DNA of 61,300 nucleotides, counting the filler, from Fonticula-like sp. SCN 57-25 (taxonomy: Eukaryota), in the NCBI GenBank assembly GCA_001724245.1. It is 2 parts of 2 records of this genome, joined end to end, with 100 filler letters (N's around TTAATTAATTAA, not from the genome) between each part and the next. Parts side by side here need not be neighbours in the genome. Positions count along the whole stretch, not along the records: positions 31,214 to 61,300 come from MEDX01000047.1; 1 more part is not named here. One strand, 5' to 3'. A program made the position numbers and the translations under genes. Shown here in pieces: positions 1 to 61,300 of this stretch. The notes under the pieces are model-generated. The model was not told the DNA's origin. It was given only the letters and a program-made list of their open reading frames with translations, and did not search any database. Numbering within the stretch: position 1 is the first letter of the stretch; each line of letters opens with the position of its first letter.

Positions 1-331
1 CAACCTCATTCTGTCGCGCGCAATTTTCCCAACTTTGAGCCACGTTCGCGTCGCCGTCCCCGCGCGCGACTACGAGCAAGCCATCTCTAGTGCCTCTGAA
101 GGCGCCGCCTCCACCGGCCTGGCCGACGCCGTCGCCAAGGCACAGCAGGACGCAGAGGCGATTGCCGCCAAACGGGCGCAGGCGAAGCTTGCTGCGCGCA
201 GGAACCGCCCTGCGTCGCCGCCGAGCCAGCTTGTTCCGGATATCAAACGCATGCGCCTGATGCTGCAGGAGGAGCGCGAAGAGAGCGAGCGGTTCGACGA
301 AATGCTCGATCTGCTCGCGGCTTCAACCTAA
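1..331 (+). CDS. 3' end of an unidentified protein (alpha-helical/coiled-coil C-terminus), truncated by window edge
   Basis: Frame open from position 2 to TAA at 331 with GC3-rich codons, followed by AT-rich 3' UTR-like DNA. No recognisable motif. Confidence 0.55.
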   Translation, partial: NLILSRAIFPTLSHVRVAVPARDYEQAISSASEGAASTGLADAVAKAQQDAEAIAAKRAQAKLAARRNRPASPPSQLVPDIKRMRLMLQEEREESERFDEMLDLLAAST

Positions 332-464
332 CATGTTTGGTGTACATATTTACCTGTGTTATTATTTCTATATTGATGATAATTCATATAATACCAATGC
401 GATCAATACGACTTTTGCAATTCCTCCCAATGCCATTCTCCATACACACATAAAATTATATAAT

Positions 465-3400
465 CTACATTCGCGCGGCAAAGTAGACCGACAGCGAAGC
501 CCGATGCGCCTTTAGATTGTTGAGCGCCTCCATTGCCCCATGCCAATTGTTGGCCGCCGCCCTATTTTGGTCGCTCTCAATGTCGCGCCGCAGGATGAAC
601 CCGCTGGGTGGCGCGCCGGCGGCCACGGGCGGCCCGTACATCGGCGTGCGCGCGAGCGAATTCAGCTCGTCCTCCAAGATGGCGATGGACGACGAAAGAT
701 GAGTCAGCATGAACAGCGCCTTTTCCTCCATTGAGAGCTGCGTCAAAACTAGATGGACGCCATGCTGGTTAGATATCGCGGCAGACAAGTGAGCGCGCGC
801 ACCATCTTCTACAGAAGCACCGGTAACCATGCTTGTCGCCGCCGAAGCCAGCTGGCTTGACGCGCTGTCCGGCGAAAGCCCGCCCTCCTGCTTGTCCTCC
901 TGCGAGGGCGCAATGTGGGACACGTAGAGGTGCGGCGCGTCGGGGCCGAGGTCCAGCTCCTCAACCTCGGGGAGGTGCAGCTGGTCAAACCTCGCGCGCT
1001 CGTCGTCGGTGATGTCGGCCAAAAAGTACACGGCAAGCGCCACAAACAGCTCGCTATCAGGGCATGAGCAAAAGCATACAAAGGGATATAGGTAGGATCG
1101 TACGCGTTGAGGTAGAGTTGTGCATGGCCGAGCTGCACTGTAAGGCCATTCTGGCGGAAAACGCGCTTCCTTTCAAAGTACTCTTTCAGGCGGAACAGCG
1201 CGTTGAGTGCCGTGAAGCGCGTTGCTTCGCTCGGCGTGTGCGTCGAGACGGCCTCTTGCACTTCGCTCATCATTTCCGACGTCAGGTCGGACCCGGCTAG
1301 CAAAACTGATAAGCAAAAAAGATGACTGCAGGGCAAGGAGCGCACCAATTGTTGCCAGCAATGCAGCCGTCGCGTTGCCGCTGCGGCCCTTTGCGTCGCC
1401 AATCTGCACGGCGTGTCAGCACGTACAACTTAATACTGTTTTGCGGTACCGTGTCTTCAAAGCGAAGGGCAAAGATGGGCCGGTCGCCGTCCTGCCGCCG
1501 AAGCGCGTGACCGCTCACAAGTGTCTTTAGCTAATCATTGCCGGCAACGTGAATACGCAGCTGGCCAATAAATGAGACGCCACGTACCTCGAAATCAACG
1601 ACCGCCATCTTGACGATGAGCCGATGCTCCTCGCTGTCCTTCACCTTGTGATGCTCAAACGACATGCCCGCGCTCGTGACGGCAATCTAACCAAAGTAAG
1701 TAACACTACCAATGCTGCCGCCCTTTGTACCTTGGCAATCTCTACTTCGTTGCTGCTGGATGCTTCGCTCTCCTGCAGCAGCAAAATATCAATGCGCTTT
1801 GCCAGCATCCCCACCGCGTATCTACAGCAAAACTGTCAGTCAACGGCACACTGCAAGCTGTATTGCGCACGTGGGCAACCGAGACACGACGCTGAATGCA
1901 GAGAGCGTCTCGAGCTCGCCGTCGTCGTCCGGGTTGGGCAGGAACGCCAGCAGACTCGTCCAGTTGAAGGACGACGGCTCGGCGGGCTGCGTCTGCAGAG
2001 GCGAGACGTCCTGGTCGCCCTCGCGCTTGAGACCGAAAAAGTGCTGCAGGCAGAGCGGGAACGGTTTTGGCGCCGCGTACTGCTTCTGCAGCAAAAAGAG
2101 GAAATGGAGCGTGGAGCGCGGGATGCTCATGCGCAGATCGTCAATCATGGCGCTCACAAGCAGCTGTGGCGACGCCGTATTGTCCCACTTAAACCCTTTT
2201 TGTTGTGTTAGAACCCAAAGAAACTGCGAAAGAGACACACCTAACCGAACTTCTCCAAATTCGACGATGGGGCGGACGCGCAGGTCTTGCGAAAGGAGCA
2301 CGGTCGAGAGCGAGCTGGCTTCCCCGCTGTCCATCATCGACATAAAGTTGATTGAGAATGGCTGCGTCCAGAGATCTAAATTGGTCGTCGCCAAGTTATT
2401 TCCCGCCTAAACCAACGAATCAGCATGCCTGTAATGTACGAATTGCGCGCCGCACCTTGACGTTGTCGCCCACATAGTCGGACGCCGCCTGCGGGAACGC
2501 GTCTTCAACCGTCATGAGCGCAAAGGTCGGCTGCGGCAGGTCGCGGTGCCCTGCCAGGATGAGCTTTTTGAGGTAGACGGTCGCCAGCGGGCTCGTGAAT
2601 GAGCGCGGGTACAGCCGCACGGTCGGCCCGTTAATGTCTACGTAGCACTGGAACGTGTTGAATGCCGGCGCCCGCTCGTCGCTCGGCTGGGACGCGCCGG
2701 AAGGCGATGACGCGGGACGCGTGGGCGAAAACGTCTGCTGCGACCTGGCCGACGCGACGCTGGCTGTTGACGGCGACCGCTGCTTGGTCTGCGTGTTGCC
2801 GTCGGTGAAGCTCGAGGGTAGCGACGCGTTCGACGCCGTGGAGCCGCGGCGGCGGTGCCCCTGGCTGCCGTCAATGCTGACCGCCGGCGAGCCTTTCGCA
2901 GAGAGCGGCTGCGCGACCTGGACCATGCGCGCGGCGGTAAAGTACGCCACGAGGAAATCGACGCACTCTTCGTGCAGATTGATGTCGATTCTCCGTAGCC
3001 GCAGCTGCACCTCCTTGCCGTACATTGGCGGGCTGGGGCACGGCGTCGTCTGCGAAAAGGAGAACCGCAGAATGTAGGGGATCTCGTGGTCATCCGCGCG
3101 GGCGAGCGCCCTGATGGCGGGGACAAAACCCGAGATGGCCTCGTCGCTCTTGGCCACCATTGCGATAGGCTGCTCGCAAGGCTTAGTTAAAAAGCGAAAA
3201 AATACACAAAAAAAGTCGCACCCGCACGTCCTTGGCGCCCGTTCCCAGCGCGACGGCGTGGAGGGAAAGGAGGTCAAACTGCGTCTGGTAGAGCTCCTCA
3301 AGCTCAGCGCGGTCTTTGTGGTAGCGGGAGGCGCTCAGCTGGCTGTAGTGCAGCCGATCCAGCTGGATGCCAACCCCGCGCACCGCATGGTCGGAAAGCG

Positions 3401-4850
3401 CCGCCGCCACGAGAGGCGAAAAGCCGGGAGCGACGGTGGGCGGCTGGATAAACTCGAGCTGCAGGCGCTGGATGTGCACCTGGAGAAGCGTGCTCGGCCG
3501 CTCCGCCTGGAGGCCAGCAGAGCCCTCAAACGCCGCCATGTTTGCGAGCCGCGAAGAGGCGGCTTTCATGGCGTACTTTTTCTTTTTGCGCGGCGCCTCC
3601 TGCTGCGCGGCCGTGCCTGTGGAAAGATTGAGGCTCGAATTGGCAAGGTCGGCTGCTGTTGCGATCGCAACGCGCTGAAGGGCCACAGCCAAGTCGAGGA
3701 CTGTCGCCATTTGCTCTGGCGTCAATTTTACCTATCGCGCAAAGTTGGCATAAATAATAACAATATGGGGCTGTGGTGCGCACCTTGAGGATGCCGTGCA
3801 CGTAGAGAGCAATGTCCGACCGAAGGAGCGCGCTGTTGGATAGCTTTTTTCGCAATAGTAAATGGGCGACCATTGGTACTCCCTTGAATATGGAGACAAT
3901 ACCGGGAATGCCATTCAAAAGCGACTCGATCTGCGCACCGCGCAAGAGAGCGTGCGATGCATCGCTGCTGCCCGAATAGGCGACAATGTAAGCCGATGCA
4001 GTGAGCGACGCCTTTCGATAGATGTTTTGCGACTCGTCGTCGCGGTTAAAGCGGCGCGCGCTCTTGAGGTCAACAACTTTCCATTCATTGTCCGTCTGCT
4101 CGATCCTGAGGTCGTTCAGGACAAGGACCGAGAGCGGCGAATTGCTGGCGACATCGGGTTAGGACGCGGGCTTGTTTAGCGTGCTGGTGGCGCACCGCAT
4201 GGCGCCCGTGACCAAATCAGGGACAGGTTGAGATACCAGCACAATACTCAAACGCTCAATTCTAAAGCAAATTCCATCGGCTAAGGCAAGCATCTTAGCA
4301 CACACGACAGGGCGAGGCTGGATTCGTACTAATCTTGCTCGTCCTTCCGTACTCTGCCTTGCTCGCCCTGGGTAAATGCATCAGCCACGCGTCGCAAGCA
4401 CACATTGTACGTACTGTTGCTTGTTAAAGTCGGACCACTTTGACGGAAGCGGTATTGGCTCGGGCAGCTCGCGCAGCACCATGTCGAGCGACCGCACGTC
4501 CACCACCGTCGGCACCGACATGATCTTGGTGGGAGACACCTGCAGCGCATACACGTCAGCATCCCGCCATTGCTCGTGGGAATAGGACACGTACATTAAT
4601 GATAATGCCGGAAATTTGCAGCCGATCAATGCCGAGGCTTTCAAAACCGAGGATCTCTCGAATCACATCCTCGTTCAGATCTGTGACGCATGTCGTCAGC
4701 AACATTGATGAAAGCAAGAAGCGACGCACAAATATTTTGCAGGTGAGCCTCTGCCTTTGACAAATTAACACTCAGGTCTCGCTTGTAGTCAAAATTCTTG
4801 CAGAATATATCAATAATGTCCCCGAAGAACGACTTGACGAGGCTCTCCAT
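465..4850 (-). CDS. BLTP3: Bridge-like lipid transfer protein, BLTP3/SHIP164 (UHRF1BP1-like), Chorein-N domain; many short introns
   Basis: Spliced N-terminus MESLVKSFFGDIIDIFCKNF..LSVNLSKAEAHLQNI/LNEDVIREILG..EYG..DGICFRIERLSIVL..LNDLRIEQTDNEWKVVDLKSARRF..IYRK..LLRKKLSNSALL parallels the UHRF1BP1 N-terminus. GT-AG junctions were traced at the 5' exons and across 1290-1870; the remaining ORFs (2420-3301, 3183-3725, 465-1043) are joined by inference. Confidence 0.75.
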
Positions 4851-5115
4851 CGTATCGGTGCGCGCGCTTGCAAGAAATCCGATGGGAATCTGCCCCGGAT
4901 TGTAAATCATGCTTGCGTCAGCCTTGGACCAGGGGCCACCGCACACAGGGATCGTGTTTCTCCGTGGAATGCAAGAGATGCCCCGCATTCTTTTGGTAAA
5001 TTTCTTAATACTGGATATAGCACTATATTACTCATGGCCTCAACCAAGTGTTGGTTACAACCTTTATGATGGATACTTGCCTAAATCGGCTGTCGAAGAA
5101 TGCCGGCATCTCTGC

Positions 5116-6070
5116 TCAGCTTTTGCTGACAGAAAAGAACGGCTCAAAACCGTCCACCAAAGCGACCTCGCTCGACGACGGCGCCGACATCACCACGAGA
5201 TCGCCAAACCCTTTGTTCGCCGTGTGCGTAAGGATCTGGTTCCCGTTCGCCGGCACCCTGCTGCCAAGCATGTACCCGTCTGCGGCAATGTCCGCGACGG
5301 AATAGCCCAGCGTCTTGATGTCGTGCACAGTGATGCGCAACAGCGCAACGTCATACACCATCACGGAAATGTCACGCACAACGTTACTCCAAACGCATGC
5401 ATAGTACCCGTCTTGCGGGACATCACAGGCGACAGGCAACCCGGCGGACATGACGGAATCCAGATCCCTCGTGACAATTCCCACCGTAACGGCGGCGTTA
5501 TCAAAAGCCACATTGGCGATAGCGGTGGTGAAGTTGACAGAGGGGAAATACAAGGTGTTTTCAATAGGCATCGGCAGCTTGCCGCCACCGAGAGGGCAGG
5601 CATAAGCCGTCGCCCATTCAAAAATATAGGAGCACGTAGGTGACTCTTTAACAAAAACTGGAGCACCCACGCCAGCGGTGCTGTTGCAGATCATATTCAA
5701 GTAAAAAATCGTCTCAGAGTTTGCGCACGGAGTAGCTTTAGCTCCGTTTCGAATTCCGACGCTTGGACGGACTCGATCCTATCCGCACCCAAGGATGCCA
5801 GCGCCCCACCTGCCATCCGGCACGCCATAGCGGTCTCGTTGCAATGCGGATTGCCCTCAGGCATGTACTCGTCGTAGTGCAGAGTACCGCAAGGCGTTAT
5901 TAGGTGTTCATATGACGACGATTGTTTTACCGGACCCCAGTTACGGCCGCCGAGCGGTGAAAGGTCGATTATGCGGCCATCAGGGAGCGCATGCTGGCAG
6001 TTGTCTTGAGCTTGCGCGACGACAAGCAGCGCCAGCAGACCCACGAGCGAGACCAAGTTTGCACGCCCAT
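5116..6070 (-). pseudogene. Frameshifted gene for a secreted mannose-6-phosphate-receptor-homology (MRH) domain protein
   Basis: Signal peptide LVSLVGLLALLVVAQA and MRH motifs C..DGRIIDLSPL, ITPCG, NG..TPC..IFYLNMIC, ESPTCSYIFEWATAYACP. ATG at 6070 is out of frame with the signal peptide, and a second frame change near 5730-5780 has no suitable GT-AG intron. Confidence 0.55.
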
Positions 6071-6443
6071 TGCCTTGGGCTCACAACAAAAAGGCGAAGA
6101 GCAGCTGGTACGCTATTGGTCAGGGAAGAAGGCTAAGAGCCAATGGCGAGCGAGTAAACTTGCTGACTCACCAAGTTCCGATAAGATTGCAGTGATAGAC
6201 CACTTTGGATCCCATCAGGAACAAACAAAAGGATATCAGGACACCAAGTGACGCAATCGCGCGAAATCGCGTGCTCGTTTGGCGTGCTCGCCTTGTCGTC
6301 AACAGAAAGTGTCGCCGTCGACGGAAAAGTGAACAAGATCGCCGCGCGCCTTACCGTCGCCCGCCGACTTGCTTCTACTTGAGTACTTGGTCTTTTTGTC
6401 TCTTTTCTTTTCTTTTTTTGGTTTGGTTTTGGTTTCGCCAACG

Positions 6444-7460
6444 ATGCCTGCTGCTCTATTGCAACCGGTCATGCCAAACTTGGCGCGAACGAGCGGAAAC
6501 ACCGAGCAGCTTCGGGATTTGTGGAAGCTGTTTTCCAAGGTGAAGGACTCTATGGAGAACGGCCGCCGCTTTGAGAACCTGAGCTGGAGGCTGTGGTTCA
6601 AGAGCAACGTCAATGAAGACCCCAGCGCGCTTGCGGTCTACATCAACAAGATTGGCCTGAGCCCTGACGCGAACGCATCCGTCGCATCCCCGACGGGCGC
6701 CGAGGAAGCGTCGCAAACTCTGCGTACTCCGCTCAAGGCGGCCCAGCCGGAAGCGCCTGCTGCCGTTCACCCCCGCGCCCTCTTCCGCGTGCTGGACGAC
6801 TCGCCCACCGTGTCTGCAAAGCCTGCCGCATCTGCAAAGCCCGCCGTGTCGCAGGTCTACGCCGCCGCCGTGGCGCAGCCGTCCCCATCTGTCCCCCAAC
6901 TTTCCCAGCCCGCCAAGCCCGCCAGCCGCTCGTCCTTTTTCATTGAAGATAGCGATGATTCGGACAGCGATGTCGATGCGTCGTCGCCAAAGGCCAGCAA
7001 GCCCACTTCTCCCGATCCCGCCCCGTTGACCATGCTTTCCCGCTCCGACCACAAGGCCTCTGTGTTTTCTGCTGCCGCAAAGTTCACCGATGGCGCCAAT
7101 GCTGCGCGGACCACGCGCCCGCGCGGCGGAAGCAACCCGGTCAAGCCGACGCACATGCGAAGTCACTCGGTTACGGCAGAGCCCTGCTTTGAAAAGGTCG
7201 CTCCCGTCGCTTCAAGGTCAAGCTCGTCACTGTCGTCCCTCCTTCAACGTTCCCCTCTCAAGCAACCCTCCATGACTCGATCCCTTTCCACTTCTAGCCC
7301 TCAAGCAGCTCGCTCAATAGGCAGGCCGCTCGACGCCCCACTATCGCTGCGAAGAGATCTCGCACAAGAGCGCAAACCAATGCGGTACTGGGTCGGCGAT
7401 TGCAGCGATAGCGACTCTGCCGCGGACTCGCTCGAGTCGTCGCAGCCACCATTATGGTAA
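6444..7460 (+). CDS. DUF1752 protein with DUF3295-like C-terminus (Mks1-like regulator)
   Basis: LRDLWKLFSKVKDSMENGRRFENLSWRLW (DUF1752 signature), Ser/Pro-rich body, LSLRRDLAQERK and terminal Trp. Intronless. Confidence 0.75.
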   Translation: MPAALLQPVMPNLARTSGNTEQLRDLWKLFSKVKDSMENGRRFENLSWRLWFKSNVNEDPSALAVYINKIGLSPDANASVASPTGAEEASQTLRTPLKAAQPEAPAAVHPRALFRVLDDSPTVSAKPAASAKPAVSQVYAAAVAQPSPSVPQLSQPAKPASRSSFFIEDSDDSDSDVDASSPKASKPTSPDPAPLTMLSRSDHKASVFSAAAKFTDGANAARTTRPRGGSNPVKPTHMRSHSVTAEPCFEKVAPVASRSSSSLSSLLQRSPLKQPSMTRSLSTSSPQAARSIGRPLDAPLSLRRDLAQERKPMRYWVGDCSDSDSAADSLESSQPPLW

Positions 7461-7630
7461 TGTTTTATATCTTTTTGTGTGTTTTTCATAGTTTTGTTGT
7501 TGCATTCATGTCGCTCCGTAGTGTGTGTGTTGTGCGTCTCAAGGCGCGTGCGGTTGCACGCTCGGTGAGGCGACAGCCATTCGAATACATAATACCTCTA
7601 TTCCAATCATGCCAAAGAGAGAATCAAAAG

Positions 7631-10028
7631 CTATACAATTGCGTATTGCTGGTACAAGAGCTTTCGCACACGATAGTACACTGGCCCCGCTGGCCCCTCG
7701 ACGGTGAGCTTGCCCGTCCCCGCCTTGCGCACTGCAACCTGCGAGTTGCACACGAGCACACCCTTGTCCAGGTCGGCCTGCATGCCCTCCTCCCTGAGCA
7801 GGTCGCGCACGTTGGCGAGCATCACCTCACCAATAAAGATGGGTGTGTGCTGCGCGGCCTGCACGGGGACGTCGAGCAGGTACGTGTCGCTCTCGGTCGA
7901 ACGCGTGATGCGGGCCGAGACAAAGGCGAGCTCGTAGTCGTCCTTGTGCACGACGTGGAGCGTCGAGACGAGTGCGTCCGTCATGGTGGACTGCAGGATG
8001 TGGCGCGCCGATGACACGTCGACCGCCTCGCGCAGACGTGGAAGCACAACGTCGAGCTCGCTCTCGCCCGCCGAGCGCGTAACGTTCTTTGAGATGCAAA
8101 TGTTGCGCAGCTCCGTGAGCTGCTCGCTACTGCCGCGGACCAGCACCAGCTTGCGCGGCGCGAGGTTGGACAGCAGCGTCAGCATACTCAGCTCGTCGGT
8201 CAGGCCCTCAAAGCCGACCTTCTCAACCTGGCACTGCAGCGTGAGCGTCACATTGTGCACGATGCACTTTGTGGGCATCTGCTGCTCCTCCTGCTCGTCA
8301 TCATCATAGTCGTCGGCGTTCATCATGTCGCCGCCCGCCGCCTCGCCGCCCGCCGTGCGACGGCGCAAGCCCGACGTGACGTGCGCCGTCGACAGCGCAA
8401 AGTCCTCTTCGTTGATGAGCTCGCCATACATGTCAAAGCGGCGCTTGTCCTCGCCCAGCGGAAACATGACGCGGTTGTTGGGAAGCTTGACAAAGGCCGC
8501 GCCCGTCCGCACAAGGTCGTTCAGGTGCGCGTCGTAGCGGAAGAGCTGGCTTGCGGCGGCGCCCTTCTCGTCCTCCAGGCCGCTCTGGTCAAGCGAGCCG
8601 GCCGACTGCAGGCGGGACAGGAGCGCGCCATCAAGGCCGCCCGCGGCGAGCGCGTGCCCCTCGTCCTCCTCATCGCTCGAACTGTCGTCGTCATCGTGAA
8701 GGCGGCGCTGAGCGGCCTGCTCAAGCTTCTCCGCCGCGCGCTTGCGCTGCTCACTGCGGTAATACTCGGTGAGCTCGTTGCCTTCGAGAGGCACAAGCGC
8801 TGACATCTGCAAGAAGAAAAGAGGTCAGTAGGGAAGTAAAACAAAGGGGGGAAACGAACCCGCAGTGAGACGGTCTTGACGCCCTGCGCAAGCTGATACG
8901 CCACAGAGTCCTGCGGCGCGCTCTGCGTCAATATGATCGAGTTGTCTGCCTTGGTGGCCCACTGCATCAAAAGCTCGGCCGCTGCGCCGGACAGTCAGCA
9001 CGAAGAAAGAGAAAAAAGGTAAAAAAAGCCGCACCAAACCCGCCGGAAAGAGATGAATGCGATGTCAGGACTACCTTTGGTGAGCGCACGCGCTCCAGCT
9101 CGGCAAAGTCATGGCAGAGATGAATGTGGTTAAAGTCAAATGGGCCCGCGCCCTTGGTGTCGCGCGCCTCATCGCACATGTACTCGCCGAGAAGCTGAGC
9201 GAGACTCGTTGTCGTGTAGCTAAAATTCGTCAGCAGAGCCAGTCCATAGCCAAGCCGCCGCATGTTGCGCTCGTTCTGGGACCACGCGCGGTCGAGGATG
9301 AGTGCCAATTCGAGGATGCGGCCCGCAGAGTCCACCGGGATCAGCACGTTGCCCGACCGCTGGAGCGTCTTGAATATCGTGTCCTTCAGGTTGGACTCGC
9401 GCATCTTGCGTGACTCCTGCTTAATACCCATCGATGTGGCGCCCGTGATGAGCAGCGTCGGCGAGAGACCCTCCATGCTAAAGCTGGGGAGATGCGCCTC
9501 AGAAAAGATGTTGAAATCGACAGAAAACACAATCTCGTCCGTCTCGGTCAGGATGAGCCACGCGGTGCCGCCAAGCATGTGTCCCGCAGGGCGCGCCGTC
9601 ACGGAAATTCCCTTTCCGCGCCCGACGAGGTCGATGCGCTGATTGTACTTTATTACCTGCCACCGCATCTCGTTGAACGCAGCATCAACTTCGTTCAGGG
9701 TGAACCCCGTAAACTGCTCGCGCAAACTGCGAGACATGTACGCATCATATAAAAACATTTGACCCATATTGTGCACCGGCTGCGTGCCATAGATGGGGGC
9801 GTTGAGGCCGAAGCGTGCCACGGCGACCGGCAGCGCTCCCAAATGCGGCACATCCGGATGCGATAGTAAAACAGCGTCGATTTGCGGAGCATAGCGCGTC
9901 AGCGCCGCTTCAACTTCTCCAACATCAAACTTTTCATTCCAGCCGCAGTCTAAAAGAAGACGACAGCTGTCCACTTCGAGGAGGCCGGCGCCGTCCCACA
10001 ACTGGGTGTACTTGATCACGGGCGGCAT
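7631..10028 (-). CDS. CPSF2: Cleavage and polyadenylation specificity factor subunit 2 (CPSF100), 2 introns
   Basis: LLDCGW, DAVLLSHPDVPHLGALP, AGHMLGGTAW, GNVLIPVDSAGRILEL, PKVVL, VPLEGNEL, FEGLTD, YYRVRKLLYQQYAIV. Confidence 0.95.
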
Positions 10029-10595
10029 TCCTCCACCGCCACCGTCGGTGCGGAGTCGTTTTGAAACCGACCTTACCCGATGAAAATCTGAAAGTTTGCT
10101 TTCAAATTATTAGTTACTCGTTCCTATTAGAGCGCCCTTACAAGCAAAAGGAGAGAATAACATGAATAAAGAGGCTTTAAATATTTGCACAATGGCTAGT
10201 GTTGTGGCTGATCGGGTAAAAGTAAAAGTTGCTGGTGCCAGGAGTGAGCAAACGCGGGCGAAATGCTCCATCGCCTCATAAAAATGCCCCGGCAACAACG
10301 CACAGAAGAGTATGTGTGATATTCCCCGCTTAATTGGGTACTGCCTCGCAAATACGTCGGCCTATAATCATATGTTGCGGCTATTCATATGGATCCATAT
10401 CTGAAAAGGCGCTCGGAGCACAACCCAACTGATTGCCTTCAGTTGATTCAGAAATTTCGATGACGTCAGTCTCCCGCCAAACCCCTAACTACACAACCGC
10501 GTCGGCCGACAAACAACGCTCAGGGCCATTAGCCACCGCACCCCCGCTCCCCTTTTGAGCGTTAACAAGCAGTACGTGGACGCCGCCGAGTAGCT

Positions 10596-11875
10596 ATGGG
10601 GAACGCCGCGGCGAAACAGGCGGACGAGAACACGCAGGTCGATGGCGGGTTCCTCTTTCCCACGGGGACCGTCTACGCCAAGACGGATTGCGATCTGCGC
10701 ATCGTCAAGAGGGTGCGTCCCGCGTGCCCTGCTCGTTTGTGTTGGCTCAACTTTTGTGCAGCTGATTCTGGACCGGAAGATGGCGCCGTTCTATGTGGGT
10801 TTGGAGGACGAAAAGGCGCAGGACGCCGTCGAATGCCCCATATGTTTTCAGGTACCTCCACGATTATCCGAGCTGATTATAAAAGTGGCACTCACGCGCG
10901 CCTCGCAGACAATGCCACCCAATATTAATATGACGCGGTGCTGCTGGCAACCCATGTGCACCGAGTGCTTTCTTCAAATCCGGCATCCGCCATCGAACGG
11001 CCCCGCCGTGTACGTTGCCTTCAAACTTTGCTGCCTTTGTGTCTTACACCCCCTTGCGCAGGTGCCCGTTCTGTGTTGAGCCCGAGTTTGGTGTAACATA
11101 CAAGCCGCCGGCTGCCCTGCCGGCATCGCCCACCAGCGCGACCGAGAGCGGCGAGCACATACGTGCAAAGTCTGTTCCGCACACGTCGCCGTTGGTGGTC
11201 ACTGTCGGTGCGACGCTGCCGCGCCGCTCACACTCGTTACTGACTCAAGTTAATGCGTAGACCAAGTGCGCCCGAATGTCCGCCGCACCATGTCGGTCAC
11301 TGCGCGCGCAGCAGAGCTTGTCCGGCGCACAACGGTGACGACCACCGCGCGAATCGGGACGCGCACTTCTGGAGAGCGGCGCGTCGAACAAGGGTACGAG
11401 CACTTGTTCACTTTACAATGCACCTGCTTTGATAGAGAGTCAATTGGCTTATGTAATACCTAAACTAGGCGCCCGACGCGAGCGAGCAGCACGGTGAGCG
11501 CGGCCGCTCGAAGCATGCCAAATTCGGCGCCGCAGCTGCAAATGGCGTCGAGCTATCACGCAGAGACGCATCGGGCGATTTTCGGGCAACTTTTGTGTAC
11601 TCATTTGCCTTTTTTGCCTTGAAAGTGCCCTTTTAACATTTGTTTAATATGCAGCAGCGTCGCGAGATGTCGCAGAAGAGCTGGATCAGATGCTTCTCAT
11701 GGAAGCCATTCGGCAGTCACTTGCCGAATCAAATGGCGGCAATGCTGCTCAGGGGATAGTAGTCGAGAGTGACAGCGATAGCGACAGCTCGTTGTACTCG
11801 CTATCGTCGTCGTCAGTGTCGTCGGTGTCGTCAAGGGCGGTGTCGGTCTTTGCGAGCGACGATGGGGGAGATTGA
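10596..11875 (+). CDS. SIP5: SIP5-like RING-type zinc finger protein with N-myristoylation motif and C-terminal UIM-like helix; multi-exon
   Basis: MGNAAAK; VDGGFLFP; LILDRKMAPFYVG; ECPICF; NMTRCCWQPMCTECFLQI; CPFCVEPEFGVTY; ELDQMLLMEAIRQSL. Confidence 0.85.
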
Positions 11876-12707
11876 CGGCCAGAGCATGATTGAGGTGCAT
11901 TGGGGGCGAATGCAGTCAAGTAATGTAATGGATATTATGTGTTTAGTTGAATATTTATATAATTAGCGCTTTGTATTGTTTGCTCTTTTAATAGAAGTTA
12001 TCTTATTACCTGAAGAAGATGGAAATTTGTTAATGCAAGATTGTATGCATGGCTTTATTATTACTCTTCTCAAGTGGTACTGCACTTCAAGTAACAATAT
12101 TATGTGTCATTCAGTTTAAATACGGCACAGAAACCATACTGCGCTGCATAGCAGATTGGAATCAGACGGAATCAGACGGTTTTATTTTTCGTTCTGGCAT
12201 GTCAGAGAACTCAAATTAAAAGGCGCCCAGCTTCCCCTGTAGAAAAAGCACTACAGTATGCTTGTTCTGTTTATGTGTGTCAAATGAGAAAATTATAGCT
12301 TTGAAAAACGGTTTTTTCCTATTGAATTTTTGTGTTTTACTAACATTATCGGGATGCATTACAATCAATGCAACTGGAACCAACCAAAAATCGAAACATC
12401 AGAAACCGAGTTTTAAAAGATGAAATATTCACAATTTGACAGCATAGATAGACAAACGATGATGTAAATAGCCTAGAAATAAAGATCCCATTCTCATTGG
12501 AAGTGTATTGATTGAGAAAAATATAAAAACACACGAAAAAACGCAAAAAATCGCCGCACTGCCCCTCAAGTATTGATATTTTTTGGACACCATTTTTGTG
12601 CATACAAACGATGTAATTTCGTCAAAAATAACTCAACAATAGTACAGTATGTATGCTCTGCGTTCAAATACAGTATTATTAAAAGATGCATGGTCAATGA
12701 AAATACA

Positions 12708-14285
12708 TCAAGAATCTACAGGGCTGACATTGGCTTTCGCGCCTTGCCCGCCGCGCCCTCTCCCCGCTCCACCCGCGGGTTTTCCTCTCCCCGGCGATGC
12801 CTGCGCCGGCGCCTCCGCGGGCGGTGCCGCCGGGCGCTGCAGCATTTTAATCTTTGGCCTTGGCTCTTCGCTCGGTGCGCTCGCTGCGGCCGGCGCAGCT
12901 GCTTTACTTGGCGCTGGCGCTGTCGTTGTCGCCGCCGCCGCCGCCGGCGCTGAGCTTGATGACGCGCCGCCGCCGGGCAGAGCAGGCCACGACGCCATTT
13001 CGTCGCTTTCCGCCTTTGACTTTTTCTTCTCCTTCTTTGGCTGGGGCGCCGTTTTCGGCTTGTCCCCCGAGGCGACCTTGCGCACGGTCCGCCGTACTTC
13101 CACCCGCCGGAGCGACCGCCCTTCGCCGCGGCGCAGCTTGCGGAGCGACTCGACGAGCGGCGTCGTTTTGGGTGAGCTGCTCTTGCTCGCTGTTCGGGGC
13201 GTGTGTCAGCACGGAAACAGAAAGGCGCGAGTGCGCGTACAGATAGAGTCGTCGCGGTGGCTCACGGCGTCGGCGTCGGCCGCCTTGAGGAATTCAATGT
13301 AGTTCGGGTCGGTTTCAAAGGTGTTGCTCTTGACGTCGGGGCGCGCCGCGACGCGCGGGATGCGCTGATTCAGAGAGTATTCTACTTGGGCGATGTACTC
13401 GATGCCTACGACACTGGTGATCAGAATAAAATATGTTTACCATGCACAACGAACCGGTGGCGTCGACAAAGCGGTGGCCATGGTAGCTCTTGTGGAACTG
13501 AATGAGTTGCTCTGGCATTTTGAAATTGATGTGGGCGCGCGAGTGAATAAAGTCGACCGACTTTGAGCTGGGTATCAACACCGTTAGGCTCTGCTCTTCA
13601 AAGGTGTTAAAAAAAGCCAAAGAACGCACCTCACGTGGCCAGGGTAGTATGCAAAGTAGTTGTGCTGGCCTTCGATATCGCCGAGCGAGGTGCGGAAATC
13701 TGATTCTGAAAGAAGCGGCGGCAAGTGGCGGACGACCACTTTGGTCCTCGGCTTTGGCGCTTTTACTTTATCTGCTGCTGGCTTGTCCTGCTTCTTGTCG
13801 GCGGCAACTGGCGCGCGGGGCTGGTTTTGCTGCTGCGTTTGCTTGGGCGCCTGCGTGCGCTGCTGCTGCTGCTGCTGCCCACGCTGCTGTTGCCCGCCTT
13901 GTTTCGGGGGGTTCTGCTGCTGCTTGGGCTGTTGCGGCTGCTGTTGCTTCTGCTGCTGCTGCTGCTTCGGCTGCGCGTCACCCGCATTCGCACCTTGCTG
14001 CTGTTGTGGCTGCCGTGGTTGCTGCTGCTGCTGCTTCTGAGGTTTGGGCTGCTGCTGCGGCTGTTTGCGTGCTTGATCTTGCTTGCCGCCTTGCTGCTGC
14101 TGAGGCGGCGGCGCCGTGGAGGATGAGGCAGCTGCCGGTGCAGAAACGTCCCCTGCATTATGCCCTCCCCGACGACCGCGACCGGCTCCTCCTCTCCCGC
14201 GTCCACGCGACGCGGTCGGCGTCGTCCCGGCCGGCGTCGTCCCTGCCGGAGGCGCTGGCGATGCTGCAGGCTCCATGTCGCTCAT
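12708..14285 (-). CDS. UPF3: Nonsense-mediated decay factor UPF3 (Smg-4) with long Gln-rich N-terminal extension; 3 introns
   Basis: KVVVRHLPPLLSESDF, YFAYYPG, HSRAHINFK, YHGHRFVD, AQVEYSLNQRIP, TTPLVESLR. Confidence 0.88.
13840..14105 (-). repeat. CAG-rich repeats encoding poly-Gln tracts in UPF3
   Basis: Runs of tgctgctgc on the + strand. Confidence 0.85.
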
Positions 14286-14344
14286 GCCAACTGGCAAACT
14301 GGCCGCAGTTTGCAATCGATCACAACCGTGACGAGCGGAGGACG

Positions 14345-15223
14345 ATGTCGCCGCCTCGGGAGTTGCGGGTCCTGTCGCTACAGTCGCATGTGGTGTACGG
14401 CTATGTGGGGAACAAGTCTGCGACGTTTCCAATGCAGCTTCATGGTTTGGAAGTAGATCCCTTGAATACGGTGCAGTTTTCAACGCATAGCGGGTATCCG
14501 GTCGTGCGCGGTCAGCGGATGGACGGCGAGCAGCTCGACACGCTGATCGAGGGCCTAGAGGCCAATGGTATCCTCGAAAAGTATACACACGTAATTACAG
14601 GATATATTGGCTCGGTGTCCCTTGTCCGTACGCTTGCGCGCGTTGTGCGCGATCTCAAGCGGAGAAACCCCGATCTCATGTATGTCTGCGACCCTGTCAT
14701 GGGTGACGAGGGCAAGCTGTACGTCCCACAAGAAATGGTGCCCGCCTTTCGGGACGAGATTGTTCCTCTGGCGGACGTTCTTACGCCGAATCAATTTGAG
14801 CTTGAGCAGCTGACTGGCAAAGCGATCCTGAGCGAAGCCGACGCGATCGCCGCAATCGACTTTGCCCATTCGCAACTTGGCGTCAAGTCGATCCTTGTAA
14901 CAAGTACCGAGTACGATAGCAGTGAAATATTCGTGATAGGAAGCACAAAGGGAGGCGAGTTGTTTAGCATTGCCGTGCCGCGTCTCTCGACGCCGTTTTC
15001 GGGAGCGGGCGACTTGTGCACGGCTCTCACGTTAGTGTGGCACACTGTGCACAAGGAGCCGCTGATCAGCGCTGCCGAAAAGGTGGTGGCCACTATCCAG
15101 GCTGTGCTGGCGCGTACGATGCGCGCCGGCCAGGAGGAGCTCTGCCTCATCCAGTCAAAGACGGACCTTGAGCAGCCCGTCGTCACCATTCGCGCGCGAA
15201 TTATAGACCGCCCTGTCGTGTAG
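14345..15223 (+). CDS. PDXK: Pyridoxal kinase, intronless
   Basis: RVLSLQSHVVYGYVGNKSATFPMQ, TVQFSTHSGY, YVCDPVMGDEG, TPNQFE, FSGAGD. Confidence 0.95.
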   Translation: MSPPRELRVLSLQSHVVYGYVGNKSATFPMQLHGLEVDPLNTVQFSTHSGYPVVRGQRMDGEQLDTLIEGLEANGILEKYTHVITGYIGSVSLVRTLARVVRDLKRRNPDLMYVCDPVMGDEGKLYVPQEMVPAFRDEIVPLADVLTPNQFELEQLTGKAILSEADAIAAIDFAHSQLGVKSILVTSTEYDSSEIFVIGSTKGGELFSIAVPRLSTPFSGAGDLCTALTLVWHTVHKEPLISAAEKVVATIQAVLARTMRAGQEELCLIQSKTDLEQPVVTIRARIIDRPVV

Positions 15224-15376
15224 TAATTGTTCCCATATTTTTTTGAATAAAAGTGCATATATGATACCAACGCGGAAATTCAGACTTGCCATACAGCAAT
15301 CATTGTTTATTATAGAGACATTAGTGAGGAGAATACGAGAATAGCAGGCCCGTCGTCGTCCATTGCAGTACAAGAT

Positions 15377-16795
15377 CTAGTTGAAGCTGATGCCAAAACC
15401 GAGCTGCCATGGCTGGACAGTAGCGCCCGACGCACGCAGCGGCACGCTGTAGTTGAACTCGAGCCTGATCTGGTTGGCAAATATGTACGCGACGCCTGCG
15501 CCGGCGGTTGCCGTACACGAGCGCCACAGGTCAGTGGGCGCCGTGGCAATGTCGCGGCGGTTGATGAGGCTGCCAGCCGTCGCAAAGAGGTGCAGCCGCA
15601 GCGAAGGGTTATTCATAATGGCAGGGTAGTACACCGGGACGTGCACATGCAAGCCAGTGGTCATGTATGTGTCGCCGCCGAGGGCGTCGTGCGTCTGTGA
15701 GTGCGGGATCATTGTGTCGGCGACGATGGCGGGAAGCGCGGCAGCAAGGTCGGGCGCGTCGCTCATGCGGGCGGCCGACGGGCCGAGGCCTCGCGTCAGC
15801 GTCCCCCGGACGCTCTGCGGCCCGCCCAGGAAGAACCGGTCGATGAGGCGGATCGGCTTGTCCTCCAGCGGCATCAACACGCCGCCTCCCACAGAGAGGG
15901 TTGACGAGATGCCGTACAAGAGCGGCAGAGAATAGCGCGCTTCCAGCTGCGTCGACGCAAACTCGACGTTACCGCCGAGTCCGGCAACTTCCGTCGTCGA
16001 GCAGACGCGCCCGCCCTCCGTGGGCATCAGCAGCGAGTCCTCCGAGCTGCTGTCGTACTGGTACCGCAGCGCCGACTTGAGCGAGTGGCCTGCCTGCTCG
16101 CGAACCGCCATCGACGCGGACGGCGTCATCTCGCCAATCACGCGCCAAACCGCCTCGTAAATGAAGCGGTGCGGCCCGCGCTGGTACAGCGCACGGCCGC
16201 CACGCAGAAATTCCTTGTGGGACGCGGTGACAGAGTTGTCATTGGAGTTTTGAAAGGCCGACAAGCGGAACGACGACCGAACGCCACCCAGCGACGTAAA
16301 GATCGGCTTAATAAACTCTACCTGCAGCGTGCCGCGCGACTTGACACCGGCGGATCCCGTGCACTCTACCTGCTCGCCGCGGCCGAGCACGTTGCGCAGG
16401 GCCACGGTCGTGTTCGCAGAAAGATCGCCGTTGCCCATCTGCGCTCCCGTCTTGGCGCGCAGCATCGACTTTTCCTTGGTAAACATCGTCAGCTCGACAT
16501 CATTCGTGGTTCCCTCGGTGTCGAGCTCCGTGTGAATGGCAGAGAATATATCGAGTTGCTGAAGCTCGTCCATCACCTGAGCAAGACGAAGGTGCACCTC
16601 GCCGAGGGTCTAGCGCGGCGATTAGGATCGCGAATCAGCAAGCGTCAAGCGCACCGATGCACTCATGACCGGCTTTAGCATCCGCCTGACAAAGTCAGGG
16701 TCCGTCCTCTCAAGTCCATATACCTTTAGCCGCGCAATGCGCATCGGCGCATCGTCCAGGCTCACCTGAACCGCCTCCATGTCGGGCGCCGACAT
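15377..16795 (-). CDS. SAMM50: Mitochondrial outer-membrane Omp85 beta-barrel SAM50; 1 intron
   Basis: POTRA region (VYGLERT), LRNVLGRGEQ, REQAGHSLKS, DRFFLGGPQSVRG, ALGGD, RLEFNYSVPL, QLGFGISF. Confidence 0.93.
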
Positions 16796-16842
16796 TTCAA
16801 CAAAGATATATAATGCATTGTTTTAACTTATTTGGTATCGAA

Positions 16843-16914
16843 AGCGGCGTGGCGCAGAGGAAGCGTGCAGGGCCCATAACCCTGAGGTCGAAGGATCGAA
16901 ACCTTCCGCCGCTA
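16843..16914 (+). tRNA. tRNA-iMet: Initiator tRNA-Met (CAT)
   Basis: AGCGGCGTGGCGCAGAGGAAGCGTGCAGGGCCCATAACCCTGAGGTCGAAGGATCGAAACCTTCCGCCGCTA: A1:U72 pair, three G:C pairs in the anticodon stem, eukaryotic initiator T-loop GATCGAAA. Confidence 0.97.
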
Positions 16915-16920
16915 CTCATA

Positions 16921-16937
16921 TTTTTGCACTTTTTTTG
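16921..16937 (+). terminator. Pol III oligo-T terminator of tRNA-iMet
   Basis: T5 and T8 runs immediately 3' of the tRNA. Confidence 0.7.
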
Positions 16938-16976
16938 ATCATTCGCGGTGGTTTTGCCGCCATTTTTTTTTTAGCC

Positions 16977-18095
16977 ATGTCAACGACCGCCATGGGGCCG
17001 TTTGTGTACGAGGGCGGCAAGCTCATGGTCTTGAACCAGCTCTTGCTGCCGCACCAGTCTGTGCACGAGCACGTTGACACGATTGAAGATGGGTGGGCGC
17101 AGATTCGCGAGATGAAGGTTCGCGGCGCGCCTGCCATTGCTATGGTGGCCGCGTTGGCGGTGGCTGTCCACGTGCGCAAGCCTGCGGTGCAGTCGGCGCA
17201 CTCTTCTGCGGTGGCCATGTCGGCGGAGATTGACCGCGCGTGGGAGGTGCTCAAGACGAGCCGCCCGACGGCGGTGAACCTTTTTGAGGCGGCGGCTCGC
17301 CTGACTGCTCTTACGCGTGCTGCTGTCCCGACGGCAGCTGGTGGCGCCGCGCTCGCCGAGGTGTACGTCGCTGCCGCCGAGGCGATGCTGGCGGCTGACG
17401 TGAAGGACAACCGCGCGATTGGTTCGTTTGGCGCGGACTTTCTTGCCGGCGCTGTCGGCGAGGCGAGGCGCGGCGCCCTTCGCGTGCTGACGCACTGCAA
17501 CACTGGCGCGCTCGCGACGGCCGGGTACGGCACGGCCCTTGGCGTCATCAGGCAGCTCCACGAGAGGGGCGTCCTGGAGCACGTGTACTGCACCGAGACG
17601 CGCCCCTACAACCAGGGAAGCCGTCTGACTGCGTACGAGCTGGTGGCGGAAAAGATCCCCGCCACGCTCGTCACCGACTCGATGGTGGCCGCGCTCATGG
17701 CCCAGGGGAGCGTCGACGCGGTCATTGTCGGCGCCGACCGTGTCGCTGCTAACGGCGACACCGCAAACAAGGTCGGAACGTACCAGCTCGCAGTGGTGGC
17801 GGCGTTCCACAACGTCCCTTTCTTGGTGGCGGCCCCGTACACGTCGGTGGACCTGAGCCTCGCCTCGGGTGCACAGATTGAGATTGAGCAGCGCCCGGCC
17901 AGCGAGGTCACCGAGACGCGCGGCGTGCTCAAGGGGACTCTCGAGCACGCCACCGTCAGCGTGGCTGCCCCGGGCATCGGCGTGTGGAACCCCGGGTTCG
18001 ACGTCACCCCCGCCCGCATCATCACAGCCGTCATTACCGAGCGGGGATTCGTCCGCCGGTCCGACGACGGCACTATTAACATGTCCTCCATCTAA
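16977..18095 (+). CDS. MRI1: Methylthioribose-1-phosphate isomerase (methionine salvage), intronless
   Basis: MKVRGAPAIA, SRPTAVNL, LTHCNTGALATAGYGTALG, ETRPYNQGSRLTAYEL, GADRVAANGDTANKVGTY, NPGFDVTP. Confidence 0.96.
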   Translation: MSTTAMGPFVYEGGKLMVLNQLLLPHQSVHEHVDTIEDGWAQIREMKVRGAPAIAMVAALAVAVHVRKPAVQSAHSSAVAMSAEIDRAWEVLKTSRPTAVNLFEAAARLTALTRAAVPTAAGGAALAEVYVAAAEAMLAADVKDNRAIGSFGADFLAGAVGEARRGALRVLTHCNTGALATAGYGTALGVIRQLHERGVLEHVYCTETRPYNQGSRLTAYELVAEKIPATLVTDSMVAALMAQGSVDAVIVGADRVAANGDTANKVGTYQLAVVAAFHNVPFLVAAPYTSVDLSLASGAQIEIEQRPASEVTETRGVLKGTLEHATVSVAAPGIGVWNPGFDVTPARIITAVITERGFVRRSDDGTINMSSI

Positions 18096-18246
18096 GCATT
18101 GTATCAACACATAATTTTGCCAATAGAATTTGCTCATTATATATCAATCTTTCCTCGTTTTAGTGCAAAGAATGTGGAAATCTGGTGTTATCAGGAAAAT
18201 AGACCATAGGTAGATTGCAATTTATTATAGTTATGAGAATTCCTGC

Positions 18247-20280
18247 TTACCAGCGCGACTTGCCCTTCTTCTTGCCCTTTCCACCACCGCCAGACGATGA
18301 GGACGACGCCTGGGCCGGGGACGCAGACGACGACGCGGCCGACTTGTCGAGCGGATCGTTGCGCTCAAAGGATCCCGCGGGCGGGGCCGACGGCGCAGAC
18401 CCCTGCGAGCCGCCCTTTGCCGGCCCGTCGCGGTTCTTCTTCTTCTTGGGGCGGAACGACGAGCGCATGTTCTTGGGAATCCAGCGCTCCGGGTCGGGCC
18501 TGCCCGGGTTGGCGGGGTCGTAGTTTTTGGGGAGGCGAATCTTTCTCTTTCTCTTTGCCTTGGGCTTGGCCGGCGGCGCCGCGCTGCCGAGCACCGGCGA
18601 CGTCGGCGTGGAGCTTGGCCCCTCGTCGTCGCGCTTCTTCGCCTTGTACCCACGGCGGCCCGTGACGTTCTCGAGCGCGTCCACGTCGACCGCCGACGCG
18701 GCCGTGCGCGGCAGCATCTCGGCGTACTTGCTAGCCTTGGCATCGTCGAGCCCGGCGCACGCCTTGACGAGCGCCGCGACGCTCTCAATGTCGTTCTTGT
18801 CGTTGGCGACCACCTGCTCAAGGTCGGCAATGGCGCCGCGCGGGTCGCCGAGCTGCAGGCGGAACTGCGCCGAGAAGCGGACCATGTCGGGTGACGACGC
18901 CTGCGCCTTGATCGCGTCCACAAAGGCGACGGCCTCGCTCGGCTCGGCCACCTTTTCGTACAGCGAGCACACGGCCGATCCCAGCACGTTCGCCTTGGCC
19001 GGCAGCGCAAGGGCAACGTCGCGCAGGATGCGCACCGCTTCGCTGTACCGCTGCAGGGAGAGCAAAAGCTGCACCTGCGCGAGCTTTAGCAGCGTCGACG
19101 AGGTGACGTGGGGCGCGAGCTCGTCCAGCGCCTCGCCCGCCTTCTTTTCGCGCAGCGCGATGGAGGCGCGCAGGAGGTGACCAAGCTCGGCGGCGCTGCC
19201 GTCCTCCGCCACCATGTCGTCCACCTGGGTGCGCGCCTGGGCAAACTTGTTCATGTGAAGCGACAGGAGCGCATTGTTGAAGCGCAGCACGCGCTGCTGC
19301 CACGACACGAGGCGCGGGCGCGTCGCGTCGCCGAGCGCAGACTTGAGACGCTTGGCAGAGTCAAACAACTCGTGGTCCTGCTTGATGCTCACAATGTTAT
19401 TGGAGGCGACGGCTGCCGAGGCGCCGTCCGTCGTCTTGGACTTGAGCACAGTCTCGTACATCGCGAGCGCCTCCTCGGTGCGGCCCATGCGCTGCTTCAC
19501 GTACGCAAACTGGGTCAGAATGGGCGCAAGCTCATCGGCGAGCTCCTCGGGAGAGGCAGCATCGCGCGTCAACGTCGCCTTGCACTGCTCAATGGCAAAC
19601 TCGAGCAGCGTGGAGGCGCCAGCAAGATCGCCGTCGCGCACAGCGACATGCGCGGCGTTGAAAGCAAGCTCGTACGATCCCTTCTGGGCGCTAGCGTCGC
19701 CGAGCAGAGCGAGGCCCGCAAGCGAGCGCGAGGCATTGGCATTGGCAAGAAGCTCAGCATACTCGGCGTCCTTCTTGTCCGTCAACGCAAGGACCTTGTC
19801 AAATGTCGCGACAGCGTCCTTGTACTTTTCAAGCTTGTATTGCTACAGGTAAAGCGCTTAGCACAAGAGGGGCGAGCGGCGTTAACGTACCACCTGGCCG
19901 ATCAGGATCAGGTCGCTGCGGGAAGGCGACGAAATAGACAAAAGGAGCTTGAGCGCAGCCTCGCCCGAGCCGGCACGGTAAAGCGCATATGCGTGAGAGT
20001 ACGTAATGGCAGCATTCTTGTCGGCAAGCTTGCCAAACGAGTCCGCCGCAGCGGTGTAGAGGCCAAGGCGAAGCTGAGCGACGGCCTTGGCATGCCGTGC
20101 TTCCACTTCTTCGCCGTGATTGCTCAAAACTATACAAGGCCATCAGCCAACAAAGAACAAAAAAAAAAGTGCGGTAAGCAACGTACTCGCATTCGCAATG
20201 TCAAGGACACGCTGCGACTCGTCCGCTGCCGCAGCGCGCTCGAGATCGGCGTACTGCCGCGCGAGCTGCTGCTGCGCCAT
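18247..20280 (-). CDS. SRP72: Signal recognition particle subunit SRP72; 2 introns
   Basis: TPR repeats, SYELAFNAA, ELAPILTQFAYV, VASNN, and C-terminal RKRKIRLPKNYDPANPGRPDPERWIP. Confidence 0.95.
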
Positions 20281-20394
20281 CGGTGGAAGCAAAGGCAAAG
20301 CACAGGATGGTTTCAATCCGACGATGGCCGCAAACTTATTGTTCAGATTGCATGGGTGACAGCGCGTACCGCTGCGAGCACCGCGCCCGCGCGC

Positions 20395-21738
20395 ATGGCC
20401 TTCAAGTTCAAGTGGGGCGGCTTTGATCAGGCGTTTGTGGATCGAGCCAAAAATGAAATGACCCAGGCGTTGAATAGAGGTGAGAACAAGCCGTCGGTAA
20501 TAGCGGGGCCGCTCACCGTAGTGGATATTTCGATGGGGACCATGGTGCGTGGGACATTGCGCACGCTTGCTTGGCTGACGAGTGTTCAGCCACCTGAATT
20601 AGAGATTATGGAGATTAATGAGCTTTCCGAGGAGCGCTTTGGCGGCATTTTCCGTTTTCGCTATCGCGGCGATGCGTTTGTCGAGATAGAGACGACCGTT
20701 CAAGTGAACACGGTTCACTTTGGCTCGACCAAGTCGGCCGAGGACACGATCGTCGCTGCGAGCGCACCTCTTGTGGTGCCTATGACGCTAAAGATCTCGT
20801 CACTTCAGCTGAACGGTATTGTTGCGCTTGTGGTCTCGCGCACGCGCGGTGTCACGATCACCTTTAAGAATGACCCATTCGAGGCGGTCCAGGTCAACTC
20901 GACCTTTGACGAGAGCCCCTCTATCCGCCGCTTCCTGCAGCTCGAGATCGAGAACCAGCTCCGCGGCATGTTTATCGACGATATTCCAAAGATGGTCCAC
21001 CGGCTCTCCATCAAGCAGCAGGAGCCCGCGCACCCCCCGTCGGCTGCGTCGGCGCCATCTACGGCGCCCGGCTCGGAGAACGGCGTGCCGAGCGGCACCG
21101 ACAAGAACGAGCGCCGCCGCCGTGCGCGCCAAAATTCAGTATCTGTGCCGCAGGCGTCGGGCCACCACAGGCGCGCGAGCGTGTCGACGCAGACGGGCGA
21201 CCGTCATATGCGCTTCGTGGGCGACGACTCGCTGGGCGCGACACCCCCGACGTCGCCGAGCAAGAAGGGCGGCCGCACGCCAGCGCGCGGCCTGTCGTCG
21301 CGGCTGGCCGTCATGTCGCTCGACCACCGCACGCTAAAGATCAACGAGAGCCCCAAGGACGTGTATGTTGTTCACCGCACGGCGCCAACGGGCGCGCCGC
21401 TCGCTGCCGCCGCCGCCTCTGCCGGCCGCTACAGCCGCTCGTCAATGTCAATATCGCTGCCGGCCTCGCCGATGCCGTCCAGGCCGGGGAGCCCGCTGTG
21501 GCGGCGGAGGACGCAGGAAGAGGACTGGGAGGAGGCCCAACTGCCGCCACCAGAGCTGGTTGCGCTGCAGCCCAGGCCCATGGTAGAGAGGGCAGAGGCG
21601 CAGCTGCAGCGCGCAAAGTCGTTCCAGCAACTGAAACGCGCAGATGATGCTGCTGCTTCGACGCACCACTTGGTACTGCACGAGGGGGGCGTGGTAAGGG
21701 TGCAGGACACTGGCGCGCAGACGTCGGGCGATTTGTAA
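20395..21738 (+). CDS. MDM34: ERMES subunit Mdm34 (SMP domain); in-frame 45-nt intron 20545-20589
   Basis: MAFKFKW, ALNRG, PPELEIMEI, FGGIFRFRYRGDA, LVVSRTRGVTITFKNDP, VNSTFD, FLQLEIENQLR. Confidence 0.93.
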   Translation: MAFKFKWGGFDQAFVDRAKNEMTQALNRGENKPSVIAGPLTVVDISMGTMVRGTLRTLAWLTSVQPPELEIMEINELSEERFGGIFRFRYRGDAFVEIETTVQVNTVHFGSTKSAEDTIVAASAPLVVPMTLKISSLQLNGIVALVVSRTRGVTITFKNDPFEAVQVNSTFDESPSIRRFLQLEIENQLRGMFIDDIPKMVHRLSIKQQEPAHPPSAASAPSTAPGSENGVPSGTDKNERRRRARQNSVSVPQASGHHRRASVSTQTGDRHMRFVGDDSLGATPPTSPSKKGGRTPARGLSSRLAVMSLDHRTLKINESPKDVYVVHRTAPTGAPLAAAAASAGRYSRSSMSISLPASPMPSRPGSPLWRRRTQEEDWEEAQLPPPELVALQPRPMVERAEAQLQRAKSFQQLKRADDAAASTHHLVLHEGGVVRVQDTGAQTSGDL

Positions 21739-21972
21739 CACATTTTTGGCTGTACTTTTATTTGGCTATTTTGTACAATACTATGTAATTAAGACACTTA
21801 TATCATTATTATGGGCATGCCTGGAACATACAGACACAATGTACCTATTAATTTTAGGAAAGCTCTTGTAGTCTTGTAGAAAGCGGAAATATTCGCGTAC
21901 TCAGTCCAGAAGATATCTGGGTTGTGAAATCCACCCCAGATTCTTCAGTGTGCCTGCCTTTGATCACCGACC

Positions 21973-22671
21973 ATGGCTGCGACGTTGCAGCTGCGCTCGA
22001 CGCTTTTGCAGCAGGTCGAGGTACGACCTTTGCCCGCCTATATTTGTTGGCTAAGTTTTTGATAGGCGATCTCAGAGTCCATTCTTGAGCTCTTGCGGCG
22101 CGTCGACCGCACGAGATCCAATGCGCTCGTGGACAAGATCAGTAATCGCGCCTCGGACGACACGCTGACCTCCATCTACGCCGCTTTGGAAAAGTTTGAG
22201 CAGGCGTTCGACTCTGCTATTGAACAGGGCGAGGATATGGAGAGGCGTCTGCGCGCCCGCTCGGAGCAGCTTGAGCTCGCCTCGCTTGTCAGCCAGCTCT
22301 ACAAAGGCGCCGAGCATCGCCGGCCGTGGGCGCCGCGCAGGCTCACCCGGCGAGCGCCGCTGGGCGACTACGACGCGTTACTGCGCGCGTATAAGGACGC
22401 ACAGTACGAAGGCGTTGTGCAGAGCACGCAGGTGCTTCGCAGGGAGGGCGGCATGGAGGCGACGTCGTGGCTGGATGCCTTTGAGGAGGAGGATCCGCAC
22501 GAGGAGGCGCGGCTGGGGAACGGCGGCCTCGACGGAGACGATGACGTGTCACTTATGGTGTCTTCCGAGGTACCCGCGGACGTCGACAGCCACGACTTGC
22601 TAGGCCACTCGGACGCAGACGTCGTGATGGACACGGTGGGGCTCGATCAGGACTCTATTTCGCTCTCCTGA
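21973..22671 (+). CDS. Small helical protein with acidic tail, possibly Mediator MED29-like; intron 22021-22065
   Basis: Clean GT-AG intron and coding codon bias. ISESILELL..SDD..LEKFEQAFD..ERRLR..DYDALLRAYKDAQ loosely resembles MED29 helices (weak). Confidence 0.45.
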
Positions 22672-23033
22672 GCCATGTACTCTAGCTTTATTTCAAGTGT
22701 ACATACATGTATAATTAAACAATTTATTTTTTAATATCGCGCTGCGTTTCACACTGGCGCTGCGTCTGTTGGTTGGCTATGTAGGATATACTCAAAAGCC
22801 ATGATAATAGTTTCGTTGAATACCTATCATAAAGCCCTTACAAGCATTTCGCGGTGGGCAAGAGACGCCATGGCAAATACAACAACACACATTTGCTCAC
22901 TAAATAGAGGTCAGTAATTGACCTCTGCTGTCTGTCTGCGTCAAAATTCACTCGTTGATAGCGCGGCCGTTTCAAAAAAATCTGGGCTTACGGGAATCGC
23001 GTTCAGTTTCAGATTTCCCGCCAAATCGTGGCA

Positions 23034-24915
23034 ATGGACATCCGGCGGTTCCTAAAGGCGGTGCCGCCATCGTCCCAAGGTGCGGCGCCTCCCGAACCGC
23101 CGCCGCCCCCATCACTGGAAGCACCACTTCCGTCTCCCCTCGAGCCATTAAAGCCAATTCTGGCGGGGTCTGCGACTCCGCCTCTTACGCAATCACCATC
23201 AGCACCCGATCGACCGTTGGCGGCCATCGAGCCAAGCAATGTCCCCCAGACCAAGCGTGCGGCAGATGATTCGCCCGTTCCGAGCCCACAGCGCGTTGTC
23301 ACTTCTCTGGTGGACATTCCGTCGGTGCGCTCCGCGCGCCCTGAAGATGCCGTCGCGCACCTGATCGAGCGGGTGCGGGGTCTGGCGCGGGCCGGGTCGA
23401 CAGCGCAGGCCGTGCGCCTGCTTGAAAAGGCGATCGACAAGGAGGACACGCCCCTACTCGTTGACCTCTTGCGCCGCGAACTGCGTCGCCTCAAGGCCCT
23501 TTTGGCGACGCCGGCCACGGCCGCCGACGCGTCCAAGCCGACATCGCGCCATCGTTCGGCCGATCACAAAACGGGCTTTGCTGACGTTGCCGACGAGGTG
23601 CTGCTGAGTGTGTTTTCGTACCTGCCTTTCCGAGACCTTCTACGCTGCCAGCGCGTGTGCCGGCGGTGGCGGCGTCTTGCCGCAGACGCGTCTTTGCTCG
23701 GTGATATATGCTTTGCGCCTCACGGGCGCCGCGTGCGGCCCCACCTGGTCGACCTGATGGTCGTACGGTCCGCGAGCAAGTTGCGCTCGCTCGACCTCAC
23801 CGACTGCATCCAGCTCAACGACACGGCCATTCGTCGCCTCTCGTCGCCCTTTGTTCCTTCTCTTAACCGGCTCGTTCTGGTGCGCTGACACACGACAAAC
23901 CCGCCCATTTCTTACTGTTCGCCTGTAGGATGGCTGCACCGGCATATCCGCGGCGGCCATTCGGCAGACCGTCATCTCTCTCAGCGGCACGCTCGTGTCG
24001 CTTTCGGTCCGTCGGACGCAGGCGGACGACACTTCGCTTGTCCCGATGCGCGACCTGTCCAAGCTTGTCCTGCAGCGCCTCGATGTTGGCGGCCTGTCGT
24101 CTCTCTTTTCGCAGCTCCAGCGCAGCGGCGTCCCACCCCAATGGCGCGGCATCAAGCACCTCACGTCGCTCAATGTGAGCGGGTGCGGCAGCCTGACGGA
24201 CGCGATGCTCAACTCGATTCTGCGCTGCACGCCGCAGCTTGAGGAGCTTAATGTGGAGCAGTGCCCGCTCGTGTCGCACGGGATCTTGCACACGCTCGGC
24301 GCGCGCTGCCTGTCCTTGAAGAGCCTCAGCTGCGGCACCATCTTTCTAGTCCGTGTCGACTGGTGCACGCCCGACGACAGCGTGCTCATGCTGAGCGCGG
24401 GGTGCGACCGGCTGATGCGCCTCAGCGTTGGTAACGCAAAGAACTGGACCGACAGCATGGTGAGCCACATCTCGACGCTCGGCGGGCTCACAGAGCTCAC
24501 CCTGCTCTTTGCGCACAGCCTCACCGACGCGGCCTTTTCATCGATTGCAAAGGGCCTTCGCAATCTTGTCACGCTCAGGATCCAGCACACAAAGCTGTCA
24601 TCGCTGGGCATTCAGCCGCTCGTCATCGGGTGCCAGCGGCTGCAGCACCTCGATGTCGGCTTTGCTGCCCGTGTGGACGATGCGGCGCTCGACCTGATCG
24701 GCGACTTTCTGTCCGGCTTGAAGGAGCTTTGCGTTGCGCAGAGCGCCGTCACGACGAGCGGCGTGAAGCGGTGCGCGACGCGGCTCGCGGCGACGCTCGA
24801 GGTGCTCGACATTTCGTACTGCTTTAGCGTGTCCATGATGGGATTGGTGGCCGTGCGCGAGCTGCTGCCGCGCGCCACTGTCATTTACAAGACGGACGTG
24901 GCAACAACAATCTAG
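23034..24915 (+). CDS. F-box/leucine-rich-repeat protein; 1 intron (about 23880-23928)
   Basis: F-box FADVADEVLLSVFSYLPFRDLLRCQRVCRRWRRL followed by Cys-containing LRRs (LRSLDLTDCIQLND, LTSLNVSGCGSLTD). Confidence 0.9.
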
Positions 24916-25111
24916 GCGTGTGTGTATCCTCTAGGCATTTTGTAACACTACTGCATCCCATGCTAGATATTTAAAAGCGTATTCTCTATATATGTTATAC
25001 AAATTGTGATGATACGCTACAAGGCTTCAAAATAAACAAAATCAAGGAATAAAAATACTAGGATCAATAATACAGTAATAGATCCATCGTGTAGCTCATT
25101 CCTCGGCTGCT

Positions 25112-28100
25112 CTACAAAATGCCGTTTGTATAGTACTGATACTGGTCGTACAGCGTTGTGTACACGTTGTTGAGACTGGACGCGATCAGTCCGTCAACGA
25201 GCGCCGCGCACTGCTGGTCGGTGAGCGACTGCTGGAAGCGCTCCTGGAACTGGCGCGCGGTCGTGTCGGCCGCCTTGCCGCGGTTGCCCGAAAAGCACGG
25301 TAGGCTCGACCGCTCCTCCATGAGCTCGATGAGCACAGCGAGGCTCTCTGCGTGCTTGCGCAGCGACAGGAATCCCTTGAGGAAGAGGTCGCGGAAGGAC
25401 GCGTAGACGGGCGAGTCAACGCCGCCCATCACGTCAACGTACTCTTGCGTCAGCTTGAACGGCGCCGTCTCAAAGCCGACGCGGCCGGGGGAGCTCGTAA
25501 GCATGAAGCCAAAGTCAATGTGCACCAGGTGTCCGCTGCGGTCAACAAGAATGTTGCTATTGTGCCTGTGCGCGAAAGTGTCAGGAAAGTGAAAAGAAGG
25601 AAAGCAAGAGGAAAGTGAAGGAAAGAAAGGAAAGGGGAATGAGGTCGAAAAGAAAGCATAAAAAGAAGGCTATGATGCGGACCTGTCCTTTAGGCTGAGC
25701 ATGTACGTCACGAGCGAGTAGCCGACCAAACTGCCAACGAACGCGGTCTGCGCGCGCTGGAACGCCTCCGACGTCGGCTCTCCAAAGTCCTATATTCCAA
25801 AGTTCAGCGTCAACATGACAGTCATGGCCGTGGCAGCGCGTACATGGATAAAGTGCTGCAGTAGCGTGTACTCTGCACCCTCAGTCAGCAGCCCGTTTGC
25901 GTACGCGTGCCGCCTCATCGAGTGGATGGACACTGCGTCGGTGACCGTCTCCATGAGGCCGCTCGACTGCGACGTGACCATGACGCGGAACGGCCGCACG
26001 AAAATGTCGGTCAGGCCCGACGCCTCCCAAATGTTGCGGAACTCGGAGATGAGCTGGCAGCCGAGCTGCTCCTGCCGCAGGTCGTCGCCCGTCTTGACGA
26101 TGACCGAGAGGAGCCGCCAGCGGGGGTCCTTGCCGTACGGCGACGACGCACGAATGCGCTCCATCTTGAGGTCATAGTCCTCCTGGAAGATGATGGCAGA
26201 CGGGTCGTCCGCGACGTTCTTCATGTCCGTCAGGGAATCGCCATGCGGCGCGCGACGCTTCAGTTTCCTAAGAAAATGCCGCGCGGTCAGTTTACAGTGG
26301 CCGCACATGTACCAGCGTACCGCTCCGTGACGAGCGACTTCATCTGGCTGATAATCTTGGAGCGGATCTCGAGCGTCACCGAGCTGCTGCCGTCGTGCCT
26401 GTCATGTGCCCTAGAAAAACGCATATTTAATACTAAAGTGTTAAAGATGCTGATAAATGCGCACGAAAGCTGTGAAAGCAGCACGGACGCCGTGCGCATC
26501 TGCTCGTCAATCTGCGACTCTGCAGGGTTGGCATTCATGTCGTGGCTCTGCGAGCGCTTCATCCTCGGCGTGCGCGGCGTGCGTGGCAGCGGCGGCGCCA
26601 GCGTAGACGTGTCGACCGACACTCGGGGAGTGGGTGCCGCCGGCGCCCGAAACTCAGAGTCCCCCGCAGTCAGATGCAGCGTGTCGTAGGGGTCCACATT
26701 GCCGTCGGCCTCGAGAACCTCGAGGTACATGAGGTACGGTACCTACGCGTCCACCGTGAGCATCGCTGCGTGGCAAAAGAGTAAAATGTGCGCACCCTCG
26801 TCCTCGAGTTGAGGATGGCAGACTCTTGCGGCAGGACGCGGACGATGACGTGGTGGGCAAAGATGTCATCGTCGTGCGCCGTGCACCACAGCGGCGCGCA
26901 CACGCGAGCGGGAAGATTGTGGTTGAGCAGCGCGAGCTCTGCTTCCAGCGTGCCCTCTGCAGCAAAATGTCAGCGACCAACGACGGTCAGTGAGGAACGG
27001 CGTACGGCGGGTATCCGGCGGGACAGACACGAGCCGCTGGCCGATATCCTCTAATGTAAGCACAAATGTGATTTCTGAATGAAAGTAGTGCGGGATACTG
27101 AATTGGTGATGAGCGCGTTTCGACTTGCGCGTCTGGCTCGTCGGAAGGAGGTTTGCGCTCAGGAATCTGCGCGGCGAGTCAGCGGCGAGCGCCGTGCGGC
27201 ATCCGCGCGTACCTCTGAAACGAAAATCCGCGCCCCGTTCGCATTTCCTCCATTGATGGGACCTTGAATGTGGCGAGCGGCGTCGGCAGCTGCTCTGGCG
27301 GCGCGTCCTCGAGCTGCTCGACCATCTCGTTTGGCTCGGGCTCCTCGTTCGTCGCGTACGTGAGCACGAGGTCGCGGAACGGAAGCACGAGGTCGGGGCA
27401 GGCAACAGCCGCCATAATCAGGCCAAGCCCCATGCCCACAACCGGGACGTTGTTGGGCTGCAGCCGCCGCGGCGCAAACGCCCCGCCCGCGAGCGGCCCC
27501 AAGGTCGAATCGTGCGACATCGACGGGCGAAAGTCGGACGACACCGACGGGCTAACGTCGGCGGCCGATAACGAGTTGCCGCGGCTGCGGTGCCCCCTCG
27601 GCGTACTGTCGCCATCGTTGCCGACCACAGAGTTGCGGCGGCTGCGCGCCGGCCGCTCGTTTTCGCGCCCGAGGCCAACAAGCATCGGGTGCGACGCGCT
27701 CGAAGGCAGCCCCGCGGCCACCGCGCGTGCCTGGCGACGAGCAGAAAAGCCCAAGACGTGCGGAGAGGGCGTCCGCGTCGGCGGTGCTGAGTTTGCAGCG
27801 CTGCTGAAGCCCCTCTCGTCGGCATTGTCAAACGACCGACTGGGATCGGGCGACGGCGCGTCGCTCGGCCGCCCGGAAAAGACGATATTCCGGCATGTCA
27901 TGGCAAGCTTTAGGCACACATGGTACGAGGGATTCTCCGAGTCCGCCGCGTAATCGCTCGTGTACGCGTTCACGTACCAGTACAGCAGAACGGCCGCGTG
28001 TGTTGACCGATGACACAGCCAGATTAGAAACTCTTGAAGCGCAACCGAGCTTTGCGGCCGAATAACAGTCAAATGGCTGCACAAATAGCGCGCGAGGTCA

Positions 28101-28323
28101 GCACGCCGCGCAAAGCAACGCATCTCGAACCGTACCAAAGCTGCGGCAGGTAGTACTCGACCTCGTGCGGTGGTTGCTCGCGAAGCAGCTGACAAAGGTA
28201 ATGCTGCACGCCCGCATCCGTATACTTGAACAGGTACGTAACTGCCAGCCACCGGTCAAACATTTCCGACTGGAACAGCCGCAGAAGCGACGACGGGTTC
28301 GGCTGCGTGACCGTGTCGCCCAT
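25112..28323 (-). CDS. PIK1: Phosphatidylinositol 4-kinase III beta (Pik1); multi-exon
   Basis: LLRLFQS..EVEYYLPQL, YFHSEITFV..LEDIGQRL, VPYLMYLEVL, DDPSA, RIRASSPYG, VIVKTGDDLRQEQL, KDRHN, HIDFGFML, FETAPFKLT, YDQYQYYTNGIL. Confidence 0.95.
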
Positions 28324-28537
28324 CTTTCGTCGCGTCGGCCGGCCCACCTGCAAGTGGCGGGGGCTAATCGAATGTGCACGACGATCGCCCACGTGGGTAT
28401 TATCACTTCGGACTCACCGGGGTGATACCTGTGGCTATATGGACAATTGTGCTCGCGCGCGCCTCATTAACGTAATTTTCTATTGTCATTATTTTGAAAA
28501 ACATAAATACCAACAAACATATTGGGCCACAAGCACT

Positions 28538-29969
<1,432 letters not shown>

Positions 29970-30280
29970 TTTCCCTCGGAACCTGGCTCAGCAGCAGTCA
30001 CACCGACACGTGAGAGATCAAGTTTGCATTTTGCACATTTCTGCAGCCAATCAGATTGCGTCTGGCAGGCAGCCCATGAGGTCATTGTTACCTTACCGTC
30101 GGCCAATCAGACACGTGTGGGCAATGAATGGCCACGTGATTGCGCCTTAACAAACATACGACACATTCGCCGAAGCAGCGCGAACGAACCCACACGCCCG
30201 TCAACGCGGGCGCGGTTTTTCCCTGCGTCGTCTTTACATTTTCACGCGTTTTCAGCTTTCTCCACTGCGCTCTTGGGGAT

Positions 30281-31113
30281 ATGAAGGCTGCGATCCAGTG
30301 TCCTATTACAGGCACGGGCTCTGCCCAGGCCGAGCGCTACTACACTGCGGAGGAGGTTGAGAAGCACAACACCCGCGCCGATACGTGGGTCACCGTGGAT
30401 GGCGTCGTCTACAACCTGACCGGCTTCATGAACGGCCACCCCGGCGGCCCGGACCTCATCATGGAGCACGCCGGCAAGGACGTCAGCCTCATTATGCGCG
30501 ACGGCAGCTCGCACGACCACAGCGACTCTGCCTTTGGCATGCTCGACGAGTACCGCGTCGGCCTGCTCGAGGGATACGACGGCACCGTCCGCCCGAGGAA
30601 GCTCCGCAAGCGCCGCGAGGCCGTCAAGCTCGCTGAGGGCGAAGAGGCGACCGTTGTCGACGACAACAGCGCCATCTTTGACACCGACGGCGAGTTCTAT
30701 GACCTGATCGACCTCGACAAGCCCATCGTGACGCAGCTGTGGGCGCTCACCATCCCGCTCAAGGACTACCTCAGGTTCACCCACACGCCTCGCAACTACC
30801 GCGGCGGCGAGCCCGCGCGCTTCTTTGAGAGCGACATCATGGAGTTTTTGAGCCGCACGCCGTGGTGGGCCGTGCTCGGATGGACGCCCGTTTGGATGAC
30901 GGCTGCCTACCTGGGCATGACCATGAACAATTATTCCTTCGCCCAGGGTTTGGCGCTTTTCATTTTTGGTGTTCTCAACTGGACTTTCCTCGAGTACGGC
31001 ATCCACCGCTACGTGTTCCACGTCGACGGTATGCTCCCCGACCACCGCATCTTCATTTCGCTCCACTTTTTGTTGCACGGTGTCCACCATTTCTTGCCCA
31101 TGGATCGGTACGC
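30281..31113 (+). CDS. FA2H: Cytochrome b5-fused sphingolipid fatty acid 2-hydroxylase, truncated at contig end
   Basis: b5 heme motif HPGG; FLSRTPWW; WTFLEYGIHRYVFH; LHFLLHGVHHFLPMD. Confidence 0.93.
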
Positions 31114-31213
31114 NNNNNNNNNNNNNNNNNNNNNNNNNNNNNNNNNNNNNNNNNNNNTTAATTAATTAANNNNNNNNNNNNNNNNNNNNNNNNNNNNNNN
31201 NNNNNNNNNNNNN
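31114..31213. other. Artificial contig-joining spacer
   Basis: 44 N + TTAATTAATTAA (stop codons in all six frames) + 44 N = 100 nt. Confidence 0.95.
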
Positions 31214-31214
31214 T

Positions 31215-32156
31215 TATGGGCTGCGCGACGTGTTTGGCATTGCGACCACGTATGAGGAGTGGCGCGTGTTCTGGCTCCAGGACTGCGACGAAGCGGCCAA
31301 GAACACTGTGGTAGCCGGGTTGGGAGCTGAGGCACCGGCTAAACAGCCAGGGCTGCCGGGCATTCCTACATGGCGGCGGGGCGAGTCGGAAAAAATGGAT
31401 ATGGTCAATGCCGCGCCGGCGACGCCAATTACGGAACGTCTTGTGCACGCCGGTCCGGTGATTCGGTGGGATGACGAGCAGCTTGTGCGCACGCTGATGT
31501 CGGTGCTGGTCAAAATGACCGCCTCGCCGTCCAGCGGCGTCCCTGAGCTGGTGGACCACGCGCGCGAGTACATTCAGGTGACCGAGCACAGTTGGTGCTG
31601 GACGACGCTGCCGCCCGGGTTCGCGGTGTCAACCACCTCGGCCATGCCGCGCGGCGACGCGAGCTCGTTTCTGCTGCTGGCGTACATCGGCGAGGGCGGG
31701 TTCGGCCGGTTGTGGGTGGCGGCGGCGCAGGACGGCGCACTCTGCGTGATCAAGTTTGGCAAGGACTATACCATGTGGGAGCCTGACGCCGAGGCGAGCG
31801 TGTGGAGGGATGCGTGGCAGCTGAACGCCCGCGAGCTGGGATTGGTAGGTCGGCGCGCTCTGCTGCTGCCGTACGTTTGGACGTGCCCGCGGAACGGGCC
31901 GAGCGCGGCGGACGCACTGCATGTGCACAAGGCGACAGTGCGCGCGATTGAGCGCATGGCGGCAAGCGGCTGGGAGCACACGGACCTGACGCAACCCAAC
32001 GACGACCGGCCCAAATGGGAGCATGTGGGGCTATACTATGAGGAGGAGGAGCTTTGCGCGGTGCTGATCGACCTTGGGCTGGTGGCCAAGGTGTCCGACA
32101 AAGCCGGTGCACGCGCTGAGGCAGTGGCGAGGATGCGCAGTGCACTGGGCTTATGA
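31215..32156 (+). CDS. 5'-truncated Crinkler/RHS-type effector-like protein: end of a restriction-endonuclease-like fold plus divergent kinase domain
   Basis: YGLRDVFGIATTYEEWRVFWL (terminal strands typical of CR-REase domains); kinase motifs IGEGGFG, CVIK, E, HTDL..KWEHVG, LIDLG. Intronless. Confidence 0.6.
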   Translation, partial: YGLRDVFGIATTYEEWRVFWLQDCDEAAKNTVVAGLGAEAPAKQPGLPGIPTWRRGESEKMDMVNAAPATPITERLVHAGPVIRWDDEQLVRTLMSVLVKMTASPSSGVPELVDHAREYIQVTEHSWCWTTLPPGFAVSTTSAMPRGDASSFLLLAYIGEGGFGRLWVAAAQDGALCVIKFGKDYTMWEPDAEASVWRDAWQLNARELGLVGRRALLLPYVWTCPRNGPSAADALHVHKATVRAIERMAASGWEHTDLTQPNDDRPKWEHVGLYYEEEELCAVLIDLGLVAKVSDKAGARAEAVARMRSALGL

Positions 32157-32447
32157 AGGCATGGAGGCGTATTGTACATTGTATCAGGATGAGAGGTCTG
32201 TTTTCAGACTCGCTGCGGTTGATGAAATACAATTATCCTGGCAGTATATGCGCATGCAAATCAGATGTTTTCACATATTAGAGCCTATGTTGTTTTGGCG
32301 CCGCTTTGATGAAGCAGATCTTACAGTCTTCTGATACAGTTGTATTATTTCATCTTGTTGTAAATCTCATCGAAAAAATTGACATTCTAGGTGTAGGGAA
32401 ACGAAAACAAATAAGCGAAAAAGGTCCATGGTCGGCTGCATAGATAT

Positions 32448-33362
32448 CTAGTTGATATTCAATTCACCGCTGAGGACAAAGACGGTCTCCCCGACGATGC
32501 GCATGGCATCATTCTCCAAGAGCGTGATCTGCAGATCGCCTCCTCTCTTTGACGCCTGCCGCGCAAAAAACTCCTTCTTCTTAAGCACGTCTCGCCAATA
32601 CGTTGAAATGTACGAGTGCGCGCTGCCCGTCACCGGATCTTCCGGGATGCCGATCCACGGCGAAAAATGCCGACTGATGAAATCGTACGGCGCTGCGCCG
32701 CCGCGCGTCGTGACGGTCACCGAGCTCACGCGCGAGCCGTCGTGCACCTTCTTCATCGCTACGTGATCGGGAGCAAGAGCCTCGAGCCCCTTTCTCCCGA
32801 GCACGTCGTCATCGAGGTGCACCAGGATGCGCTTACGTGACGCCGCGTACATAACGCGATTACCAGGCGCAGAGGCGGCGGCATCTCCGAGCGCCGCGTT
32901 GAGAATGGCGGAAAGCTCAGAGGAAGAAAGACCCGCGGCATCGATGGGGCCAACCTCGAACGTCGGCATGGTGAGCGCCACGCCTCGCTCGCCGTCGCGC
33001 TCGGCATCGAGATCACCGCTCATGGTGGAGAAAACAAGCTTGGAAGAGACGTTTCCAAGTTTGAAAAAGAGAAGCGCGGCGGTGGCGAGCGTCGCATGGC
33101 CGCAAAGCGACACTTCCACTTGTGGTGTGAACCACCTGAGCAGAAAGCGCGACGAGGATGCCCAGTCGCCGTGCTCGGCCGGTGTCACAAACGCCGTCTC
33201 GCTCAGGTTCATCTCGGCCGCAATGTTGCGCATATCATCATCGGAGATGGGCCACGGCCGAGAAGCGTCGCCAGAGTTGTCGAGAAGGCAGATGGCCGCC
33301 GGGTTGCCGGTGAAAGCAACCGACGTAAATGCGTCCGCCTGAAAGATGCGCAGCGGAGCCAT
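32448..33362 (-). CDS. PhzF/PBLD family isomerase, intronless
   Basis: DAFT..FTGNPAAIC, IAAEMNLSETAF, LRWFTPQVEVSLCGHATLA, SRHFSPWIGIPEDPVTGSAH, QASKRGG. Confidence 0.93.
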   Translation of the reverse strand: MAPLRIFQADAFTSVAFTGNPAAICLLDNSGDASRPWPISDDDMRNIAAEMNLSETAFVTPAEHGDWASSSRFLLRWFTPQVEVSLCGHATLATAALLFFKLGNVSSKLVFSTMSGDLDAERDGERGVALTMPTFEVGPIDAAGLSSSELSAILNAALGDAAASAPGNRVMYAASRKRILVHLDDDVLGRKGLEALAPDHVAMKKVHDGSRVSSVTVTTRGGAAPYDFISRHFSPWIGIPEDPVTGSAHSYISTYWRDVLKKKEFFARQASKRGGDLQITLLENDAMRIVGETVFVLSGELNIN

Positions 33363-33473
33363 GTTTGGTGGCGGGAATCAGACGAAATCAGATACAATCA
33401 GGAAAATAAGATTTCGGTAAGGATACGGAAAGGCTGCTTTGTGTGTTTGGCCTGCGCAAAGAACACGGCAGGG

Positions 33474-34299
33474 ATGCCGTCGTATCACTACACAGATGCG
33501 ACGCCGGACGAGACGGTGGTGAACAGCGTCGCGTTCCTCAACGGCCTTGAGCTTGACGTCTTTGCGCCTGTCGCGCGCACTTGTTTCCTTTTCCTTACTC
33601 AGCCCTCCTCGGTATGCGATCTGCCCAATGTCCGCTGCGCTCCTAACCGCGGTCGAGCAGACGGCGGAGCTTCTCGCGCGCCTTGATGCGATCGGCGAAG
33701 AGAAGCGCGTCAGCCCGAACGCGCTCAAGCAGGTAGTCCGTTCGGTGCTCGGCGTTCTTCGCGGTGCGCTTCGGAAAAACGTCACGCCAAAGCAGCTTTT
33801 TGAGGATTTCGCCCAGCTCGGTACGCGAGCCGATCCCCAGTGTAAAAGACGCATCTGTGCTTACTGATCACCTCTCTTTGTCTTGTTTTTGCCTGCAGGA
33901 CTGGCGCAGGAGCGCGCTGAAGGAATGGGCAAGCTGTGGGGATCGAACCTTGGCGCCATGTCGCGCGTCGTGATCGCTCAGACCCTTGTCGTCAACAAGC
34001 TCGTTGATATGGAGTGGAAATTTGGCGGTACGCCCCGATGCCTCTTTCCCCGCTTTTATTGACGCGCGTGCAGTGACGACGGGGACGGACCGGCAGCGTC
34101 GGTTGGGCGCTGCGTTCCTGCAGCTCAAACTTGTGCTCGACAAGGGAAACGGGCTGGAAAACGTGTTCCTCGGTACGACCGCGCACGCGCAGATGGCATC
34201 GTGAACTAACGAGCGGATCTAGAAATGACGCTGCCGCAGTTCTATCAGTTCTTGCAGGATATGGAGCAGGCGAGGAGCAGCCTCGAGTACTACAGCTAG
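33474..34299 (+). CDS. COMMD7: COMM domain protein, COMMD7-like; 4 introns
   Basis: Spliced product has GALRKNVTPKQLFEDFAQLGL, QTLVVNKLVDMEWKFGVT, GAAFLQLKLVLDKG, EMTLPQFYQFLQDMEQARSSLE. Confidence 0.88.
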
Positions 34300-34514
34300 A
34301 TAGGGCGAGACAATGGTGATTCGGTCGGCGTTGCAAGCGCTGTCTATTATGTTTGTTCCGAGACGCTTGCTAATAGAGAAACTGTTACTTTGAGACTTTC
34401 TTGCCATGATCACACCAGTATTAAAGCAAAAGAATTGATTATTTTACAGCCTTTATATTACTCGTGGCGGTATCCATGCTGTACTCGCACCGCCACTACA
34501 CAAAATTACACTGA

Positions 34515-36367
34515 TCATTCTTTGCTGATCTCGTCCTCGTAGCACTGCAACTGGAACATGATCTGCTGGCTTCCCTTTTCGCCAGCGCTGTTCCTGAAGC
34601 GCACAAACCGGAAAACGCCCTCGTCGCGCATAACAAGCGCGAGGCTGTTTGGCACCGGGCGCAGCGTCAGCAGCGTGTCCTCCTCGCTCGTGTACACAAT
34701 GTCGCCGCCGCTCTGCGCGACGCCCGCGTCGTCCATCGAGCCGTCGCCGTCGGCAAAGTAGATGACGTCAAGGCCGGGAGGGTACGTGATGACGTCATCG
34801 TCGTGGACGAGCGTGTAGTGGCCAATCAGGAAGCGGGACACGGAGAGCGGCGCGTGCGACGAGAGGCCGTCGAGGCCGGTCAGCGCGCGCACAAGATCGC
34901 GGAACGACGTCGACTCAAAGTATGACGTCAGTTGTGACGTCACTGATTGTGTTGGTGATGTCACTGCCTCTTTTTCTGTATAGATACCACCACACATCAG
35001 CCACAGTGAATGTATCGGACGTTGCGCACCCTTTGCCAACACGTCGTGGTGCCGCCGGTGGGCAGGCCCGCTCTGCGCCCACGTGGCATCTCGTAGCGAC
35101 GCGAGAAGGGCCGCGTGGACGTCCTTGTCGAGAAAGTTGTGCAGGACGACGGTGGACTCTTCGATGAAGACGTCGCGGACGCGCGCGGCGACGGCGGCGG
35201 TGGAGCGGTACGCGGCGGAGAGCAGCGGAGGCGCTTCGGGCGCGTCGGCGGGCACGAAAGGAAGGTGCTCGGCCGCTTAAAAAGAAAAGAAATATACGTC
35301 AAAATCAGAGCCAGAATGGCGCGTGCGAGGTAGGCGACAGCATAGCCAAAGCCAGGAACAACAACCAAAAGTGACCGAAAACCTACAAAAGCGACCAAAA
35401 AAGCAACCAAAAACACACACAACACCAATAAAAATGGTTTACGCACGTGGCTCGCTCCACCTCGGCGGCGGCGGCAGGCTGGCGTCGGCGTGGAACCACC
35501 CCGATATCGAGATGCGCTCGCGGTTGGGCGCCGAGCAGGTGACCTGCGCGACCTGGTGGTACGAAATTGGCGACACTTCAAAAAAGGCGATCGAGTTCCA
35601 TTCGGGGACCAATGAGCGCACGACATTCCTCGGCTGCCCATTCTCATCGCTGTATATCGATGGTCAGCAGAGTGCTCAATCAACGGCAAAGACACACGTG
35701 GTCCTCGTCTCAACGCAATGATTCGCAAAGAAACATTCATAAATAAACAACCAAAAAGTACCGACAACACATAAAACAGCAAAAAAAGCAAAACAAGTTC
35801 TCTTTCGTACGTGTCAAAGAGGTCGAGTGCGCCGCCGTCCTCAGCGGACCAATCCTCTGATACCAGGTATACAATAAAGGCGACGCGCCTCCCATCAAGC
35901 TCGTCGTCATGGCAAAGCAAATAATCTGTGTGCGCGTACCGCGCGGCCGACATGTCGATCCGGTCCGACACCTGCGCCCCGATGACGCTCGAGATCATGC
36001 CGCGGAACGACTCGCTGTAAATCGCGTTGCGCAGCGCCACGAGGGCGGGATTCGTCGTCACAGCAAAGTCGTGGCGCGACTGGTGAAACTTGTAGAGATC
36101 ATTCGACTTTGGCACAAACAAAGAGTCGTCGCGGATCGCGTTTAGCGCATCGCGCAAAAGGCTGGGATCAAAGACGTTGCGGAGGCGGCACGCAGGGAAC
36201 GGCGCGCCAATCACCTCATACGATCCCGCCGGATCGGAACAATCGACCCGCTTCTGAAAGCCAGACGAGATGGCCGACAGGTCATTCTCTGACAGACCGC
36301 GCCAGCCGGGCGCAGGCTTGCCGGAATCCGACGGCTCGTCCAAGCGCACGCGCTTCGCCTCCGACAT
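34515..36367 (-). CDS. OGFOD1: Prolyl 3-hydroxylase OGFOD1/Tpa1; 3 introns
   Basis: PFP, DLYKFHQS, YLLCHDDELDGRRVAFIVYLV, GGALDLF, PEWNSIAFFEVSPISYHQV, RISISGWFH, second inactive dioxygenase-like domain (PVPNSLALVMRD). Confidence 0.92.
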
Positions 36368-36408
36368 GGCGGGCACCGTGCAGTCGTTCGTGTACGTGGC
36401 CACCAAAA

Positions 36409-36448
36409 GTCACGTGATGTAACTTGTCACGTGACAAAGTTGACATCA
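36409..36448. promoter_or_regulatory. Double E-box within an imperfect palindrome in the OGFOD1/MCO divergent promoter
   Basis: GTCACGTGAT at 36409 and TTGTCACGTGACAA (perfect 14-bp palindrome) at 36424-36437. Confidence 0.55.
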
Positions 36449-36522
36449 TCTCTCGTCATGGCGGGAGCGTTTCTCCGACATTGCGGGCGCTTGGGCTTTT
36501 ACTTGCGCCTTTCCCCGCCGCC

Positions 36523-37912
36523 ATGAAGCCTTCCGTGCTGTCTGTGGCCGCCCTGGCCCTCGTGTTTGCCGGCGTTGCGTGCGCGACGAACCGCACGTAC
36601 TACCTTGCGGCGGTCGAGGTCGACTGGGACTATGCTCCCTCTGGCATTGATCAGTGGCACAACGTGCCGCTCGAGGAGTCGGACGATGCCGCCGTGTTCT
36701 GCACGCGCGACGACACGCACATTGGCCGCGTTTACCGCAAGGCGATCTTCCGCGGCTACACGGACGAGACCTTTTCGCAGCAGATCGAGACGCCCGCCTG
36801 GATGGGCTTCCTCGGCCCCGTGATCCGCGCCGAGGTCGGCGATGAGGTGCACGTGGTCTTTAAGAACCTCGCTTCCCGCCCGTACAGCATCCACCCGCAC
36901 GGCGTCCACTACACCAAGGAGCACGAGGGTGCGTGATGGCCGCAGAGGACAGTGGAAAAGCGGCGATGCTGACCATTTTTTGTTAGGTGCGACTTACCAC
37001 GATGGCTATGACACGATCGGCGATTCGATCGCGCCGAACGCGACGTACACGTACATCTGGACTGTCCCTGAGCGCTCCGGCCCCGGCCCCAGCGACGGCA
37101 ACTCGGTGCTGTGGTCGTACCACTCGCACGTGAGCGAGTCCAAGGACGTTTACGCCGGCCTCATGGGCCCGATCGTCGTGTACAAGCCGGGCACGCTCGG
37201 CGAGAACGGCCTCCCCAACGGCATCGACCGTGAGTACTTTGTGTTCCTGCTCGTCGTCGATGAGAACCAGAGGTGCGTTGGCGTGCTTTAGTGTGTAAAA
37301 GTGTCATTTTTATGTACAAATTTGTCATATTTTTATGTGCAAATGTGCCATACCGAGATGTGTTTTTGTGTTTTTTGCATTATCTTTGCTGCAATGTGCT
37401 CACACTCCTGCAGCTGGTACCTTGACCACAACATCCAGACGTACTGCTACACGCCCGACGAGGTCGACGTTGAGGACGACGTCTTTGTCGAGAGCAACCT
37501 GATGCACGCCGTCAACGGCTTTGTCTTTGCCAACCTCAACGAGATGTTTATGTGCGTCGACGAGACCGTCCACTGGCACACGTGGGCGCTCGGCACCGAG
37601 GTCGACCTGCACAGCTGGCACTGGCACGGCAACACGCTCCTGCACTCTGGTGCGTCACTTTTAATGTCCAATCACGCTCGTTTGCTGACTCTTTGTTTAG
37701 GCCACCGCACCGACGTCATTGAGCTGCTGCCGGCGACGATGCGCACGCTCGAGATGACGCCCGACAACGCGGGCAACTGGGCCGCGCACTGCCACGTGTC
37801 GGACCACGCGCCCAGCATGACGCTCTACTTCCAGGTGGCCGAGAAGGACAAGTGCGACCAGGGCATTCAGCACTGGCTGCCCAAGCAGGGCGCCCGCGGA
37901 ACCGGCTTTTAA
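36523..37912 (+). CDS. Secreted two-domain multicopper oxidase of ceruloplasmin/hephaestin type (379 aa); introns 36929-36986, 37273-37413, 37650-37700
   Basis: Signal peptide; RTYYLAAVEVDWDYAP, YRKAIFRGYTD, GFLGPVIRAEVGD, HPHG, YHSH, DENQSWYL, HAVNG, DLHSWHWHG, HCHVSDH...M. Confidence 0.92.
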
Positions 37913-38123
37913 TGCAGATGGTGTCTGTGATTCCATTGTAAAGCAATAAAAGACATTTCTGTTGAAACATTGCGCAAAACAGTCATTTCTGCTGCTGAAT
38001 CAATCATTCAACATCAATCATTTGACACTGCTCAATGCATAAAATAATAAACGAGTTCATTTCCAATCAATTGTTATTAAAACTTTTCTGTTCCTTTGCT
38101 ACATTCATCTTCCTTTTTCCCGC

Positions 38124-41100
38124 TCAGCGCCCCTTTGTCTTGAGCCTCTCCTCCGGGTGATCATAATCCTTGAGCTTGAAGATCAGCTTGCGCGCCTGGA
38201 ACACGTCGTTGATAATGATCGTAAACTCCTTGATGATCTTGTCGTCGGCCGGCGTCCCGAGCGCGAGCAGCAGCTTCCTCGTATCGACGAGCGCCTCCTG
38301 CAGATCGTTCGTGGTATCGAACGCGTCCATTTCAGTCATGCCGTGACCCTTTGTGAGCGAGTACAGCGACCTGTACGTGTACAGCGTGAGCGCAAACCCG
38401 TCGATGCGCGCGTTCGCCTCAAACGTCGGAATCAGCGTCGCGTCAATTCCGAGGTCGAGCGCGGCGCTGTTGACGAGGTCGGCGGCCGACGCAAACAGGT
38501 CCGTCTTGCCCGAGCTCGCCGCGTACGGCGACCGCGTCGCAATGTCATACTTGTTGCGGAACAGCTGCACAAACACGGGCGTCCCGGCCATCTCCTTCTT
38601 GTCAAAGTCGTCGTCAAAGAGCGGCAGAGAAAGCTGCGTCAGCGGCAGCGCATTCGGGTCGGGCACCTCAGTCTCAGTGTCCTCATCCTCATCCTCGTCC
38701 TCCTCGGTGACAGCGTCGATAAGCTCGCGGCCCATCGACCCAAACACGGCGAGCGCCGAGCGGTCCACCTGCTGCAGCACGGCCGCCGTCGCGTCGTCGA
38801 GCGGCGGCAGGGCGGCAAACGTCGTAATCTTGTTTTCCGTCGCGAAGCGCTCAATGGCCGGGTCGACCGCCTTGCGCGCAAAGAGGCGCGCGCACACGAG
38901 CAAGAGGTTGGGCACGCCCTCGACCGTCTTTGGCGCCTTGAGAATGGCGTTCAGGTGGCCGCTGCGGAAGAGGTGCAGGAACGCAAACTGCGCCTCGCCG
39001 AGCGAGACGAGCCGCGCCGCGTCGCGCGAGCCGAGCAGGCCCGACGACATGGCGCCCTGGCGGCGGTAAAAGTCGAGCAGGTAGCGCGCGAGGTACTTTT
39101 GCGGCGCCGCAGCCTTGGCGTTTGTAAACACATTCATCGACTTTGTGACGAGGTTGACGACGCCGTCGTGCACGCGCTTGACGGACGGGTCGTCCGGGTC
39201 GAGAGTGCGCTCGGCGACGATGCTCTGGTGCACGACGCGGTAGAACGAGTCCGATTGCAGCGGGCGCGCCTCCTTGAACGACGACAGCGGCGTCGTCAGC
39301 AGCGCGCGGACCTTGCTGTGCGGCAGGCCGAAAAAGACAACGTGGCCGACGTCGTCCTGGCCACGGCGGCCGGCGCGGCCGCCCATCTGGCGGTAGTTGA
39401 CAGAGTCAATGTACAGGCCGTCGCCGCAGAAGACGACAGAGCGGCACGGCATGTTGATGCCGAGCGACAGCGTGCCCGTCGCAAAGATGACGTTGAGCTG
39501 GCGCATGCGGAAAAGCATCTCGACAATACGGCGGTACTGCGACGGCATCTGACGGTGGTGCACGCCAATGCCGCGCTCGAGGCCGGTCACGAACGAGTGG
39601 TGCAGACCGGTGCGCGCGAGGCGCTTGATGCGGCCTTCAATGTACTTTTTCAGGCTGTCGTCAACGCGGTTGTCGGGGTTGAGGAAAGAGTGGTCGAGCA
39701 GCATCTTGAACTGAAGACCGGCGCTCGTGCGGCCTTCGCTCGGCGCGAGCATCTCGGCCTGCTCCTGATTCAGGCCCTGCTTCTGCTTCTTCATGAACGC
39801 CTCGACGCGCTTGGCGTGCGCCTCCTCGCGCGCCTCCAGCTCATGAAGGCTCCGTTTCCACTCGGGCTTGCTGCGCGCGATCTCTTCCTCGCGAAGAAGC
39901 GACTCGACAGTGGCACGCAAAAGGCGGTCGCAGCGGCCCGCGCTAAAGCTAAAGGCAATGACGGGCAGCTTGTCCTGCGCCTTGAGCGTGCGCAGCAGCC
40001 CGGGGATGCCCTTCTCGAGGTACTCGTTGTCGACGAGCGTCAGGCCCTCGCGGCCCCACGCCTTCTCGACCTCCTCCGTCGCGGCGACGACCTTGCCGCC
40101 GAGGCGCTGAATCACCTGGCCGACCTGCGCGCAGCGGCGCGACTGGACGAGACGGCAGAAAAAGGCCAAAAGCTCCTTTTGGTACGCGATAAAAGTGTCG
40201 CGCGTGACAATGTCCGTAAAGTACGTCGTCGGCTCGAGCGCGGCGAGGTCGCGGTCCTCCTTGCCGAGCACGCGGACGAGCGCGCGGTGAAGCGTGTACG
40301 CCTCATCGGGGGGGAGGAAAAGATCGGGCGGGAGGTACTGGCTCGTGGGGACGCCAGAGAGCGCAAGGGCGTCAAGCTCTTCCCACGAGAAAAGCGCAAG
40401 CGAGTGCAGCGAATGAAGCGTCTCGGCGGGCGCAGCAGCGGGCGCAGCAGCAGCAGCAGCAGCAGCAGGCGTGGCAGCAGCAGGCGTAGCAACAGCGGCA
40501 TCAGCAGGAACATCGGCCTTTTCCTCATCCTCGGCCTCCGGAATAACCTGGTCTTCCTCCACCTTTGCCTTCACCTCTGGCATCGGGAGGTAGACGTGCT
40601 TGTTGAGGTCGTTGTAGCGGTACTGCGCGTCGATGAACGACACGCGGCTGACGTCGGCGTGCACCTGCCTGAGCCACTCCTCGAGCAGCTTGGGGCTTCC
40701 AATGGTGGCGGAAAGCGCGAGGAAAGGCGCGCGGCAGAGCAGCAAAAGGCGCTCCCAGACGTTACCCTCGGGACTGTTAATGCAGTGAACCTCGTCAAAG
40801 ATAAAGTAGCGGATGCGCGACACCCAGTCCATGACCTTTTTGCTGGGCGACAGGAGCAGCTCCTCGAGCGCCGACGGCGAGCAAACGAGCACCTGCGAGT
40901 TGAACACGTTGATCTCGAGCTGGTCCGTGTAGGCGCCGACAGCGTGGCGCATGGCGCCGCCCGACGGGTACGACTTGTTGTAGCGGGCATTCACCTCGGC
41001 AAACACCTGGTTGACAAGCGCCTGAATGGGCGCAACAAAGACGGCGACGCCCTCGTTGTCCTCGTAGAGAACGCGGCGCAGGCAGTACGCCGAAATGAAC

Positions 41101-43394
41101 GTCTTGCCGGCCGACGACGGCGCGCAAACAACAGCGCTCTCGTTTCGGTCGACAATGTCGAGCAGAGCGCGCTGCCACGGGTCGGGCGCGAACGGGACGC
41201 GCTCGTCGTGCGCGTGCTTCTCGCGAGGCAGCTTGTGGCCGAGGAAGCGCAGCTGAATCTCCTGGATGCTCGGGCGCACAACCGTCGACGCGCGCGGCTC
41301 CTCCATCGGAGCGGGCATCGACCACAGCGTCGACAGCGACGTCACCATATCGGCAAAGCCCACGTTGTGCACGTTCACCATGAGCAGCTGACGCTGCGTC
41401 ATCGTCACCTCGGACTTGTCCGTCCCCGACTTGAGCACAGACACGAGACGGCGCACGGCAGTGAAAAGCGCAAGCGCAATCGTCGCATTCTTGACATTGT
41501 TCACCGTCGGGCTGTTGCCGCTGCGGTTACGCCACTGCTCATAGGTCGTCTGGAACTCGGCGACGAGCATTGCGGCCGTCACGGGCGGCGACGTCTTGGC
41601 GGCGAACGTAGCAATGTGACCGCGTGCAACAATCGTCTCCGCTTCAAGCTGGCCGAGAAGCGTCGTTGCGACATTGCGCTGGAAGGCAGCGTCAATCGCC
41701 TTGAGGCGCTGCTCCTTGAGGCTCAGCGCGCCGCCGCGGCCGCCAGAGCCGCGCGACGAATCCTCGTCATCATCAGCAATATCATCCTCATAGTCGCCGC
41801 CGTCGTCGTCGTCGTTGCCAGTGCCGCCCGATGCGACGCGCGACAATTCGTCGTCGTCGCCGAGCGTGTCCGCCGCGTCGGCCTCGTCTTCCTCATCATC
41901 GTCAAAGTCGTCCTCGTCCATGCCGGGCAGGTCGCAGTCAAAGGCAATCTGCGCGTCGACCGAGCGCAGGCTGTCGTACAGAGCGTCGGTGCCGGCGGGG
42001 GCCGCGGGCGCTCCCGTGCGGAGCTGCTCGAGGGCGAGCGCGAGCCCGGCGGGCGTCGCAGCCGGCCAGATCGGCTCAAAGTTGGCGGCGTCGGCCTCGG
42101 AAACGGCCTCGGGCGCCATGGCGGCCACGTCGCGCCACATGCGCATCACGAGCGTCTTGAGGACGCCGTTGGCCGCAAGAAGCGTCGTCGCAGAGTTGCG
42201 CGCGGCGATGGACGCGACCGCGTGAAGAACGCGGCCGTCAAGCCAGTCGACGACGTTGGTCGGGAGCGGCTGCGGGTTCGGGCGCGCGGCAAAGTGGCGC
42301 TGCGCCGACACAAAGTGCAGGCTGAGCGCGTCGATAAACTCGACGAGAAGCGCGCTCGGGGCGGCAACCTTCTGGGCGCGCGCGCGCGAGTCGACAAAGT
42401 GGAGCAGCGCAACGTGCAGCACGTAGAGCTTGCACAGCGGGAGGAACTCGGCGCGGCGGTCGGGGAGGTGCTTGAGGATGCTCGCGGCGACACCCGACGC
42501 GATCTGCGACGCCATCGTCTCGGCGGAGGGGTCCGCCTTGCGCGCCACAAAGGTCAGCGGGAGCGACGCAGAGTGCTGCTGAAGCCAGTCGCGCGCGAGA
42601 GCCGCCTCGGACTGCGACGCGTACAGCGAGAGGTGATCGCTCGTGAGCGGCGGGATGTGCATCGCGATGCGGACGGGGCGCGCCATCGAGCCGTAGCAGT
42701 GCGTGCCCTCAAGCTCAATCGTCTCCCAGAAAAGCACAGAGTGGTTACGCGAGAGCGAGACAGCAGCGAGGACGCGCGAGTGCTCCTCAATCTCGGAGAG
42801 GCGCACGCGGGATGCCAGCTCAGTGACCGGCACGTTCGGGGCGCTGCGCGCGGGAACGAACACAAGGGGGAGCGAGCCGCCAAGATGCTCATCGGCAAAC
42901 GTGTTGATCGTAGAGTAGCGCTCAACGAAAATGCGCGGCTGGAGACGCTTCTTCTGGAGCTGGAGGTGCGTCAGGATCGCGTGGCGAAGCGCGAGCAGAC
43001 GGGGGTGCGCAGCCCAGCTCTGCGCCAGATTGTCGAAAAAGACAATGATGATGCGCGCATCAGAGAGGGACGCAAGCATCTGAGAGAGGCGGCGCTCAAT
43101 GTGGAAGGCAGCGTGCACAGGCTGACCACCATAGAGCGTGTCCACGACATCGACCGTCTCGGCGAGGAGACTGTCGCCGTGTACGATCACCGTGCGGCTG
43201 ACGTCGACAAGTGCGCTGACATCCTCGCGCTGCGGGCGGCTCAGCAAAAGAAGCTGATCAGCAAGCTTGGCGACATCAGAGGCAGTGGAAGCGGTCTTCG
43301 CTAGGGACGAAGCCGACGCCACGGCGTCACCAATTACCTCGTCAAAGATGAGATTCTCATCCACCGTCTCGAAGAAGGTCTTCTTGATCGGCAT
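38124..43394 (-). CDS. DDX60: DDX60-like Ski2-family DEVH RNA helicase, intronless
   Basis: FAPDPWQRALLDIVDRNESAVVCAPSSAGKTFIS, IFDEVH, PFLALSATIG, GIGVHH, VIFATGTLSLGINMPCRSVVF, YRQMGGRAGRRG; long N-terminal region (VHGDSLL, QPVHAAFHIE). Confidence 0.85.
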   Translation of the reverse strand: MPIKKTFFETVDENLIFDEVIGDAVASASSLAKTASTASDVAKLADQLLLLSRPQREDVSALVDVSRTVIVHGDSLLAETVDVVDTLYGGQPVHAAFHIERRLSQMLASLSDARIIIVFFDNLAQSWAAHPRLLALRHAILTHLQLQKKRLQPRIFVERYSTINTFADEHLGGSLPLVFVPARSAPNVPVTELASRVRLSEIEEHSRVLAAVSLSRNHSVLFWETIELEGTHCYGSMARPVRIAMHIPPLTSDHLSLYASQSEAALARDWLQQHSASLPLTFVARKADPSAETMASQIASGVAASILKHLPDRRAEFLPLCKLYVLHVALLHFVDSRARAQKVAAPSALLVEFIDALSLHFVSAQRHFAARPNPQPLPTNVVDWLDGRVLHAVASIAARNSATTLLAANGVLKTLVMRMWRDVAAMAPEAVSEADAANFEPIWPAATPAGLALALEQLRTGAPAAPAGTDALYDSLRSVDAQIAFDCDLPGMDEDDFDDDEEDEADAADTLGDDDELSRVASGGTGNDDDDGGDYEDDIADDDEDSSRGSGGRGGALSLKEQRLKAIDAAFQRNVATTLLGQLEAETIVARGHIATFAAKTSPPVTAAMLVAEFQTTYEQWRNRSGNSPTVNNVKNATIALALFTAVRRLVSVLKSGTDKSEVTMTQRQLLMVNVHNVGFADMVTSLSTLWSMPAPMEEPRASTVVRPSIQEIQLRFLGHKLPREKHAHDERVPFAPDPWQRALLDIVDRNESAVVCAPSSAGKTFISAYCLRRVLYEDNEGVAVFVAPIQALVNQVFAEVNARYNKSYPSGGAMRHAVGAYTDQLEINVFNSQVLVCSPSALEELLLSPSKKVMDWVSRIRYFIFDEVHCINSPEGNVWERLLLLCRAPFLALSATIGSPKLLEEWLRQVHADVSRVSFIDAQYRYNDLNKHVYLPMPEVKAKVEEDQVIPEAEDEEKADVPADAAVATPAAATPAAAAAAAAPAAAPAETLHSLHSLALFSWEELDALALSGVPTSQYLPPDLFLPPDEAYTLHRALVRVLGKEDRDLAALEPTTYFTDIVTRDTFIAYQKELLAFFCRLVQSRRCAQVGQVIQRLGGKVVAATEEVEKAWGREGLTLVDNEYLEKGIPGLLRTLKAQDKLPVIAFSFSAGRCDRLLRATVESLLREEEIARSKPEWKRSLHELEAREEAHAKRVEAFMKKQKQGLNQEQAEMLAPSEGRTSAGLQFKMLLDHSFLNPDNRVDDSLKKYIEGRIKRLARTGLHHSFVTGLERGIGVHHRQMPSQYRRIVEMLFRMRQLNVIFATGTLSLGINMPCRSVVFCGDGLYIDSVNYRQMGGRAGRRGQDDVGHVVFFGLPHSKVRALLTTPLSSFKEARPLQSDSFYRVVHQSIVAERTLDPDDPSVKRVHDGVVNLVTKSMNVFTNAKAAAPQKYLARYLLDFYRRQGAMSSGLLGSRDAARLVSLGEAQFAFLHLFRSGHLNAILKAPKTVEGVPNLLLVCARLFARKAVDPAIERFATENKITTFAALPPLDDATAAVLQQVDRSALAVFGSMGRELIDAVTEEDEDEDEDTETEVPDPNALPLTQLSLPLFDDDFDKKEMAGTPVFVQLFRNKYDIATRSPYAASSGKTDLFASAADLVNSAALDLGIDATLIPTFEANARIDGFALTLYTYRSLYSLTKGHGMTEMDAFDTTNDLQEALVDTRKLLLALGTPADDKIIKEFTIIINDVFQARKLIFKLKDYDHPEERLKTKGR

Positions 43395-43785
43395 GGCAGG
43401 CAAAAAGCATCTAAAGTCGGTCACGGTCGGTCACGGTCGGTTTAAAAGAGTGAAATTTTGTGAAAATCTGATGTATGCCAACAATGCCAACGAGCCCGCA
43501 GGGCGGCATACAACACGTAATCATTGCTTTCACGCTTGCAGTGTGCCTTGAATAGGAAAAAAAGTGCTTTGTGACAGTTAATTTCGGCATATGGACACTG
43601 TAAATATGCCTTCAGTACATTGCCAAGTACGTACTTTTCAGTCATACTAGGCATACCGCCATATTGCATGCACAACAAAATGAATAGTAACATCATATTA
43701 AACATTAAAAACAATAATACAAAGGCATACTGAATATGATACAACGCACTGACAGCACGTCAACAATCACTATTAATCCAACTCA

Positions 43786-44807
43786 CTATGTTGGGTTCTT
43801 CTTGGCCAACCCACTGTCTTCGGTCGCCCTCGACTTTTCCCACGTGTAGTACGATGACCCCGCCAAGATGAGCGCAATGCCCATGGCGCTCGTCGTGGTC
43901 AGCGAGTCGCCCAGCAGACTCACCGCGAGCAGCGTTTGGAGGGCGCCGCGCGCCGCCGACGAGATCATGTGCGTCACTGGTGATGTCACTTGAATTTGAA
44001 GAAAGCCCGCCAAATTGATTAAAAGCCCAAATGCGCCCTGGAAAAATTACATTTTGGGGTTAGTTAAGTAGACGTAATATGGGGACGTGGCAGACTCTGC
44101 CGGCGTACGGTAAAACCAAGCTGGATGGCAAACTGGCGAGACAGCACAGGGTCCTGGAGCATCGCCATGACAGCGTCCCTTTCCAGCGGCCATGCCAGCA
44201 TGGCAAAGGGAATGAGAGCGATCGCCGAGAGGATGTTGTTGTAAAAGATCAGGTTGGTCATGTTGTCGCCGACCGCGCTGATGGAACGCTTGATGACGAC
44301 GGCATGAAGTGCTGTCGTGATGCTTGAAGAGACGCCAAAGATGACGCCGATAACAGAGAGCTCCAGCTCGCCAGCGACGCCGACCCAAAAGCCCAGGACG
44401 ACGATGGCGCAGGCGCCCAGGATGTTTGGCGTCGGGATCACGCTGAGGAACAGGAACGACAGGAGCACTGTGAAAGGAAGCACGAGGGATCGCGCCACCT
44501 GATAGTGCGCTGCAGACACGTAGCCAAGGCAGAGCGTGTTAAGCGCAAGACCGACGACGTTGATGCCGATCAGCGGCACAAGAGGGCGCCAATCCTGAGC
44601 AAACTCGGCGAGCGTAGGAATGCGAAATACGCGCGATGCTCCAAGAATGTAAAGCAGAATGGCCGCGATCCACAATTGCGCTAGTAAAACTGTCAAGGGA
44701 GCGTGCACGTTTCTCAGCATCACCTTGTTGACAAGCACCATGGTAATGCTCGACACAATATAAAAGAGCACGGCGCCGGCGACGCGCCATGCACTTTGGC
44801 GCGCCAT
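43786..44807 (-). CDS. SLC35C1: GDP-fucose transporter-like nucleotide-sugar transporter; 1 intron
   Basis: SITMVLVNK, NTLCLGYV, YQVARSLVLPF, YNN, LQIQVTSPVTHMISSAARG; multiple transmembrane helices. Confidence 0.85.
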
Positions 44808-45241
44808 CGCGAGTAAGACTACTGCGATTGGTCAAAATTTAGCAGATATTTATTTATTGACCAATCGATATTTTAATCTGCATTTTTGCAGCATTTTGTG
44901 ACGAAGTAAATATCTCTGCATGCATGTTGGTTATTAATTAACAAATAGCTCGTCATTCTAGTCTGAGTCGCGTTTTTAACGTTACGGAGAACTGTTTTTT
45001 GAACATTGACTATATTCAATATGGGATGAATATCGAGTCATGTCAGTAAGAGTATGTGAGTATAGTTTACTTGAATTTCAAACGCAAAAGCAATTTTTGA
45101 AAAACGTCCATTCCCATTCCCATTGATTACTTGATACATACACATATATTTCAACTATTTATTCATCTTTTATGCATCTAATTCACCATAAACATTTAAC
45201 CTCTTTATTCATACAATATATTACATATTCATATATCATCT

Positions 45242-48200
45242 CTACACCTCCCTTGCGCTCTGCTGCGCCCACATGATCGACCTAAACTGATCCAGCGTGA
45301 CATTATCCGCCACCGCCTTCTCCCTCTTCCCCCCCTCCTCCTCCCCCTGCCCCCTCGCCCCACTCCTCGCCGTCATCTCCTCAATCGACTCTTCCACCGT
45401 ATCCACGGCAACAAACCTGTGCACATACGTCTTTTTCTTCTGACCAATCCTGTGCACTCTGCCGACCGCCTGCCTTTCCAGCGCGCCATTCACGAGCGGC
45501 TCCATGAGGACCACGTGGGTCGCCCCGACAAGTGTGAGCCCGCTGGACTGTGTGCGCGCGCTGAGCAGCAGCACTTTAATTTCGGGGTCTGTTCTGAAGG
45601 CGTGGACAAGTTTTGACCGCTCTGCGCCGCTGCCGACGCCGCCCAATCGCACTGCTCGAACACCATTTTCCCTTAAAGAGTCGTCAACAAGCCGCAAAAG
45701 GTCGTCCCATTGCGAAAAAACGAGCGTTTTCGCCTCTGCACTTGCACTATTCAAGTGCACGACAAGCCTCAAAACAGCGTCAATTTTACTACTCACGCGC
45801 CTCACAATCGCCACACTACTATCCAATCCCGGATGTTCCGCTTCCCCAATTTCTTCATTTTCACCGCCGCCAAGTACACGTGGCCCGTCTCGCTGCCACT
45901 TTAAAACTGCGCTGTGCCGCACAGGCGCCTTGCACACGGGGCACGACGCGTGGCGGCGCATCCACCGCTCAAGGCAGTCTTCACAGAACGCGTGTCCACA
46001 GGGCGTCAGCACGCCTGTCACAATGTCTTGTGTGCATACGACACATGTTTCTTGCGTGCGCGGCTGAGCAGCGCCGCCATTCAAGTGCGAAAGATAGGCG
46101 AGGCGGCCGCGCGCGGCGGTCAAATCGGTCTCGAGACGCGCAAGTTGGCCACGTAGCTGACGCGATTCCTCATTGGGCGACGCGACATTCTCTGGCATCG
46201 CAACTTGATCAGACAATCGCTGCAGCTGCCGATAGTAAAGAATTCTTGAATTGTCCACGTGACGAAGCCGCGCTGCTTCCGTATCGAGTCTGCGCAGCGC
46301 CGCAATCTGCGCGTCAATAACAGCATAGAGCCGCGTGGCCGTATGCGAAAGAAAAGCGCCTTCTTTGGAATTGGTGTCGCGGAGCTGCGCCGCGCGCTGC
46401 ACAATAAGGCGGTAAAGTCCGCGGAGGTCACGTGCGCCGCCCGACGCCGACGCGTGGCCGACAAGTGCGCGCCGCTTTGCAAGTAATTTCTGATGCGACT
46501 CAATGGCGGCGCCGACATTGGCTTGGCGCTCGGCGTCGTCGCCATAATCAACTTGAAGCTCGCTCGTCAGCTGCTCATACAGTGACGCACGTGCGCGGCA
46601 AAGTTCAGCAAGGTTTGCATTGAGCGAGCCAAATAGCCGCGAAAGGTCGGCGAGCTCTTCCGACATTGTCAGCGCCGACGGGAAAGATGACGCGTCGACA
46701 TAAAGTTCGCGCTCGTCTTTGGCGACAAGGGCGAGGGCGGCGGGGAGGTCGAGTGTTGTTGCGGTGGGTGAGACACACGTGGCCAGCTGGGAAAGGCGTC
46801 GGGAAGTGATTGAGGTGACGACGCGCATGATGTCGCCGCGGATTTTTTCGGCTTGGTCGAAAAGGGCGTCGGCAATTGATTTGTTCTCGGTGGCATCAAT
46901 CGACAACGCACATTCAATAGGCAAAATGGCAGAAATTGCAGTTGAATTTGATGTTGAAGTAGTAGAAGTTGAAGTATTTGATGATGATACGACTCTTGCT
47001 GATGATGATACGTCATCTGAAACACCAGATTTACCTGCCACATTTGCCTTGCTTACGTCATCAATATGTGTATCGATGTCCATGGCTGAACTCATATCTG
47101 CGCCACGTGCCTGCTCACCATTGCTCACTCCACCAATCACATTCTCAATCTTGATATTCTCACCAGTCTCAGTTTCCTTTGTCGCGTCGTCTGCGCGATG
47201 AAGAAAAACCGACGCCGTATTGAACATGACCGTGTGCTTCACCTCGAGCCAGCTGCGCAGCGCGTCGCCGTGCTCACGCCGCTTGCTCTTTGCAACACCC
47301 TCATCATCTGCGTCATCAATGACGTCATCATCATCACTGTCATCGTCATCATTTTCTTCTTCTTCTTCTTGCTGTGCTTCTGCTTCAGCAATATTTTTTT
47401 GTACTTGCTCGATGGCCGCGTCAGCCTGCCGCCTCGCCTCGGCATACATTCTCAGCGCGCCATCAAATTCCTTTTCCAGCTCCATCATAACACCCTGCCT
47501 AATCAAATTCGCACAAACGGCGCGTCCGAGCTGGCCCGCATGCGCACGTGCCTGCGCCAATAGCACGTCGAGCACCTCGGCCATTGACCGCGTGGCGGCG
47601 CCGAATGTGCGGTGGCCAAACGCGCCAAAAGTGCGGTGGCCAAACGTGCCGAGCTGGGGGTGGCAGCAGGCCTGGCGGAGCTGAAGGAGTTGAGAGGCAA
47701 AGCTGGTGTCCAATGGCGCGCTGCCGTCGTGATCGGAGGCAGAGGCGTGAAGGGAAGCAGAGGCGGTGACAAGGCGCTCAAGTACGCGGTTGTAGTTGTA
47801 TGTTTCGACTTGTGATAGGCGCACGCGGACAGTCAAGTGTGTCGGAGGCGACAAAGCGACTTCATTGCTGACAAGGCGTTTTGAGGAGCGCCACACGTGT
47901 GCGCGCACATGGTCAAGCAAGCGTCGGCCTATCAAAGTCAAAGGTTTTTAGTCATTTTTAGTCGATTTTAAGCCAATGAAAAGCTCGCGTACGTTGAATT
48001 CCGGTGAGATTTCGCCAATTTGAGAGCCCATCGAGCGGCTCTTGGCGCAAAAAAAGCGTCAAACCCGCCACGTCATCAAGCCCATGTGGCCCATACGGCG
48101 TTCCCGTCACAGCCCATCTATGCGCCGCATTAAGCCGCCTCGCGAGATCGGCAATATTGCTCGTCGTTGTTTCCACCATCTGCGCCTCGTCAAGGCAAAC

Positions 48201-49514
48201 GCGCGCGAAACGCACAAGTGTGAGAGGCGATTTCGGATGTTCGTACACTTTTGGCGTGCGCTGCGGACGACCGCGCGCGACATTCACAAAGTGATATTCA
48301 TTCCTGAGCACTTCGTAGCTTGTCAGAATAATGTCGGCGTCGCGAAGTTCGGCGACTGATAAGGGGCAAACGCCGCGGCGGATGCCGTCGTAGACGAGCA
48401 CGGAGAGTGTCGGCGCATTCGATTGGAGCTCGGATTGCCATTGGTGCATGATGGTCGCGGGGGCGATAATCAGTGTCGTATGAACGTTTTCCAGTGCGTC
48501 TTCAGCGCCTTTTTCCACCAAAAGATTATCCTTTTGGGCTTGTTCAATACACTCTTGGCGGCGCGCGAGAATAAGCGCAATAATCTCGACTGTCTTGCCG
48601 AGCCCCATTTCTTCAGCGAGAATGCCGCCGCGCACGGGCGTGAAAATGTCCACAGGCGGGTCGCGCGACGCGCACACGCGGGTCAGCATGCGGTCGACCC
48701 ACACTCGGCCGTCGGTGCCGGGCACGGCTTGCCATGCGCTCGTAACAATTGGCGGCGCTTCGCCGCGCTCGCGCTGCAGCATCCAGGCGACGGCGCGCCG
48801 CTGAAAGGGTAAAAGTTCGCACTCGAGGCCGGCGGGATCGACGAGCGCGGCGCCTTCGGAAGACATGTCGGAGAGGGGGCGCTCTAGAGCGGTGTTTTCG
48901 TCTTCGGTGCACATGTCGTCGGTGATTTCAACGGTGTTCAGCGAGGGGTGAAGATCGAGGGCGATGCGGTAGAGCGATGGCGATGGGCAGTGCGCGGCAT
49001 CGAGATGGAAAGAGAGCGTAAAGGCAAAGCGCAGCGGCGACTCGATCAGGAGAGAGGCAGAGATCCGAAGGGAGGAAGCGGGTGACTTGTGGATCTCGGT
49101 GAGGGATCGCCACACGCCGCCCCCGGGGAGGCGGCGGGATGCGACTAGGGCGCCAGAAGCGGGATCGACGAGATCAAGAAAGCCGGCGCCGATGCGGCCA
49201 GAGAGGCTGATGGTGTGGCCCTTGTTGGAGGAGGCGCTGCCAAAACGGATGTGCGCGACATCGCGGACAACGCCGATGCAGCAGAGCGAGGCATCATCGA
49301 CAGGTGGGGGGGCGTCGGCCGGACGGAATGCTGACAGGTCGCCGATGCGGCCCAAGCTCGACGAATGGAGCGACACGGACGACTCGTCGGGAGGAGGGCA
49401 TTTCTCGCACGACGAAATGGCCGCGTCGCAAATGCTCCAGTCGTGGTACCCGGGCAAGGGCGGTCCGCGCCGTGGTCGCTCGGCGGCGTCATCGCGCGGC
49501 CGCTTGGGTGGCAT
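45242..49514 (-). CDS. SHPRH/Irc20-like SNF2 helicase with RING E3 ligase domain; 1 intron near 47935-47993
   Basis: LLPFQRRAVAWM, RGGILAEEMGLGKT, LDEAQM, RWAVTGTP, LRQACCHPQL, YYRQLQRLSD, RING CVVC..CGHAFC..C..CPVC, LVFSQW, GLTLVGA, QAVGRVHRIGQ. Confidence 0.9.
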
Positions 49515-49785
49515 CGTGCGCGTCGTGTGTGGTGGCGCCAAAATATACTCTGCCCCTCGAGTGCAAACTGCAATGTAAATCAGACCTCGTGTGTGATTGG
49601 CCAATCAATTCTTTTCGTCTCTTTCGCTCCGCGCAAGACTATGAGATTGCAATGATCGAATAGAGAGCAAAAACGCAGTTGAGACGATTTCCGGAAAATC
49701 CTCATGCGGTCTTTGCCGCTTTCAAGTTCTCTTTCTCACTCTCTTTCGTTCGCCCGGAATCCTCGTGTGACGGTCCGTTCCGACA

Positions 49786-50175
49786 ATGCAGAACGCTGAA
49801 GGCAAGGTTGTTGACACCTACATCCCGCGCAAGTGGTGCGCCATTGCCCCGCCGCTCCCTTTTTTTTGCCCGTCGTCTAACTTTGCTGCAGCCTCGCCAC
49901 TGGCCGCATCATCAATGCCGATGACAACGCCTCGGTGCAGATCAACATTGGTGAGGTCGATGCCACCGGCCGCTACACCGGCGCCTTCAAGGCCTACGCC
50001 ATCTCGGGCTTTGTGCGCTCGCTCGGTGAGTCGGACGACTCGCTGAACCGCCTCGCCACCGAGGACGGCTTCCTCAAGAAGTACGCCTTTTTTTTTCCCG
50101 CTTTTTCCTCTTTTTCCTCGGATGCTAACCGCGCCACTTTCTTTCAACAGCGTCTGGAGCTACCAGGGTAAGTAA
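49786..50175 (+). CDS. RPS21: 40S ribosomal protein S21 (eS21); 2 introns
   Basis: [52 protein letters not shown]. Confidence 0.96.
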
Positions 50176-50424
50176 ATGGTGGGGTTGCTGTTATGTTTTT
50201 TGTCTCCTTTGAAAGGGATTATTAGCATGCTTCAATAACATCGTCTGTATCCTTACTTTTTGGACACTTTTTTCCCGGCCTTTTTTTGGGTTTGTTCATT
50301 CTCAATTATGCATTATTGAAAGGAGAGGGAAAAGAAAAGAGCGCGCGTCCATGAAAAGTAAGAGCGCGTCCGCTTAGCGGCTAGAAAAAAAGACATCGTA
50401 AGTACCATCCCCACAAAATAAGGG

Positions 50425-50956
50425 TCAAATGTACCGCAAAAGCGCCTTGATGTCGGGATCCTCGGCGGCATCAATGTAGGACTGGCCATCGGGGGTCTTG
50501 CCCTTGGGGTCTACCACGCGCGCCGCCGCGTTAGAAAGCGACGCCAAGAGGAACATGAGCGCTGCGAGGGCGTACCGGCACCGGCGGACAGGAGGAACTC
50601 GACGGCAGCCTTGTGGCCCTCCCATACGGCGGCAAGGAGGGGCGTGATGCCGTGCTTGTCAGTGGCCTTTTCCAATAGCAAATAAGCAAAATATAACCAT
50701 AAATGAACACTTCGTACGTTCATGTTGGCGCCCTGCGCCTTGAGCGCCTTGAGAATAGCGACGTGGTTGTAGTCGGCGGCGACGTGAGCGAGGGTGCGGC
50801 CGGCCTCGTTGGTCACGTTGACGTTCTGGCCCGACTTCTTCAGCGCCTAATTATATTGACAGGTAAGCCTTCTGGTGAATATAAGCAAAAATGGACACGC
50901 ACCTCCATAAGATCGTCGACATCGCCGCTCTTTGCGACCCACCAAATGTCCGTCAT
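50425..50956 (-). CDS. MTPN: Myotrophin (V-1)-like ankyrin-repeat protein; 3 introns
   Basis: MTDIWWVAKSGDVD..GRTLAHVAADY..DKHGITPLLAAVWEGH..DPKGKTPDG..IKALL. Confidence 0.85.
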
Positions 50957-51120
50957 GCTGCCTTACCCGTCGATGCCGATACGGAAACAATCAACACCGG
51001 AAAACGTCTCATGGGTTTTGCCAAAAAAAGCATTTTTCGCCATATTTGGACGAAATATTACCAAAAAAGGAGAGGGGATGAGACGATCCAGTCAGCAAAA
51101 AGGCTGAGAGTTGCGGCGAC

Positions 51121-54100
51121 ATGCGCAGGGGTCGTCTGCTCCAGGATCCCGAGCTGCTCGACCCTCTCTTGAGCAATCTAAACCCCGGCAAGCCCGACTA
51201 CAAGTACTGCGACTTTTCCGTCGATTCCAAACCATTATTGGAGCCTTCTCCTCCAGGAATGGGAGATGGAGCGCCCGATGAAACGAGCATTGTCCTCACC
51301 ATCGCGGACGCGCGCTTTTATCGTTACGCGATCCTGAACGAGATCCTTTTTTGGCTTCTCATTATCTGCACCGGCGGCCTCTACGGCCTCGTTGTCTACT
51401 GGCACCCCCTCGCGCAAACGAGCATTCGTTTCCGCCGCGTTTCCTCTGACAGTACCCGCGTTGACTGCGTGCTCGTCGAGGCACCCGACAAGAAGCGCAC
51501 ACTCTGCGAGATCGAGGCCGCAGATCCGCAGGATCCCGAGTCTGGATGGATCCCCCTTCACAAGGCGCGCCAGCTGCACGGCGCGCGCGCGCAGGATTTT
51601 CCGCGATCTTTCGAGTACCGCCATGCGCGCCTCTTTTTCTCGAGCGACACGCGCGACTGGACCCGCTACGACTTTGACTCTCGCCTCACCCCCTCTGCCC
51701 TTCACGCCCTCGCCGCCACGAGCGCCGTCGAGCGCGGCAAGAGCCCCGAAGCCGGCGCCCGCGGCCGCGTCGCCTTTGGCCGCAACGAGCTCAACATCCG
51801 CGTCCCGAGCATCTTTTACCTGATCCTCGCCCAGATCCTCCGCCCCTTTGTCTGCTTCCAGATCTTTTCGATCATCATCTGGTACATTCAAGAGTACACA
51901 CTTTTCGCGTCGCTCATCCTCGGCCTCACTCTGATCGCCGTCGTTCAAGCCGGCGTGTCCGACTGGCGCAGCCTCCACGCCCTCCAGCGCCTCGCCATGA
52001 CCGACGGCCGCGTCAAGCGCGCGCGCGTCGTCGCCGGCCGCATCTCGCTCGAGTCCGTCCCGGCATCCGACCTCGTGCCGGGTGACGTCATCGTCGTCCA
52101 ATCAGGCGCCGTTATGCACTGCGACGCGCTGCTGCTGTCGGGCGCGTGCATCGTGAGCGAGTCGATGCTCACGGGCGAGAGCGTCCCGGTCCTTAAATCG
52201 GCGCTGCCGATCGACCCCGACATTGAGGATCACGTGGATGTGACACGTGACAGAGACGCGCGTTTTGTGCTCTTTTCGGGCACGACGGTGCTGCAGGCCA
52301 AGCCGGCGACGGCGGCGCCCGAGGGCGTTCCGTCACGTGACTCTGAAGAATTGAGCACTTTGTGGCAGCTTCGCGACGAGCGCCAATCATTCCCCGTGCT
52401 CGCCGTCGTCGCGCGAACCGGTTTTTCAACCTCGCGCGGCCAACTTGTCCGCCTTATTCTCTTCCCCAAGCCGATGAAATTTGACTTTGAAAAGCAGTCG
52501 CTGCGTTTCATCTGGATTCTGATTGGCGGTCTCGTGCTCGGCGGCGCCGCCCAAATCGCCATCTATATTTCGTATGGCGAGTCGGCTTACGACACGATAC
52601 TTGACCTGCTGAATCTTGTTACCATTGCGGTGCCGCCTGCGCTCCCATTGGCGCTTTCCTTTGGCGTGGCGGCGTCGCTCTCACGACTGCGTCGCGCGGG
52701 AATTTTCTGCGCGATAAGCAACCGAATTTCCGCCGCCGGCCGCGTCAACCTTCTCGCCTTTGACAAGACCGGCACGCTCACCGAAGACGGCCTTTCTTTG
52801 AACGCAGTCCTGGCAACATCACGTGACGCGAGCGGCACCGTTGTTTTCGCGCCGCCCTCCAACGACGTTCCCGTCCTGCTTCGCCAGCTTGTCGGCGAAT
52901 CCGGCGACAGCCACATGGCCGACGTGCTTGTCGGCTGCCACTCGCTTTCCATGCTCGACGTTGACGCGGCATTCCACAACGACGACGACGATGACGCGCC
53001 ACTTTTGCAGCACGAAAATGGTGAAAATGACGCAGAAAAAGCGCCAAAAACGGCCGACGGCGGCGCCACGTCACTTGTCGGCGACCCGCTCGAACTTTCC
53101 ATGTTTGAAACATCCGGCTGGTCCATTGTGGTCCGCCCGCCGCCGTCGGCTTTCCCGCCAAGCGGCATCTGGGCGCACCCGCTCATGCCGCTCTCCGTCA
53201 CCGAAGCGGTCGTCCCGCCGCCGCCGACCGCCGAGCACATATACGACTGCGCCGCGCTCGCCGTCCTTAGGAGGTTTGACTTTGACCCCGAGCTGCGCCG
53301 CATGTCGACGCTCGTGCTGCGCCTCCCACGTGACGGCTCGACCGACGCACCGAAAGCACTTCTTTTGCTCAAAGGCGCGCCAGAATCGGTCAATGACCTT
53401 TGTGTACAGTCGACTGTCCCTGCCGACGTGGCGGCGCGGCTCGGCGAGCTCACACGCCGCGGCCTTCGCGTCCTTTCCTGCGGCTTTCGTATTATCGATT
53501 CCGCCGACGTGGCCACGTGCATGAAAAGCGCGCGCGGCGACGTCGAGCGCGGCCTCACCTTTGGCGGCCTTCTCGTCATGGAAAACCGACTCAAACCGAC
53601 CACCATCGACGCACTCTGCGGCTTTGCCGCCGCCGCGCTCCGCATTGTCATGGTAACGGGCGACAATGCGCTCACTGCCGTCGCCGTGGCAAAGCAATGC
53701 GGGCCAGTTTTTGTTAGGCCGTGGCGGCCGACATTGCTTGTTGATGTCGTGGCGGAGCGCGTCATTGTTGAATATGCGCCCGAAGACGGCGGCGCCGCTA
53801 TTAGTGTTTCGCTCGATGCGCTGCTGGCGGAAAGAGCGCCGGGGTCGCGCAGTATGATGGAAATGGCCAATCAGAGCGCGCCTGTTTCTGAATGGGCCAA
53901 TCAGGGCGTTGAAATGGGCAATTCCATGGAAAATGGCGCTGTTGCGGCGCAAAAAGAGGTCGTTCCCGCCACATTTCCCGCCGACTGCGACCTCGCCGTC
54001 ACAGGCCGCGCATTCAATGCCCTTCTTTCCAACCACGTGGCCATTGTTCGTGAGCGCGCGCTTTCGCCGCCGCCCACCAAGAGCATTCTCGAGCGCGGCG

Positions 54101-55594
54101 CCGCCTCTCTTTCGCCCTTTGAAGCCGTACTTTCCCGCGCAACTGTCTTTGCGCGAATGTCCCCGCAAGACAAGCAAGAACTTGTGCGCGCATTCCAAGA
54201 CATGAATTATGTAGTTTGCATGACTGGCGACGGCGCCAATGACAGCAATGCGCTGAAAACGGCCGACGTTGGCATTAGCATTGCAGCGCGCGAAGAGAAT
54301 TTGGCGGGAAAAAGTGGCGGGAAAAGCAGCTCGCTTGATGAGCAGGCTGTTGCTGCTGCGCCTTCGATTGCCGCGCCCTTTTCCACTCGCATGCACACGA
54401 TAGACGCCGTCCGAAAAGTCCTAGTTGAAGGCCGACAGGCACTCGTGACGTCATTTTCCCTCTTCAAATTCATGTTTGAATATGGCGTTATCCAATTCGT
54501 TACTGTCCTTATCGTGTACGCCTTTCTATTCGAATTGGCCGATAATCAGTACATATTTGAAGACATTGTACTTGTCTTTTCCATATGTACGGCAATTCCG
54601 CTATTGAAGGGGCTGCCAAAGGTGTCGAGGGGGAAGCCAGAGTGTAACTTGTTGGCGCCAAGTGTGCTGAGGAGTGTGATTGGCCACGTGGTTATTTTGA
54701 TTACGTTTCAGATTGGTCACGTGGTGTTTTTGGTGTCTCAGCCGTTTTATGCATCGCCAGACACTAAAGATCCAGGTACAAAGGAGGGAAGAAGAAGATA
54801 CGGAAAAGAGGCATATTGTAGTAAAGAGTAATTTTGCGTAATTTTATGTCATTTTGAACCAAAAAGTGTTCATTTTGTGTCATTTTGTGTCATTTTATGT
54901 CATTTTACGTCGTTTTGGCATGTATCATTTTTGGTCCATTTTTACCATTTTTACCCCATTTTTAACACTTTTTACCCCATTTTCATCATTTTTACCTCAT
55001 TTTTGTCACTTTTTCCTCACTTTCCTCACTTTTCCCTCCTTTCCTCTAGATTTCGATTCCCGCGTAACGATGCTCGCCTCCGCCTGCTTCCTCTTCTCCA
55101 ACTTTCAATTCATCTTTATCGCCCTCGCCTTTTGCCAATCATACAGCCTCTACCGCCAACCCATCTACCGCCACGTGGCCGTCACCCTTCTCTTCCTCTT
55201 TCTCTTCACTCTCTGCACACTTTTAATACTTGTCGAATGGCCCAACTTTGCCGACGCATTTAGCCTTATTTACCCGCCATTTTCCTTTCGAATTCGTGCT
55301 TACGTCATCGCCCTAATTAATGGCATCATTTTCATGCTATATGAACGTATATGTGTTCCTCACGAATCAGATGACGAAGAACCCGTAGGCGATATGAAAC
55401 GCCTATTGGGCGCAATTGAAGAATTTGGCGGGAAAAGAGGAGAAGAATTTGGCGGGAAAGAAGAGGAAAGGGTGTGGTTTGATAGGCAGTTGACGTTGTT
55501 GCCAAAGATGAGGGGTGGGGCGCCAGTGTATTATCAGATGCAGGTGTGTGCGGCGGTGGTTTGGTCGCCTGTTGTGGTGGCAGACAGAACATAA
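51121..55594 (+). CDS. P5B-type ATPase (ATP13A/Ypk9 polyamine transporter family); intron 54776-55049
   Basis: ESMLTGES, LFSGT, TGFSTSRGQLVR, VPPALP, FDKTGTLT, GDPLE, KGAPE, MVTGDN, FARMSPQDK, MTGDGANDS, EGRQALVTSF. Exact 3' end is uncertain. Confidence 0.92.
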
Positions 55595-55661
55595 GATATG
55601 AGGTAATATGGTGATATGGTCGCCTGTTGTTGTGGCAGACAGAACATGAGGTAATATGGTG
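55563..55661 (+). repeat. About 55-bp tandem duplication spanning the P5B ATPase stop codon
   Basis: GGTCGCCTGTTGT(G/T)GTGGCAGACAGAACAT...GAGGTAATATGGTGA occurs twice. Confidence 0.85.
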
Positions 55662-55784
55662 AGTTATATGGAAGGGTTATATATGATATATATGATATAT
55701 TGTACAGTGAAGGGTAGTTTATATAATAATATATGGATACAGTAATGATAGAATGATGAAAATGACATAAAATGACATAAAAGA

Positions 55785-56170
55785 CAGAGATTGATACAGT
55801 ATTGACTGAATTATACTGTATTGAAAATGATACAGTATTGACTGTACAGTATTGATACTGTATTGATGATGATACAGTCATATTGACTCATGTTGATATC
55901 AATACACCATTGACAATGGACACAGTATTGGCACTCATGATACAGTACTACATAGCCATATTGACACTGTATTGATACTGTATATACACACTTGATACCA
56001 TATTGCTACAGTATGGACACTGTACAGTATTGACACTGTATTGACACTGTATTATGAACATTGTACTGTATTGATATCCGTACTGTATACACTCTTGATA
56101 CTGTATACACTCTTGATACAGTATACACTCTTCATACAGTATGGACACTCTTAACACAGTATTGAATAGA
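55785..56170. repeat. Degenerate minisatellite built from TACAGTA/TACTGTA/ATTGA units
   Basis: Repeated gatacagtattgac / acactgtattga / tatacactcttgata between the convergent P5B and AKR genes. Confidence 0.75.
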
Positions 56171-56278
56171 CACTTTTTATTAACTTTTCCTTCTTTCTTC
56201 ACAATTTCTTTCATTTTTCTTCATTTTTCTCCTCTTTTCTTCCGATTTCACTCATTTTTCTCCACTTTTCCTTCTTTT

Positions 56279-57945
56279 TCACTCATCAAAACACCCCGAA
56301 TTCCAGAAATCCGGCACATACCTCTTCTCCACACCCAAACTACTAATCTTTTCCATATCCTCCCTATCAATATCAAAATCCAACATTGAATTCTCTTTTA
56401 GTCTTTCCACTTTAACCGTCTTTGGAATCACACTCGTCCCCCTTTCAATTCCCCACTTTAGCACCACCTGAGCCACACTCTTCCCCACCTTTCCCGCCAC
56501 TTTTTTCACCTCTTCATCCTCCAACAAACATGGCTTGCTTCCACCACTGCCCAATGGTGAATATGCAGTCACGTGGATATCACGTGACTGACAGAATGAA
56601 ACCAAAGCGTGTTGGGGAAGGTAGGGGTGCAGTTCGATTTGGTTGACTGCGATGGGGATGCGGGTGAGGGGGATGAGGGGGGTGAGGTGGAGGGGGGAGA
56701 AGTTGGAGACGCCAATGTGGCGGACAAGCTTGTCATCAACTAGTTTCTGGAAGAAAAGAGTGAGAAAAGTGAGAAAAAGTGGAGAAAAGGGGGAAAGAGT
56801 GAAGAAAAGTGGGTAAAAGTGAAGAAAAGTGAAGAAAATAGAGAAAAATGAAAATGACAAAAAGTGACACAAAATGACACAAAATGACACAAAATGACAC
56901 AAAATTGTGCTAATTTGACGTAAAATGGCACCAAATGACACAAAACAGAAATTGATGCAATGTCAATGTGAATGACACTACTACTACTACTACTACTACT
57001 ATCACTTTCATTACCGTATCGTTACCGTAATGTTACCGTAATGTTACACTCTTTCCTTCTTACTACTATCATACACTACTACCCATACACTTCTCACTAC
57101 TACTACTACTACTACTACTACATGTTCCACTACACATACACTGTCCATTACACTTTCATTACACTTTTTTCATTACCGTAACGATACCGTAATGATACAC
57201 TTTTCCTCTTTCACTTTCCCTTTCTTTCCCTTCGTACCTCGAGCTCTCTCCAAGTGTCGATGAGCGGAACATCCTCCACCTTGCTTGTCCCCGGCACCAA
57301 TGCCACTGGCCAGTGGATCAGGTACAGATCCAGGTACTCGAGCTGCAGGTCCTTGAGGGTCTTGAGGAGAGCGGGGCGGACGCGATCGGGGCGATGATCG
57401 GCGTTCCAGAGCTTGCTCGTGATGAAGAAATCGGCGCGATGGGGGGTGACGAGATCGTGGAAGACGGGGCCAATCTCGGCTTCATTGCCATCTTGAGAAA
57501 GAAGGGTGGAAGAAGGGGAAAAGGTGAGAAAAGTGACAAAAAAGAGGTGAAAAAAGAGGAAAAACGAGTAAAAAGTGTAAAAAAGTGATGATTTTGTGCC
57601 TGATTGCATCCTGACATTCATGCAATGATGATGCTCAGACATCATCGAGCACATGCCACGTAAATGTGCTTGTGATCCCTTCACTTGATGCTCATCTCAC
57701 TTTTCTTTCCTTTCCTTTTCTTTCCTCCCCATCTTCCCTCAATCCCCACCTTCATCCCTTCCTTCCCGATCATCCCCTGACGTACAGACGGCGGCACAGT
57801 CAATGTGACGGTATCCCATGTTGATCGCGCTTCGAACGACATCCGCGACGCTCTCCTTCTCAGACTTCCACGTGCCGAGGCCAAAGAGGGGGATGCTCGC
57901 GCCAGTGTGCAGGCGGCCCATGGCAGACAGTGTGCGCGACGACAT
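56279..57945 (-). CDS. Aldo-keto reductase (AKR1A-like); introns 56747-57237 and 57492-57785
   Basis: [76 protein letters not shown]. Confidence 0.93.
56848..56945 (-). repeat. Tandem decamer (GTGTCATTTT)n in AKR intron
   Basis: aaaatgacac repeated on the + strand. Confidence 0.85.
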
Positions 57946-58514
57946 GATGACGAATGGGGCAGAGGGAGAAGAGAGAATGAAAACAAAGAAAAGTGGGTTA
58001 GTGGTGTATCTAACAAATATGGGACTAACCCTGATTTGTTTCTTGATTGGAGGAAAAACAAGAGGAAAATCACAGGGAAATCAGAGGAAAATCAACTTGA
58101 CATTAACACAGAGATGACGCAAAAGTGAATGTTGTATTTAATACTACAACACAAGCTGCTTAAACAGTGCACAATAAGCACATAAATTTCATTTTTCTCA
58201 CTCTTTCCAGCATCCACACCTCATTGCATTCAACCCCAGACTCCACCCCAGATTCTTATTCTTTTGTTCATGATTGTCGTACACAGCATCAAATGAGCAG
58301 GTGTACATCATAGATACGTATACAATAGATACATGTATAAGATACTTGTACTGTACATACAATATCTACTTGCCTATATGATACTTTATGTCTCTTTTTT
58401 CCCTCTTTTCCTCTCATTTACATGTACTTTTAATTTTCTCTCTCTTTATTGATCTCTTTTTCTCTACTATTTCTCTCTTTTCTACTTTCCACTTTCTCTC
58501 TTTCTTCTCTTCCT

Positions 58515-61300
58515 CTAATCGTAGCTCTGAATACTCGTATACTCCCCATACATATTCCCCTTCCCCCCTCTCTTCTTCTTCCACACAACACTACCGATCC
58601 CCACCACGATCAACAATGCGCCACCCGCGATCCCCCCCACCCACACCCACCACACCACACCCAAATACACATACAGGTCCGTCCGCAAATCCTCACTCAG
58701 CTCTGACGTAATCACTGCATCCTGTGATGTCCACGTGAGCGGGAACATTACATTTTTCACCATATTGGGTGCAGTCATTCCATAATTGGCATCAGCGCTA
58801 ATAAGCGTGTTCACCTGCAATTTGACGGACGATTCCATGGCGAGGCCTGTGATTGGTTCGATCCAGACAAAACTGCCGCACTCTTCCCACGTGGCCGGAG
58901 GGATGCCGATGAGGCGATCGGTCCAATTGGAAGAGACGAGGAGGAAGCGCGGCTGGCAATAGTAGATGGGGGCGCCGTTGATGGACTCGGCATTGACAAA
59001 GCCGGTGAATTCAGGGGTGAGGTCAAAGGCGGGGTTGGGGTCATATGTGGTGTTGCTCATGGCGAGACTAGAGAAAAGAGGGGGAAAAAAGTGAAGAAAA
59101 GAGAAGAAAAAGAGAAGAAAAAGAGAGAAAAAAGAACAAAAAAGTGTTAGTAAATGATGATGCCCAATAGTGCATAATGACCACCCAATACTGCATAATG
59201 AATGATACCCAATACTGCATAATGACACGTGATACCCAATACTGCATAATGACCCAATGTGTATAATGACCCAACACTGACCCAATACTGCATACACACT
59301 CACACTCACTCTTTTCCCTTTCTTTCCCTTTCCTTCTATTCTATTCTATTCTATTCCCTTTCCCTTTCACTTCCTCTCCCCTTCCACCCCCCTTCCTCTC
59401 CCCTTTTACTTACCGATAGACGACAAAGTCATCGTAGTATAGACTCTTATGCACTCCCTCATCCACAAAGTCAACTGCCCTTCCATGGTCAGGGCTCCAG
59501 CATGGAATTGTGCCAAGGGTGTCGGGAAGGCGACCGCGGCCGTCAATAGGAGAGGGGACAAACTGGCCCTGTTTGGAAGAGTTAGAAGTGAGGAAAGAGT
59601 GAGGAAAGAATGAGGAAAGTGAAGTAAAAGAGAGAAAAGAGAGAGAAAAAGGATAGACAATACTAGGGTTAAATAGGACATTACTAGGGTTATACTAGGG
59701 TTATACAAGACATTACTAGGGTTACATAATGATACAGTAACACAATACAAGGGTTATATAGTGATATACAAGGGTTTTACTAGGGTTTTACAGTGACCCA
59801 TACAATGACCCATACCATACATGACCATACATGACCATACACACTCATACACACTCATATGACACCATACACACTCATACTCTATACTATACAAACACAC
59901 TATACACATACACACTCATATGATACCATATACACACACTATGCTACACTCATACACACCCACACACTATACTATACACACACACACTCATACACACACA
60001 CTCATACACTCATTCACACAATATCCTCTTTCCTTCCATAACCCTTCCCTTTCCCTATTATAACCCTCCCTTTCCCTTCTATTCCCTATTCCAACCCTTC
60101 CCTTTTCCTCTTCCCTCATCTTCCCCATATTCTCCCCCTCTTCGTACCCATCCACTGTTACCACTAACAGTAATATTACTCCCCCCAAACCAATCCGTAA
60201 TCACCCTCTTCCCATCAAACATTGTCACCTGCTCCACTTCATTCACATCCGCATATCCAGTGCGCACTTCAGTGAAGCCTTGGCGGGAATCGGCCATGGC
60301 TTCGGAAGTGTCGTCGGTGAAAAAGTTGGCTTCGGGGGCGTAGGGTTGGAGCAGTTTGAGGAGAGGGTCGTCATAGTGCTGATTGGGTGTTAGTGAAGGT
60401 GTCACGTGTGGATTGTGTCACGTGAGAATCATATACATCATATACACATACACTCATACACTACACTGTACCATACACACACTCATACACACACTCATGG
60501 ACACACTCATGGACACACTATTATGATCATGTGATCATATGGTCACGTGATCACACTCATGCACTCATACACACTCATACACACACACACTGACTGTTCA
60601 CTCATACACTCATAGACACACTCAATGATCACGTGATCATACAGTAACACTCATACACACACACTCATACACTCATGAACACTCATATAATCACGTGATC
60701 ATATGGTGTGCACACTCATACACACACACACACTCATACACACACACACTGTATAGATACACATACCATATGATCACGTGATCATACAGTGATACACACA
60801 CACACACACAGTGATACTCTCATACACACACACACTGTGATACACACACAGTGTCATTCACACTATATTATCACGTGATCATACTGTTCACACACTCATA
60901 CACAGTGAAACTCTTATACATACAGTGATACACACCCATACTACTACTACACACTCATACTACTACTACTCCCCTTTCTCCCTCTCTTTTCCCATGCGTA
61001 CCCACAACCAACTCTTTGCCTCCAAACTGATAATCACCCCCGCCCCCTCATCAATCACCGCCCCTCTATACATATCCCCCCCATACGCCTCACTCTGACT
61101 CACCTGATACCTCAACAGCATCCTCACCTGCTCACTATTCACACCAAAATACTCTAATAGATACTCATCATCACCAATATGAGTGTATAATAGTTCCAGT
61201 TTGGCAGGGTCAGATGCAATGCCATATGGGCCATATAGAAGGGTGCGGGTGGAGGCGACGGAGAGGGAGAGGGAGGGGGAGGAGGGGAGGGGGCAGCGGG
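58515..61300 (-). CDS. CD36/LIMP-2 scavenger receptor class B family protein, 3' part; introns 59068-59413, 59569-60147, 60379-61001
   Basis: WLW/HYDDPLLKLL, VRTG..VNEV, VSGNSG.GQF, APIYYCQPRFL, WIEPITGLAMESSVKLQVN, FPLTW, C-terminal TM helix and tyrosine-containing tail (YTSI). Confidence 0.85.
59163..59295. repeat. Minisatellite CCCAATACTGCATAATGA, 5-6 degenerate copies, intronic
   Basis: Directly visible tandem copies. Confidence 0.85.
59661..59790 (+). repeat. Cluster of telomere-like (CT)AGGGTT motifs in CD36 intron
   Basis: Five CTAGGGTT and two AAGGGTT within 130 bp. Confidence 0.7.
60400..60960. repeat. CA-rich microsatellite intron punctuated by ATGATCACGTGATCAT-type palindromes
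   Basis: (CA)n and cactcata repeats with seven CACGTG cores. Confidence 0.85.

Follow-up and report, generated by a model that had tools for sequence, protein, structure and literature searches.

Until now, the triplication model of ceruloplasmin has drawn on distantly related bacterial two-domain laccases and on postulated ancestral forms. SLAC (3CG8) and the Nitrosomonas blue copper oxidase (3G5W), which act as laccases and belong to another branch of the superfamily than the protein described here, are solved two-domain homotrimers with trinuclear clusters at the subunit interfaces. Animal ceruloplasmin, hephaestin and HEPHL1 (PDB 1KCW, 2J5W, 5N0K) are six-domain ferroxidases. In the Fet3p-Ftr1p system of yeast and the FOX1-FTR1 system of green algae, an extracellular ferroxidase feeds an Ftr1 permease; Fet3 is a three-domain oxidase and FOX1 a six-domain one, of the same superfamily as the protein described here. 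According to the available part of a 2013 survey, eukaryotes have three- or six-domain forms only (PMC3600357). A 'one-third ceruloplasmin' from Fusarium oxysporum, FOYG_17127, was published in 2020; in the accessible portion of that paper it is described as secreted, predicted by its authors to be a homotrimer, and of a type present in seven ascomycetes and interpreted as a transfer from extremophile prokaryotes (PMC6994591). Here, we describe a gene from Fonticula-like sp. SCN 57-25, a unicellular eukaryote related to fungi, found in a 61,300-nt stretch of DNA (the window) that was analyzed as a whole. We consider it fairly likely that its product is a secreted, two-domain, homotrimeric Fe(II) oxidase belonging to a group of eukaryotic proteins, clade E, that stands beside the animal triplication.

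The gene occupies positions 36523-37912 of the plus strand and has four exons (Table 1). Splicing out three GT..AG introns, which share the donor GTGCGT (3/3), gives a 1140-nt frame encoding 379 aa. The exon joints are gap-free in alignment with full-length relatives, and retention of intron 3 would insert 17 residues that are absent from every relative in the alignment. Proteins P0133-P0135 (385-387 aa) align up to the tail and only the last residues differ, so that the stop is placed where proteins of this family normally terminate. Both the splicing and the stop of the 379-aa model are predicted from this homology. GC content is 0.64 in the coding sequence and 0.34 in the 211 bases 3′ of the stop; the initial annotation had described a complete 379-aa two-domain protein with a stop and an AT-rich 3′ region, and its coordinates and length proved exact. 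We reject recent contamination and a bacterial insert as origins of the gene, given its three spliceosomal introns and its eukaryotic neighbors.

Table 1. Features of the two-domain oxidase gene and its flanks (positions in the window).
Feature	Position	Strand	Remarks
Intergenic 5′ region	36367..36522	.	156 bp; divergent promoter, common to minus-strand Ofd1/Tpa1-like 2OG-Fe(II) oxygenase gene
CACGTG boxes (two)	36411-36416, 36428-36433		in 5′ region
GCCGCC context	within 36367..36522		upstream of ATG
Start codon	36523	+	ATG
Exon 1	36523..36928	+	signal peptide (~aa 1-21), N23-R-T sequon, initial part of cupredoxin domain 1
H124 and H126 codons	36892-36900		exon 1, domain 1
Intron 1	36929..36986	+	58 nt, GTGCGT..TAG, GC 0.53
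Exon 2	36987..37272	+	remainder of domain 1, N153-A-T sequon, inter-domain linker
H181 and H183 codons	37121-37129		exon 2
Intron 2	37273..37413	+	141 nt, GTGCGT..CAG, GC 0.38
Exon 3	37414..37649	+	initial part of domain 2
Exon 3 residues			Fe(II)-site equivalents E257, H262, E293; Cys242, Cys278
Exon 3 copper ligands			type-1 His297; trinuclear-cluster H300, H302
Intron 3	37650..37700	+	51 nt, GTGCGT..TAG, in frame, stop-free
Exon 4	37701..37912	+	H339-C340-H341, D344, H345, M349, C-terminal tail, stop TAA
H339 to M349 stretch	37787-37819		exon 4; shortened loop
Cys361 codon	37853-37855		exon 4, C-terminal tail
Stop codon	37910-37912	+	TAA
AT-rich 3′ region	37913..38123	.	common to convergent DDX60-like helicase gene; helicase frame ends 38124
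AATAAA	37945-37950		33 nt 3′ of stop

The product consists of two cupredoxin domains, with no third. Pfam Cu-oxidase_3 matches exon 1 (E 1.9e-5) and exon 2 (E 9.8e-5), and Cu-oxidase_2 matches exon 4 (E 6.5e-8); against ceruloplasmin in the PDB, exon 1 matches in three stretches (E 8e-87) and domain 2 at E 3e-74. Every ceruloplasmin motif quoted in the initial annotation was found in the translation. Domain 1 carries H124-P-H126 and H181-S-H183 and has no Cys at the type-1 position, and domain 2 carries H297-x2-H300-x-H302 and H339-C340-H341-x3-H345-x3-M349. The type-1 copper site (H297, C340, H345, M349) is accordingly confined to domain 2, while eight His are arranged in four HxH motifs, with four residues in each domain. 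All 12 copper ligands are present, as had been claimed from HPH and YHSH in a Cys-less domain 1 and HSWHWH and HCH..H..M in domain 2; 10 of the 12 ligand columns are invariant across 171/171 two-domain sequences, the other two having one and two exceptions. The protein belongs to the ceruloplasmin lineage as a secreted multicopper oxidase of two domains and is probably N-glycosylated.

The type-1 and trinuclear motifs and the Fe(II)-site residues of the animal six-domain ferroxidases occur unchanged in the window protein, which is expected to share their copper geometry. The two differ in domain number (six vs. two), in the odd-domain disulfide of the ceruloplasmin group, which is absent here, and in the type-1 loop, which is one residue shorter. 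Likeness to SLAC and 3G5W is faint (E ~1e-5 over 36 residues). In SLAC, too, the type-1 copper is located in the second domain. FOYG_17127, compared by description only, is likewise a secreted two-domain ceruloplasmin homologue of a eukaryote, but some of its ligand positions as listed in a figure legend differ (Y, D, Q), as far as the available text goes (PMC6994591).

Within one chain, the half-sites of the trinuclear cluster would lie on opposite faces, and for this reason the enzyme would work as a homotrimer. In the trimer, each domain 1 would meet the domain 2 of the neighboring subunit, so that the assembly would contain three clusters for O2 reduction and as many type-1 sites, an arrangement that ceruloplasmin builds from a single chain. 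Ceruloplasmin has one cluster per chain; in contrast, the window protein has trinuclear ligands in every unit, and three clusters per trimer are expected. The closest full-length relative, P0133 (56% identical), was modeled in place of the window protein. Three copies of its residues 28-360 scored 0.91, vs. 0.29 for the best control. Among solved proteins, 21/30 known as pairs and 0/23 known as single chains attain the mark that this model passed, counts that hold only roughly for three copies. At least 95% of contacts agreed between runs, pLDDT was at least 91, and the interface contains ligand His residues, with H133, H308, H310 and H349 of P0133 among the residues involved. The result may stem from recall, by the model, of solved structures of ceruloplasmin and two-domain laccases. 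A homotrimer with inter-subunit trinuclear clusters, as suggested by the initial annotation, is supported by this model and is what we expect for the window protein.

Searches for relatives used the exons as references, together with an alignment whose first row was a 370-residue segment from protein P0009. The prokaryotic family search returned 5061 matches (211-674 aa), and patterns from one query gave 258 confirmed stretches in species-representative genomes. Prokaryotic homologues of 360-420 aa number in the thousands and are 47-54% identical to the window protein, whereas the best animal units (domains 1-2 or 5-6) in the best 45 six-domain proteins are 42-48% identical over 330-381 aligned residues. 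Among 50%-identity representatives, the closest relatives fell into prokaryotic clusters. The prokaryotic two-domain oxidases (automatically annotated, from Nitrolancea, Kouleothrix, Arthrobacter, Nitrosotalea, Oceanicoccus and others) share the length class, the 12 ligands and the Fe(II)-site residues with the window protein; they end 7-14 residues past the axial Met in the 13 sequences compared, carry bacterial signal peptides, lack introns and have a loop 1 that is three residues longer.

Clade E comprises 14 rows: the window protein, seven named early-diverging fungi, two ochrophyte algae (Tribonema and Phaeothamnion) and four metagenome proteins. The fungi are Paraphysoderma (KAI9139107.1), Calcarisporiella (XP_069257090.1), Thamnocephalis (RKP07223.1), Quaeritorhiza (KAJ3085469.1), Cladochytrium (KAI8815092.1), Nowakowskiella (KAJ1533094.1) and Hyaloraphidium (KAI9022466.1), and NCBI labels their proteins 'Cupredoxin' or uncharacterized. 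They have the two-domain plan and ligand set of the window protein, but three are joined to the iron permease FTR1 and one ends in a hydrophobic anchor at its C-terminus, while the window protein is predicted to be soluble. The gene is one more member of a family already in the databases rather than a singular relic, given at least seven named fungi and two algae in its clade and thousands of prokaryotic members closer to it than animal proteins are. Searches of the literature, subscription journals aside, turned up no publication about the early-fungal clade or an FTR1-oxidase fusion. Clade E is a little-noticed group, and its members may be, among two-domain proteins, those nearest to the animal iron oxidases.

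Phylogenetic trees placed the window protein inside clade E, supported at 99/95 (careful likelihood tree), 95 (quick tree) and 96 (FastTree, 339 rows). All 18 animal units formed a clade that excluded it (100/99 in the careful tree and 99 in two others). In trees built without an outgroup, the root being assumed, the animal clade and clade E were joined at 97/90 in the careful tree and 93 in the quick tree, and clade E adjoined the animal units in both halves of the protein when the domains were analyzed separately. Two placements that the initial annotation had named as counting against its proposal, inside the six-domain proteins or inside a bacterial clade, were not seen in any tree. The position outside the clade of all three animal units indicates a pre-triplication grade, and a homotrimeric ferroxidase of that grade is probable. 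That part of the earlier proposal stood, but the status of ancestor is not established: under an AU test, a topology in which clade E groups with the prokaryotes survived (delta lnL 2.83, p 0.426), so 'ancestor of ceruloplasmin' is the favored reading only. We read clade E as a set of eukaryotic two-domain forms external to the animal triplication and, by the careful tree, adjacent to it.

One alternative keeps the enzyme and changes its history. Clade E would have come from prokaryotes by a transfer of its own, would not be sister to the animal six-domain family, and its likeness to ceruloplasmin would be that of the family at large. This account draws on the higher identity of the prokaryotic members, the great size of their family and the AU result, and on loop 2, which has 27 residues in 17/19 prokaryote rows and 6/6 first animal units vs. 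22-25 in clade E. The two algae within clade E, which imply either transfer between eukaryotes or patchy loss, and the published interpretation of the Fusarium homologue as horizontally transferred (in the portion available, PMC6994591) would also fit. We nevertheless regard it as rather unlikely, as the animal clade and clade E are joined in the trees of the whole protein and of both halves. Loop 1 gives the opposite signal to loop 2, being 10 residues long in 13/14 clade-E rows and 6/6 first animal units and 13 in 19/19 prokaryote rows. Moreover, the three spliceosomal introns and ordinary eukaryotic neighbor genes mean that any transfer is old. Cys278 and a tail Cys resemble the even-domain pair of animal domains 2 and 4, and Cys278 occurs in 0/167 prokaryote rows (tail Cys, 8/167). 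As a synapomorphy uniting clade E with the animals, however, the pair is suggestive only, since it is found in 5/14 clade-E rows (the window protein and the four metagenome relatives) and in none of the nine named members.

The favored placement of clade E beside the animal triplication can be extended, tentatively, to the animal-fungal ancestor. This organism may have had a two-domain homotrimeric ferroxidase of the ceruloplasmin type together with Ftr1, which the fungal side kept while the animal side triplicated the oxidase into ceruloplasmin and hephaestin; the window gene would then be the closest living stand-in for the pre-triplication form. On such a reading the fungal side includes the soluble form of this protist and the permease fusions of chytrids. 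A eukaryotic two-domain protein with 42-48% identity to the best ceruloplasmin units, with every copper and iron-site residue and in a clade that adjoins the animal family in the careful tree, makes the triplication model testable at the bench.

As given in the accessible part of the source, residues E272, E935, H940 and D1025 hold Fe(II) near the type-1 site of ceruloplasmin domain 6 (PMC3738974). Mapping to ceruloplasmin showed that all four equivalents (E293, E257, H262 and D344) are kept in the window protein; they are also kept in 12-13/14 clade-E rows and 18-19/19 prokaryote rows. FTR1 is fused to the oxidase in chytrid and monoblepharid members of clade E (P0443, E 5e-43; P0447, E 8e-49), an FTR1 tail is present in P0424, and the linker motifs are conserved across three genera. 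Unlike the partners in Fet3-Ftr1 and FOX1-FTR1, the chytrid two-domain oxidase is covalently joined to its permease, and the fusions provide an independent functional link to iron uptake. Because the four iron-site residues are kept and clade members are fused to FTR1, Fe(II) is most likely the substrate, and the window protein would oxidize it to supply uptake through an Ftr1-type system, in the manner of Fet3 and FOX1.

Other substrates have to be weighed against Fe(II), namely phenols as in laccases, cuprous ions for copper tolerance, or manganese, and the gene might also be a decaying, inactive copy. JGI labels some relatives 'manganese oxidase', but such database labels are automatic. In the window, no iron gene adjoins the oxidase gene and no FTR1-like coding sequence was found. 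At prokaryotic loci, no FTR1 and no shared partner were found among the 72/133 called ORFs scanned (20/80 loci); at two of the 20 loci, however, a BlaR1-type protease accompanies a BlaI/CopY-type regulator, and one carries a P-type ATPase, neighbors that occur at some Chloroflexi loci and would be consistent there with the handling of copper, not iron. The case for inactivity comes from the type-1 loop, which the initial annotation had correctly read as H-x3-M. This spacing is found in the window protein alone (1/171 two-domain sequences), the other 170, including the nine named clade-E members, having H-x4-M. The short loop lies wholly within exon 4, far from splice sites, and is real; a one-residue deletion there could weaken or abolish the type-1 site, and the shift in redox potential suggested in the initial annotation is speculative. 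On the other hand, the frame is intact over four exons, the four Fe(II)-site residues and 12 copper ligands are all kept, and FTR1 is fused to clade members, making another substrate or an inactive copy improbable in our judgment. The loop offers a natural variant for the study of how loop length tunes the blue copper site.

It is also conceivable that the gene model is incomplete and that more exons or a membrane anchor are spliced on beyond 37912, given the C-terminal anchors or N-terminal FTR1 of other clade members. This is very improbable, as the stop coincides with the end of P0133-P0135, AATAAA follows closely, and a convergent helicase gene fills the next 5.3 kb; furthermore, the 61-kb window holds no further oxidase segment (tblastn with five queries, all other matches at E >= 0.078). 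Excision of a single two-domain unit from a six-domain ceruloplasmin- or hephaestin-like gene, despite the identity to animal units and the even-domain Cys pair, is scarcely credible, since the animal six-domain units form a clade of their own, animals retain trinuclear ligands only in domains 1 and 6 while the window protein and 170 relatives retain them all, and the nearest relatives are exclusively two-domain proteins. The units of algal FOX1 also fell outside the animal clade, which is consistent with a FOX1 triplication separate from the animal one.

The ceruloplasmin-like oxidase of Fonticula-like sp. SCN 57-25 is a predicted two-domain protein of 379 aa, encoded by a spliced frame of 1140 nt that runs from the first in-frame ATG to a TAA at 37910-37912. 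The exon joints were confirmed by gap-free alignment with full-length relatives, and a retained intron 3, in frame and free of stop codons, would add 17 residues absent from all relatives. The GC content of the coding sequence is 0.64 and that of the introns 0.53, 0.38, and 0.43; the 211 bases 3′ of the stop have a GC content of 0.34, with an AATAAA at 37945-37950. A typical signal peptide is predicted at the N-terminus, and three N-x-S/T sequons are present (N23, N153, and N229). All of the motifs quoted in the initial annotation were recovered in the translation. Its description of the gene as stand-alone likewise held within the window, where tblastn with two six-domain and three two-domain proteins matched this locus only, all other matches having E-values of 0.078 or worse.

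The oxidase gene and its flanking genes, with positions along the window
Feature	Position	Strand	Remarks
Oxidase gene	36523-37912	+	four exons
Oxidase exons 1-4	36523-36928, 36987-37272, 37414-37649, 37701-37912	+	three introns, all GT..AG, donor GTGCGT
Ofd1/Tpa1-like 2OG-Fe(II) oxygenase gene	156 bp upstream of oxidase		divergent
DDX60-like helicase gene	38124-43430	-	convergent, downstream of oxidase; frame end at 38124

Pfam matches exons 1 and 2 to Cu-oxidase_3 and exon 4 to Cu-oxidase_2. Among solved structures, exon 1 matched ceruloplasmin (E 8e-87) in three stretches that are its three odd domains, and domain 2 matched it (E 3e-74), also in three stretches; solved two-domain laccases matched at ~1e-5 across 36 residues only. 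The predicted copper ligands are H124, H126, H181, and H183 in domain 1 and H297 (type 1), H300, H302, H339, C340, H341, H345, and M349 in domain 2. When 171 two-domain sequences were aligned, 10 of the 12 ligand columns were invariant and the other two had one and two exceptions. The short type-1 loop reported initially (H345-x3-M349) proved to be real and unique to this protein, H-x4-M being found in 170 of the 171. A three-copy model of the close relative P0133 (residues 28-360) scored 0.91 vs. 0.29 for the best control. The mark for such a pass had been attained by 21 of 30 proteins with structures solved as one-chain pairs and by 0 of 23 solved as single chains, counts that apply only roughly to three copies, and the pass may reflect memory of solved relatives, which do exist. 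Contact agreement between runs was at least 95% and pLDDT at least 91; H133 of one copy and H308, H310, and H349 of its neighbor are among the modeled interface residues.

According to excerpts of PMC3600357, which also draw a scheme from two-domain to six-domain forms, eukaryotes have three- or six-domain forms only. A two-domain, one-third-size ceruloplasmin homologue of Fusarium, FOYG_17127, is described in part of PMC6994591, where a homotrimer is predicted and the gene is interpreted as horizontally acquired; excerpts of PMC7594830, PMC7036934, PMC11761707, and PMC7676907 gave general background only. Our literature search found no paper on an early-fungal two-domain clade or an FTR1-oxidase fusion. 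Among the matches listed for exon 1, 120 were longer proteins, all of 818-1837 aa, those named being animal ceruloplasmin, hephaestin, and HEPHL1-type proteins. For the whole protein, identity was 42-48% with the best-matching units of six-domain proteins (domains 1-2 or 5-6) and, in eight proteins compared unit by unit, 33-47% with every one of the three. A profile search admitting proteins of 51-648 aa returned many two-domain proteins of 360-420 aa from metagenomes and MAGs, with 47-54% identity; identity with the JGI proteins P0133-P0135 was 56-59%. Matches numbered 5061, of 211-674 aa, with P0133 as query and 5935 with a profile run against 1.84 billion representatives; patterns of one query gave 258 confirmed stretches in species-representative genomes, with Actinomycetota and Chloroflexota predominating. 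Named matches of P0133 include Nitrolancea, Thermomicrobiales, Planctomycetes, Nitrosotalea, Thermosynechococcaceae, and Oceanicoccus. Cluster look-ups added eukaryotic two-domain members from fungi (Calcarisporiella, Thamnocephalis, Cladochytrium, Nowakowskiella, Hyaloraphidium, Quaeritorhiza, and Paraphysoderma) and from Tribonema, Phaeothamnion, and the amoebozoan Soliformovum, together with six-domain FOX1-type proteins of Volvox, Ostreobium, Haematococcus, Gloeochaete, and Paulinella. In several two-domain forms from protists and fungi (P0452, P0453 from Soliformovum, P0456, P0457, P0460, and P0435), the C-terminus is a hydrophobic anchor, as it is in hephaestin. The three units of the Paulinella micropora six-domain protein P0335 cluster together (100), an indication of a separate triplication. 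Two further proteins, P0328 (2656 aa) and P0329, contain six full two-domain units and four, respectively.

In a first tree (FastTree, 146 rows), the animal units fell into three groups, and the window protein joined P0133-P0135 (99) in a group next to 90 other two-domain proteins (89). In a second (FastTree, 339 two-domain units), it fell inside a 14-row eukaryotic clade, E (96), made up of the named early fungi and algae and four further proteins. From these 339 units, 73 rows were taken for an IQ-TREE analysis (LG+C20 PMSF): all 14 of clade E, seven T rows (protist forms with an anchor), 19 P rows chosen from 54 prokaryotic representatives, 15 S rows (algal units), and 18 A rows (animal units). 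Two long rows, P0406_3x1 and P0411_2x1, which had earlier adjoined clade E at a support of 67, were omitted. With a bootstrap that was incompletely settled (correlation 0.97), UFBoot/SH-aLRT support was 99/95 for clade E, 99/98 for the group that the window protein forms with P0133-P0135 and P0472, and 20/58 for P + T. A + E received 97/90, although, the trees having no outgroup, clade E as sister of the animal family presumes a root among the other groups. A quick tree gave A + E a support of 93; E also adjoined A in the domain 1 tree, joined by two T rows (95), and in the domain 2 tree, joined by seven S rows (92). The initial proposal of a pre-triplication ferroxidase thus fared unevenly: the animal units form a clade of their own without the window protein (100/99), but a grouping of clade E with prokaryotes is not rejected, since the best tree holding E and P together was only 2.83 log-likelihood units worse (AU test, p 0.426).

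Discrete characters are conflicting signals of kinship. Cys278 has an aligned Cys in 16/18 first, 15/18 second, and 0/16 third animal units, and in none of 167 prokaryote rows. A tail Cys, within 16 residues past the axial ligand, occurs in 11/12 first and 13/16 second evaluable animal units, in 1/16 third units, and in 8/167 prokaryote rows. The window protein and the four proteins nearest to it carry the pair, as do 0 of 9 named clade-E members; by position it matches the C257-C338 disulfide of human ceruloplasmin, with which the distance to the type-1 His, 19 residues, agrees. Loop 1 has 10 residues in 13/14 clade-E rows and 6/6 first animal units, and 13 in all 19 P and all seven T rows. 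Loop 2 has 27 residues in 17/19 P rows and 6/6 first animal units, and 22-25 in clade E.

The Fe(II) site beside the domain-6 type-1 copper of ceruloplasmin comprises E272, E935, H940, and D1025, according to an excerpt of PMC3738974. By 1KCW match coordinates, the equivalents in the window protein are E293, E257, H262, and D344, and the site is kept in 12-13 of 14 clade-E and 18-19 of 19 P rows. In P0443 (Nowakowskiella, E 5e-43) and P0447 (Hyaloraphidium, E 8e-49), the two-domain oxidase is preceded by a Pfam FTR1 domain (iron permease), and P0424 (Cladochytrium) begins within the FTR1 tail. Linker motifs common to these three genera and a C-terminal CCSEESNAFF motif in P0447 and P0424 argue for true fusions, not merged gene models. 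Judging from that motif and the hydrophobic helix that follows it in P0424, the permease may hold the oxidase in one of its outer loops. No FTR1 was found in the 61,300-nt window, and no conserved partner gene was found among 72 neighbour ORFs at 20 prokaryotic oxidase loci. At two Chloroflexi loci (L003:1901-3445 and L005:1973-3477), a BlaI/CopY-type repressor and a BlaR1-type protease precede the oxidase gene, and in Oscillochloris (L013:1808-3736) it comes after a P-type ATPase; these arrangements hint that some prokaryotic members function in copper handling.

Elsewhere the window carries housekeeping genes usual in eukaryotes (CPSF subunits, an IF-2B family protein, Omp85, SRP72, and a P5 ATPase), and two genes carry GATA_AreA and DUF5898, which are mainly fungal domains. 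Two runs of 44 N (31114-31157 and 31170-31213) lie between a cytochrome-b5-domain gene and the DUF5898 gene. The DDX60-like helicase is one open frame of 1768 codons with a PIN-like domain and, unlike the adjacent small oxidase gene, has no intron. The divergent promoter shared by the oxidase and oxygenase genes has two CACGTG boxes (36411-36416 and 36428-36433) within a repeated TCACGTGA word.
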